Part shown: positions 1 to 32,000 of the stretch, one piece after another
Layout: each line of letters opens with the position of its first letter
Position numbering within the stretch: the stretch's first letter is position 1
Translations under genes and position numbers: made by a program
NCBI GenBank assembly: GCA_017409845.1
Contig: JAFQRY010000032.1
Location: 47,783-79,782 of the forward strand
DNA length: 32,000 bases
Reading direction: 5' to 3'
From: Clostridia bacterium
GTDB lineage: Bacteria; Bacillota; Clostridia; Oscillospirales; Acutalibacteraceae
The notes under the pieces: model-generated
What the model was told of the DNA's origin: nothing
Seen by the model: only the letters and a program-made list of their open reading frames with translations
The model's database searches: none

Positions 1-26
1 ATTAAAGACAAAAAGAAGGGGTACTT

Positions 27-989
27 ATGAAGAAATATATAAGTTTTACATTTTTTCTTGTGTTTGCTTTGTGTTTTATTTTGCCGGTATCGGCGGCATT
101 TGAGAGCTTTACGGGGATTGACATGATAATTCCGGGTGAGGGCCGTGAAACAGACTACGGAAATGAGTATAGTGAAAATGAAAGCTCAGAGGCAACCGTT
201 TATACCGATGAAGAAATCGGTCTGAGCTTTACCGTGCCTGCCGGATGGCAGGAAGATGAAAGAGCTGAAGATGTTGAACTTATGAAGGTGGCATATAACA
301 AAGGAAATATATACCCGATGATAGTTTACGGGTATGCCGATATGACGGCAGACGGCTCGGTTTCAATTTTTAGCAGTGCGGATATAGATAATGATTATTT
401 TACTGTTGAAGAGATTGCGGAATTTTCAGGGGTTTCTGCAGATAAGGTAAGTACAGTGAAGTATAACGGACTGGAGTTTTACGCAACAGAAAAGGACAGC
501 ATTTCTGTTCTCGGCATTGATGTCCCGATACATAACATAAATATGATGTATATAAAGAACGGTTATATTGTTTCTTTTCAGTTTATGGGTGATAAAGACA
601 GCGGGGAATTCAGGGAGTTTGAAGGAGTGCTCGAAAGCATCAGGATTGATGATAACGGAGTGATTAGTGAATCAACAAAAAACATGTATATATTCGCAAA
701 AATTCTTTTTTATACATTGATTGTGATTCTTCCCAATTCAATTCCCGTTTTGATTTTCAGATTCCTTATCAAAAGAAAACCTGTTTCAAAAAAGAGTGCA
801 AAGATTTTCAGCATAATTTATGCGGCTTTATCCTTCTTTGTTTCAGCTTTATTTTTTGCTATAATAGGTGAAGAAGATTTTACATTTGCATTTATTGTTG
901 CTGCATGGGGATTTGTGAATTATTGTATTCTTAAGTGTTGCCAAAAAGATGATAAAACCGATGTTATTCCTGTTGAGGAAGGAAGATGA
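27..989 (+). CDS. hypothetical secreted/membrane-anchored protein
   Basis: 320-aa ORF with a purine-rich RBS (GAAGGGG) about 7 nt upstream of the ATG. The N-terminus MKKYISFTFFLVFALCFILPVSA looks like a signal peptide. The last ~100 aa contain about 3 hydrophobic helices. No family recognised. Confidence 0.6.
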   Translation: MKKYISFTFFLVFALCFILPVSAAFESFTGIDMIIPGEGRETDYGNEYSENESSEATVYTDEEIGLSFTVPAGWQEDERAEDVELMKVAYNKGNIYPMIVYGYADMTADGSVSIFSSADIDNDYFTVEEIAEFSGVSADKVSTVKYNGLEFYATEKDSISVLGIDVPIHNINMMYIKNGYIVSFQFMGDKDSGEFREFEGVLESIRIDDNGVISESTKNMYIFAKILFYTLIVILPNSIPVLIFRFLIKRKPVSKKSAKIFSIIYAALSFFVSALFFAIIGEEDFTFAFIVAAWGFVNYCILKCCQKDDKTDVIPVEEGR

Positions 990-997
990 ATGCCTGC

Positions 998-1164
998 CCT
1001 GCAGAAACGGTGGGTTTGCAGGTAGGGGCGATTCACGAATCGCCCGAATGCAATCCTCCGTCTTTTTGCTTCGCAAAAATCCACCTCCTTTGAAAAGGAG
1101 GTAAAAGAACTGTGCAATTTCATTTTTTTGATTTTTTCAAAACGGCGGGATGAGGGCATCCCGC
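998..1164. repeat. copy A of a hairpin-dense modular intergenic repeat family
   Basis: Consecutive perfect hairpins: CCTGCA..TGCAGG (998-1022) and GGGCGATT-CACG-AATCGCCC (1026-1045). A module CCTCCGTC-[TTTTTGC-TTC-GCAAAAA]-CCACCTCCTTTGAAAAGGAGG lies at 1055-1101. GGCGGGATGAGGGCATCCCGC lies at 1144-1164. These modules recur at 12811-13056 and 14945-15083. Confidence 0.85.
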
Positions 1165-1293
1165 TCTACACTTAATTGCACATTTTATTATTTAATCGGG
1201 CAAGAGCGGAGCCCTTCCGAAACTTTGCACTTAAAAGTGTCGCCGCCCCCTACATTTATTTCGTTTATGTTTCAGCGACTTTATCGACAGTCA

Positions 1294-1326
1294 AACACCT
1301 CCGATTTTCGGAGGTGTTTTGTTATG
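1294..1326. terminator. rho-independent terminator between convergent genes
   Basis: 10-bp stem AACACCTCCG / CGGAGGTGTT with loop ATTTT, followed by TTTGTT on the + strand. It lies between the convergent CDSs 27-989 (+) and 1334-2284 (-). Confidence 0.7.
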
Positions 1327-1333
1327 CCGTATT

Positions 1334-2284
1334 TTATTTTATAAGGTCGTTCTTTTTGATGAAGTCGATTGTTTCGTCAACGGTTGTGAAGGCGAGGGCA
1401 ACTGTTGTATCTGCGGCACCGTAATAGATTGCTATTCTGCCTGTTTCTGCGTCTGCAAGAGCTGCACATGGGAAAACAACATTGGGAACATCGCCGACAA
1501 GCTCATAAAGCTCATGGGGTGCAAGCAGGAAGCAGTCTGCTCTGTGGAGAACCTTCCAGGGCTCATCCTTATCAAGAATTGCCGCACCCATTGCATATGT
1601 AAAGCCGTTACAGCTTGTGAGAACACCGTGATAGAACATAAGCCAGCCCTCATCGGTTTCAATGGGAGTGGGTCCTGCACCGACCTTTGTCATTTCCCAG
1701 TTCTTTTCGGGCTTCATAACGAAGCGGTGCTTGCCCCAATAGGTCAGATCCTTGCTGTGGCTGAGGAAGATGTCACCGTAGGGTGTGTGTCCTCTGTCGC
1801 AGGGACGGATAAGAAGAAGGAATTCATCATTGACCTTGCGGGGGAAGAGTACGCCGTTGCGGGCAACGGGATAGCATGCATCCTCAAGCTGTGTCCACTC
1901 TTTGAAATCGGTGGTGTATGCAATGCCGATTGTTGTGCCGTGAGGAGTGAGATTTACCCATGAAAGATAATACTTGCCGTCAATTTCGCAAAGTCTGGGG
2001 TCATAGCCTCTGAAGATAACCTTTTCTTCGAGCTCCCAGTTGATTGCATCCTTGCTGTAGCCGACAACAAGAGTATGATCACGGCTCATAACATCAACTC
2101 TGAAAACGCCTGCAAAGCCGTCGCCGTAGGGCACAACGGCAGAGTTGAAGATGCTGTTTGCCATATAAAGGTTGTCACGGGTGATAATGGGATTTGAGCT
2201 GTAACGCCACACGGGATATTTGTATCCCTCGGGCTTTTCCTGCCAGGGAATGTTGGGAATATTCTGTCCGATAATCTTTGCCAT
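1334..2284 (-). CDS. glycoside hydrolase family 130 protein (beta-mannoside phosphorylase-like)
   Basis: 316-aa ORF with GGAG RBS 7 nt upstream. The N-terminal pattern PWQEKP..YPVWRYSSNPIITRD..SIFNSAVVPYGDGFAGVFRVD and the five-bladed-propeller-like repeats are typical of short GH130 enzymes. Substrate specificity cannot be called from sequence alone. Confidence 0.75.
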   Translation of the reverse strand: MAKIIGQNIPNIPWQEKPEGYKYPVWRYSSNPIITRDNLYMANSIFNSAVVPYGDGFAGVFRVDVMSRDHTLVVGYSKDAINWELEEKVIFRGYDPRLCEIDGKYYLSWVNLTPHGTTIGIAYTTDFKEWTQLEDACYPVARNGVLFPRKVNDEFLLLIRPCDRGHTPYGDIFLSHSKDLTYWGKHRFVMKPEKNWEMTKVGAGPTPIETDEGWLMFYHGVLTSCNGFTYAMGAAILDKDEPWKVLHRADCFLLAPHELYELVGDVPNVVFPCAALADAETGRIAIYYGAADTTVALAFTTVDETIDFIKKNDLIK

Positions 2285-2295
2285 AATTTATCTCC

Positions 2296-4230
2296 TTATT
2301 TAATATGTCTCATCTGGTCAACATCCTGCCATTTTACTTCAAATCCCGCACCGTGGGAGCAAAAAACGGAGGATGAAGGATTTTCAAGATCTCTTTCTTT
2401 TTCGTATGCGATTTCACGAATGACTTCTTCGGCATTGTGACACGGTCTGAATCCGCTTTCACGCAGGGAAATGCTGCCCTTGCCGCCCGTGTATGCCGTT
2501 ACCTCTTCGGGATAATCCATAAACTTTGAAACGGGACCGCTTCCTCTGATTACTGCCCGTGTTTCCGTCATCTCGGGAGGATCAAATTCTCCGCAAAGAC
2601 GCTGAATATCCGAAATTGCTCTGCCGAAACAATCAAGCGATACACGGAGAGTGAATGAATAATAAGGCTCAAGAAGAATGCTTTCCGCCTTTTCAAGACC
2701 CTGCCTGATTGCTCTGTAGGTGGCTTCACGGAAATCGCCGCCCTCAGTATGCTTGAGGTGTGCTCTGCCCGCCGTGAGAATGATATTGACATCGGTCAGG
2801 GGCGAGCCCGTGAGAATGCCGACATGCTCTTTTTCAAGAATGTGGGTGAGAATGAGATTCTGATAGTTTGAATCGAGAAAATCGAGGCTGCATTCGCTTT
2901 TTGCGTTGATTCCGCTGCCTCTTGCGGCAGGCTCAATGCGAAGCTGAGTTTCCGCATAGTGACGCAGAGGCTCATAATGACCGTAGCCCATGACGGGCGA
3001 AGCAACTGTTTCTTTATAAAGAATGCGGCATTGACCGAAATTGATTTCAATTCCGAAACGGTCTTTGACGAGTGATTTTATGATTTCAAGCTGAATTTTG
3101 CCCATGACGCTTATCTGAATCTGTTCTTCTTTTAAAAAGAAAACGGTTTTGACCGAAAGCTCGGGCATTTCTTCGCTGAGTATACGCAGTTTTTGCACGG
3201 CGGTGTGGATATCCGTGCCGTCGAGGATATCAACCCTTGACGAAAGCAGGGGATGAAGCTTCGGAGTGCTGTTTTTTATCTCACCGTTCAGGCTTATTAT
3301 ATCGCCCGGAAGCGTTCCCGAAAGCCCCGAAACGGCACAGACACCGCCTGCGGTGATTTCATTTACTCCTTCGCTTTTTTCGCCCGAATAAATAAGAATA
3401 CGGTCGATTTTTTCGTTGCCGAGAGGCATTCTGACTGTCAGCTTACCGCCTGTTATTTTCAGAAAGCTCAGTCTGTTTCCCTGAGAATCGTGAAGGATTT
3501 TATAGACCTTTGCACTGAATTCGTCGGGATATTCCTTGCAGACGGTGAATTTTTCAACAACTTCAAGCAGGCGGTCAACGCCCTCGTTTCTGAGAGCAGA
3601 GCCGAAAATGCAGGGGAAAATTTCACGGCTGAGAACGGCTTGTGCAATTTCGTTCTGAAGGGAATTTTCGTCGGTTTTGCCTTCAAGAAATGCTTCGAGG
3701 ATTTTTTCGCTGTGCATCGAAATATCCTCGGCTTTTTCCTCATTCAGGGTTTCGCCGAAATCCGTGCAGCCGTCTGAAAGAATGCTTTTCAGCTCCGTGA
3801 GCACGGCGGCTTTATCAAAACCGTCACGGTCTGATTTGTTGACGAAAATAAAAACGGGAATATTGTATTCCTCAAGAAGCTGCCAGATTGTTTCGGTGTG
3901 GCTCTGCACTCCGCTTATGCCGTCAATGACGAGCACCGCATAGTCGAGCACGCCGAGAGTGCGTTCCATTTCCGCCGAAAAATCAACATGCCCCGGAGTG
4001 TCGACAAGGGTGAATTGCTTCTCTCCGAGAGTGAACGGATTCTGCTTTGAGAAAATTGTTATTCCTCTGCTTCTTTCAAGCTCGTGTGAATCAAACCACG
4101 AATCTTTTTTGTCAACACGGCCAAGCCGACGGATTGCTCCTGCTTTGAAAAGCACGGCTTCGGTCAGCGTGGTTTTTCCCGCATCAACATGAGCGAGAAT
4201 TCCTATTGTGTTTTCTTTTGATTGAATCAT
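2296..4230 (-). CDS. translational GTPase of the Tet(M)/Tet(O) ribosomal-protection / EF-G-like family (divergent)
   Basis: 644 aa. G motifs are AHVDAGKTT (G1), DTPGH (G3) and NKSD (G4). Length and collinearity match the ~640-aa Tet(M)-type proteins, including the C-terminal LLEPYYSF block. Confidence 0.8.
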   Translation of the reverse strand: MIQSKENTIGILAHVDAGKTTLTEAVLFKAGAIRRLGRVDKKDSWFDSHELERSRGITIFSKQNPFTLGEKQFTLVDTPGHVDFSAEMERTLGVLDYAVLVIDGISGVQSHTETIWQLLEEYNIPVFIFVNKSDRDGFDKAAVLTELKSILSDGCTDFGETLNEEKAEDISMHSEKILEAFLEGKTDENSLQNEIAQAVLSREIFPCIFGSALRNEGVDRLLEVVEKFTVCKEYPDEFSAKVYKILHDSQGNRLSFLKITGGKLTVRMPLGNEKIDRILIYSGEKSEGVNEITAGGVCAVSGLSGTLPGDIISLNGEIKNSTPKLHPLLSSRVDILDGTDIHTAVQKLRILSEEMPELSVKTVFFLKEEQIQISVMGKIQLEIIKSLVKDRFGIEINFGQCRILYKETVASPVMGYGHYEPLRHYAETQLRIEPAARGSGINAKSECSLDFLDSNYQNLILTHILEKEHVGILTGSPLTDVNIILTAGRAHLKHTEGGDFREATYRAIRQGLEKAESILLEPYYSFTLRVSLDCFGRAISDIQRLCGEFDPPEMTETRAVIRGSGPVSKFMDYPEEVTAYTGGKGSISLRESGFRPCHNAEEVIREIAYEKERDLENPSSSVFCSHGAGFEVKWQDVDQMRHIK

Positions 4231-4236
4231 ATATCC

Positions 4237-4265
4237 ATTATAGCAAATACAAACATATATATCAA
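4237..4265 (-). promoter_or_regulatory. sigma-A-type promoter directly abutting the GTPase start codon (possible leaderless mRNA)
   Basis: The minus strand reads TTGATA-17 nt-TGcTATAAT. The -35 is at 4260-4265 and overlaps the pnuC stop. The -10 is at 4237-4242. Only 6 nt (GGATAT) separate the -10 from the ATG at 4230-4228. Confidence 0.5.
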
Positions 4266-4954
4266 TATCCGCTTCGCTGTCTTTCAGACATTTTTTGCCA
4301 GCTTATGAAGCCGTAGAGGTCGTTGATGAGGAAAACAACAAAACAGATGATGACGGATATATAGGATATATCATGCATTGCGGCAAGAATCCAGAGAATA
4401 ATCAGCACAATATCGTTTGCCGCATAGGCGAGAGCGAAATACGCACTGCGGCGGAAGGTAAGATATACCGCGGCAAAGCTTGTTGTTACCGAAACAGTGC
4501 CGGGAATGATATTGGCAGTGTTGAAATATCTGAGAATGTAATAAAAAATAACAGTCACGATTGCCGTGAGTATCACCATGAAAACGATTTCTTTTCCTTT
4601 AAGGAGGTTGACGGCAACCTCGGATTTCCTGCCCTTATATGGATTTCTGAGCCACGAAATGAGGGCGAAAAGAGCCATCGGACCCGTCATGCCGAGATAG
4701 GTTATCATTTCTCCGTAGTAGGCGAAGGAATATGATATTATTCCGTAGAGAATGCTGAAAATAACCATCAGAAGCTGACCGAAGGGATTGCCTCTTGCGT
4801 TAAAAATAAGAGAGGTTACTCCTATGAGGGAAGCTGCAAGGGTGAGAAAGTTTTCTCTGTCAAAAGCAATAAATGAAATGATTATAAATACGGTTGAAAG
4901 GCTCCAGAGTACGAGCTCGGTTTTGGTGAAATAAGAAGTGATTTTTCTGAACAT
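4262..4954 (-). CDS. pnuC: PnuC-like nicotinamide riboside/NMN transporter
   Basis: 230 aa with about 7 TM helices and GGAG RBS 6 nt upstream. The N-terminal pattern (TKTELVLW..., NARGNPFG, SWLRNPYK...) resembles the PnuC family. The assignment is from memory of the family. Confidence 0.6.
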   Translation of the reverse strand: MFRKITSYFTKTELVLWSLSTVFIIISFIAFDRENFLTLAASLIGVTSLIFNARGNPFGQLLMVIFSILYGIISYSFAYYGEMITYLGMTGPMALFALISWLRNPYKGRKSEVAVNLLKGKEIVFMVILTAIVTVIFYYILRYFNTANIIPGTVSVTTSFAAVYLTFRRSAYFALAYAANDIVLIILWILAAMHDISYISVIICFVVFLINDLYGFISWQKMSERQRSGY

Positions 4955-4965
4955 GATAAACTCCG

Positions 4966-5020
4966 AAAAAAAGCATCCGCAGATACATCTTCAAAGACCT
5001 AACGATGTATCACGGATGCT
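4966..5020 (-). terminator. long interrupted hairpin plus T7 tract (oad operon terminator / possible pnuC attenuator)
   Basis: The minus strand reads AGCATCCG-TG-ATACATC [14-nt loop] GATGTAT-CTG-CGGATGCT followed by TTTTTTT. The T tract ends 14 nt before the pnuC ATG, immediately ahead of the GGAG RBS. Confidence 0.75.
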
Positions 5021-5063
5021 TAAGTTTAATTAAGCGACTACCCGGTGGCAGTCATGTATTCTG

Positions 5064-6242
5064 TTATTTGCCGAACATCATAAGCAGGAAGCCTGCTGCA
5101 ACGGCTGAGCCGATAACGCCCGCAACATTGGGACCCATGGCGTGCATGAGAAGGAAGTTGGTGGGGTTATATTTTCTGCCCTCGGTCTGAGCAACACGGG
5201 CTGCCATGGGGACGGCTGAAACGCCTGCCGAACCGATGAGCGGATTGATTTTGCCGCCTGTAACAACATAGAGGAGCTTTCCGAAAAGAAGTCCGCCGAT
5301 TGTTGAGAAAGAAAAAGCGACAAGACCGAGAACAACAATCTTGATGGTGCTCCACTGAAGGAACTCCGTGCCGTTTGTTGTTGCACCGACGGTAACGCCG
5401 AGCATGATTGTTACGATATTGGTCAGTGCGTTCTGTGCGGTGTCGCTGAGTCTGTCGGTAACGCCGCAAACCTTGAGAAGGTTGCCGAACATGAGCATAC
5501 CGATAAGCGGAGCGGCATCGGGAATGAGGAAAGCAACAACAACGAAAACAACAACGGGGAAGATAACCTTCTCTGTTTTGCTGACTGTGCGCAGCTGCTT
5601 CATTTCAACCTTTCTTTCCTTCTCGGTTGTGAGAAGTTTCATAAGAGGAGGCTGAATGAGGGGGATGAGTGCCATGTATGAATATGCCGCAAGAGCGATG
5701 GGGCCGAGAAGATGGCCTGCGAGCTTTGAGGCAACGAGAATTGCTGTGGGTCCGTCTGCACCGCCGATGATAGCGATTGAAGCTGCTTCCTGAGGAGTAA
5801 AGCCGAGCAGGATTGCAATGATGAATGCAATATAGATGCCGAGCTGTGCGGCTGCACCTAAAAGAAGGCTTACGGGGTTTGCGAGGAGAGGACCGAAATC
5901 GGTCATTGCACCGATGCCGAGGAAGATGAGGCAGGGGAAGATTGAGCTCTTGACACCTGCGTAAATCAGTCTGAGAACGCCTGAGTCATACCAATGGGCA
6001 CCTTCAACAATGTTGGAGGTATCCATAAGACCCGTCGGGTCGTCCATCATGCCTGCACCGGGCATGTTTGCAAGAAGAATGCCGAATGCGATGGGAACGA
6101 GAAGCAGCGGCTCAAACTTCTTGACAATAGCAAGATAAAGGAACACAACGGAAACAAGAATCATAACGGCGTTCTGCCACTGAAGCAGGGCAAGACCCGA
6201 GCTTTCCCATATTCCCTTAAGGATTTCTAAAATAAAGTCCAT
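5064..6242 (-). CDS. oadB: Na+-translocating decarboxylase beta subunit (OadB/GcdB/MmdB family)
   Basis: 392-aa polytopic membrane protein. The N-terminus (LLQWQNAVMILVSVVFLYLAIVKKFEPLLLVPIAFGILLAN) and overall composition are typical of OadB. AAGGAGA RBS. It is the last gene of the oad cluster. Confidence 0.85.
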   Translation of the reverse strand: MDFILEILKGIWESSGLALLQWQNAVMILVSVVFLYLAIVKKFEPLLLVPIAFGILLANMPGAGMMDDPTGLMDTSNIVEGAHWYDSGVLRLIYAGVKSSIFPCLIFLGIGAMTDFGPLLANPVSLLLGAAAQLGIYIAFIIAILLGFTPQEAASIAIIGGADGPTAILVASKLAGHLLGPIALAAYSYMALIPLIQPPLMKLLTTEKERKVEMKQLRTVSKTEKVIFPVVVFVVVAFLIPDAAPLIGMLMFGNLLKVCGVTDRLSDTAQNALTNIVTIMLGVTVGATTNGTEFLQWSTIKIVVLGLVAFSFSTIGGLLFGKLLYVVTGGKINPLIGSAGVSAVPMAARVAQTEGRKYNPTNFLLMHAMGPNVAGVIGSAVAAGFLLMMFGK

Positions 6243-6253
6243 CGGTGTTCTCC

Positions 6254-6676
6254 TTAGCCGATAACTGCAAGAACTGCATCGGTCTCAACTGTTGAACCCT
6301 TTGAAACGAGAACCTGCTTGATTGTGCCTGCACAGGGAGCAACGATTTCGTTTTCCATTTTCATTGCTTCGAGAACGATGATAACATCGCCTGCGTTAAC
6401 TGTTGAACCGGGAGCAGCGTTGACTGCAAGGATTGTGCCGGGCATGGGAGCGGTAACATTTGTGCCGCCTGCAACGGGAGCTGCGGGTGCTGCTGCGGGA
6501 GCGGGAGCTGCTTCGGGAGCAGGTGCAGCTGCGGGTGCTGCAGGAGCTGCAACGGGTGCGGGAGCTGCAACGGGTGCTGCAACAACGGGTGCATCCGATA
6601 CGTTCATTATAACTGCCTGGGTTTCTTCAACCTCTACTTCATATGCTTTACCGTTAAGATTTACAACGTATTTCAT
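6254..6676 (-). CDS. biotin carboxyl carrier protein (stand-alone biotinyl domain of the decarboxylase)
   Basis: 140 aa. An Ala/Pro-rich linker is followed by a biotinyl domain with the EAMKMENEI biotin-attachment motif. The GGAGG RBS lies inside the end of the upstream gene. Confidence 0.9.
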
Positions 6677-6681
6677 AATAA

Positions 6682-7179
6682 TTATTCCTCCACTTTTCTG
6701 ATTGATTTGAAGCTGAGTCTTTCAAGCGGAATGCCGCTTTCTTTACTTACGATTGCCATTATTGTTGCCGCTGTGCGCTCGTCAACATCAACAAGCTCGG
6801 TTATGCCTCTGATTGACCTGAAAGCAAGTCTTTCGAGAGGAATGCCGCTCTGATTGCTTACGAGAGCCATGATAACTGCCGCTGTGGGCTCATCAACATC
6901 AATGAGCTGAGTTCTGCCTGCCGCATAAACGGCGGGAGCAGCGGCTGCGGGAGCTGCTGCAGGAGCAGGAACAACGGAAACGCTGTTTGCGGCATTTGCC
7001 GCAGCTTCGGAAGCCTCTGTGCCTTCTCCGCTGAGCTTGCCTTCAAGAGCACGGATAATCTTTGAGAGAAAAACAATGAGGACTGCAATTATTGCAAGCT
7101 CAAAAATAACTACCGCAATGCCTGCAACGGCAACGAGCAATGTTTCTTGCATGGTTAATGTGATTTTATCTGCAAACAT
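6682..7179 (-). CDS. oadG: OadG-like small membrane subunit of the Na+-pumping decarboxylase, with a duplicated C-terminal motif
   Basis: N-terminal TM helix ([25 protein letters not shown]), an Ala/Pro linker, then two 31-aa repeats [31 protein letters not shown]. The start is set at the ATG at 7179, where GAGG lies 9 nt upstream. The GTG at 7188 from the ORF track has no spacing to the SD. Confidence 0.7.
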
Positions 7180-7190
7180 ATTCGTCACCC

Positions 7191-8570
7191 TCAGTCAATT
7201 CTTGTGATTGTGTATGAGAATGTGTTCTTTCTGTCGGCTTCACGCTTCTCGAAGAAAGCTTCTGCCTGAGTGGGGAATGCGATATATGAAAGAACATCTT
7301 CTTCGCATGTTGCCTTGCTGCCGAGATATGCCTTTGCTTCTTCCATGCCGGGAGCAAGAGTATCTGCAAATCTGCCGGTATAAGGCTTTTCTTCGCCGAG
7401 AACGAGCTTCTGAAGCTCCTCGCTTACCTTGCCGGGAGCCTTGCCGTATTCGCCTTTGATGTAGCTCTTGACTTCCTTTGAAATGTTTTTGTATCTTTCG
7501 CCTGCAAGAACATTTGCGGTTGCCTGAACGCCTACCATCTGGCTCATGGGAGTTACAAGGGGAGGATAGCCGAGGTCTTCACGCACTCTGGGAGTTTCGA
7601 GAAGAACTTCGTCGAGCTTATCGAGCTTATTCTGTGCGGTGAGCTGTGCAACGAGGTTTGAAAGCATACCGCCGGGAATCTGATAGATGAGAGCATCTGT
7701 CTGAGTGCCCATAACAACGGGATTGAGAAGACCGCTGTCGAGTGCCTTTGCACGGATGGGCTTGAAGAAATCGTTGATTTCCTTGCAGATGTTTTCGTCA
7801 ACGTCAACATCGTAGCCGTACTGCTTGAGAGTGTAAACAAGAGTTTCGGTTGCGGGCTGTGAGGTACCGCCTGAGAAGCATGAGATAGCCGAGTCGATAA
7901 CATCTGCACCTGCTTCAACGCACTTGAGAAGTGTCATAAAGCCGAGACCTGTTGTTGAATGGGTGTGAACAACGATGGGAACTTTAACGTTTGCCTTGAG
8001 AGCCTTTACAAGGTCATAGCCTTCCTTGGGACTCATAATGCCTGCCATGTCCTTGATGCAGATTGACTGAACGCCGAGTGCTTCAATCTCTTTTGCGAGC
8101 TTAACATAGCTTTCAAGGTTGTGGATGGGGCTGAGTGTGTAGCAGATTGTGCCTGATGCGTGTGCACCGCACTTGAGAGTTTCGTCAACTGCTACCTCGA
8201 TATTGCGAACGTCGTTGAGAGCATCGAAAATTCTGATGATGTCGATGCCGTTTTCAACGCTCTTTCTGATGAATGCACGGACAACATCGTCGGGATAATG
8301 CTTGTAGCCGAGAAGATTCTGACCTCTGAGGAGCATCTGGAGCTTGGTGTTGGGGCAAGCCTTTCTGATGTTGCGGAGTCTTTCCCAGGGATCTTCGTTG
8401 AGGTAGCGCAGGCATGAATCGAAGGTTGCGCCGCCCCAGCATTCAAGTGAATAGTAGCCTGCCTTATCGAGCTTTTCAAGAACGGGCTTGAAATCCGAGA
8501 AAGGCATTCTTGTTGCGATGAGAGACTGATTGGCGTCTCTGAGCACGGTTTCTGTGAAATTAACTTTCAT
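7191..8570 (-). CDS. oadA: oxaloacetate decarboxylase alpha subunit, carboxyltransferase domain only (PycB/OadA-like, no biotinyl domain)
   Basis: 459 aa. Contains the N-terminal TETVLRDANQSL motif, the TIM-barrel HMGL-like pattern, VVHTHSTTGLG and a C-terminal association domain. The biotin domain is encoded separately at 6254-6676. Confidence 0.85.
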   Translation of the reverse strand: MKVNFTETVLRDANQSLIATRMPFSDFKPVLEKLDKAGYYSLECWGGATFDSCLRYLNEDPWERLRNIRKACPNTKLQMLLRGQNLLGYKHYPDDVVRAFIRKSVENGIDIIRIFDALNDVRNIEVAVDETLKCGAHASGTICYTLSPIHNLESYVKLAKEIEALGVQSICIKDMAGIMSPKEGYDLVKALKANVKVPIVVHTHSTTGLGFMTLLKCVEAGADVIDSAISCFSGGTSQPATETLVYTLKQYGYDVDVDENICKEINDFFKPIRAKALDSGLLNPVVMGTQTDALIYQIPGGMLSNLVAQLTAQNKLDKLDEVLLETPRVREDLGYPPLVTPMSQMVGVQATANVLAGERYKNISKEVKSYIKGEYGKAPGKVSEELQKLVLGEEKPYTGRFADTLAPGMEEAKAYLGSKATCEEDVLSYIAFPTQAEAFFEKREADRKNTFSYTITRID

Positions 8571-8619
8571 AATTCGCCGGGTTCCTTTCTATAGTAAATA
8601 AGAATATTTTTGCCGGAAA

Positions 8620-10002
8620 TCAGAATTCAATGCGTGCAGCGATATAATCCTCGAGAGCATCGATTGAAATTCTCTCCTGCTGCATTGTGTCACGGTCACG
8701 GACTGTTACGCAGTTATCCTCGAGTGAATCGAAATCGAAGGTGATGCAGATGGGAGTGCCGATTTCGTCTTCACGGCGGTAACGCTTGCCGATTGAGCCT
8801 GTTTCATCGAAGTCAACCATAAACTTCTTCTGAAGCTTTTCATAAACCTTGAGAGCGTCGGGTGAAAGCTTCTTTGAAAGGGGAAGAACGGCTGCCTTGA
8901 AGGGTGCAACTGCGGGGCTGAGGTGGAGAACAACTCTTGTGTCGTTCTTTTCAGCGTCGATAACCTCTTCGTCGTAAGCCTCGCAGAGAAGAGCAAGAAC
9001 TGTTCTGTCAAGACCGTAGGTTGATTCTATGATAAAGGGAATGAATTTTTCGTTGGTTTCAGGGTCAAGATAATCCATCTTCTGACCGCTGTATTCCTGA
9101 TGTCTTGTGAGGTCGAAGTTGGTTCTGTTGTGGGTGCCGTTGACCTCGCCCCAGCCGAAGGGGAAGAGGAATTCGATATCGCAGGCAGCCTTTGCGTAGT
9201 GAGCAAGCTTTTCGTGGTCGTGGAAACGGAGGTTTTCGGCCTTGATGCCGAGATCCTGATAATACTTCATGCCGTATTCCTTGAAGTAATCGTAAAGCTC
9301 GCTGTCGGTGCCCTCCTTGCAGAAGGTCTGGAACTCCATCTGCTCAAACTCGATGGTTCTGAAGGTGAAGTTACCGGGAGTGATTTCATTTCTGAAAGCC
9401 TTACCGATCTGACCGATGCTGAAAGGAAGCTTTGCTCTCATTGTTCTCTGAACGTTGAGGTAGTTGACATATTCGCCCTGAGCGTTTTCGGGGCGGAGAT
9501 AAATAACGTTTTTGCTGTCGTTTGTAACGCCTCTGAAGGTCTGGAACATGAGGTTGAATTCTCTGATATCGGTGAAATCATGCTTGCCGCAGTGGGGGCA
9601 GGGGATTGAGTTTGCCTTGATATATTCAAACATTTCCTCTTTTGTCATGCCGTCTGCGTGTGCGTCGGGATTGAAGTCATCAATAAGATTATCTGCTCTG
9701 TGACGCTTTTTGCATTCCTTGCAGTCAAGAAGGGGGTCTGAGAAGCTTGCAACGTGGCCGCTTGCTTCCCATACTCTGGGATGCATGAGGATATCTGCAT
9801 CAACCTCATAGCTGTTTTTTCTTTCCTGAATGAATCTTTTACGCCATGTGTCTTTGACATTGTTTTTCATTCTTGCACCGAGGGGGCCGTAGTCCCATGT
9901 GTTTGCAAGACCGCCGTAGATTTCGCTGCCTGCAAAGATGAAGCCTCTGCCTTTGCAAAGGGCAACGATTTTTTCCATTGTTTTGTCTGTGTTTTTCATC
10001 AT
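8620..10002 (-). CDS. glyQS: glycine--tRNA ligase (dimeric class II GlyQS type)
   Basis: CKGRGFIFAGSEIYGGLANTWDYGPLG plus class II synthetase motifs, about 460 aa. The start is placed at the ATG at 10002, with GGGAG 8 nt upstream. The longer ORF reaching 10020 has no RBS. Confidence 0.9.
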   Translation of the reverse strand: MMKNTDKTMEKIVALCKGRGFIFAGSEIYGGLANTWDYGPLGARMKNNVKDTWRKRFIQERKNSYEVDADILMHPRVWEASGHVASFSDPLLDCKECKKRHRADNLIDDFNPDAHADGMTKEEMFEYIKANSIPCPHCGKHDFTDIREFNLMFQTFRGVTNDSKNVIYLRPENAQGEYVNYLNVQRTMRAKLPFSIGQIGKAFRNEITPGNFTFRTIEFEQMEFQTFCKEGTDSELYDYFKEYGMKYYQDLGIKAENLRFHDHEKLAHYAKAACDIEFLFPFGWGEVNGTHNRTNFDLTRHQEYSGQKMDYLDPETNEKFIPFIIESTYGLDRTVLALLCEAYDEEVIDAEKNDTRVVLHLSPAVAPFKAAVLPLSKKLSPDALKVYEKLQKKFMVDFDETGSIGKRYRREDEIGTPICITFDFDSLEDNCVTVRDRDTMQQERISIDALEDYIAARIEF

Positions 10003-10039
10003 ATCCAAAACTCCCGCCATTATAAATTTTTACTCTGTT

Positions 10040-10069
10040 ATCATACCCTAAAATTGCCTTTGAAGTCAA
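10040..10069 (-). promoter_or_regulatory. candidate sigma-A promoter of glyQS
   Basis: The minus strand reads TTGACT (10064-10069), 18 nt, TATGAT (10040-10045). The resulting leader is only about 30 nt. Confidence 0.45.
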
Positions 10070-10083
10070 TGATTTCCGCAACT

Positions 10084-10106
10084 AAAAAAGACCGCACAAA
10101 GCGGCC
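10084..10106 (-). terminator. rho-independent terminator of the Zn-ribbon membrane protein gene
   Basis: The minus strand reads GGCCGC-TTTGT-GCGGTC (one G-U pair) followed by TTTTTT. Confidence 0.65.
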
Positions 10107-10167
10107 TTTTTTGGTGAAAAGTCATATAATATATATTATTATATCAAAAAGAAATTATAATTGATGA

Positions 10168-10770
10168 TTATTTGCGTCTGAATGCACGGATGTGTGCATG
10201 GATTTCAGCTGCCTGAGAGTCGTTAAGACCCTTTATGTCAATTGCTCCGAAATCGGTGATGAGAGTGAATCCGGGGTGAGAATCCGAGCTTCTTCTGGTC
10301 GTTGAAACCACGCTCATTCCGATGCCGTGAGTGTTGACTCTGACAATATCGTCGTAATAAACGATGAAATGCTTTGTGAAGCAGGGGATTTTTGCGGGAA
10401 TTCTGCCTTCAATGCAGTTTTTGTAAACCTCAACATAGCATTTTGAAGCAGTGATTGCGGCCAGAATTATATAAATAAGTGCAAGCACTCCTGCACACAT
10501 AATCACGGCATCGGCAAAACGGTTGTTGTTATCGGAAATCATAAGAAGAATCACATAACCCATCATTCCTGCAAGCGGAATCAGAACAAGCGGAAAGAGT
10601 ATATATTTGTAAAAATAATTTTTGCCCATGGTGAAAAATCTCAGGGATTTGCCTTTTTCACGGTCTGAATAATCGGGCACGGGCTCAAGAGGAGTTGATT
10701 TCAGCCTTCCGCATTCGGTGCAGAGATTATCCGAACGGCTCATTTTTGCTTTGCAGAATTTGCATTTCAT
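10168..10770 (-). CDS. zinc-ribbon / 2-TM membrane protein with a C-terminal cytoplasmic beta-rich (bacterial PH-like?) domain
   Basis: The start is set at MKCKFCKAKMSRSDNLCTECG (CxxC..CxxC), where GAGGTGA lies 5 nt upstream. Two hydrophobic helices follow, then an ~80-aa C-terminal domain. The ORF-track extension to 10821 has no RBS. Confidence 0.6.
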   Translation of the reverse strand: MKCKFCKAKMSRSDNLCTECGRLKSTPLEPVPDYSDREKGKSLRFFTMGKNYFYKYILFPLVLIPLAGMMGYVILLMISDNNNRFADAVIMCAGVLALIYIILAAITASKCYVEVYKNCIEGRIPAKIPCFTKHFIVYYDDIVRVNTHGIGMSVVSTTRRSSDSHPGFTLITDFGAIDIKGLNDSQAAEIHAHIRAFRRK

Positions 10771-10789
10771 TTTTATCACCTCTGATTTT

Positions 10790-10818
10790 AATATAGCAGA
10801 CAAATCGGTAACAGTCAA
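10790..10818 (-). promoter_or_regulatory. candidate sigma-A promoter of the Zn-ribbon membrane protein gene
   Basis: The minus strand reads TTGACT (10813-10818), 17 nt, TATATT (10790-10795). Confidence 0.5.
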
Positions 10819-10927
10819 CAAAACAATTCACTTTTCCACATTTCCGTCATCCTTCTTTTGAATGATTGATGATTTATTATAGTTGAATTATTATGATTAT
10901 ATTTATTATTACTTACGGTTGTTTTTC

Positions 10928-10999
10928 GAACCTCGCGAAGTATGATTTTTATACCTCGCAGGTGTGTTTTCTGAACCTCGCAGGTGTGATTTTTACCTG
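10928..10999. repeat. 3.2 tandem copies of a 22-23-bp unit (iteron-like)
   Basis: + strand units are GAACCTCGCGAAGTATGATTTTT (10928-10950), ATACCTCGCAGGTGTGTTTTCT (10951-10972), GAACCTCGCAGGTGTGATTTTT (10973-10994) and ACCTG (partial). Confidence 0.85.
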
Positions 11000-11004
11000 T
11001 TCCG

Positions 11005-11034
11005 AAAAAAACGGGACGGCACAGAGGCCGTCCC
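11005..11034 (-). terminator. rho-independent terminator of the three-gene membrane-protein operon
   Basis: 8-bp GC stem GGGACGGC / GCCGTCCC with a 6-nt loop, followed on the minus strand by G plus TTTTTTT. It lies 26 nt downstream of the stop at 11060. Confidence 0.8.
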
Positions 11035-11059
11035 CTACGGTGTTGGATATGGTTTTCGG

Positions 11060-11329
11060 TCAGAAAATATTACCGAGCATCTTAGCAATTGTTTCGGATG
11101 CAGCAATAAGTTTTTCTTCGTTTTCACCGAATAGCTCAAGGAATTTTTCTGTGCCGGAATTGAGAAATTCTATAAAAGCATCAACATCACCTGCAAAAAA
11201 GATGTTTATGATAAAAGAAAAAGGCGACATGATGACATCGTTGACCGTGATTCCGAGTTTATCCGCAATAACGATAATTGATAAAAACGGAAGGCATAAA
11301 GGGATAAACAGCATAGCTACAGAGCCCAT
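11060..11329 (-). CDS. small hypothetical membrane protein (89 aa)
   Basis: AAGGAGG RBS 5 nt upstream of the ATG. It begins 21 nt after the stop of the upstream gene. One or two hydrophobic helices are followed by an acidic amphipathic tail. The overlapping + strand ORF 10893-11345 runs through the repeats and the terminator and is rejected. Confidence 0.6.
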   Translation of the reverse strand: MGSVAMLFIPLCLPFLSIIVIADKLGITVNDVIMSPFSFIINIFFAGDVDAFIEFLNSGTEKFLELFGENEEKLIAASETIAKMLGNIF

Positions 11330-11350
11330 AATGTCCTCCTTTTGAATTAT

Positions 11351-12004
11351 TTAATCATAAAAACGGTGAGATTCGTCAATGATTTCTGCACCGTTATCAG
11401 TAATTTTATAAGTTATTGTGATACCCTCTTTGCTGTTTCCCGAACTACCGTATGAAAAAGAAATCCAATAGGTTTCTCTTTCGTATTTATCAAACGGATG
11501 GACAACGGTAAAGGTTGTTTCGGCGTTGTTTGTGTCAGGATTATAAAGGACATATTCCGAATCTGCTACAGCAACATACCACGAACTGAATATGCTCGGC
11601 TTTTTCGCTTTTACGGTATAATCAAAATCATAATATTCGCCGGGAGCATAAACAGAAAGGTCATATGACTGCGGTGTATTCGTGTTATTACATACATAAT
11701 ATTTCTTTTCGTTGCCGTTTTTGTCCGTAAAAATAATGCTGCTGAATTCACCGCTTTGTGAGTCATGATAACCGAAGGATTTCGGACGGATATAAAAAAT
11801 CTGTTCATTTCCTCTGGTTTCGGTTTTGGCAAGCTGATAAATCTCGTCATCATAATTGCATTCCCAGACGATGCCGTTTTCAGGTTCATAGGGAAGAATG
11901 AACTCTGTTCTGTCGTTGCCTGTCATAAATCCGAAAATCATTTCGGGAATTAAGATAAACAGCATAATCGGGGTGAGAAGAAAAATCGTGAATGAAGCAC
12001 CCAT
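11351..12004 (-). CDS. hypothetical N-terminally membrane-anchored protein, paralogue B
   Basis: The start is set at MGASFTIFLL, with AGGAGA RBS upstream. One N-terminal TM helix. It shares EFILPYEPENGIVWE, GNEQIF, DYTVKA and LYNPDT blocks with the product of 12080-12790. Confidence 0.65.
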   Translation of the reverse strand: MGASFTIFLLTPIMLFILIPEMIFGFMTGNDRTEFILPYEPENGIVWECNYDDEIYQLAKTETRGNEQIFYIRPKSFGYHDSQSGEFSSIIFTDKNGNEKKYYVCNNTNTPQSYDLSVYAPGEYYDFDYTVKAKKPSIFSSWYVAVADSEYVLYNPDTNNAETTFTVVHPFDKYERETYWISFSYGSSGNSKEGITITYKITDNGAEIIDESHRFYD

Positions 12005-12079
12005 AGTATTCTCCTTTCTTTTGAACGCTATTTGGATAGTTCGCAATTTTTTGAATGAAACGCTGCTCCTGCAAATTTA

Positions 12080-12790
12080 TTAACTGATGTTGGAATTCAT
12101 CAATTCACCGGGAGTTGCAACCGGCAGATTATCTCTGAAAATAAGAGGGTCATTGGGTGTTGCAACGGGAGTGTCGCCCGTGAAATCAAACCATACATAG
12201 TGGTGTTCTTCATGACCGGCGGTTTCTGAACGGCATTCAAAATAACATCCGAATTCTTTTTCCTCGTTTTTGGGGAAAAGAATAACCGTGTGTGTTATTT
12301 CCGTACCTGTTGTGTCTGTGCTGTAGAGAATGTTTTCTTTATTTTTGCAATAAACATCAACAGACCATTCGCAATCCTCATTGCCGCAAACAGATTTTAC
12401 CGTATAATCTGTCACAACGCAGTCTTCTGCGGGTGCGATGATGACCTTATCATATATAAAGCCGTTTTCTGCATATGCATAATAGATGCGTGTTTCTCCG
12501 TTTTCAGCGGTAAAAACAAGGTCCATTACATAACCCTGTTTAATATCTGTTTTTGCATCCATACCTGTAAAAGAGAAAATCTGCTTGCCGTTTTCTGTTT
12601 TTGAGCTTGTAAGAATAACTGAAATATCGTTAACGCAGTCGTATTCCCAGATATATCCGCTTTCGGGCTCGTAAGGAAGAACAACCTCTGAGGTGTTGTC
12701 ACCGACTGCGATACCGAGAAATCCGAAAAGCGCCGAAGCAATTGCAAACACGGCAATTCCGCATATTGTAAAAAGTGTCATGAATACCAT
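12080..12790 (-). CDS. hypothetical N-terminally membrane-anchored protein, paralogue A
   Basis: The start is set at MVFMTLFTICG, with AGGAG 7 nt upstream. The ORF-track N-terminal extension MPSSRHQRKEKI is encoded by repeat copy B and is rejected. Collinear with paralogue B (EVVLPYEPESGYIWE, NGKQIF, DYTVKS, LYSTDT). Confidence 0.65.
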   Translation of the reverse strand: MVFMTLFTICGIAVFAIASALFGFLGIAVGDNTSEVVLPYEPESGYIWEYDCVNDISVILTSSKTENGKQIFSFTGMDAKTDIKQGYVMDLVFTAENGETRIYYAYAENGFIYDKVIIAPAEDCVVTDYTVKSVCGNEDCEWSVDVYCKNKENILYSTDTTGTEITHTVILFPKNEEKEFGCYFECRSETAGHEEHHYVWFDFTGDTPVATPNDPLIFRDNLPVATPGELMNSNIS

Positions 12791-12810
12791 AATTTTCTCC
12801 TTTCTTTGGT

Positions 12811-13056
12811 GGCGGGATGAGGGCATCCCGCCTTGATTTTTGATAAGTTAAAAAATCAATCCTCCGTCACGGCTTAAAGCCGTGACACCTCCTTTTCAAA
12901 GGAGGCTGATGTAACAGAAAGCTTTCTGTTATAATCAGACAAACTGTTTGGGCTCCTTTTATTAACTCCCTCAGTCTCGCTTTGCTCGACAGCTCCCTCA
13001 CGAGGGAGCCGTATTGCTGTCCGTAGGACTGAGGATTGGTGAATGCGAGAGCATTC
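12811..13056. repeat. copy B of the hairpin-dense modular intergenic repeat family
   Basis: GGCGGGATGAGGGCATCCCGC at 12811-12831 is identical to 1144-1164. The module CCTCCGTC-[ACGGCTTAAAGCCGT]-GACACCTCCTTTTCAAAGGAGG lies at 12861-12905. The palindrome AACAGAAAGCTTTCTGTT lies at 12912-12929. CTCCCTCAG..GCTCCCTCACGAGGGAGC lies at 12966-13009. GAATGC-GAGA-GCATTC lies at 13041-13056. Confidence 0.85.
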
Positions 13057-13090
13057 GGAATGTAAAACAAATATTATCTGTTCCGTGTAT

Positions 13091-14686
13091 TTATCTTTCC
13101 AGACTGTCAATCAATTCAAAATGGTCAATGAAGAAATTCTGCGTTGCGTCTGCTTCGTTGCCCAGACCGATAACCTTGCCGTGGTCGCCGTCCTTTGTTT
13201 CGGCAACATTCCAGATGCCCCTTTGGATTCCGTCCATTTCTGCGATGGAATCCGTATATTCGATATAGGGTTCGTTGAACGGGTATCTTGCAGAAATAAC
13301 GCTCACAAGTCCGTCGTTTTCCTGCCATGCTTCGTCAATGGTAATTCCGCCTGCGGTTGTGCCCTTGAAGGAGCCCATTGCAAGTGCAAACGGATAAAGA
13401 ATGGGCAGGGTTGAGGTGTTGGGCACCTGACCTCTGAGAAGGGTGCCTGCCTTTGTTGTGCTGTAGGCATATGAGAAATAGTAAACGCCCTCAACCGTTC
13501 TGATTGTTGAGTTGAGTGCCGCCGCACCGTCGGGACTGAGGTCATATGCCGCGTGGTCGTTGCCTGCGGCAGTGATTTTGTCAATCGCACTTTCGGTGTT
13601 GCCGTCGGTTATTCCGAAATGGTCGAGCTTGAGGTCATAGATATTTTCGGCAGGCGATGCGATACCTGCAACGCCGAAGCAGAGGGTCATAAGAAGGTCG
13701 GTTGTGCTGCCGATGCCTACAAGACCGCCTACAGAATTGAGAACCTCGGTGAGCGATGAGCCGTTATGCGGTGCACAGAGGGTTGTTACGCTGTAAACCC
13801 AGTCACCCTTGCCGCCCGTGAAAAGCGGTGAGGTTTCTTCGCCCGTGAGAGCAACCTCGGCTTCGCTGCCGTATTCGAGAAGCGATGCAAGAAGTCTGAC
13901 GGTTGCACCGCCGAATGAATGGCCGAGAAGATTGATTTTTATTCTCTGACCGCCGTTGATTTTTTCGCCCCACTGAGCAACGAGCGGGGTATCGTATGTT
14001 CTGCCGTAGCGTTCGTGATTGTGTGCTTTTGAATGAGCCTCGCCGTAGTCAACGGTTGTGCCCGTAAGCTGTGCATAGAGCTCGCAGGTTCTGTCCCATG
14101 TGCTTGAAACGGGGCCCACACTCGGAGCATAAACTTCGTAGCCCTGCGAATTGAGCTGTTCGGTGAGGTTGCATGCGGTTGCTCCCCAATACTGAACGGT
14201 ATCGTTGACTCCGTCTCCCTCGCCCCATCCGCCGAGACCGTGAACGAGAACATAAGGATATTTGATTTTACCGCCGTTGAGCTCCCACCACGCTTCACGG
14301 ATTCCGCCGTAGTGAATGGGGATTGCAATAACCGTAATAATAACGCATATTGCAAGAATGGCGGCGATCGTTTTTATCAGCAGGCTGTTTTTGCCTTTTT
14401 TCGGTTTTTTGTTTTTAACGGGAACAGCGGGTGCAGGGTCGGAATATGCCGACTGCGGCTCTGCAGGTTCATTATTGAATGTTTCGGTTATATCCTCTTT
14501 CAGAAGATAGTCGGTAGAAACTCCGAAAAGCTCGCTCATTGCTATTATCTTATCGGTATCGGGAAGTGCACTGCCCGACTCCCATTTTGAAACGGACTGA
14601 CGGGATACTCCCATTGCCTCCGCAAATGATTCCTGAGAAAGTCCTTTTTCTTTTCTGAGTTTAATTATTTTGTCTGCAATACTCAT
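13091..14686 (-). CDS. XRE-family HTH / transmembrane / extracytoplasmic triacylglycerol-lipase-like (family I.5-like alpha/beta hydrolase) fusion protein
   Basis: The start is set at MSIADKIIKLRKEKGLSQESFAEAMGVSRQSVSKWESG, a canonical XRE HTH, with AGGAGG 7 nt upstream. One TM helix (LLIKTIAAILAICVIITVIAIPI). The lipase core shows YVLVHGLGGWGE, VGPVSSTWDRTCELYAQLTGTTVDYGEAHSKAHNHERYGRTY, the nucleophile elbow GHSFGG and TTLCAPHNGS. This closely parallels Geobacillus/Staphylococcus-type lipases. Confidence 0.8.
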   Translation of the reverse strand: MSIADKIIKLRKEKGLSQESFAEAMGVSRQSVSKWESGSALPDTDKIIAMSELFGVSTDYLLKEDITETFNNEPAEPQSAYSDPAPAVPVKNKKPKKGKNSLLIKTIAAILAICVIITVIAIPIHYGGIREAWWELNGGKIKYPYVLVHGLGGWGEGDGVNDTVQYWGATACNLTEQLNSQGYEVYAPSVGPVSSTWDRTCELYAQLTGTTVDYGEAHSKAHNHERYGRTYDTPLVAQWGEKINGGQRIKINLLGHSFGGATVRLLASLLEYGSEAEVALTGEETSPLFTGGKGDWVYSVTTLCAPHNGSSLTEVLNSVGGLVGIGSTTDLLMTLCFGVAGIASPAENIYDLKLDHFGITDGNTESAIDKITAAGNDHAAYDLSPDGAAALNSTIRTVEGVYYFSYAYSTTKAGTLLRGQVPNTSTLPILYPFALAMGSFKGTTAGGITIDEAWQENDGLVSVISARYPFNEPYIEYTDSIAEMDGIQRGIWNVAETKDGDHGKVIGLGNEADATQNFFIDHFELIDSLER

Positions 14687-14782
14687 GGTCAGCCTCCTTT
14701 GTGATTCAACCGAATTGTAGCTTGTTACGGCGGCGTTTTCAACCAATTCGGGTGTACATTTATAAAAAAGTTAAAATTTTTA

Positions 14783-14825
14783 TGTAAATATAAGTTTACA
14801 ATACCGTTGTAAAGCGGAGTTTACA
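14783..14825 (-). promoter_or_regulatory. two 18-bp palindromic operator-like sites (TGTAAA-N6-TTTACA) in the lipase-fusion gene leader
   Basis: TGTAAATATAAGTTTACA at 14783-14800 and TGTAAAGCGGAGTTTACA at 14808-14825, 7 bp apart. They start at about +1 of the promoter at 14832-14860. Confidence 0.6.
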
Positions 14826-14831
14826 TTGATT

Positions 14832-14860
14832 ATTTTATCATTACAGAAGAAAATAGTCAA
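14832..14860 (-). promoter_or_regulatory. candidate sigma-A promoter of the XRE-lipase fusion gene
   Basis: The minus strand reads TTGACT (14855-14860), 17 nt, TAAAAT (14832-14837). Confidence 0.55.
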
Positions 14861-14864
14861 TAAA

Positions 14865-14891
14865 AAACGGCGGCTGAGAAAAGCCGCCGTT
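14865..14891 (-). terminator. rho-independent terminator, distal copy of a duplicated 27-bp hairpin
   Basis: AAACGGCGGCT-GAGAAA-AGCCGCCGTT. The minus strand follows it with TTTTTTA. Identical to 15135-15161. Confidence 0.75.
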
Positions 14892-15134
14892 ACTGACTGT
14901 TGATAAACCTGATTTTTATATATAAACTGTAATTTGCTGTTTCGGCTCCCTCAAGAGGGAGCTGTCACGGAGTGACTGAGGGAGTTTCGGATTTTGTGTG
15001 AAACCATTGATTTGCAAAATAATTTCTATTGATAAACCCCTCCGTCTTTTGCTTAGCAAAATCCACCTCCCCTGAAGGGGAGGCAATTCTGTTGAGCGAC
15101 TTTTCAGATTCATATTGACTTTTTCGACAAACTG
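14892..15134. mobile_element. copy C of the hairpin-dense repeat family, a MITE-like 243-bp insert bracketed by the duplicated terminator
   Basis: Non-coding. It contains GCTCCCTCAAGAGGGAGC..CTGAGGGAG at 14945-14984, inverted relative to copy B. It also contains CCTCCGTCTTTTGCTTAGCAAAATCCACCTCCCCTGAAGGGGAGG at 15039-15083, very similar to copy A apart from a few substitutions and single-base indels. It is flanked by identical 27-bp sequences. Confidence 0.6.
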
Positions 15135-15161
15135 AAACGGCGGCTGAGAAAAGCCGCCGTT
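15135..15161 (-). terminator. proximal copy of the duplicated hairpin, 7 nt downstream of the mgtE stop
   Basis: Identical 27 bp, AAACGGCGGCTGAGAAAAGCCGCCGTT. The minus-strand tail here is TTCAGTTTG, a poor U tract. Confidence 0.5.
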
Positions 15162-15168
15162 TGATATT

Positions 15169-16533
15169 TTAAAGAAGGAATGCCTTTGCAAGTCCGAAAT
15201 AGATAACGAGTGTCACAATGTCAACCAGAGTTGCAATCATCGGTCCTGCCATGAGTGCAGGGTCAAGCTTTACTATCTTTGCAAAAATCGGGAGTGAGCA
15301 GCCGATGAGCTTTGCAACAACGATTGCAAAAAACATTGCAAGCGAAACAACAAGAAAAACCTCAAGCGTGCCCTCGCTGAAAAGATACATTCTCAGGATG
15401 TTTGCCGCACCGAGCACAAGTCCGCAGATTGAAGCAACACGCAGCTCTTTGAAAACGATTTTGAGATAATCCTTTATTTCAATTTCACCGACCGCAAGAC
15501 CGCGGATGATGAGCGTTGAAACCTGGCTGCCTGCGTTACCGCCCGTACCCATGAGCATGGGCATGGATGCCGTAAGAGCCACGAAGCCTGCAAGGAGCGT
15601 TTCATAGCCCTCGATGATTTTTCCCGTGAAGGTGCCTGAAATCATAAGGATGAGGAGCCAGAGAATTCTGTTGCGTGCAAGCTTGAAAACGCCCGTTTTG
15701 AGGTATTCGTCATCCGACGGAGCAAGCAAAGCCATCTTTTCGAAGTCTTCGGTGGTTTCTTCTTCGATAACGTCAACGATATCGTCAACCGTGATGATAC
15801 CCACAAGGCGGTTTTCGTTGTCAACAACGGGTACGCTCAGAAGGTCGTATTTTTTAACAACTTCAACAACATATTCACGGTCATCGAGAGTGTTGACCGA
15901 AATGAGCTGTGCGTCATCCTCCATAATGTCGCCCACAATTGCGTTTTCGTCGCAGAGAAGGAGAGAAAGCAGAGGAATGCTTCCGAGAAGATGATGCTCG
16001 CTGTCAATGCAGTAGCAGGTGTAGACGGTTTCTTTGTCTACGCCTGTTTTTCTTATTTTGTCTATTGCCTGTGCGGCGGTCAGGGAGGTGCGCAGATGCA
16101 CCATTTCGATTGTCATAAGGCTGCCCGCACAGTCTTCGGGATACTTGAGAAAACGGTTGATAAGCTTGCGTGTTTCGGGGTCGGAATGAGCAAGAACTCT
16201 TGTTACGACGTTTGCGGGAACCTCTTCAAGGAAGTCAACCGTATCGTCAAGAAACATTTCGTCAAGCAGTCTTTCAAGCTCGGCATCGGTTATCATGCGG
16301 ACGATATCCGCCTGAGTGTCGGGCTCAAGATATGAGAAAACCTCGGCTGAAATATCCTTTGGAAGAACGCGGAAAACCGTGAGCCTGCTTTTATCGGCGA
16401 GGTCTTCCATGATTTGTGCCGTATCAACAACATTTAACTCTGTGAGAATCTCACGGAGAAATGAAATTTCGCCTTTTGAAATATGATCTTCAATCTGAAT
16501 CAGCAGATTATCATAAATTTCATTTATTTCCAT
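15169..16533 (-). CDS. mgtE: magnesium transporter MgtE
   Basis: An N-domain (DTAQIMEDL, LEPDTQADIV), tandem CBS domains and a C-terminal 5-TM domain with the GTGGNAGSQ motif. The start is set at MEINEIYD, with GGAGA 7 nt upstream. The extension to 16584 has no RBS. Confidence 0.9.
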   Translation of the reverse strand: MEINEIYDNLLIQIEDHISKGEISFLREILTELNVVDTAQIMEDLADKSRLTVFRVLPKDISAEVFSYLEPDTQADIVRMITDAELERLLDEMFLDDTVDFLEEVPANVVTRVLAHSDPETRKLINRFLKYPEDCAGSLMTIEMVHLRTSLTAAQAIDKIRKTGVDKETVYTCYCIDSEHHLLGSIPLLSLLLCDENAIVGDIMEDDAQLISVNTLDDREYVVEVVKKYDLLSVPVVDNENRLVGIITVDDIVDVIEEETTEDFEKMALLAPSDDEYLKTGVFKLARNRILWLLILMISGTFTGKIIEGYETLLAGFVALTASMPMLMGTGGNAGSQVSTLIIRGLAVGEIEIKDYLKIVFKELRVASICGLVLGAANILRMYLFSEGTLEVFLVVSLAMFFAIVVAKLIGCSLPIFAKIVKLDPALMAGPMIATLVDIVTLVIYFGLAKAFLL

Positions 16534-16717
16534 AAAAAAATCTCCTTCCGGAATAACCGCAAAGGAGATGCAAATAGTCAACAAAAGCGATTTAGGATTA
16601 AATCACTCTGAACAGCTCCGCCGATGCGGTATATTCTTTTGAACTTCTACTTCGGGGGTTGGGTATATCGGAACTGCCCAAGAGTTTCACCACACTTTTT
16701 CAAAAAAATTTTTTGCA
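16534..16717 (-). promoter_or_regulatory. ~180-nt structured mgtE leader ending in a terminator-like, SD-sequestering hairpin (unclassified riboswitch/attenuator candidate)
   Basis: The minus strand reads ATCTCCTT-TG-CGG-TTATT-CCG-G-AAGGAGAT (16569-16540) followed by TTTTTTT and then the ATG. The 3' arm of the hairpin is the Shine-Dalgarno sequence. Upstream stems are TTGGG..CCCAA, CCGC-ATCG-GCGG and GATTTA-ATCC-TAAATC. Confidence 0.5.
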
Positions 16718-16723
16718 ACTGTA

Positions 16724-16752
16724 ATTTTACACCCTGTAACGCATGAAGTCAA
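16724..16752 (-). promoter_or_regulatory. candidate sigma-A promoter of mgtE
   Basis: The minus strand reads TTGACT (16747-16752), 17 nt, TAAAAT (16724-16729). Confidence 0.55.
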
Positions 16753-16963
16753 GCAAAATTGCAAAAAAATCCGAAAAATAAAAATATTCAACAAAAACGG
16801 AGAAAAACGGCGTAAATATGCCAGAAACAGGCGAAAACGGGAGAAATCGAAGCACAGAATGCGGCGGTTCCGAAAAACCTTTTAACCTTTTTGGGTTAAA
16901 AAAACACGGTGTTCCGCCTTAGGGTGAGAGGAGTTTTCATAATCCTCTCGGAAAGGAGATGGT

Positions 16964-17449
16964 TTGTTGCCAAAGAAACTTACCGAAAAGGAGCGGCTGT
17001 TCTGTTCTTATTATGCTCAGGGCGGCGATGCAAGAGGCTGTGCGGCACGGGCGGGATTTTCCCTGACCCCTCAGCGGAGTGCGGCAAGGCTTCTTGCAAA
17101 AAGCGAAATAAGGACGGAAATCATGCGGCTTGAAAGCGAAAGAAAAAATTCATCTGCCGTTGAAAGGGGGCTTCACCGCCTTGCGTTCGGGTCTGTTGCC
17201 GATGCACTCAGACTTTTGCTTTGCGAGGAAACGATGAGTGCTGAGGAAATCGAAAAGCTTGATTTCTTTAATGTTTCCGAAATAAAGCGGCCCAAGGGCG
17301 GGGGTCTTGAAATCAAGTTTTTTGACAGACTGAAGGCACTTGAAAAGCTTGAGAAGCTCGGCTCGGGAGAGGAGAAGCCGCAGAGCAGCTTCATTCAGGC
17401 TCTCTCGGAGGGTGCAAGGCTGATTTCTCGGGAGGATGAAGATGAGTAA
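16964..17449 (+). CDS. terS: phage terminase small subunit
   Basis: 161 aa with a TTG start and AAGGAG 5 nt upstream. The N-terminus LTEKERLFCSYYAQGGDARGCAARAGFS is the typical terminase-small HTH block. The 3' end overlaps terL. Confidence 0.8.
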   Translation: MLPKKLTEKERLFCSYYAQGGDARGCAARAGFSLTPQRSAARLLAKSEIRTEIMRLESERKNSSAVERGLHRLAFGSVADALRLLLCEETMSAEEIEKLDFFNVSEIKRPKGGGLEIKFFDRLKALEKLEKLGSGEEKPQSSFIQALSEGARLISREDEDE

Positions 17450-18722
17450 GTCCGATAAAAAGCAGGGCTTCACTCCGTTTTCAAAAAAGCAGATGAAAGC
17501 CCTCTGCTGGTGGATGCCGCAGAGTCCTCTGCATACGCATGATGCAATAATCTGTGACGGTGCGGTGCGTTCGGGCAAAACGCTCTGCATGTCCGTTTCG
17601 TTTGTTGCCTGGGCGTTCTCCGCTTTTTCGGACCGTTCCTTTGCTCTTTGCGGAAAAACAATTTCTTCTCTCCGCCGCAATGTTGTGACCGTCATTCTGC
17701 CCGTTCTGCGTGAGCTCGGGTTTGTGTGTGACGAAAAATATTCAAAGAATCTCATTGAGATTTCTTACGGCGGAGCAACAAACCGTTTCTATCTTTTCGG
17801 CGGCAAGGATGAAGGCTCGGCGGCTCTTATTCAGGGCATGACGCTTGCGGGTGTTCTGCTTGATGAGGTGACACTGATGCCCCGCTCCTTTGTTGAGCAG
17901 GCACTTGCGAGATGCTCCGTTGAAGGCTCAAAGCTCTGGTTCAACTGCAATCCCGAGCACCCCATGCACTGGTTCCATGAGGAATGGATAAAGAAAAGGG
18001 ATGAGAAAAACTGCTGCTATCTTCATTTTACAATGAAGGATAACCCTTCGCTTACACCTGCTATTATCCGCAGATACGAAAGGCTTTATTCGGGAGCGTT
18101 TTATGAACGCTTTGTGCTCGGAAGATGGGTTGCGGCACAGGGCTGCGTTTATCCGATGTTTTCGCAGGAAAAGCATGTGGTTCACCCTCCCTCACGCTTT
18201 GAGAAATACTATATTTCGTGCGACTACGGAACGGTTAATCCCTCATCCTTCGGGCTGTGGGGAGAAAGCGGCGGCGTGTGGTACAGAATCAGGGAATATT
18301 ATTTTGATTCACGCACCGAGGGCAGGCAGAAAACCGACAGCGAGCATTACGAGTCGCTTTGCACTCTTGCGGACGGACTGAAAATCGAGGCGGTGGTTAT
18401 CGACCCTTCGGCGGCAAGCTTTATTGAGTGCATAAGGCGTGACGGAAAATTCAGGGTCATACCTGCCAGAAACGATGTTGTTGACGGAATAAGAAGGGTT
18501 TCTGACTGCCTTAAGGACGGAAAAATTCTTTTTTCGCCTGAATGCAGGGCATCAATCAGGGAATTCGGTCTTTACCGCTGGGAGGAAAGCACGGCAAGGG
18601 ATACCGTGAGAAAAGAAAATGACCATGCAATGGACGATATCCGCTATTTTGTTTCAACCGTTCTGACGAAGGAGGATGATATCGGATTTTTCGCCCTTGC
18701 GGCAAAAAGGAAAGGGGGTTAA
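17436..18722 (+). CDS. terL: phage terminase large subunit (PBSX-like)
   Basis: 428 aa with Walker A CDGAVRSGKT, a Walker B-like LLDEV and a C-terminal nuclease domain. ATGA overlap with terS. Confidence 0.85.
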   Translation: MKMSKSDKKQGFTPFSKKQMKALCWWMPQSPLHTHDAIICDGAVRSGKTLCMSVSFVAWAFSAFSDRSFALCGKTISSLRRNVVTVILPVLRELGFVCDEKYSKNLIEISYGGATNRFYLFGGKDEGSAALIQGMTLAGVLLDEVTLMPRSFVEQALARCSVEGSKLWFNCNPEHPMHWFHEEWIKKRDEKNCCYLHFTMKDNPSLTPAIIRRYERLYSGAFYERFVLGRWVAAQGCVYPMFSQEKHVVHPPSRFEKYYISCDYGTVNPSSFGLWGESGGVWYRIREYYFDSRTEGRQKTDSEHYESLCTLADGLKIEAVVIDPSAASFIECIRRDGKFRVIPARNDVVDGIRRVSDCLKDGKILFSPECRASIREFGLYRWEESTARDTVRKENDHAMDDIRYFVSTVLTKEDDIGFFALAAKRKGG

Positions 18723-18725
18723 AAC

Positions 18726-19856
18726 ATGGGAATATTCAAAAACCGGAAGCCTTCAAGAGTTTCCGCACCCGTAACGCAGAATAAAAACAGACATCCGTTC
18801 GGGATTCTTGACGGTTATGTGCCGCTCGGAGTGCCGCAGCTGAGGCTTTATTATGCACTCAGGGAGGCTGTGCCCGTTATTGATGCGGCGATATTCAAAT
18901 TGGTCCGTCTTACGGGTGGCTTCAGAGTTGAATGCTCTGATTCAGAGGCACAGACTGCGGTTGATGAGTTCATTACTGATGTGCCCGTCGGAGGCAACAG
19001 ACAGGGTCTTTCCGCCTTTATTTCGACCTATTTTGAGCAGCTTCTGACCTGCGGCACGGCAATCGGAGAAATCGTTACGGACACGGACGGCGTGCCCCGT
19101 GCACTTTTTAATTCTCCGCTTGAAAATATCGAGCTCAAAAGACATAAAAACGGCTTTGATGTTGATATTTTCGTCAGAAACGGCACGGAGCTCCGTCGGG
19201 TTTCACAGCCCGGAATGTGTCTTCTGAGCGTGCTCAATCCCGAGCCGGGTGCACTCACGGGCAATTCGATGCTCAAGGGGCTTCCGTTTGTCAGCTCCGT
19301 GCTTCTGAGAATATTTGAGAGCATCGGTGCAAACTGGGAAAGGGTCGGCAATCTCCGCTTTGCCGTTACCTATAATCCGAAAAACGATGCGGTTGACAGA
19401 GCCTATGCGAAGGACAGAGCCCTGCAGGTTGCGAAGGAATGGGGCGAGGCGATGCAGAGCGGCTCGGAAATCAGGGATTTTGTTGCGGTCGGTGATGTTC
19501 AGATAAAGGTCATCGGTGCGGATAATCAGATTCTTGACAGCGAGGTGCCCGTGCGTCAGATGCTTGAGCAGATTGTTGCAAAAACGGGTCTGCCGCCCTT
19601 TATGCTCGGTCTTTCATGGTCGAGCACGGAAAGAATGTCGTCACAGCAGGCGGATGTGCTCACAAGCGAGCTTGAAGCCTACAGACAGCTTCTTACTCCC
19701 GTGATAAAGAAAATCTGCACTGTTTTTCTCAGGGGTAACGGATATCACTGCGGAGTAAAGGTTGTGTGGGATGATATCACACTTCAGGATGAGGTTGAAC
19801 AGAGCCGTGCTCAGCTTTACAGAGCACAGGCGGAAAAAATAAAGAGAGGTGAATAA
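18726..19856 (+). CDS. phage portal protein (call based on position and size)
   Basis: 376 aa, located immediately after terL and before the prohead protease. RBS AAAGGGGG. No motif recognised by eye. Confidence 0.6.
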   Translation: MGIFKNRKPSRVSAPVTQNKNRHPFGILDGYVPLGVPQLRLYYALREAVPVIDAAIFKLVRLTGGFRVECSDSEAQTAVDEFITDVPVGGNRQGLSAFISTYFEQLLTCGTAIGEIVTDTDGVPRALFNSPLENIELKRHKNGFDVDIFVRNGTELRRVSQPGMCLLSVLNPEPGALTGNSMLKGLPFVSSVLLRIFESIGANWERVGNLRFAVTYNPKNDAVDRAYAKDRALQVAKEWGEAMQSGSEIRDFVAVGDVQIKVIGADNQILDSEVPVRQMLEQIVAKTGLPPFMLGLSWSSTERMSSQQADVLTSELEAYRQLLTPVIKKICTVFLRGNGYHCGVKVVWDDITLQDEVEQSRAQLYRAQAEKIKRGE

Positions 19857-20716
19857 TTACGCAGGAAAACAAAACAAACACTCTGCCCGATGAGGAGCTT
19901 GAGCTTATCGGCAGATTCGCAAGAAAAAAGCTTTCGGACGAGGAGCTTTATACCTTTACGCTTATTCTCTGCGATAACGAAATCGACAGGGATAACGAAA
20001 AATTCACGGTTGCCGCACTTCATATTCTTTCTGAGCTTTTTGTTGGCAAAACGGGAATTTTTGACCACAACATGAAGAGCAGGGATCAGTCTGCGAGAAT
20101 TTATGCGGCGAAGGTTGTGACCGATTCATCGAGAAAGACTGCCGACGGCGAGGATTATACATACATCGAAGCCAAGGCATATATGGTCAGAACCGAAAAG
20201 AATAAAGACCTTATCACGGAAATTGATGCAGGCATCAAAAAGGAAACCAGCGTGGGCTGTGCGGTAAAGGATATAAGCTGCTCAATCTGCGGCAAAAACA
20301 TCAAAACGGAGGGCTGCGAGCATAAAAAAGGCAATGTTTACGGCGGAAAGCTCTGCTGTTATCTGCTCTCGGAGCCCACGGATGCATATGAATGGTCTTT
20401 TGTTGCCGTGCCTGCACAGAAGAATGCGGGCATCATCAAGTCATTCAGCCCTTCGCATGAAAAAGAGAAGCTTGCGGAGTGGGCAAGGGAATATACGGAC
20501 GAGCTCAGAACGGATATTGTCCGTGCGGCGGCAAGCGTTGTTCCCGCACTTCAGAGTGACGCATTGAGCGAAATCTGCGGTGCACTTTCAATCAAATCAC
20601 TCAGGGCTCTGCGTGATGCGTTACGCATGAGTGCACAGAAAAATCTGCCGGTTGTCAGACAGCTTGAAGCAGTTCAGCCCGATAACGGCAGTGAAAATTC
20701 GGAATATAAAATTTAA
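19856..20716 (+). CDS. prohead serine protease (HK97 gp4 / S78-like) with a C-terminal scaffold-like tail and a non-canonical (ATT?) start
   Basis: S78 blocks appear in order: DRDNEKFTVAAL, the catalytic-His block GIFDHN, the Ser block KETSVGCAV and EWSFVAVPAQKNA. The frame is open from 19853. The first two blocks lie upstream of the first ATG (20072), and there is no ATG/GTG/TTG between 19853 and 20072. GAGAGGTG is followed 4 nt later by ATT at 19856, which overlaps the portal stop as TAATT. Confidence 0.6.
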   Translation: MTQENKTNTLPDEELELIGRFARKKLSDEELYTFTLILCDNEIDRDNEKFTVAALHILSELFVGKTGIFDHNMKSRDQSARIYAAKVVTDSSRKTADGEDYTYIEAKAYMVRTEKNKDLITEIDAGIKKETSVGCAVKDISCSICGKNIKTEGCEHKKGNVYGGKLCCYLLSEPTDAYEWSFVAVPAQKNAGIIKSFSPSHEKEKLAEWAREYTDELRTDIVRAAASVVPALQSDALSEICGALSIKSLRALRDALRMSAQKNLPVVRQLEAVQPDNGSENSEYKI

Positions 20717-20729
20717 GGAGGAATAATTT

Positions 20730-21068
20730 ATGTCAGTATCATTCAGCGGATTCAACGAAAACACGGCAACCTTTAAGTCAAACGAAGAGATTGCGGGCGG
20801 AACACCCGTAAAAATGAGCGGAACTGAAACCGTTGCGGCTGCGGCGAGCGGAGAGGCTTTCTGCGGCATTGCGGTTGACGGCGACGGAGAGTATGCTTCC
20901 GTTCAGCTCAGCGGTGCCGTCAGGTCAAAATACAGCGGCACTGCTCCCGCGGCAGGTTATTCAAAGCTTGTTTCCGACGGCGAAGGCGTAACCGCATCCG
21001 AAAGCGGCAGAGAATATCTTGTTGTTGCGGTTGACGAGGCTGCAGAAACAGTAACATTCATTATTTAA
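20730..21068 (+). CDS. head decoration / capsid cement-like protein (DUF2190-like)
   Basis: 112 aa, Gly/Ala/Val-rich and beta-type, sitting directly upstream of the major capsid gene. AAGGAGG RBS. The assignment rests on size, position and composition. Confidence 0.5.
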   Translation: MSVSFSGFNENTATFKSNEEIAGGTPVKMSGTETVAAAASGEAFCGIAVDGDGEYASVQLSGAVRSKYSGTAPAAGYSKLVSDGEGVTASESGREYLVVAVDEAAETVTFII

Positions 21069-21079
21069 GGAGGAGAAAA

Positions 21080-22084
21080 ATGATTAACTATGATAATATC
21101 AGACTTGAAAAAGGACTTTATGCAACGGGTGATTTCACAAAAGCTCTCGAAAGCATCGACCCGAGCGAAAATTACAGAGGGACCTCTCTCGAAGGACTGG
21201 ACGCATATCAGCGTCAGCTCAAAAGATTTGAAATCAAGGTCGGCGGCACATCGAGCGATGTTGTTGATAAGTTTTTCAGAAGTTCCGAAAGCGCGGTACT
21301 ATTCCCTGAATACATCTCAAGAGCGGTAAAGCAGGGTCTTGAGCAGGCGGATATTCTTTCGGATGTAGTTGCTTCAACAACGGTTATCGACGGTCTTGAT
21401 TATCGCTCAATCAGCTCAATTCCCACCGAAGAGGAAAAGGAAATCAAGGTTGTCAAGGAGGGTGCATTCATTCCCGAAACAAGCATCCGCACCAAGGAAA
21501 ACCTTGTAAAGCTCAGAAAAAGAGGCAGAAGCCTTGTTGCTTCATATGAGGCGATCAGATTCCAGCGTCTTGACCTTTTTACCGTAACTCTCAGACAGAT
21601 CGGTGCATATATCGCAAGAACCCTTCTCAGAGATGCAATTGATGTGCTTGCAAACGGCGACGGCAACGGCAATGCGGCTGAGGTTGTGAGCTGTGCACAG
21701 CAGGGCACCCTTGCTTATTCCGATCTTGTTGATTTCTGGAACGGCTTTGACCCCTATGAGCTCAACACCATCATTGCAGACCCTGCGGTTATGGCACAGA
21801 TGCTCAACATGGAGCAGTTCAGGGATGCGGCTGCAGGTCTTAATTTCCACGGCAAGGGAGATATGATTACGCCTCTCGGTGCAAAGCTTCTCAAATCAAC
21901 CGCTGTCGGTGAAAACAAGCTTATCGGTCTTGATAAAACCGCAGCTCTCGAAATGGTCAAGGCGGGCGAAATCATGACGGAATATGACAAGCTTATTGAC
22001 CGTCAGCTTGAGCGTGCCGTTATCAGCTGCACCGCAGGTTTTGCAAAGATTTTTGACGGAGCATCAAAGGTGCTTTCCGTCTGA
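21080..22084 (+). CDS. phage major capsid protein (HK97 fold)
   Basis: 334 aa with AAGGAGG RBS. Position after the protease and decoration genes supports the call. Capsid-family-like blocks are VKLRKRGRSLVASYEAIRFQRLDLF and DAIDVLANGDGNGNA. Confidence 0.75.
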   Translation: MINYDNIRLEKGLYATGDFTKALESIDPSENYRGTSLEGLDAYQRQLKRFEIKVGGTSSDVVDKFFRSSESAVLFPEYISRAVKQGLEQADILSDVVASTTVIDGLDYRSISSIPTEEEKEIKVVKEGAFIPETSIRTKENLVKLRKRGRSLVASYEAIRFQRLDLFTVTLRQIGAYIARTLLRDAIDVLANGDGNGNAAEVVSCAQQGTLAYSDLVDFWNGFDPYELNTIIADPAVMAQMLNMEQFRDAAAGLNFHGKGDMITPLGAKLLKSTAVGENKLIGLDKTAALEMVKAGEIMTEYDKLIDRQLERAVISCTAGFAKIFDGASKVLSV

Positions 22085-22092
22085 CGGGAGGC

Positions 22093-22464
22093 ATGGCTTT
22101 GATTGACTGTCTGAGCGTTTTATCGGCGTTGAGGGAATATTATTCTCCCGAGGGCACGGATGAGGAGCTTGCACCTCTTTGCACCATGGCGGTTAACGAG
22201 CTTTTGCCGAGGGTAAAAAGCGAAAGCGTTCACTCGGATGCACGGCTTGTCGGCCTTGCCGCTGCAATGGCAAATTACCGTCTTTGTGCAAAAAAGGTCA
22301 GAAATTCGGATGGCGTCACTTCGTTTAAAGCAGGTGATGTAACTGTGAGCGTTTCGGCTTCGGCACTCATGGAGCATGCAGAAAAGGAAAGAAGTCACGC
22401 AATGCTTGCTGCCGTGCCCCTGCTTAAGGACGAAGAATTCCTTTTTAAACAGGTGAGAATATGA
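22093..22464 (+). CDS. head-tail connector / DNA-packaging (gp6-like) protein
   Basis: 123 aa, helical, in the first position after the capsid gene. ATGA overlap with the next gene. Confidence 0.5.
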   Translation: MALIDCLSVLSALREYYSPEGTDEELAPLCTMAVNELLPRVKSESVHSDARLVGLAAAMANYRLCAKKVRNSDGVTSFKAGDVTVSVSASALMEHAEKERSHAMLAAVPLLKDEEFLFKQVRI

Positions 22465-22802
22465 ACATAAATACAATTTTCGGGTCATACGGCAGACCTG
22501 CCTCATTTTTCTCGAAAAGCAATGAAAAAATAACCGATATGAGGGCTTTCATAAGCCCTCTGAGGTATAAAAACAAGATGTATCTTTACGGCGTCAACAC
22601 GGAAATCGGCTATAATTCGCAGGGTCATTATCTTTATATCGGCCCTCCCGCCCCCGATCTCACAGCCGCCGAGGAGGGGGCATATGTTGCATGCGGGGAT
22701 GAAAAATACCGTATTGACAGAGCCGAAAAGGTCTATAAAGGAAATGAAGTATTTTATATCTGGGCGATAATCCGTGTTATCGTTGAGCTTGAGGAGGGAT
22801 AA
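22461..22802 (+). CDS. head closure / head-tail adaptor-like protein
   Basis: 113 aa. Its size and position match head-closure proteins. No motif confirmed. Confidence 0.45.
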   Translation: MNINTIFGSYGRPASFFSKSNEKITDMRAFISPLRYKNKMYLYGVNTEIGYNSQGHYLYIGPPAPDLTAAEEGAYVACGDEKYRIDRAEKVYKGNEVFYIWAIIRVIVELEEG

Positions 22803-22805
22803 ACC

Positions 22806-23642
22806 GTGAATGAAATAAGTGCATTGCCGTCAAATATCGTTGAGTGGCTGAAGGGGAGGGAGGAACTCTCCGAAATCAAGTTTCTCACCGAATTTCCGGC
22901 AATAAAAAAGGCTGTGCCGCTTAAAAACACAACGGTTGCGGTCGGCATAGAGAGCATGGAAATTGTTGATTCCTTTACGGAAAATGATGAGGGCGTGCTT
23001 GTTGAAAACGAATATTGCAGGCAGGCGAAAATCAGACTCAGGCTTTCAATCCATGCACCTTATTCGCTCGGCGGCGAAGCCTGCCATGATGCGTTTACGG
23101 ATATCATAGACTGCCTGACCTTTGCTTCGGGGCTTGATATTCTTTCCTCGGGCTGCAACGGGATTGTTTCGGACAGAGATACCGATGCATTTGTGCTCAG
23201 TGCGTGGGCAACGGTCAATGCCTCACTCTGCCCTGCGGCAAGCTCGGGTCTCGACTTTCCGTCATTCATAAGCAAGGATCTGCTCTGCGGCACGCATATA
23301 AATGATGCAGACATCCATCTTTCGCCCGAACAGCAGGAATATCTTGCAACGCCGTTTGAAAGCGGCTCGTATTTCGGCACGGGCGATTCGACGGGGACGG
23401 TTTCTCTCGGCTTCACACCGAGCGTTGTTATTGTTATCGGCAGCGGTCTTCCGATGATATTCTATAAAACTTCGGACAGCAGATACTATGCGACGGCGGC
23501 GGTCGGAACGGCAGACGGTGCGAGCCTCGGACTTGAGCTTACATCGAAGGGCTTCAAGGTGAGAAACGGGGTTGCATCAAAAAATGTTACGGCTAATCTC
23601 AACGAGCTCGGCATGACATATTTTTATCTGGCGTTCAAATAA
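22806..23642 (+). CDS. hypothetical phage structural protein: N-terminal tail-completion/terminator-like half fused to an unknown C-terminal beta domain
   Basis: 278 aa with a GTG start and GGAGGG 8 nt upstream. Last gene of the module. The C-terminal half contains GSYFGTGDSTGTVSLGFTPSVVIVIG. Confidence 0.45.
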   Translation: MNEISALPSNIVEWLKGREELSEIKFLTEFPAIKKAVPLKNTTVAVGIESMEIVDSFTENDEGVLVENEYCRQAKIRLRLSIHAPYSLGGEACHDAFTDIIDCLTFASGLDILSSGCNGIVSDRDTDAFVLSAWATVNASLCPAASSGLDFPSFISKDLLCGTHINDADIHLSPEQQEYLATPFESGSYFGTGDSTGTVSLGFTPSVVIVIGSGLPMIFYKTSDSRYYATAAVGTADGASLGLELTSKGFKVRNGVASKNVTANLNELGMTYFYLAFK

Positions 23643-23648
23643 AAGCAG

Positions 23649-23673
23649 CCCCGGATCCGCAAAGGATTCGGGG
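23649..23673. terminator. 10-bp hairpin between the convergent phage module and ydjC-like gene
   Basis: CCCCGGATCC-GCAAA-GGATTCGGGG. The minus-strand tail is CTGCTTTT and there is no T tract on the + strand. Confidence 0.55.
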
Positions 23674-23693
23674 CGTAGTAAATTAACAGTATT

Positions 23694-24599
23694 TTATTTT
23701 CTCATAGCTGCAAGGTCACGGTAGTTGATGAGCTTGATGCCGTGAGCCTCGATATGCTGCTTTGTTGCGGGGTCCTTCATAACCTGATATTCCCATACTC
23801 TTCTGTGCCATGCACCCGATGTACCCTTGAGGTCATCGGTTTCGATTGAGGGGTGAAGATAGGTTTCGGTTATGCCCTCGGGGAAGCTTGCATAGAGGTC
23901 ATAGAGATACTCTCTGAAATCCTCATAGCTGTTATCCTGAGGTCCGCCCCATTCGTTGGGAATAAGATGGTCGGGAAGTGCAACGCCGTTTGCTTTCGCA
24001 AACTCAATAATCTTTCCGTATACCATGTCAATCATGCTCTTGTCAACATTGATTTCGAGCATTGAGTTGCCGAGCATTGCATCCGAAAAGATGCCGGGCA
24101 GACGGAAGGGAAGACCGTATTCGCCGGCGATTGCAAGGGTTGTCTGAAGAAGCTCGAATCTGCCTGTTTCAATGCCGTAAAGCGAGCCCATGTGGTTGTC
24201 AAGATGTGAGGGGGTTGCAAGACCGAGCTTTTTGCAGCGTTCAATCTGTGCTCTGATTTCGCCCTCAACCTCGTCAATGTCAACATTCTGCTCAACCTGG
24301 TCGCTTTCGTGCCACATGAAGCCCTCTTCGTCACGCAGAGAGTCGGTGTTGCTTGTGTTGACGGGTGCCCAGCGGTATTTTGACCATTCGCTTGTGAATG
24401 TGAGGTGAACGCCGATTGCAAGCTCGGGATTTGCCGCTGCAAACTGACATGCCTCAGGTGCCCATGCACAGGGAGTCATTATTGTTGAAGAGGTGAGTGC
24501 ACTTTTTTCGTCTTTGAGAAGCTCCGTAACGGCAAGGTTTGCACCTCTGCACATGCCGAAATCGTCGGCGTTGATGATAAGATATCTGTCCATAGTCAT
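23694..24599 (-). CDS. YdjC/ChbG-family carbohydrate deacetylase
   Basis: Shows the N-terminal LIINADDFGM signature and is about 300 aa. The real start may be the third codon (ATG at 24593), which has better SD spacing. Confidence 0.75.
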   Translation of the reverse strand: MTMDRYLIINADDFGMCRGANLAVTELLKDEKSALTSSTIMTPCAWAPEACQFAAANPELAIGVHLTFTSEWSKYRWAPVNTSNTDSLRDEEGFMWHESDQVEQNVDIDEVEGEIRAQIERCKKLGLATPSHLDNHMGSLYGIETGRFELLQTTLAIAGEYGLPFRLPGIFSDAMLGNSMLEINVDKSMIDMVYGKIIEFAKANGVALPDHLIPNEWGGPQDNSYEDFREYLYDLYASFPEGITETYLHPSIETDDLKGTSGAWHRRVWEYQVMKDPATKQHIEAHGIKLINYRDLAAMRK

Positions 24600-24611
24600 T
24601 TTCCTTTCCGA

Positions 24612-26660
24612 TTATTTTATATCGTCATAATTGATTTTGTTGCCTGAGAATTTGTTGATATCAAGCTCTTTATCGCCGATAAATGCCTTGTCAACCTGCT
24701 TTATTCCCTTAACATACTCTTTTGTGCCGGGGCAGAACGGATAAAGTCCGAGCACACCGAAGATATACCAGATTGCGGTTGTGCCGTTATCCTCGTCGCC
24801 GGGGAAGCCGTCGTCTTCATATGAGAATAATTCATCACAGATTTTTCTGACCCAATAAGCAGATTTTTCAACCTCGCCGAGTGCGGAATAAATATAAGGA
24901 ATGTGGAAGCTCGGCTGATTATTCATGCCGCACTGACCGAAGTCAACCGCTGCCATTTCCGTTATTTCGTGGATTTCACAGCCGTAGCCGATTATTTCAT
25001 AATGGGGAGGAGTTGCGAAAAGCTCATCAATTTTTGCAATGAGCTTATCTTTTCCGCCGTAAAGCTCCGCAAGACCTTCAATATCATGGGGCACGGCAAA
25101 GGAATTCTGCCATGCACTGCCCTCGGTGTAGTCACGGCCCCAGCCGATGGGAGTGAAATCAGGTCTGAAATTGCCCTTTCGGTCTTTCGCACGCATGAAG
25201 CCTGTTTCGGGGTCGAAAAGATTTTTGTAGTTGAGAGCACGCTTTCTGTATTCCTTTTCGATATCGGTTTTGCCAAGGATTTTTGCGATTTCGGCAATGC
25301 ACCAGTCGCCGTAGGCAGCATCGAGAGTGAGGTTGACGGTCTCTTTTTCTTCTTCATAAGGAACATATCCGAGCTTGCAGTAGCTCTCCGCACCGTTTCT
25401 GCCGAAGCGGCTGTGGGGGGCATTTTTGACGGAATGCTTTATCATTCCCTCAAGTGCAATTTCAAGCGTATCATTATCAATGAAGCCCTTGACCGCACCG
25501 TCACAGATTACAGCATCAACAAGGGTGCTCGGCATGCAGCCGCATTCGCCGATTGAAAGCCATCTCGGAAGCCAGCCGCTTTCTGTATATTCATTGATGA
25601 AGGCGGTGAGCATTTCGCGGAGCTCGTCCTTAGCAACGAGCGAGAAGAAGGGATAAACGGTTCTGTAGGTATCCCAGAATCCGTTGTCGGTATATCTTTC
25701 GCCCTTTCTGACGGAGCCGTCATGCGGGCAGTAGTGAATTGCGTTGCCGTTTGCATCATATTCGTGGCACTTATGGGGATAAAGGAATGCACGGTACATG
25801 CATGAATAGAAAGTTCTGAGAAGCTTTTTGTTTTTTGTTTCAATCTTTACTCTTGAAAGGTATTCTTCCCATTTTGCTTCAGCGGAAGCCTTGACGGATT
25901 TGAGGGTTGCGCCCGTAAGCTCTGTTTTGAGGTTGAGGAGGGCCTGGCTGAAGCTTATGTATGATGAAGCAAGCAGGATTTCGGTTGATTTGTTTCTGAG
26001 AGCAATGTGAATTCCTGCTTTTTTACCTCTGATTTTTGTTCCGTTTCTGAATTTATCGTCGTTGCTGACAAGGATTTTTTCAACATCAACGCTTCCTTCG
26101 GGGAACTTAAGAACGATATAATTCTTGAATTTAACCGCTTCTCCGCTCATGTGCATATCGGTTGAAGCATAGAGTGTGTTTGTTTTTTCGTCGAAGCGGA
26201 AGGAGTTGTTGCCCTTGACGGGAGTGACGGAAAAATAATTGTCGGTATCCTCGTCAAAATCAACCTTTATTACCGCACCTCTCTCGGTCGGAGCAAGCTC
26301 GAAATCCGCTCTGCAGCGAAGGAAACGGTATTTGAGGCAATAAGGGGTAAGAACGGCATCCTCGGGTCTGAAGCCCGACCATCTGTCCTCGCCGTCAAAG
26401 CCGCCCATTTTTTTATTCTGAAGGCTGAAAAGCATTGCACCGTAATCCGCAATCCATGGTGAGGGCTGATGGGTAAGGCGGATTCCCTCAAGGCTGCGGC
26501 TGTCGGGATGATAATACCAGCGGATGTTGTTTTCAACGGTCTGCGGAGCAAACGCCGTCATACCGAAGGGGAGCTGCACAAGAGGCAGGGTGTTGCCGTT
26601 AGAATAACGGTGAACGGACTTACTGCCCTGCTTTGTGTTGACAAGATTGCAGTATTTCAT
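24612..26660 (-). CDS. glycoside hydrolase family 92-like (putative alpha-mannosidase), cytoplasmic
   Basis: 682 aa with no signal peptide. The N-terminal NGNTLPLVQLPFGMTAFAPQT and C-terminal FPGDEDNGTTAIWYIFGVLGLYPFCPG blocks resemble GH92 signatures. The GGAGA RBS lies inside the end of the upstream gene. Confidence 0.7.
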   Translation of the reverse strand: MKYCNLVNTKQGSKSVHRYSNGNTLPLVQLPFGMTAFAPQTVENNIRWYYHPDSRSLEGIRLTHQPSPWIADYGAMLFSLQNKKMGGFDGEDRWSGFRPEDAVLTPYCLKYRFLRCRADFELAPTERGAVIKVDFDEDTDNYFSVTPVKGNNSFRFDEKTNTLYASTDMHMSGEAVKFKNYIVLKFPEGSVDVEKILVSNDDKFRNGTKIRGKKAGIHIALRNKSTEILLASSYISFSQALLNLKTELTGATLKSVKASAEAKWEEYLSRVKIETKNKKLLRTFYSCMYRAFLYPHKCHEYDANGNAIHYCPHDGSVRKGERYTDNGFWDTYRTVYPFFSLVAKDELREMLTAFINEYTESGWLPRWLSIGECGCMPSTLVDAVICDGAVKGFIDNDTLEIALEGMIKHSVKNAPHSRFGRNGAESYCKLGYVPYEEEKETVNLTLDAAYGDWCIAEIAKILGKTDIEKEYRKRALNYKNLFDPETGFMRAKDRKGNFRPDFTPIGWGRDYTEGSAWQNSFAVPHDIEGLAELYGGKDKLIAKIDELFATPPHYEIIGYGCEIHEITEMAAVDFGQCGMNNQPSFHIPYIYSALGEVEKSAYWVRKICDELFSYEDDGFPGDEDNGTTAIWYIFGVLGLYPFCPGTKEYVKGIKQVDKAFIGDKELDINKFSGNKINYDDIK

Positions 26661-26662
26661 AA

Positions 26663-27742
26663 TTATTTCTCCATAATAATATTTATCAGGTTTTCAATGC
26701 CGTAACAACGGCTTTTTTTCATTGCTGTTTTCAGGAATTCCATGTTTGATGCTGAGTGTTCAACTTCCTTTGAATATCTCTGTATGATTTTGGTGCGTGT
26801 TTCTTTATCGGCATTCACGCTTGCCTGAAGTCTTTGAATAACGATGAATGACACCGCCGCAAGCTTTGCCTTTGTGAGCAGGTCACCGTCAAAAACAGCG
26901 GTCATAAAGTAGCGGAAAACGAAATAAACCATGAGATGCTCATATTCCCATTCAAAATCTGAGACAGTCTCCGCATATCCGATTATATCGGTTTTTTCTG
27001 CGGAGGAGAGGGCATCTTTCCATGATATATCAAGCATTTCAAACTCACGGAAATCTGAAAATATCTTTTTCAGCGTGCCGCTTTTTCTTCTTCGGGAGAA
27101 AGGCGGTTTTTCTTTTGCAAAATAATCCGCTGAAATCGCATCACGGATTTCATTGCATTTGTAATGTCTCACAAGCGGCGAAATTCTCCGTGAAAAATCA
27201 AGAAAGGCACAGACCCTTGCTTCAATTGTAAATTCTCTGTTCTGAAGTATATCAATCGCCTTTTTTCGTGCCTCAAGGAGTGTAAAATACAGCTCGGCAT
27301 CAATATCCGTCGGCTGCGGAAAATCAAGGGTGTTTTCCGTTTCAAAGGTTATCGGGTCGCTGCCGTGCATGATGATTCTTGCCGCTTCGGGGCAGGAGAG
27401 GGAAATTCCCGTTTCGCTTCTGGCACCGAAATATGTTATGTGGCGGGGAAACTGTCTGCAGGTGCGGCAGAGGTTTTCGTGACCGAGCTCAATATACATC
27501 TCGCAAAGTCCGCTTTCAAGAAGAAAGGGACAGCGGTTATTGACGGGAGTGAAAATTGTGTCGCCGTCCTCGTCAACGGAAAGAACGCTTCTGATTTTAT
27601 CGCCGAAGGGGGTGTCGGTATTCCGGTATTTTTCAAGGCTTTCATCGTCTGCAACAACCGCCCAGCCGGCACAGCAGGTGTCGGGGCATCGGTCGGCAAT
27701 GCAGGAAAAATATTTATAGTAGGATGGAAAAGTATTTTTCAT
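26663..27742 (-). CDS. FliB-like lysine-N-methylase family / Cys-cluster (CxxxC..CC) protein
   Basis: The N-terminus PSYYKYFSCIADRCPDTCCAGWAVVADDESLEKY matches, from memory, the N-terminal signature of flagellin lysine-N-methylase (FliB) family proteins. 359 aa. No flagellar genes are nearby. Confidence 0.5.
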   Translation of the reverse strand: MKNTFPSYYKYFSCIADRCPDTCCAGWAVVADDESLEKYRNTDTPFGDKIRSVLSVDEDGDTIFTPVNNRCPFLLESGLCEMYIELGHENLCRTCRQFPRHITYFGARSETGISLSCPEAARIIMHGSDPITFETENTLDFPQPTDIDAELYFTLLEARKKAIDILQNREFTIEARVCAFLDFSRRISPLVRHYKCNEIRDAISADYFAKEKPPFSRRRKSGTLKKIFSDFREFEMLDISWKDALSSAEKTDIIGYAETVSDFEWEYEHLMVYFVFRYFMTAVFDGDLLTKAKLAAVSFIVIQRLQASVNADKETRTKIIQRYSKEVEHSASNMEFLKTAMKKSRCYGIENLINIIMEK

Positions 27743-27752
27743 TTTTACTCCG

Positions 27753-27782
27753 AAAAACGGGCGACATCTTCATGTCACCCGT
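27753..27782 (-). terminator. rho-independent terminator after the kinase-like gene
   Basis: The minus strand reads ACGGGTGACAT-GAAG-ATGTCGCCCGT followed by TTTTC. It is followed immediately by the GGAG RBS of the FliB-like gene. Confidence 0.7.
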
Positions 27783-27791
27783 TTCAATCTG

Positions 27792-29576
27792 TTATTCCTC
27801 TTCGGGAACATATTCTTCGCCGTCGGCAGAGGGAGTGTCTTCTGCAGAGTTTTCGTCTTCCTCAAGCTCTTCGGGAGGAATGATTTCACCGTTTTCATCG
27901 GTCACAAGCTCGGTTTCGGGTGTGTAAACAATGAGATAGACCGTTGTTCCGGGAGGATATGCTTTTTCATAGCTGGGAGACATCGAAACTATTTCATTTT
28001 CACGGTGATTTCCCTGAGAGATTTCGTTTCTCTGACACACAAAGCCGAGCTCTTCAAGGCGTGCCACCGCTTCTTCATAATCGGAGCCGATAACATTGGG
28101 AAGAATAATTTCTTCCTCACCCTTGCTGACAAAGAGCGTTATTTTTGTGCCGGGAGCAACCATATCGTTGGGCTGAACGCTCTGACCGACAATGTAGCCC
28201 TCGGCTACTTCCTTGTCATAAACATATTCGGGATCGCCGAATTCAAAATTCTGGTTGAATACGGGATTTGACGAAATGTCAAGATAGCTTCTGCCTATGA
28301 AATTCGGAACGGCAATCGGCTCCGCCTGAGTCTGCTCAACGGAAGCAGAGGTTGTTGCCGAAGAATTTCCGAGGTTTATTGAAAGTCTGTCACGGAAAAC
28401 GGTAAATGCAAGTATGATAAATAAAACCAGACCTATTGCAATGCTGATTATCGCAGATGTGACAACAATCTGGGCACCGCCCTTGCTTTTCTTTTTGTTT
28501 CCTCCGTTTTTTGAAGATGCGGTGGAGGCAGGCTTGTGGGGGGCGGGTGCACCCGAAGGTGCGGGCGGAGGAGCAGCCTTCCTTTGCTGATACTGACCGC
28601 TTACCGCTGTTGCAACGGGAGAAGCCGAAAGCTCTGCTCTGAGCTGCTCAACGGTTCTTGTTCTGTCTTCGGGCAGAATCTGCAAAGCGTTGATAAGACC
28701 GTTGATGACATATGCCGGAAGTGCTTCCGCAAACTTTCCGGGCACCATGAGACGGTCGTTTGACATTCTTTCTTTTGCGGGAATGGGGTCACTGCCGATG
28801 AGGGTGCGGTAAAGCACTGCGGCAAAGGAATAGATATCCGTCCATGTTCCCTGACTGCCGTCAAAGCCGTATTGCTCGATTGCGGCGTAGCCGTCAAAAA
28901 GCTGGCTGTTGAGGTCGCTTCTTGCCGTTCTTGCGGCACCCGTGCAGAAGCCGGTTATTTTTATTTTTCCGTCCGACGAAATGATAAGAGTGGACGGTGA
29001 GATTCCCTTGTGGATTATTCCCGAGGAATGAAGGGTTCCGAGAGTTGAAAGAATGGGCATCAGAAGCTGCCTTGCCTTTTCCCACGGAATATAACCCGTT
29101 TTGCTTCTGAGCAGGAAATCCCTGAGAGTGATTCCCTCGAAATGCTCATAAACGGCATATGAGGTTCCGTAAGCTTCAATAACATCCGTGACGCTTATAA
29201 GAGCGGAAAGACCCCTGAGCCTTGCAAGTCTGGTCCAGAGCTCCTCGAAGCTCTGACGAAGCTCCGCAAAAATATCCTCGCTTCCCCTCATTACCTGAAG
29301 ATTGGGGTTTGAGGTGGTTCTTGTGGTGAACGAATCGGGAATGAATTCTCTGATTTTAACTGCTTTTTTTTCGGCGATATCCCAGCCGATGTATGTTGCG
29401 CCTTCTCCGTTGTATTCGAGCATTTTGCCGACAAGGTATCTGTTGGCAATAACCGTTCTGATGGGGAGATAGGGCGGAATCTGAGCCGCTTCGGAAATAA
29501 AGCCGCAGTGGGGGCACTGACCCGCACCGCCGGTTTCACGCATGCAGCCCATGCATAAATTATCTGAACTAATCAT
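27792..29576 (-). CDS. Zn-ribbon / Hanks-type kinase-fold (predicted pseudokinase) / TM / 2x PASTA protein
   Basis: N-terminal CMGC..CPHC zinc ribbon. Kinase fold with AVKIRE (Lys retained). LHSSGIIHKGISPSTLII replaces HRDxKPxN and KITGFCTG replaces DFG. A Pro/Ala-rich linker and a TM helix (IVVTSAIISIAIGLVLFIILAF) follow. Two PASTA-like repeats start at VPNFIGRSY and LPNVIGSDY, and the protein ends in an acidic tail. Confidence 0.8.
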   Translation of the reverse strand: MISSDNLCMGCMRETGGAGQCPHCGFISEAAQIPPYLPIRTVIANRYLVGKMLEYNGEGATYIGWDIAEKKAVKIREFIPDSFTTRTTSNPNLQVMRGSEDIFAELRQSFEELWTRLARLRGLSALISVTDVIEAYGTSYAVYEHFEGITLRDFLLRSKTGYIPWEKARQLLMPILSTLGTLHSSGIIHKGISPSTLIISSDGKIKITGFCTGAARTARSDLNSQLFDGYAAIEQYGFDGSQGTWTDIYSFAAVLYRTLIGSDPIPAKERMSNDRLMVPGKFAEALPAYVINGLINALQILPEDRTRTVEQLRAELSASPVATAVSGQYQQRKAAPPPAPSGAPAPHKPASTASSKNGGNKKKSKGGAQIVVTSAIISIAIGLVLFIILAFTVFRDRLSINLGNSSATTSASVEQTQAEPIAVPNFIGRSYLDISSNPVFNQNFEFGDPEYVYDKEVAEGYIVGQSVQPNDMVAPGTKITLFVSKGEEEIILPNVIGSDYEEAVARLEELGFVCQRNEISQGNHRENEIVSMSPSYEKAYPPGTTVYLIVYTPETELVTDENGEIIPPEELEEDENSAEDTPSADGEEYVPEEE

Positions 29577-29615
29577 TTGTCAGGCACTCCTTGCCATTAT
29601 AATCAGAATACAGAA

Positions 29616-29644
29616 ATAATATCAAATATGTGCATTTTTGTCAA
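29616..29644 (-). promoter_or_regulatory. candidate sigma-A promoter of the kinase-like gene
   Basis: The minus strand reads TTGACA (29639-29644), 17 nt, TATTAT (29616-29621). Confidence 0.45.
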
Positions 29645-29728
29645 TGAAGGTGACATAATTGTAACCTTTATCGTCAAAATGACAAAGTTTTACAAGAATA
29701 ATTTGGCAGTAATAATTATAATATACTC

Positions 29729-29757
29729 TTGAAAATATAATTAATAATTGATATAAT
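29729..29757 (+). promoter_or_regulatory. candidate sigma-A promoter of the glg operon
   Basis: TTGAAA (29729-29734), 17 nt, TATAAT (29752-29757), 31 nt upstream of the glgB ATG. Confidence 0.5.
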
Positions 29758-29788
29758 ATTACCGATTGAAAAGCGAGGGCTTTCAGTT

Positions 29789-31669
29789 ATGAAAACGGAT
29801 AAAGGAAATGTTCCCGTTTATTTGTTCCGCGAAGGCACAAATTGCAGGGCATACGAATTCTTCGGCTCACACCCGTCGGGCAGCGGAGCGGTTTTCAGAG
29901 TATGGGCACCGAATGCCGAAAAAATAGGTGTTGCGGGTGATTTCAACGCATGGAATGCCGTCAGTGCACCCATGAAAAAAATCAGCGAAGGTATCTGGGA
30001 GTGCACTGTTGAAGGTGTAAAAAAATACGATGCATACAAATACCTTATCCGCACCAAAGACGGCCGTGAGATTTACAAATGCGACCCGTACGCTTTTCAT
30101 TCACAGACGAGACCCGAAACCGCTTCAAAATATTATCCTTCGCTTGATTTCAGGTGGACGGACAAGGCGTGGCTGAAAAAAAGAAGACACCGTAATATCT
30201 TTTCTTCGCCGGTCAATATTTATGAGGTTCATGCGGGCTCATGGCAGCTGCATGATGACGGTAATCCGCTTTCCTACAGAGAGCTTGCAGACAGGCTCGT
30301 TTCTTATGCCAAAGAAATGGGCTATACCCATATAGAGCTGCTCCCCGTTCTTGAGCATCCGTTTGACGGTTCGTGGGGCTATCAGGTGACCGGTTATTTT
30401 GCTCCGACCTCACGCTACGGCGATCCGGGGGATTTTGCATATTTTGTTGATAAGGCACATTCAATGGATATCGGAGTTATTCTTGACTGGGTGCCTGCTC
30501 ATTTCCCGAAGGACGCACACGGACTTTATGAATTTGACGGCACTCCGTGCTATGAATATCCCGACCCGAGAAAAGGCGAGCACTATCAGTGGGGGACAAG
30601 GGTTTTTGACTACGGAAGACCCGAGGTCTGTTCTTTTCTTATTTCGAGTGCCGTGTTCTGGATTGAAAAATACCATATCGACGGGCTGCGGGTGGATGCC
30701 GTTGCATCCATGCTTTATCTTGACTATGGCAGAAATGACGGCGGGTGGATTGCAAATATTCACGGCGGAAAAGAAAACCTTGAGGCAGTTGCTTTTCTTC
30801 AGAAGCTTAACGAAAGCGTATTCAGAGAATACGGCGACGTTATGATGATTGCGGAAGAAAGCACCGCATGGCCGATGGTTTCAAAGCCTGCGGATATGGG
30901 CGGTCTCGGCTTCAACTTCAAGTGGAATATGGGTTGGATGAATGATTGCCTGCGTTATTTTTCGCTTGACGGAATCCACAGAAAATATCATCACGATTGT
31001 CTGACCTTTTCGTTCTTTTATGCGTTTTCAGAGAATTTCCTGCTTCCCGTTTCGCATGACGAGGTTGTTCACGGCAAATGCTCGCTTATCAATAAAATGC
31101 CCGGCAGCTACGAAGAAAAATTTGCCGGTGTTCGTTCGTTTCTCGGATACATGATGTCGCATCCCGGAAAGAAGCTTCTTTTTATGGGGAGTGAATTCGG
31201 TCAGTTTATCGAATGGGATTATAAGCGGCAGCTTGACTGGATGCTTCTTGGCTATGATGCCCACAGACAGCTCAAGGCTTATGTTGCGGCACTCAATGCA
31301 TTTTATCTTAAAAATCCCCCTCTCTGGGAGGAGGATTGCAGCTGGAACGGATTTAACTGGATAGTCAGCGATGACAGAGATAATTCTGTTGCGGCATTTA
31401 TCAGACGCGACAAGAGCGGAAACGAAATAATTTCGGTCTGCAACTTCACTCCCGTTACGAGGCATAAATATCGCTTCGGTGTTCCGGAAAAAGGAACCTA
31501 CAGGGTTGTTTTCAGCTCTGCTTCCGCGGAATTCGGAGGAAAGGGTGAAGGCACCGTCGGTTCGGTCAGGGCAAAAAAGAAGCCCATGCACGGTTATGAT
31601 TACAGCATAGAGCTTGACCTTGAGGGTCTGAGCTGTATGTTTATAAAAAATACATCGAGAAAAAAGTAA
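29789..31669 (+). CDS. glgB: 1,4-alpha-glucan branching enzyme
   Basis: 626 aa with GH13 blocks: EFFGSHP, FRVWAP, YEVHAGSW, GYTHIELLPV, DWVPAHF, GLRVDAV, IAEEST and SHDEVVHGK. Confidence 0.92.
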   Translation: MKTDKGNVPVYLFREGTNCRAYEFFGSHPSGSGAVFRVWAPNAEKIGVAGDFNAWNAVSAPMKKISEGIWECTVEGVKKYDAYKYLIRTKDGREIYKCDPYAFHSQTRPETASKYYPSLDFRWTDKAWLKKRRHRNIFSSPVNIYEVHAGSWQLHDDGNPLSYRELADRLVSYAKEMGYTHIELLPVLEHPFDGSWGYQVTGYFAPTSRYGDPGDFAYFVDKAHSMDIGVILDWVPAHFPKDAHGLYEFDGTPCYEYPDPRKGEHYQWGTRVFDYGRPEVCSFLISSAVFWIEKYHIDGLRVDAVASMLYLDYGRNDGGWIANIHGGKENLEAVAFLQKLNESVFREYGDVMMIAEESTAWPMVSKPADMGGLGFNFKWNMGWMNDCLRYFSLDGIHRKYHHDCLTFSFFYAFSENFLLPVSHDEVVHGKCSLINKMPGSYEEKFAGVRSFLGYMMSHPGKKLLFMGSEFGQFIEWDYKRQLDWMLLGYDAHRQLKAYVAALNAFYLKNPPLWEEDCSWNGFNWIVSDDRDNSVAAFIRRDKSGNEIISVCNFTPVTRHKYRFGVPEKGTYRVVFSSASAEFGGKGEGTVGSVRAKKKPMHGYDYSIELDLEGLSCMFIKNTSRKK

Positions 31670-31696
31670 CTTTAAATATAAAAGGAGGAATTCCCC

Positions 31697-32000
31697 ATGG
31701 CAGTAAAACCCGAATGCATAGCAATGCTCCTTGCAGGCGGCCAGGGCAGCCGTCTCGGCATTCTGACAAAAAACATCGCAAAGCCTGCAGTGCCCTACGG
31801 CGGCAAATACCGCATCATTGATTTCCCTCTTTCAAACTGCGTCAACTCCGGCATCTATACCGTCGGCGTTCTGACCCAGTATCAGCCTCTCGAGCTGAAT
31901 GACTATATCGGCAACGGCCAGCCCTGGGATCTCGACAGAGCCAACGGCGGCGTACATATTCTTTCGCCCTATCAGCAGATAAAGGGAACAGAGTGGTATA
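31697..32000 (+). CDS. glgC: glucose-1-phosphate adenylyltransferase, 5' part (runs off the window)
   Basis: [63 protein letters not shown] is the canonical GlgC N-terminus. The frame is open to the end of the window. This ORF is not in the supplied track because it is truncated. Confidence 0.9.

Follow-up and report, generated by a model that had tools for sequence, protein, structure and literature searches.

Does a single clostridial polypeptide join a DNA-binding domain to an active lipase across the membrane, and does it control its own gene? A minus-strand reading frame in the window (the whole 32-kb stretch of DNA that was analysed) raises this question, as the original prediction described it as an XRE-type helix-turn-helix (HTH) domain, a single transmembrane (TM) helix and an extracytoplasmic lipase in one chain. 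The full open frame occupies 13091–14746 in the list of reading frames. Within it, the likely start is the ATG at 14686–14684, 7 nt past the ribosome-binding site AAAGGAGG, and the equivalent methionine is the start in all aligned orthologues. The resulting 531-residue protein carries, in this order, an XRE-type HTH, a disordered linker, one TM helix and a family I.5/I.6-type lipase, bearing out the three-part polypeptide by Pfam, PDB matches and an AF2 model and across many species. Its features are as follows.

14693–14700, minus strand: ribosome-binding site AAAGGAGG, from the sequence; (A)AGGAGG before the start codon is kept in orthologues
13091–14686, minus strand: coding sequence of the HTH-TM-lipase protein, 531 aa, stop codon at 13091–13093, from the reading-frame list and the sequence
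14492–14686, minus strand: XRE/Cro-C1-type HTH domain, residues 1–65, from Pfam HTH_3, AF2 and Foldseek
14393–14491, minus strand: low-complexity cytoplasmic linker, residues 66–98, ending in the K-rich KNKKPKKGK
14309–14386, minus strand: single TM helix, residues ~101–126, predicted N-in/C-out signal anchor, from hydropathy and AF2
13094–14263, minus strand: extracytoplasmic lipase domain, residues 142–531, family I.5/I.6-like alpha/beta hydrolase with zinc-site motifs
13916–13918, minus strand: codon of Ser257 (nucleophile, GHSFGG), aligned with the GHSMGG serine of 5AH0/5AH1
13313–13315, minus strand: codon of Asp458 (catalytic acid, NDGLV), aligned with NDGVV of 5AH0/5AH1
13181–13183, minus strand: codon of His502 (catalytic base, GDHG), aligned with DH of 5AH0/5AH1

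Profile searches recovered both end domains, with Pfam HTH_3 covering residues 7–61 (E = 6.2e-18, 65 bits against a cut-off of 23) and Lip_C covering residues 142–509 (E = 6.1e-61, 207 bits against a cut-off of 27). The HTH_19 and HTH_31 profiles likewise scored above cut-off for the N-terminal domain, and the P22 c2 and ImmR structures matched it in a PDB sequence search. In the AF2 model this domain forms five helices (3–13, 18–25, 29–37, 44–54 and 58–62; pLDDT ~90), which Foldseek superimposed on P22 c2 and ImmR with TM scores of 0.89–0.92 and an rmsd of 1.0–1.3 Å, and on P22 c2 repressor–operator complexes with a TM score of ~0.9 and an rmsd of 1.2–1.3 Å. The recognition helix, V27-SRQSVSKWE-36, is invariant among 34 aligned relatives, while the linker at residues 66–98 has a pLDDT below 50 and differs in length and sequence among relatives. 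Only one hydrophobic segment was found in the whole protein: Kyte-Doolittle windows of 19 residues exceed 1.6 only when starting at 98–112, with a maximum of 2.89, and AF2 places a helix at 101–126 in which Pro123 is the first helix-breaking residue. Six K/R and no D/E occur in the 17 residues preceding this segment, from which we infer, by the positive-inside rule, a membrane topology that is predicted to be N-in/C-out.

At ~35% identity along the entire catalytic domain, the extracytoplasmic part resembles family I.5/I.6 lipases (Geobacillus T1/L1/BTL2, Pelosinus PfL1 5AH0, Clostridium botulinum EstA 5AH1, Staphylococcus), with which it has in common the GHSxGG elbow, a lid region, the motifs of the zinc site and the Ser-Asp-His triad. 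The best-matching structures were 5AH0 (E = 3e-72 over residues 142–512) and 5AH1 (E = 6e-66), and Foldseek gave TM scores of 0.79–0.86 against I.5/I.6 lipases. Every lipase motif quoted in the original prediction was found, namely HGLGGWGE at 149–156, VGPVSSTWDRTCELYAQL at 190–207, TVDYGEAH at 211–218 and GHSFGG at 255–260. The catalytic triad Ser257/Asp458/His502, whose conservation the original prediction had made a matter for checking, is invariant in 34 aligned relatives. Invariant, too, are D198 (WDR), H218 and H224 (AHxxxHxH) and D382 (YDLS), which lie in motifs common to PfL1 and which are putative zinc ligands by comparison with the L1/BTL2 site (Asp61, His81, His87, Asp238). Ser and Asp are 201 residues apart and Asp and His 44, compared with 202 and 42 in Cbotu_EstA (5AH1), where the triad is Ser182/Asp384/His426 (PMC5829244). 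Judged by its sequence, the ectodomain is apparently catalytically competent and would have lipase activity.

The way in which this enzyme would be held at the cell surface sets it apart from its relatives. I.5/I.6 lipases are secreted via cleavable signal peptides (YSIRK plus a propeptide in staphylococci), whereas here an uncleaved anchor follows a transcription-factor domain. The N-terminus is the HTH and the sole hydrophobic segment is internal (~101–126), a configuration other than a cleavable signal peptide, and the staphylococcal YSIRK lipase profile NF047351 reached 239 bits against a cut-off of 650, its match being confined to the catalytic part (profile positions 331–678). The lipase is predicted to be membrane-anchored and not secreted, unless processed. 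Access to bulk triglyceride is doubtful, because only ~15 residues separate membrane and enzyme, beneath a Gram-positive wall.

A survey across genomes found the entire architecture widely kept. HTH and Lip_C were present at 100% coverage in 120 out of the 120 best protein clusters, more than 120 clusters keep the architecture, and the full-length protein is encoded at ~77 species-level loci, in gut metagenome-assembled genomes of Acutalibacteraceae/Oscillospiraceae, with 44–94% identity. HTH-less relatives of the same anchored lipase exist, and at loci L081 and L082 the fusion gene shares an operon with a separate 72-aa version of its HTH. Searching with residues 1–128 returned mostly contig-end fragments, proteins of HTH and TM only, and the 72-aa paralogue. 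The window gene is neighboured by mgtE and small membrane proteins; the order mgtE-(gene)-proS, kept in 16 close loci, is the only conserved synteny, with 0–3 small membrane proteins without a Pfam or PHROG match between the HTH-lipase gene and proS, and no conserved operon partner was found among the neighbourhoods compared. Both the architecture and its conservation are in silico observations.

The upstream region was dissected into the following elements.

14866–14891, minus strand: GC-rich terminator hairpin of the upstream mgtE, from a terminator scan; conserved in locus L001; upstream boundary of the unit
14832–14860, minus strand: distal promoter P1, TTGACT (14860–14855), 17 nt, (TG)aTAAAAT (14837–14832); 10/12 consensus match plus TG extension
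14808–14825, minus strand: O1, perfect palindrome TGTAAA-CTCCGC-TTTACA, beginning 6 nt past the P1 −10
14783–14800, minus strand: O2, perfect palindrome TGTAAA-CTTATA-TTTACA; by position the site of single-operator orthologues
14741–14758, minus strand (read 14758–14741): O3, degenerate operator-like site TGTACAcccgaaTTGGTT (TGTACA-cccgaa-TTGGTT), extending 2 nt into the P2 −35
14714–14742, minus strand: proximal promoter P2, TTGAAA (14742–14737), 17 nt, TACAAT (14719–14714); 10/12 consensus match, predicted start near 14707

Two perfect TGTAAA-N6-TTTACA palindromes 7 bp apart had been predicted, and both are present at these positions. Allowing one mismatch, O1 and O2 are the only matches in the 32-kb window, where 0.08 would be expected by chance. 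Across the family, 53 perfect palindromes occur in 25,026 nt upstream of 77 orthologues (0.28 expected), compared with 7 in 630,964 nt elsewhere, a ~190-fold enrichment. The half-sites are invariant and the spacer is variable, differing from that of the window even in a relative as close as 94% identity. Loci L001, L002, L005, L008, L028 and L030 share the two-site arrangement with its 25-bp spacing. O3 has a family consensus, AAATGTAAACCnAAgTTGnTTGAAA, in which the left half-site TGTAAAC is kept and the right half reduced to (G)TTG. Four species keep a perfect intragenic palindrome within the otherwise variable linker, and locus L052 has a second operator-plus-promoter module ahead of a secreted DUF5104 gene, the sole hint in these sequences of a putative regulon beyond the protein's own gene.

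The promoter arrangement departed in part from the one proposed, in which TTGACT-17-TAAAAT was followed from about the start point by the palindromes. P1 and both sites are present, but P1 occurs in only ~22 loci of the closer clade (at least 63% identity), in most of which an operator lies 5–8 nt past its −10, and is absent in distant clades. The conserved promoter is P2, which sits between the palindromes and the start codon and has an equivalent in nearly all of 78 loci, with TTG 2–4 nt upstream of its −35 hexamer in 76 of the 78. As the main operator lies ~75–85 bp upstream of the predicted P2 start in the compared loci, the layout is not simply one of operators at +1. Operator-to-promoter distances fall into three clusters ~10 bp apart (39–43, 48–52 and 59–64 bp), and the O2 centre, 49 bp from the P2 −35, belongs to the second of these. 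The Rayleigh R for helical phasing is 0.67 at 10.5 bp and still 0.55–0.65 at 8.5–10 bp; phasing is suggestive only, because the three clusters comprise related sequences and R is similar at other periods.

Complementarily, the palindrome was compared with the recognition helix of each protein. Where the helix reads S/T-R-Q-S/T, TGTAAA-N6-TTTACA is found with at most one mismatch in 70 out of 78 loci; one of the eight remaining loci is cut by a contig end. In the group with an SRQA helix the same site is found in none of five loci, and all five carry GCAAC-N5-GTTGC at the same position. Neither palindrome type accompanies the SCRS and SVQS helices, and neither was found upstream of the HTH-less lipase relatives. 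The reading of the palindromes as operators of this HTH is thus in agreement with enrichment, helix co-variation and absence in HTH-less relatives, and TGTAAA-N6-TTTACA is a phylogenetic footprint and the predicted DNA target of the HTH, which would bind it. The co-variation rests on few clades, and it is confounded with phylogeny and base composition, the SRQA proteins coming from related, GC-rich loci. For dimerization, an XRE domain of 65 residues usually requires a partner, a point that counts against the regulator reading.

Together, these observations make it probable that the protein is a membrane-bound one-component regulator of the XRE family with a catalytically competent family I.5/I.6-type lipase outside, acting on its own promoter. 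The HTH would stay cytoplasmic, tethered by the ~35-residue flexible linker to the single signal-anchor helix, and the lipase would sit on the outer membrane face, ~15 residues from the bilayer. An HTH dimer would recognize the 18-bp palindrome TGTAAAC-N4-GTTTACA, whose 7+4+7 geometry is presumably that of P22 c2 operators. The protein would control its own synthesis by binding at three places: O1 and O2 overlap the start of the strong P1, and the weaker O3 adjoins the P2 −35. Occupancy of O1 and O2 should shut P1; O3, at about −42.5 from the predicted P2 start, would allow occlusion or activation of the lambda-cI kind, and regulation at P2 may run in either direction.

The lambdoid repressors (P22 c2, 434, lambda cI) offer a model for such a layout, having the same HTH fold and several tandem palindromic operators of graded quality. 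OR2 at PRM overlaps the first 2 bp of the −35 with its centre near −42, and O3 is placed alike. Unlike these repressors, the protein described here is membrane-anchored; it lacks a C-terminal dimerization or S24 protease domain as well as a divergent lytic promoter, and its operators are spaced at 25 bp and 32–45 bp, compared with 23–24 bp in lambdoid systems.

How the outer domain might enter this circuit is more speculative. HTH oligomerization may change with the state of the ectodomain, whether this is set by interfacial substrate, by an opened lid, by clustering on lipid or by the fatty-acid product, and expression would then respond to lipid supply; as a hypothesis, coupling of the regulator to lipid is plausible. 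More specifically, and as a tentative suggestion, the active lipase might itself be the sensor, with lipid or acyl engagement driving HTH dimerization, cooperative loading on helically phased operators and a switch from P1 to P2. If true, one protein would sense its own enzyme's substrate and tune its own gene, and this would be the first transcription factor with an active lipase as input domain, widespread in gut Oscillospirales.

A rather unlikely alternative dispenses with sensing: the HTH would provide autoregulation only, fixing the dose of an anchored scavenging lipase whose ectodomain is silent to the HTH. XRE repressors most often serve simple negative autoregulation, the operators lie within the gene's own promoter, the neighbourhood shows no conserved partner gene or regulon, and the existence of HTH-less anchored lipases indicates that the enzyme works on its own. 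A soluble repressor would suffice for that purpose, however, and the retention of the tether through more than 40% sequence divergence suggests that linkage of the HTH to the membrane matters; in addition, the dual-promoter, three-site, helically spaced layout exceeds the needs of simple feedback, and the second module at L052 precedes the gene of another secreted protein. Regulated release, with the full-length protein as an inactive membrane-held precursor and a site-2-protease-type cut near or in the TM helix freeing a soluble HTH, is improbable. The long disordered linker and single TM helix do resemble substrates of intramembrane proteolysis, L081 and L082 show that a free 72-aa HTH carrying this recognition helix is viable when encoded separately, and there is clostridial precedent in RsgI, which is cut by RseP (PMC12203970, PMC10328401). 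Against this stand the absence of an autoproteolytic (SEA-like) module and of a protease partner beside the gene, a TM helix free of helix-breaking residues before Pro123, and characterized HTH membrane regulators such as BcrR, which act while membrane-bound (PMC3968067).

The remaining alternatives deny the regulator itself. The palindromes could be RNA hairpins, either a leader attenuator or an upstream terminator, with the HTH serving as a RodZ-like domain for protein interaction or anchoring, an explanation that we regard as very improbable. In RodZ a membrane-anchored XRE-type HTH does serve protein binding, and RodZ has the same part order of N-terminal HTH, linker, single TM helix and extracytoplasmic C-terminal domain. 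In distant clades, moreover, the palindrome also resembles a terminator, because it directly follows the upstream gene's stop codon and has complementary flanks and a T-run, for example gcgTGTAAACtcaaGTTTACAcgcttttttt. MreB is the binding partner of the RodZ HTH, and DUF4115 makes up the C-terminal domain of RodZ, whereas a lipase takes this place here; no DUF4115 match was found in the protein and no mreB among its neighbours in the window. As for a hairpin, the stem sequence is invariant without compensatory change while the loop or spacer varies, palindrome positions 7 and 12 are often non-complementary, and the stem is a weak one of 6 A/U bp. The minimum-energy leader fold forms neither palindrome as its own hairpin, and the real mgtE terminator in the window is a separate GC-rich hairpin. 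A known RNA element in the leader was rejected, as Rfam returned nothing above the gathering score and the leader fold did not surpass those of shuffled sequences (z = −1.05). Finally, the site switches with the recognition helix and is absent where the HTH is absent; it is this co-variation of a conserved palindrome that argues for DNA binding rather than a RodZ-like role. Only the a priori oddness of the architecture favours an assembly or sequencing fusion of two adjacent genes. This is ruled out, as the same continuous frame recurs across many studies and hosts, in over 120 independent clusters and ~77 loci, with start, TM helix and lipase collinear throughout.

A membrane-bound regulator acting on its own promoter, the preferred reading, belongs to a known and common class. 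A survey of transmembrane transcription regulators requires that a single protein combine a predicted DNA-binding domain with one or more TM regions, a definition that covers the present protein with its one TM segment, and names the HTH as the commonest DNA-binding domain and single-pass as the commonest topology (PMC10269533). The survey makes no mention of lipase or hydrolase domains (PMC10269533). No described transmembrane regulator is known to have a complete lipase-family enzyme outside. The original prediction knew of no description of the fusion, and none was found in the open-access literature either, an absence that is not proof. With ToxR, TcpP, CadC, VtrA and BcrR the protein shares a DNA-binding domain and TM region in one chain, with the DNA-binding end in the cytoplasm and the other end outside; ToxR, CadC and VtrA use OmpR-type winged helices, whereas the domain here is XRE. 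TcpP, on which a fatty acid acts through TcpH, provides precedent for a lipid-like signal (PMC11323476), and VtrA for activation by oligomerization (PMC5693285).

BcrR of Enterococcus faecalis, likewise a Firmicute protein, begins with an XRE-family HTH. It has several TM helices and regulates a separate transporter operon, whereas the protein here has a single TM helix, an ecto-enzyme of 390 residues and operators in its own promoter. As a membrane-bound bacitracin sensor, BcrR acts on DNA at the membrane and binds its ligand directly, with no partner kinase and no obvious extracellular domain (PMC3968067). For an enzyme family sensing its own substrate class, the closest functional analogy would be RsgI of Clostridium thermocellum, which is also clostridial and single-pass. 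On the outside RsgI has a module, substrate-binding or enzyme-like, that is directed at an insoluble nutrient, and its cytoplasmic part controls transcription of the matching degradative genes (PMC10328401, PMC12203970, PMC6852018). RsgI differs in binding a sigma factor rather than DNA, in needing autoproteolysis and RseP cleavage and in sensing polysaccharide. Pfam detected neither an RsgI_N nor an SEA-like domain in the HTH-TM-lipase protein, and sigI is not among the neighbours (mgtE and small membrane proteins). CadC and RsgI-type anti-sigma factors are also precedents of the release type.

Overall, the HTH-lipase fusion most likely represents a genuine, hitherto undescribed type of membrane-bound gene regulator. 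Its family is common among the Acutalibacteraceae/Oscillospiraceae of ruminant, horse and other gut metagenomes, and gut lipolysis is a process whose responsible organisms and regulation are poorly known. Because all members are labelled only ‘helix-turn-helix domain-containing protein’ in the databases, their lipase nature is invisible in functional profiles. Of the many membrane-bound one-component regulators, very few have been studied, and ~57% lack a recognizable input domain (PMC10269533). In the HTH-lipase family both ends are interpretable, as the output site is predictable by comparative genomics and the input is an easily assayed enzyme, whose lid is a known conformational switch. 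It would thereby become directly testable whether extracellular events, be they catalysis or interfacial activation, can be relayed to a DNA-binding domain by a single TM helix.

The HTH-lipase ORF (13091..14746, minus strand) most likely starts at the ATG at 14686, 7 bases after AAAGGAGG, giving a product of 531 residues; in the alignment, the equivalent methionine is the start in every orthologue. Pfam assigned residues 7-61 to HTH_3 (E=6e-18) and residues 142-509 to Lip_C (E=6e-61), and the NCBIfam staphylococcal YSIRK lipase model matched the catalytic part alone, with a score far under its cut-off. Searching the PDB with the C-terminal 390 residues returned the lipase PfL1 of Pelosinus fermentans as the best match (5AH0, E=3e-72), along with Clostridium botulinum EstA (5AH1), Geobacillus T1/L1/T6 and Staphylococcus lipases; residues 1-65 matched the P22 c2 repressor and ImmR. 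By hydropathy, the protein has just one hydrophobic segment (19-residue Kyte-Doolittle windows exceed 1.6 only where they start at 98-112), flanked immediately on its N-side by six Lys/Arg and no acidic residues. In an AlphaFold2 model computed with 34 relatives as input (mean pLDDT 77.7), the HTH is a five-helix domain predicted with confidence, residues 66-98 form a disordered linker, residues 101-126 are helical, and the C-terminal part adopts a lipase fold whose lid has low confidence. Foldseek superimposed the modelled HTH head on P22 c2-operator complexes at 1.2-1.3 Å and the lipase part on I.5/I.6 lipases (TM 0.79-0.86). These analyses bore out the original prediction that an HTH, a TM helix and a lipase share one polypeptide, and every lipase motif it had quoted was found in the protein. 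By sequence, predicted fold and triad, the catalytic domain belongs to the I.5/I.6 lipase lineage, although one feature of this lineage, secretion via a signal peptide, is lacking. Based on this absence and on the positive-inside rule, we infer an N-in/C-out topology, with only ~15 residues (HYGGIREAWWELNGG) between the TM helix and the first lipase strand.

The architecture is widely conserved. Among the best 120 of 6001 database matches, which we inspected, all 120 spanned 100% of the query at 57-93% identity and contained both HTH and Lip_C; they came from Clostridia or Ruminococcaceae MAGs and were named solely 'helix-turn-helix domain-containing protein'. A GTDB scan with one genome per species yielded 80 loci, ~76 of them with the full 1-531 architecture (44-94% identity), from Acutalibacteraceae, Oscillospiraceae, 'Ruminococcus sp. 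CAG:488' and Candidatus Fimenecus in goat, deer, buffalo, sheep, horse and other gut samples. The nearest relative of the window, L001, is an Acutalibacteraceae MAG (94% identity). An assembly artefact joining two genes, a concern raised alongside the original prediction, is excluded by this recurrence of the continuous fusion across database matches and ~76 species loci. The accompanying concern that the triad might not be conserved was likewise dispelled, as Ser257 (GHSFGG), Asp458 (NDGLV) and His502 were invariant in the 34-sequence alignment. So was the recognition helix, VSRQSVSKWE, and the linker was the sole poorly conserved part of the protein. D198, H218, H224 and D382, also invariant, fall within zinc-site motifs of family I.5 lipases, and by analogy with the L1/BTL2 structure they would be the individual zinc-site residues. 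A zinc-site domain is present in PfL1 and EstA (PMC5829244).

Two groups of relatives carry only part of this layout. Close lipase relatives with 50-59% identity (L044 4004-5320, L062 3935-5362 and L093-L096) have a short non-HTH N-terminus and a TM anchor, which implies gain or loss of the HTH by an anchored lipase that is otherwise self-sufficient. Conversely, a family of ~137-141 aa from Clostridiales MAGs (database proteins P0144, P0147, P0151 and P0179) joins a closely related HTH (~76% identity, helix SRQA) through an acidic linker to a single TM helix, the outer domain being absent.

The upstream region contains the two perfect TGTAAA-N6-TTTACA palindromes originally described, at 14808-14825 (O1) and 14783-14800 (O2); within the 32-kb window, no further site with up to one mismatch was found (chance expectation 0.08). 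Across 77 fused loci, the 25,026 nt of DNA upstream of the gene held 53 perfect palindromes, where the background rate predicts 0.28, and the remaining 630,964 nt only 7. At least one perfect copy occurred in 52 of the 77, usually 99-150 nt upstream of the start codon. The half-sites are constant and the 6-nt spacer varies, even between the window and 94%-identical L001, and the palindrome frequently extends to TGTAAAC-N4-GTTTACA. Moreover, the site co-varied with the recognition helix, with the limit that the helix variants represent few clades of differing GC content: a TGTAAA-type site (up to one mismatch) accompanied an S/T-R-Q-S/T helix in 70/78 loci and the alternative GCAAC site in 0/78, whereas the five loci with an SRQA helix (S31A; L029, L035, L037, L057 and L083) had no TGTAAA-type site (0/5) and all had GCAAC-N5-GTTGC at the same place (5/5, ~-106 to -110). 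There, the fuller palindrome CGCAACC-N3-GGTTGCG replaces TGTAAAC-N4-GTTTACA, its core half-sites lying one base nearer each other. Neither type of site was found at loci with SCRS or SVQS helices, the SCRS loci (L085-L089) having a different sequence, AGCAGAgTCTGCT, at the operator position. Upstream of the HTH-less lipase relatives, the palindrome was absent.

A rival reading takes the palindrome for a hairpin or terminator. In distant clades it comes after the stop codon of the gene upstream, its flanks are complementary and a T-run follows, so that it may double as a terminator there. Several points nonetheless argue against this being its primary function: the stem sequence is constant, with zero compensatory changes; positions 7 and 12 are often non-complementary; the 6-bp A/U stem is weak; and the presence of the palindrome is tied to that of the HTH and to its type. 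In the window, mgtE has its own separate GC-rich terminator, the predicted fold of the leader does not stand out (z=-1.05), with neither palindrome forming its own hairpin, and Rfam returned no family match to the leader. As far as comparative sequence data can answer, we therefore predict that the palindromes are operators of the HTH, in agreement with the original proposal, which gains support from both the upstream enrichment and the co-variation.

The promoter layout proposed originally stood in part. The distal promoter P1 (TTGACT-17-TAAAAT, 14860-14832) matches the consensus at 10/12 positions and carries a TG extension, but is restricted to a closer clade (~22 loci, ≥63% identity); in most of these, the operator starts 5-8 nt past the -10, a repressor-type position. 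Operators at +1 do not describe the whole layout, since the near-universal promoter is P2, which is closer to the gene (TTGAAA at 14742-14737, 17 nt, TACAAT at 14719-14714) and has an equivalent in essentially all loci, including those without P1 or without a palindrome. A conserved block with consensus AAATGTAAACCnAAgTTGnTTGAAA adjoins the P2 -35 upstream; its left half-site is good and its right half is shrunk to (G)TTG, of which the TTG is present in 76/78 loci and better conserved than the -35 itself. The window version of this block is O3:

14758-14741, minus strand: O3, degenerate site TGTACAcccgaaTTGGTT upstream of the P2 -35

If transcription is assumed to start 7 nt past the -10, the centre of O3 falls near -42.5, and O3 shares two bases with the P2 -35. 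The distance from the main operator centre to the P2 -35 falls into classes of 39-43 bp (32 loci), 48-52 bp (22) and 59-64 bp (8), placing this centre ~3, 4 or 5 turns of the helix from O3, a periodicity for which our test was suggestive only. The DNA in between is rich in T. O2 of the window belongs to the 48-52 bp class, with O1 another 25 bp upstream. We read O1, O2 and O3 as a putative graded, phased operator array, in which occupancy of O1/O2 should block P1, and occupancy of O3 could either occlude P2 or stimulate it, the latter by analogy to lambda cI at OR2/PRM.

Three further observations fit a DNA-binding role of the HTH. At L081 (6001-6219 and 6216-7787), and also at L082, a separate 72-aa HTH gene lies immediately upstream and shares 4 nt with the beginning of the fusion gene; its recognition helix is the same as that of the fusion, which in this lineage is 70% identical, and the operon is thus predicted to supply soluble and tethered copies of one DNA-binding domain. 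In four species with 88-90% mutual identity (L066, L069 and L075 at 4315-4332, L070 at 427-444), the coding sequence itself contains a perfect TGTAAA-N6-TTTACA at +315, which encodes VKPxLH and is kept within the variable acidic linker; it may be an auxiliary intragenic operator. Finally, L052 (2632-2749 and 3699-3760) and L054 (3703) have the whole operator-plus-promoter module in duplicate, with palindrome, T-rich spacer and AAACTAAAGTTGATAGAC. One L052 copy lies upstream of a gene for a secreted DUF5104 protein (2749-3627), the sole hint of a regulon beyond autoregulation, and another is in tandem upstream of the HTH-lipase gene.

The gene's surroundings in the window include the following:

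16964-22084, plus strand: phage-like head module adjoining mgtE (small terminase, large terminase, portal, phrog_16951, major head protein)
12080-12826, 11351-12046 and 10168-10821, all minus strand: three paralogous small proteins (217-248 aa) with a hydrophobic N-terminal anchor

Portal and major head protein matched phrog_30703 (E=3e-131) and phrog_3922 (E=1e-97), respectively. The order terminase-mgtE-lipase is maintained in at least 16 species, a pattern that fits the remnant of a long-resident prophage, or a gene-transfer-agent-like element, better than a recently acquired prophage. The small paralogues, located between the lipase gene and proS, share the motif 'LPYEPE(N/S)G(I/Y)(V/I)WE', had no Pfam or PHROG match and vary in number from 0 to 3 across related species. 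Between the mgtE stop and P1 lies a ~270-bp non-coding insertion (14865-15161) that is missing in 94%-identical L001. It is bounded on each side by a 27-nt copy of the mgtE terminator hairpin (AAACGGCGGCTGAGAAAAGCCGCCGTT; 14865-14891 and 15135-15161), the two copies being identical, and contains hairpins CCTCCCCTTCAGGGGAGG and GCTCCCTCAAGAGGGAGC, the latter with a second, inverted copy including flanks just 3' of the lipase gene (12992-13009). The insertion resembles a small mobile or repeat element that targets terminators.

Judged by its domains, the protein works like a membrane-bound one-component regulator (TTR), and it fits the formal definition, which requires both a DNA-binding domain and a TM region (PMC10269533). 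The survey of 50,302 TTRs found HTH to be the commonest DNA-binding domain and makes no mention of a lipase or hydrolase input domain (PMC10269533). BcrR, the nearest studied XRE-type TTR, has no extracellular domain (PMC3968067), and RodZ has the same order of parts but a different C-terminal domain. In function, the closest analogy is offered by the RsgI anti-sigma factors of clostridia, in which outer modules recognise the same polymer that the regulated enzymes degrade (PMC10328401, PMC12203970); unlike the HTH-lipase protein, however, RsgI binds a sigma factor and requires proteolysis, and the RsgI_N domain is absent here. We found no published description of the architecture in the open-access literature, and the proteins present in public databases are annotated as HTH proteins only. 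Systems of this kind are known already, and the novelty lies in an enzyme as input domain and in the predicted operator code.

The in silico data establish the architecture and how widely it is kept, show that the catalytic residues are intact, and reveal in the gene's own control region a predicted operator that is conserved and co-varies. The protein probably binds DNA at the membrane and regulates its own expression. Coupling between ecto-lipase and HTH is speculative. Given the ~15 residues between TM helix and lipase, the enzyme would sit on the outer leaflet, beneath the cell wall, so that likelier substrates than bulk triglyceride droplets would be amphiphilic or membrane-partitioning esters (mono-/diacylglycerols, lysolipids) or lipids of the cell itself. 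Large lid movements in family I.5 lipases expose hydrophobic surface (PMC5829244); conceivably, ectodomains cluster or dimerise on a lipid surface and pass this state to the HTH through the single helix, comparable to the oligomerisation-driven activation of VtrA (PMC5693285). Dose control of the lipase without any sensing and release of the HTH by proteolysis are live alternatives to such signalling. A predicted active lipase wired to a transcription factor is unexpected to the specialist, and the system brings transmembrane signalling by single-pass regulators within experimental reach.

Follow-up and report, generated by a model that had tools for sequence, protein, structure and literature searches.

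A compact block of nine phage-derived genes, intact across many Acutalibacteraceae species of the gut and lying in the window between the host genes mgtE and ydjC, looks like a reduced gene-transfer-agent (GTA)-like particle rather than a dead prophage. It is probably a domesticated remnant of a PBSX/Mu-like myovirus, which would specify a GTA-like, tail-less capsid. In the window (the whole 32-kb stretch of DNA analysed here), the element occupies positions 16964-23642 on the plus strand (6.7 kb) and encodes, in order, terS, terL, a portal protein, a protein in the protease/scaffold position, a small virion protein, a capsid protein, two neck-sized proteins and a 278-aa protein, g9 (Table 1). 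Successive gene junctions are -14, +3, -4, +13, +11, +8, -4 and +3 nt, and a GGAGG-like ribosome-binding site lies ahead of all nine starts, bearing out the nine coupled ORFs with strong ribosome-binding sites described in an earlier note on this DNA. mgtE is divergent and upstream of the operon, ydjC and g9 are convergent, and the flanking genes throughout the window are host genes. As that note had also reported, there were no tail, lysis, integrase, repressor or replication genes in the 32 kb, and no att-like repeats, the two borders having no direct repeat of at least 11 nt in common. No tRNA was found in the window, no regulator gene at the locus and no HNH gene in the element; tail, lysis, integrase and replication genes were also absent within ±10 kb of 80 related loci.

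Table 1. Features of the element and its borders (window positions)
Feature	Position	Strand	Basis
Three phased direct repeats, AAAAACGG(A/C)G	16793..16846	+	Repeat search; A-rich region upstream of operon
Leader hairpin 1, TTTTAACC-N6-GGTTAAAA then A-run	16880..16901	+	Inverted repeat, RNAalifold
Leader hairpin 2, TGAGAGG...CCTCTCG	16925..16950	+	RNAalifold, sequence
Small terminase subunit terS, 161 aa, TTG start	16964..17449	+	PF03592, phrog_51
Large terminase subunit terL, PBSX family, 428 aa	17436..18722	+	TIGR01547, phrog_2, PF03237
Portal protein, 376 aa	18726..19856	+	phrog_30703
287-aa protein, protease/scaffold position	19853..20716	+	phrog_16951, gene position
Small virion protein, 112 aa, decoration- or scaffold-like	20730..21068	+	phrog_4588
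Major capsid protein, HK97-type, 334 aa	21080..22084	+	PF25209, phrog_3922
123-aa neck protein, presumed head-tail adaptor	22093..22464	+	Position and size only
113-aa neck protein, presumed head-closure/stopper	22461..22802	+	Position and size only
g9 N-terminal domain (aa 1-141), tail terminator	22806..23228	+	AF2 model m4ecae80238f0, Foldseek, BLASTP
g9 linker (aa 142-183) and C-terminal beta-sandwich domain (aa 184-278)	23229..23642	+	BLASTP, AF2
GC-rich hairpin between g9 and ydjC	23648..23674	.	Sequence, folding

Profile matches in Pfam, NCBIfam and/or PHROG backed the identities proposed earlier for terS, terL, the portal and the HK97-type capsid protein. TerS matched PF03592 (1.2e-13) and phrog_51 (1.6e-15), with a dN/dS of 0.14; it retains an HTH-type N-terminal region, so that packaging may be sequence-specific rather than random, unlike that of classical GTAs. 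TerL scored 197 bits against TIGR01547 (cut-off 105) and also matched phrog_2 (1.5e-49) and PF03237; its ATPase and nuclease motifs, read from the translation, are intact (Walker A GAVRSGKT, Walker B LLDE and the nuclease Asp motifs), and its dN/dS was 0.085. Matches were to phrog_30703 for the portal protein (2.7e-131; PF04860 weak; dN/dS 0.11) and to phrog_4588, "virion structural protein", for the 112-aa protein (7e-26; phrog_673, scaffolding, weak; dN/dS 0.29). The capsid protein (PF25209, 1.5e-14; phrog_3922, 1e-97; dN/dS 0.09) has more than 8000 homologues, the top 120 of which are all 334 aa long.

The 287-aa protein is assigned as a protease by position only. Its sole match was phrog_16951 (2e-98), a family of unknown function, with none in Pfam, NCBIfam, PDB sequences or Foldseek against the PDB. 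Its N-terminal part forms a globular domain that contains invariant His72, Ser133 and a Cys cluster, and its C-terminal part is a helical tail (helices at 204-263 in an AF2 model with pLDDT 73); its dN/dS is 0.14. The order of His72 and Ser133 could be read as S78-like, so the S78 protease proposed previously fits in position, motif order and helical tail, but not through any library match. The gene starts with AUA, overlapping the portal stop (ATAA), and this start is kept in at least 11 species in a start-codon comparison; what had been regarded as a blemish is thus not a mark of decay. Similarly, the size and position of the two neck proteins agree with the connector/closure functions suggested for them, but no library supports these. 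The 123-aa protein, which had no family or PDB match in the profile libraries and PDB, is conserved in 65 loci (dN/dS 0.19). The 113-aa protein, with no significant match in the searches, contains an invariant PLRYKNKMYL block (dN/dS 0.14), and its gene start overlaps the previous gene's stop (ATGA).

The last gene, g9, encodes a tail terminator fused to the tip of a former baseplate protein in the short fibre/receptor-binding protein (RBP) position, which gives substance to the terminator-like fusion recognized earlier. By Foldseek, the N-terminal domain matched lambda gpU, the pyocin R2 and diffocin collars, the SaPI1 neck and the PhiTE connector (probability 1.0, E from 4e-5; BFVD matches from 2e-7), and by BLASTP it matched a 152-aa stand-alone terminator at related locus L061 (2e-25). 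Residues 158-278 matched the last 121 aa of the product of L061 16558-17112 (BLASTP, 2e-20), with the same match in L042, L045, L058, L063 and L101. Residues 184-277 were modelled by AF2 with pLDDT above 90. The C-terminal domain evolves faster than the N-terminal domain but is still constrained (dN/dS 0.08 for the N-terminal domain, 0.25 for the linker and 0.31 for the C-terminal domain). From gene position in relatives and fold class, it may bind a receptor. In a census of the family, the stand-alone (~155 aa) and fused (~271 aa) forms predominated. The fused domain is not needed everywhere, since some relatives ("type C") have a short terminator only and lack the fibre domain.

The origin of the fusion is recorded in basal relatives, some of them mgtE-adjacent, in which the tail terminator has 145 aa and the genes after it specify a Mu/PBSX-like baseplate (LysM protein, hub, gp25-like protein, Baseplate_J and gp48-like protein), without sheath, tube or tape measure. 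A census of architectures gave 64 head-only/fused loci, 55 with terminator plus baseplate and 19 others. The fused type is monophyletic, comprising at least 53 sampled loci whose capsid identity falls as low as ~63%, and mgtE-linked baseplate loci are among its sister group. One ancient in-frame deletion of ~4.6 kb fused the terminator with the C-terminal domain encoded at the end of the baseplate module, in its last gene. The earlier note had held that tail genes directly after the terminator homologue in relatives would indicate a simple recent deletion. Such genes do follow the terminator at the mgtE locus, but the correspondence is one of form only, because they are baseplate genes alone, in equally reduced and conserved elements. 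An Abi_2 gene was observed near L063.

Relatives of the element were found in at least 550 species genomes, the best 80 of which were Oscillospirales, mostly labelled Acutalibacteraceae. All nine genes were full length and without internal stops wherever covered (65-91 loci), and no stop or frameshift was seen in any gene at any locus. The operon is inherited vertically and is under purifying selection. dN/dS ranged from 0.085 to 0.29 by gene (host mgtE, 0.085; ydjC, 0.11; GH92, 0.10), and between the window and locus L011 dS was 0.62-0.91 in eight of the nine module genes (terL, whose figure is a codon-alignment artefact, being left out) and 0.78 in mgtE. mgtE remains divergently upstream down to 63% capsid identity, with varying downstream neighbours. 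The domestication suggested in the earlier note is strongly supported.

The leader is conserved as well. The phased repeats, with start-to-start spacings of 10 and 31 nt, form a block conserved in a 20-species intergenic alignment and are candidate regulator-binding sites. Compensatory changes affect three of the six pairs of leader hairpin 1 and three of the seven of leader hairpin 2 (RNAalifold, 17 species), the latter ending at the terS ribosome-binding site GGAAAGGAG (16950-16958). Hairpin 2 lies where it had been placed previously, but hairpin 1 does not, having been put at 16888-16915. At the other end, the hairpin at which, with the convergent host gene, the module had been said to stop is real (fold energy -23.9 kcal/mol, z = -5.4); its T-run, on the minus strand, marks it as the ydjC terminator, probably one that acts in both directions.

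We suggest that a myovirus remnant became fixed beside mgtE in an ancestor of much of the Acutalibacteraceae, with vertical inheritance thereafter. The portal, the protease/scaffold-position protein, the capsid protein and the small virion protein would assemble a procapsid, TerS/TerL would fill it with DNA, and the two small neck proteins and a terminator ring would close the neck. In the window's clade, the ancient deletion removed the remaining baseplate; together with the terminator fusion, this predicts a tail-less capsid, whose neck cap would be a hexameric terminator with one flexibly tethered binding domain per subunit, six in all. A GTA-like role would be the most likely: DNA-filled particles made under host control, released, and binding to cells to which DNA might be transferred, with lysis and regulatory functions presumably located elsewhere. 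Against this role, we know of no route for DNA through a Gram-positive wall without a tube, nozzle or ejection proteins. A 46.7-kb chromosomal contig with a related module, obtained from Mexican faecal samples and deposited under the name "Bacteriophage sp.", probably comes from a study of DNase-treated virus-like particles (VLPs) (PMC8361208). In one mouse condition, ~10% of the bacterial DNA carried by VLPs belonged to Acutalibacteraceae, and the two observations lend circumstantial support to the GTA-like reading.

That the operon is a functionless prophage remnant, recently truncated or decaying, is extremely improbable, although tail, lysis, integration and regulation genes are missing and the protease-position gene has no canonical start codon. 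The same tail-less architecture recurs throughout the fused clade, dS to the nearest species equals that of host genes, dN/dS is 0.09-0.29, every gene is free of stops and frameshifts at every locus, and the AUA start is itself conserved. The recently truncated prophage of the earlier note is contradicted by the size of that monophyletic clade, by dS values matching mgtE and by purifying selection. Nor is it plausible that the related loci are assembly chimeras, given their number and independent sources.

Two other functions retain some probability. The capsids might be non-infective until they dock onto tails made in another place, either at a separate conserved locus in the same genome or by co-resident or foreign phages. 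The module has neck proteins without a tube or baseplate, and multilocus GTAs (FpGTA operon II, RcGTA accessory loci) and tail-less capsids of capsid-forming satellites (cf-PICIs) are documented. Tail terminators are part of the finished tail in sipho- and myoviruses, however, so a borrowed tail would come already capped, yet the element encodes its own terminator. Moreover, the conserved fusion to a fibre tip makes sense only where no baseplate follows, cf-PICIs have an adaptor and connector with no terminator mentioned, and the ±10 kb around every fused-type locus is free of baseplate and tail homologues. We therefore regard this arrangement as unlikely. A function other than transfer, such as an anti-phage decoy that titrates or mis-packages components of an invading phage, or capsids that export and protect DNA for use in biofilms or competence-mediated uptake without injection, seems unlikely too. 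Strong purifying selection shows that the host benefits without showing how. Such a function would account for the missing DNA-delivery apparatus, and the Abi_2 gene near L063 is in keeping with it, but a single interfering defence protein would not need all nine genes. All parts of a closed, DNA-filled capsid have been kept together, the motifs of both terminase subunits are intact, and the fibre-derived domain is retained.

A GTA-like capsid, our preferred reading, can be compared with four known systems. With PBSX-like defective prophages of Bacillus (xtmA-xtmB-xkdE-G ... xkdK-xkdV, xhlAB-xlyA), the element shares the large terminase family, above the NCBIfam equivalog cut-off, the head and neck gene order, and a chromosomal, non-replicating state with terminase packaging, the last predicted from its genes; the baseplate genes of the basal relatives follow the XkdP-XkdU order. 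PBSX, however, is a complete contractile-tailed particle that kills cells, whereas the element lacks sheath, tube, tape measure, fibre and lysis cassette. With RcGTA-type alphaproteobacterial GTAs it shares a phage-derived head/packaging cluster inherited vertically across a host clade under purifying selection, the absence of replication and integration genes, presumed host control and perhaps a division of functions among several loci. The RcGTA cluster also encodes a complete siphovirus-like tail, and its TerS does not bind DNA specifically, whereas the element has no tail and keeps the HTH-type N-terminus of TerS.

The FpGTA of Faecalibacterium prausnitzii (Borodovich et al., Nat Commun 2026, PMC12946183) is a precedent from a neighbouring family, likewise a chromosomal phage-derived operon of a gut Oscillospirales host, conserved across species, with terS, terL, portal, scaffold/protease and capsid genes and no integrase or replication genes. 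Its particles resemble ~40-nm capsids, show no visible tail and carry 8.4-8.9 kb of host DNA. FpGTA comes from another phage lineage and differs in its N4-gp56-family capsid protein, Prp-type protease and podovirus tail nozzle, and in a second operon for baseplate, fibre, RBP, holin and endolysin, whereas no second operon is known for the window element; the terminator-fibre fusion has no counterpart in its description (PMC12946183). Orthology with FpGTA was rejected, the capsid protein having no N4-gp56 model match, the terminase being PBSX-family and the ancestry myovirus-like. Finally, cf-PICIs, which release tail-less DNA-filled capsids, share with the element their own terminase, portal, protease, capsid and adaptor/connector-position genes and the lack of a tail. 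These islands are mobile, 10-18 kb long and equipped with modules for integrase, regulation and replication as well as an HNH gene; they package themselves and dock onto phage tails. The element is thus not a cf-PICI-like satellite, as entertained earlier: it has none of these modules and no HNH gene, is only 6.7 kb long, is inherited vertically at a single fixed site in the chromosomes of different species, and has a terminator of its own that is fused to a fibre tip.

The nine open reading frames that the earlier note had described on the plus strand between mgtE and ydjC are present, with junctions of, in order, -14, +3, -4, +13, +11, +8, -4 and +3 nt, and each is preceded by a GGAGG-like ribosome-binding site. 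Five of them were identified by searches of the Pfam, PHROG and NCBIfam libraries (see table): the small terminase (terS), the large terminase (terL), the portal, a 112-aa virion structural protein (g5) and the HK97-type major capsid protein, which also gave a weak match to TIGR01554 (HK97-type capsid) in the NCBIfam scan. The terL translation shows Walker A (GAVRSGKT), Walker B (LLDE) and nuclease aspartate motifs. No library backs the earlier note's "S78 protease" (g4, 287 aa) or its two "connector" proteins (g7, 123 aa, and g8, 113 aa). The latter two had zero matches in library and PDB profile searches, PHROG and Pfam scans with the orthologue set of g8 gave nothing useful, and PDB profile searches with g4, g7, g8 and the last gene, g9 (278 aa), returned nothing significant; adaptor and connector functions are presumed for g7 and g8 from their position. 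The module is a complete and intact gene set, kept under selection and fixed in the chromosome, that covers assembly of the procapsid, packaging of DNA and closure of the neck.

Coordinates, matches and selection for the features discussed (window positions unless a related locus is named; dN/dS is the median across 23 species of the close clade)
Feature	Position	Strand	Match or description	dN/dS
Zinc-ribbon membrane protein	10168-10821	minus	no family match	
Two paralogous signal-anchored proteins	11351-12046, 12080-12826	minus	no family match	
XRE-HTH/Lip_C gene	13091-14746	minus	XRE-type HTH fused to lipase-like Lip_C domain	
mgtE			host gene	0.085
mgtE promoter-like site with 5' leader	16585-16752	minus		
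mgtE promoter-like site	16752-16724	minus	TTGACT-17-TAAAAT	
Three direct repeats	16793-16846		AAAAACGG(A/C)G; phased 10 and 31 nt; A-rich block; conserved across species	
Nine-gene module	16964-23642	plus		
terS			PF03592, phrog_51	0.14
terL			PBSX family; TIGR01547, 197 bits vs cut-off 105; phrog_2 at 1e-49	0.085
Portal			phrog_30703 at 3e-131	0.11
g4				0.14
g4 start	19850-19858		ATAA overlap	
g5			phrog_4588	0.29
Major capsid protein			PF25209; phrog_3922 at 1e-97	0.09
g7				0.19
g8				0.14
g9				0.155
g9 C-domain	23355-23642		part of it in tandem in giant proteins	
ydjC			host gene	0.11
GH92			host gene	0.10
Head-plus-baseplate example	L081 8040-12578			
Head-plus-baseplate example	L061 11771-17112			
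Last baseplate-module gene	L061 16558-17112			
Abi_2 gene	L063 2664-3635		abortive infection	
Head-plus-baseplate example	L063 11032-16906			

In Pfam, PHROG and NCBIfam scans, the rest of the 32-kb window contained ordinary host genes plus a few unknowns. The host genes include oxaloacetate decarboxylase subunits, a class II aminoacyl-tRNA synthetase (its homologue in the related locus L006 has glycyl-tRNA synthetase domains), an EF-G-family GTPase, mgtE, ydjC, GH92, a PASTA kinase and glgB. The scans of the 32 kb agreed with the earlier note that tail, lysis, integrase, regulation and replication genes are lacking: no holin or endolysin was found within the window, and neither the window nor the flanks of related loci contained genes for replication, integration or lysogeny control. 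No tRNA lies in the window, no GC discontinuity was seen at the module and, in line with the reported lack of att-like repeats, no direct repeat of 11 nt or more joins the module borders. The hairpin described after g9 is real (z = -5.4), and because of its T-run we assign it to the convergent ydjC as a terminator. A GC-poor stretch (~38%) at 10100-12900 holds the zinc-ribbon protein and the two signal-anchored proteins; similar small genes occupy the same place in L004-L010, and one related genome (L063) has an Abi_2 gene upstream of the capsid operon, at a distance of a few kb.

The databases contain more than 8000 homologues of the capsid protein. Each of the best 120 is exactly 334 aa long with 82-96% identity, on contigs of up to 490 kb; contigs with an 84%-identical capsid carry mgtE, the nine genes, ydjC, GH92, a FliB_C-like gene, the PASTA kinase and glgB. 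When one genome per GTDB species was scanned, a relative of the module was found in at least 550 species, and the best 80 of these genomes, MAGs or isolates, belong to Oscillospirales, most of them under the label Acutalibacteraceae. In tblastn searches all nine proteins were full length and in order in nearly every locus covering the region, and the HSPs contained no internal stops, only the natural end stops. Measured against L011, which is the nearest species genome, dS of the window was 0.62-0.91 in eight of the nine module genes and 0.78 in mgtE; terL was left out for this pair because of a codon-alignment artefact. mgtE still lies divergently upstream of the module at 63-69% capsid identity, while the downstream neighbour differs among loci and is a host gene every time. 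The mgtE linkage, the host-like dS, the low dN/dS and the lack of pseudogenes indicate that the module diverged together with its hosts while purifying selection acted on it; the element is a domesticated one. In distant loci, the large genes upstream of terS proved to be housekeeping genes (TPP enzyme, pyruvate kinase, MscS, AMP-binding enzyme), as the long same-strand blocks downstream of g9 in L041, L048 and L073 proved to be host genes.

The 380-nt spacer between mgtE and terS is conserved across 20 species, and contains in order the mgtE promoter with a near-invariant minus-strand leader, an A-rich repeat block and two stem-loops. Both stem-loops show compensatory substitutions at three pairs each, and the second reaches the terS ribosome-binding site. 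No known RNA (Rfam) was found in the window or leader, and scans for sigma-70 promoters and for terminators gave no more than expected from shuffled sequence. These features of the spacer fit a control of the operon that is dedicated and conserved. Allowing one mismatch or fewer, the 9-mer repeat of the A-rich block has 34 matches window-wide, where 14.7 are expected. In the mgtE leader, a block of ~50 nt (GTGTGGTGAAAATTTTGGGCAGTTCCGATATTCCCAACCCCCGAAGTAGAT) is near-invariant in 18 species; the leader shows no covariation and no Rfam match, including M-box, and may be an undescribed cis-regulatory element. Within the close clade, rearrangements have left the XRE-HTH/Lip_C gene no farther than ~10 kb from the capsid operon; it is directly upstream of terS only in L033, and was not found near distant relatives. 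Because its proximity is confined to the close clade, a link as a dedicated regulator was not established.

The only library match of g4 was a PHROG of unknown function. Searches by sequence, and by Foldseek on the model, found no Pfam, NCBIfam or PDB match, and PHROG and Pfam scans with the orthologue set gave nothing useful; His72 and Ser133 are invariant, in a motif order that we take to resemble that of the S78 prohead protease. The earlier note had recorded its start codon as a blemish in an otherwise undecayed module. Downstream of the portal stop, the first ATG, GTG or TTG does not come before codon 74, and gene callers shorten the g4 proteins to 214-235 aa. Relatives have ATG as the first codon behind the upstream in-frame TGA, and it overlaps the portal stop (ATGA); sister species retain this ancestral form. 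In the subclade of the window (at least 11 species) the first codon is ATA, with an ATAA overlap; the second codon varies among species (ATT, ACT, ATC), and the 73 codons upstream of codon 74 are open and conserved. This is not decay, and the sequences are best read as initiation or re-initiation at AUA.

In the AlphaFold model of g9 (mean pLDDT 73.7; >90 at aa 184-277), a linker modelled with low confidence (aa 143-170) joins an alpha/beta N-domain (aa 1-141) to an all-beta C-domain. Tail terminators of the lambda gpU/pyocin collar fold are alpha/beta proteins of ~130-150 aa, encoded after the head-closure gene. In Foldseek searches of the PDB the N-domain matched lambda gpU, the pyocin R2 and diffocin collars, the SaPI1 neck and the PhiTE connector (probability 1.0, E 4e-5 to 1e-2; BFVD from 2e-7). 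The TM-scores were moderate (target-normalised 0.35-0.69), so that the model places aa 1-141 among the tail terminator proteins at the level of the fold. By BLASTP, aa 15-134 match the 152-aa terminator of L061, a related locus with baseplate genes (2e-25), while aa 158-278 match the C-terminal ~120 aa of the last baseplate-module gene of the same locus (2e-20), which sits at the position of a short fibre or receptor-binding protein. The C-domain derives from the last baseplate-module gene; descent of g9 from a terminator joined to the 119-aa ORF that follows it in L081 was ruled out (BLASTP E = 5.4). dN/dS is 0.08 in the N-domain, 0.25 in the linker and 0.31 in the C-domain. Cys142, Cys161, His164 and His171 are invariant in the linker, and might bind metal. 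An exhaustive HMMER search of a representative library of 1.84 billion proteins found a small C-domain family (226 representatives), mostly stand-alone forms of ~155 aa and fused forms of ~271 aa; a few giant proteins (946-2898 aa) carry part of the domain 6-13 times in tandem, and this pattern suggests a beta-sandwich module of the adhesion or adhesin repeat type.

Architectures were compared in 170 related loci from the genome and IMG/VR scans. Sixty-four resemble the window, being head-only with a long g9; 55 carry a stand-alone terminator of ~145 aa, then a 119-aa ORF and then a baseplate set, i.e., a LysM/Mu-gp43-like protein, hub, gp45-like protein, gp25-like sheath initiator, Baseplate_J and gp48-like protein (Pfam, PHROGs); a few have the short terminator alone. 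In L081, L061 and L063, hub, wedge, J and gp48-like genes come directly after the stand-alone terminator and the 119-aa ORF, and are followed by a protein of ~155 aa at the fibre position; this head-plus-baseplate form is a conserved one, and in the loci examined in detail (e.g., L081, L061) there is no room for sheath, tube or tape measure. The isolate Ruminococcus sp. LCP21S3_E8 also carries the baseplate form. L061 and its allies also adjoin mgtE. In a neighbour-joining tree of terL, portal and capsid, all 53 of the 53 fused-type loci (terminator joined to fibre-position tip) formed one clade; its sister group includes mgtE-linked baseplate loci, and the other baseplate types are basal. The census, the tree and the matches of g9 to L061 together point to a stepwise loss of the tail. 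The simplest history would start from the remnant of a PBSX/Mu-like myovirus next to mgtE, already without sheath, tube and tape measure; a single in-frame deletion of ~4.6 kb would then have taken out the tube-position ORF and the baseplate and joined terminator to fibre tip, and the fused product would have been retained since (dN/dS 0.08, 0.25 and 0.31). The relatives offer a rare natural series of intermediate stages of tail reduction with one datable gene fusion, which lets one ask how little tail a DNA-carrying capsid needs.

As to function, we infer that the host would make DNA-filled, tail-less capsids, with a terminator hexamer capping the neck and showing six tethered binding domains; lysis and regulation would be encoded elsewhere, and the particles, acting like a GTA, would carry DNA from one kin cell to another or present it. 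Since TerS keeps an HTH-type region, packaging may begin in situ, at a defined site, and proceed downstream in the manner of lateral transduction, and in-situ packaging from terS would give stepped coverage of virus-like particle (VLP) DNA towards ydjC. For DNA entry through the Gram-positive wall without a tube, competence uptake after surface binding is one possibility. More speculatively, and with a likelihood that we would place well short of even, the operon might be self-sufficient for a new minimal transducing particle: a myovirus-derived capsid whose tail has been replaced by a terminator ring with six tethered fibre-tip domains, made under host control by hundreds of gut Acutalibacteraceae species, and delivering or presenting host DNA to kin without tube, nozzle or baseplate. 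If so, the relatives would record the loss of sheath, tube and tape measure first and of the baseplate next.

Related modules also occur in records filed as phage. GenBank MT835508.1 ("Bacteriophage sp.", 46.7 kb, capsid 66% identical) is bacterial chromosome, on which Rnf, ApbE, ABC transporters and MarR are followed by the module and then by TetR, MgtC and SpoU. The IMG/VR UViGs L091-L170, filed as viral, are likewise chromosome pieces carrying the domesticated element. With many such chromosomal loci under phage labels in both collections, virome counts are inflated. The chromosomal contigs with related modules that were deposited as phage came from Mexican faecal samples, and the MT835xxx contigs probably stem from a study of DNase-treated VLPs (PMC8361208); the accession numbers do not appear in that paper. 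In one mouse condition, Acutalibacteraceae accounted for ~10% of VLP-carried bacterial DNA. These VLP observations are circumstantial hints at packaging of host DNA.

GTA-like packaging has been recognised as common in gut Clostridia only recently, and GTA-like loci are known for very few taxa: FpGTA was described in 2026, and for several other taxa with packaging the locus has not been identified. Our search of the literature for a head-only element or GTA in Acutalibacteraceae or Oscillospirales found no paper describing this element in Acutalibacteraceae, for which it provides a concrete, family-wide candidate locus. New here are how widespread and how old the domestication is, the stepwise tail reduction, the fusion of terminator and fibre tip, and the conserved AUA start. 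Should particles and transfer be confirmed, genes in the gut communities of animals and humans would have a major route of exchange that has so far gone unaccounted for.

Three origins had been proposed for the module: a recently truncated prophage, a capsid-forming satellite of the cf-PICI kind, and a domesticated, GTA-like or split element. The comparison of the mgtE-ydjC interval across relatives, suggested at the time as a check, found the module present, syntenic and under purifying selection (dN/dS 0.085-0.29). This range, the occurrence in at least 550 species and dS equal to that of host genes rule out recent truncation, and orthologues riddled with frameshifts, which would have spoken for decay, were not encountered: we found no pseudogenes or internal stops. 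The PBSX-family large terminase (TIGR01547 above cut-off) and a shared ancestral gene order link the module to PBSX. In PBSX the contractile tail is complete (sheath, tube, tape measure, baseplate and fibre) and there is a holin/lysin cassette; in contrast, tail and lysis cassette are absent from the window, and the relatives retain the baseplate part only. cf-PICIs are mobile islands of 10-18 kb with integrase/recombinase, regulation (alpA), replication and HNH genes (preprint methods), whose tail-less capsids dock onto phage tails (preprint). The module resembles them in having its own capsid and packaging genes and no tail or lysis genes, with adaptor and connector assigned by position only. 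However, it spans 6.7 kb, and integrase, alpA-type regulation, replication and HNH genes are absent from window and flanks; without these defining features the satellite reading fails. Domestication, by contrast, is borne out by co-divergence, purifying selection and intactness, and of the three proposals the third is judged to be correct.

GTAs as a class are phage-derived structural and packaging clusters without replication, integration or lysogeny-control genes, inherited vertically under purifying selection; they package host DNA near-randomly in pieces smaller than the element, are released by lysis and deliver the DNA to recipients. The module has the same gene content, and its mgtE linkage, dS, dN/dS, lack of pseudogenes and tree reveal, at the level of genes, vertical inheritance and purifying selection. 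For delivery, its only candidate apparatus would be the terminator-fibre-tip fusion. The nearest precedent is FpGTA of Faecalibacterium (PMC12946183; proteins RCH50844-50852). Its chromosomal head operon yields apparently tail-less ~40-nm capsids that carry host DNA of 8.4-8.9 kb, while baseplate, fibre and lysis genes lie in a second operon 125 kb away. Operon I of FpGTA has an N4-gp56-family capsid, a Prp-type protease and a tail nozzle, whereas an NCBIfam scan of the window proteins matched neither N4-gp56 nor Prp. Set apart by family models and by the described composition of FpGTA, the two elements are analogous, not orthologous. Since they come from different phage lineages, phage heads would have been domesticated repeatedly and independently in gut Oscillospirales.
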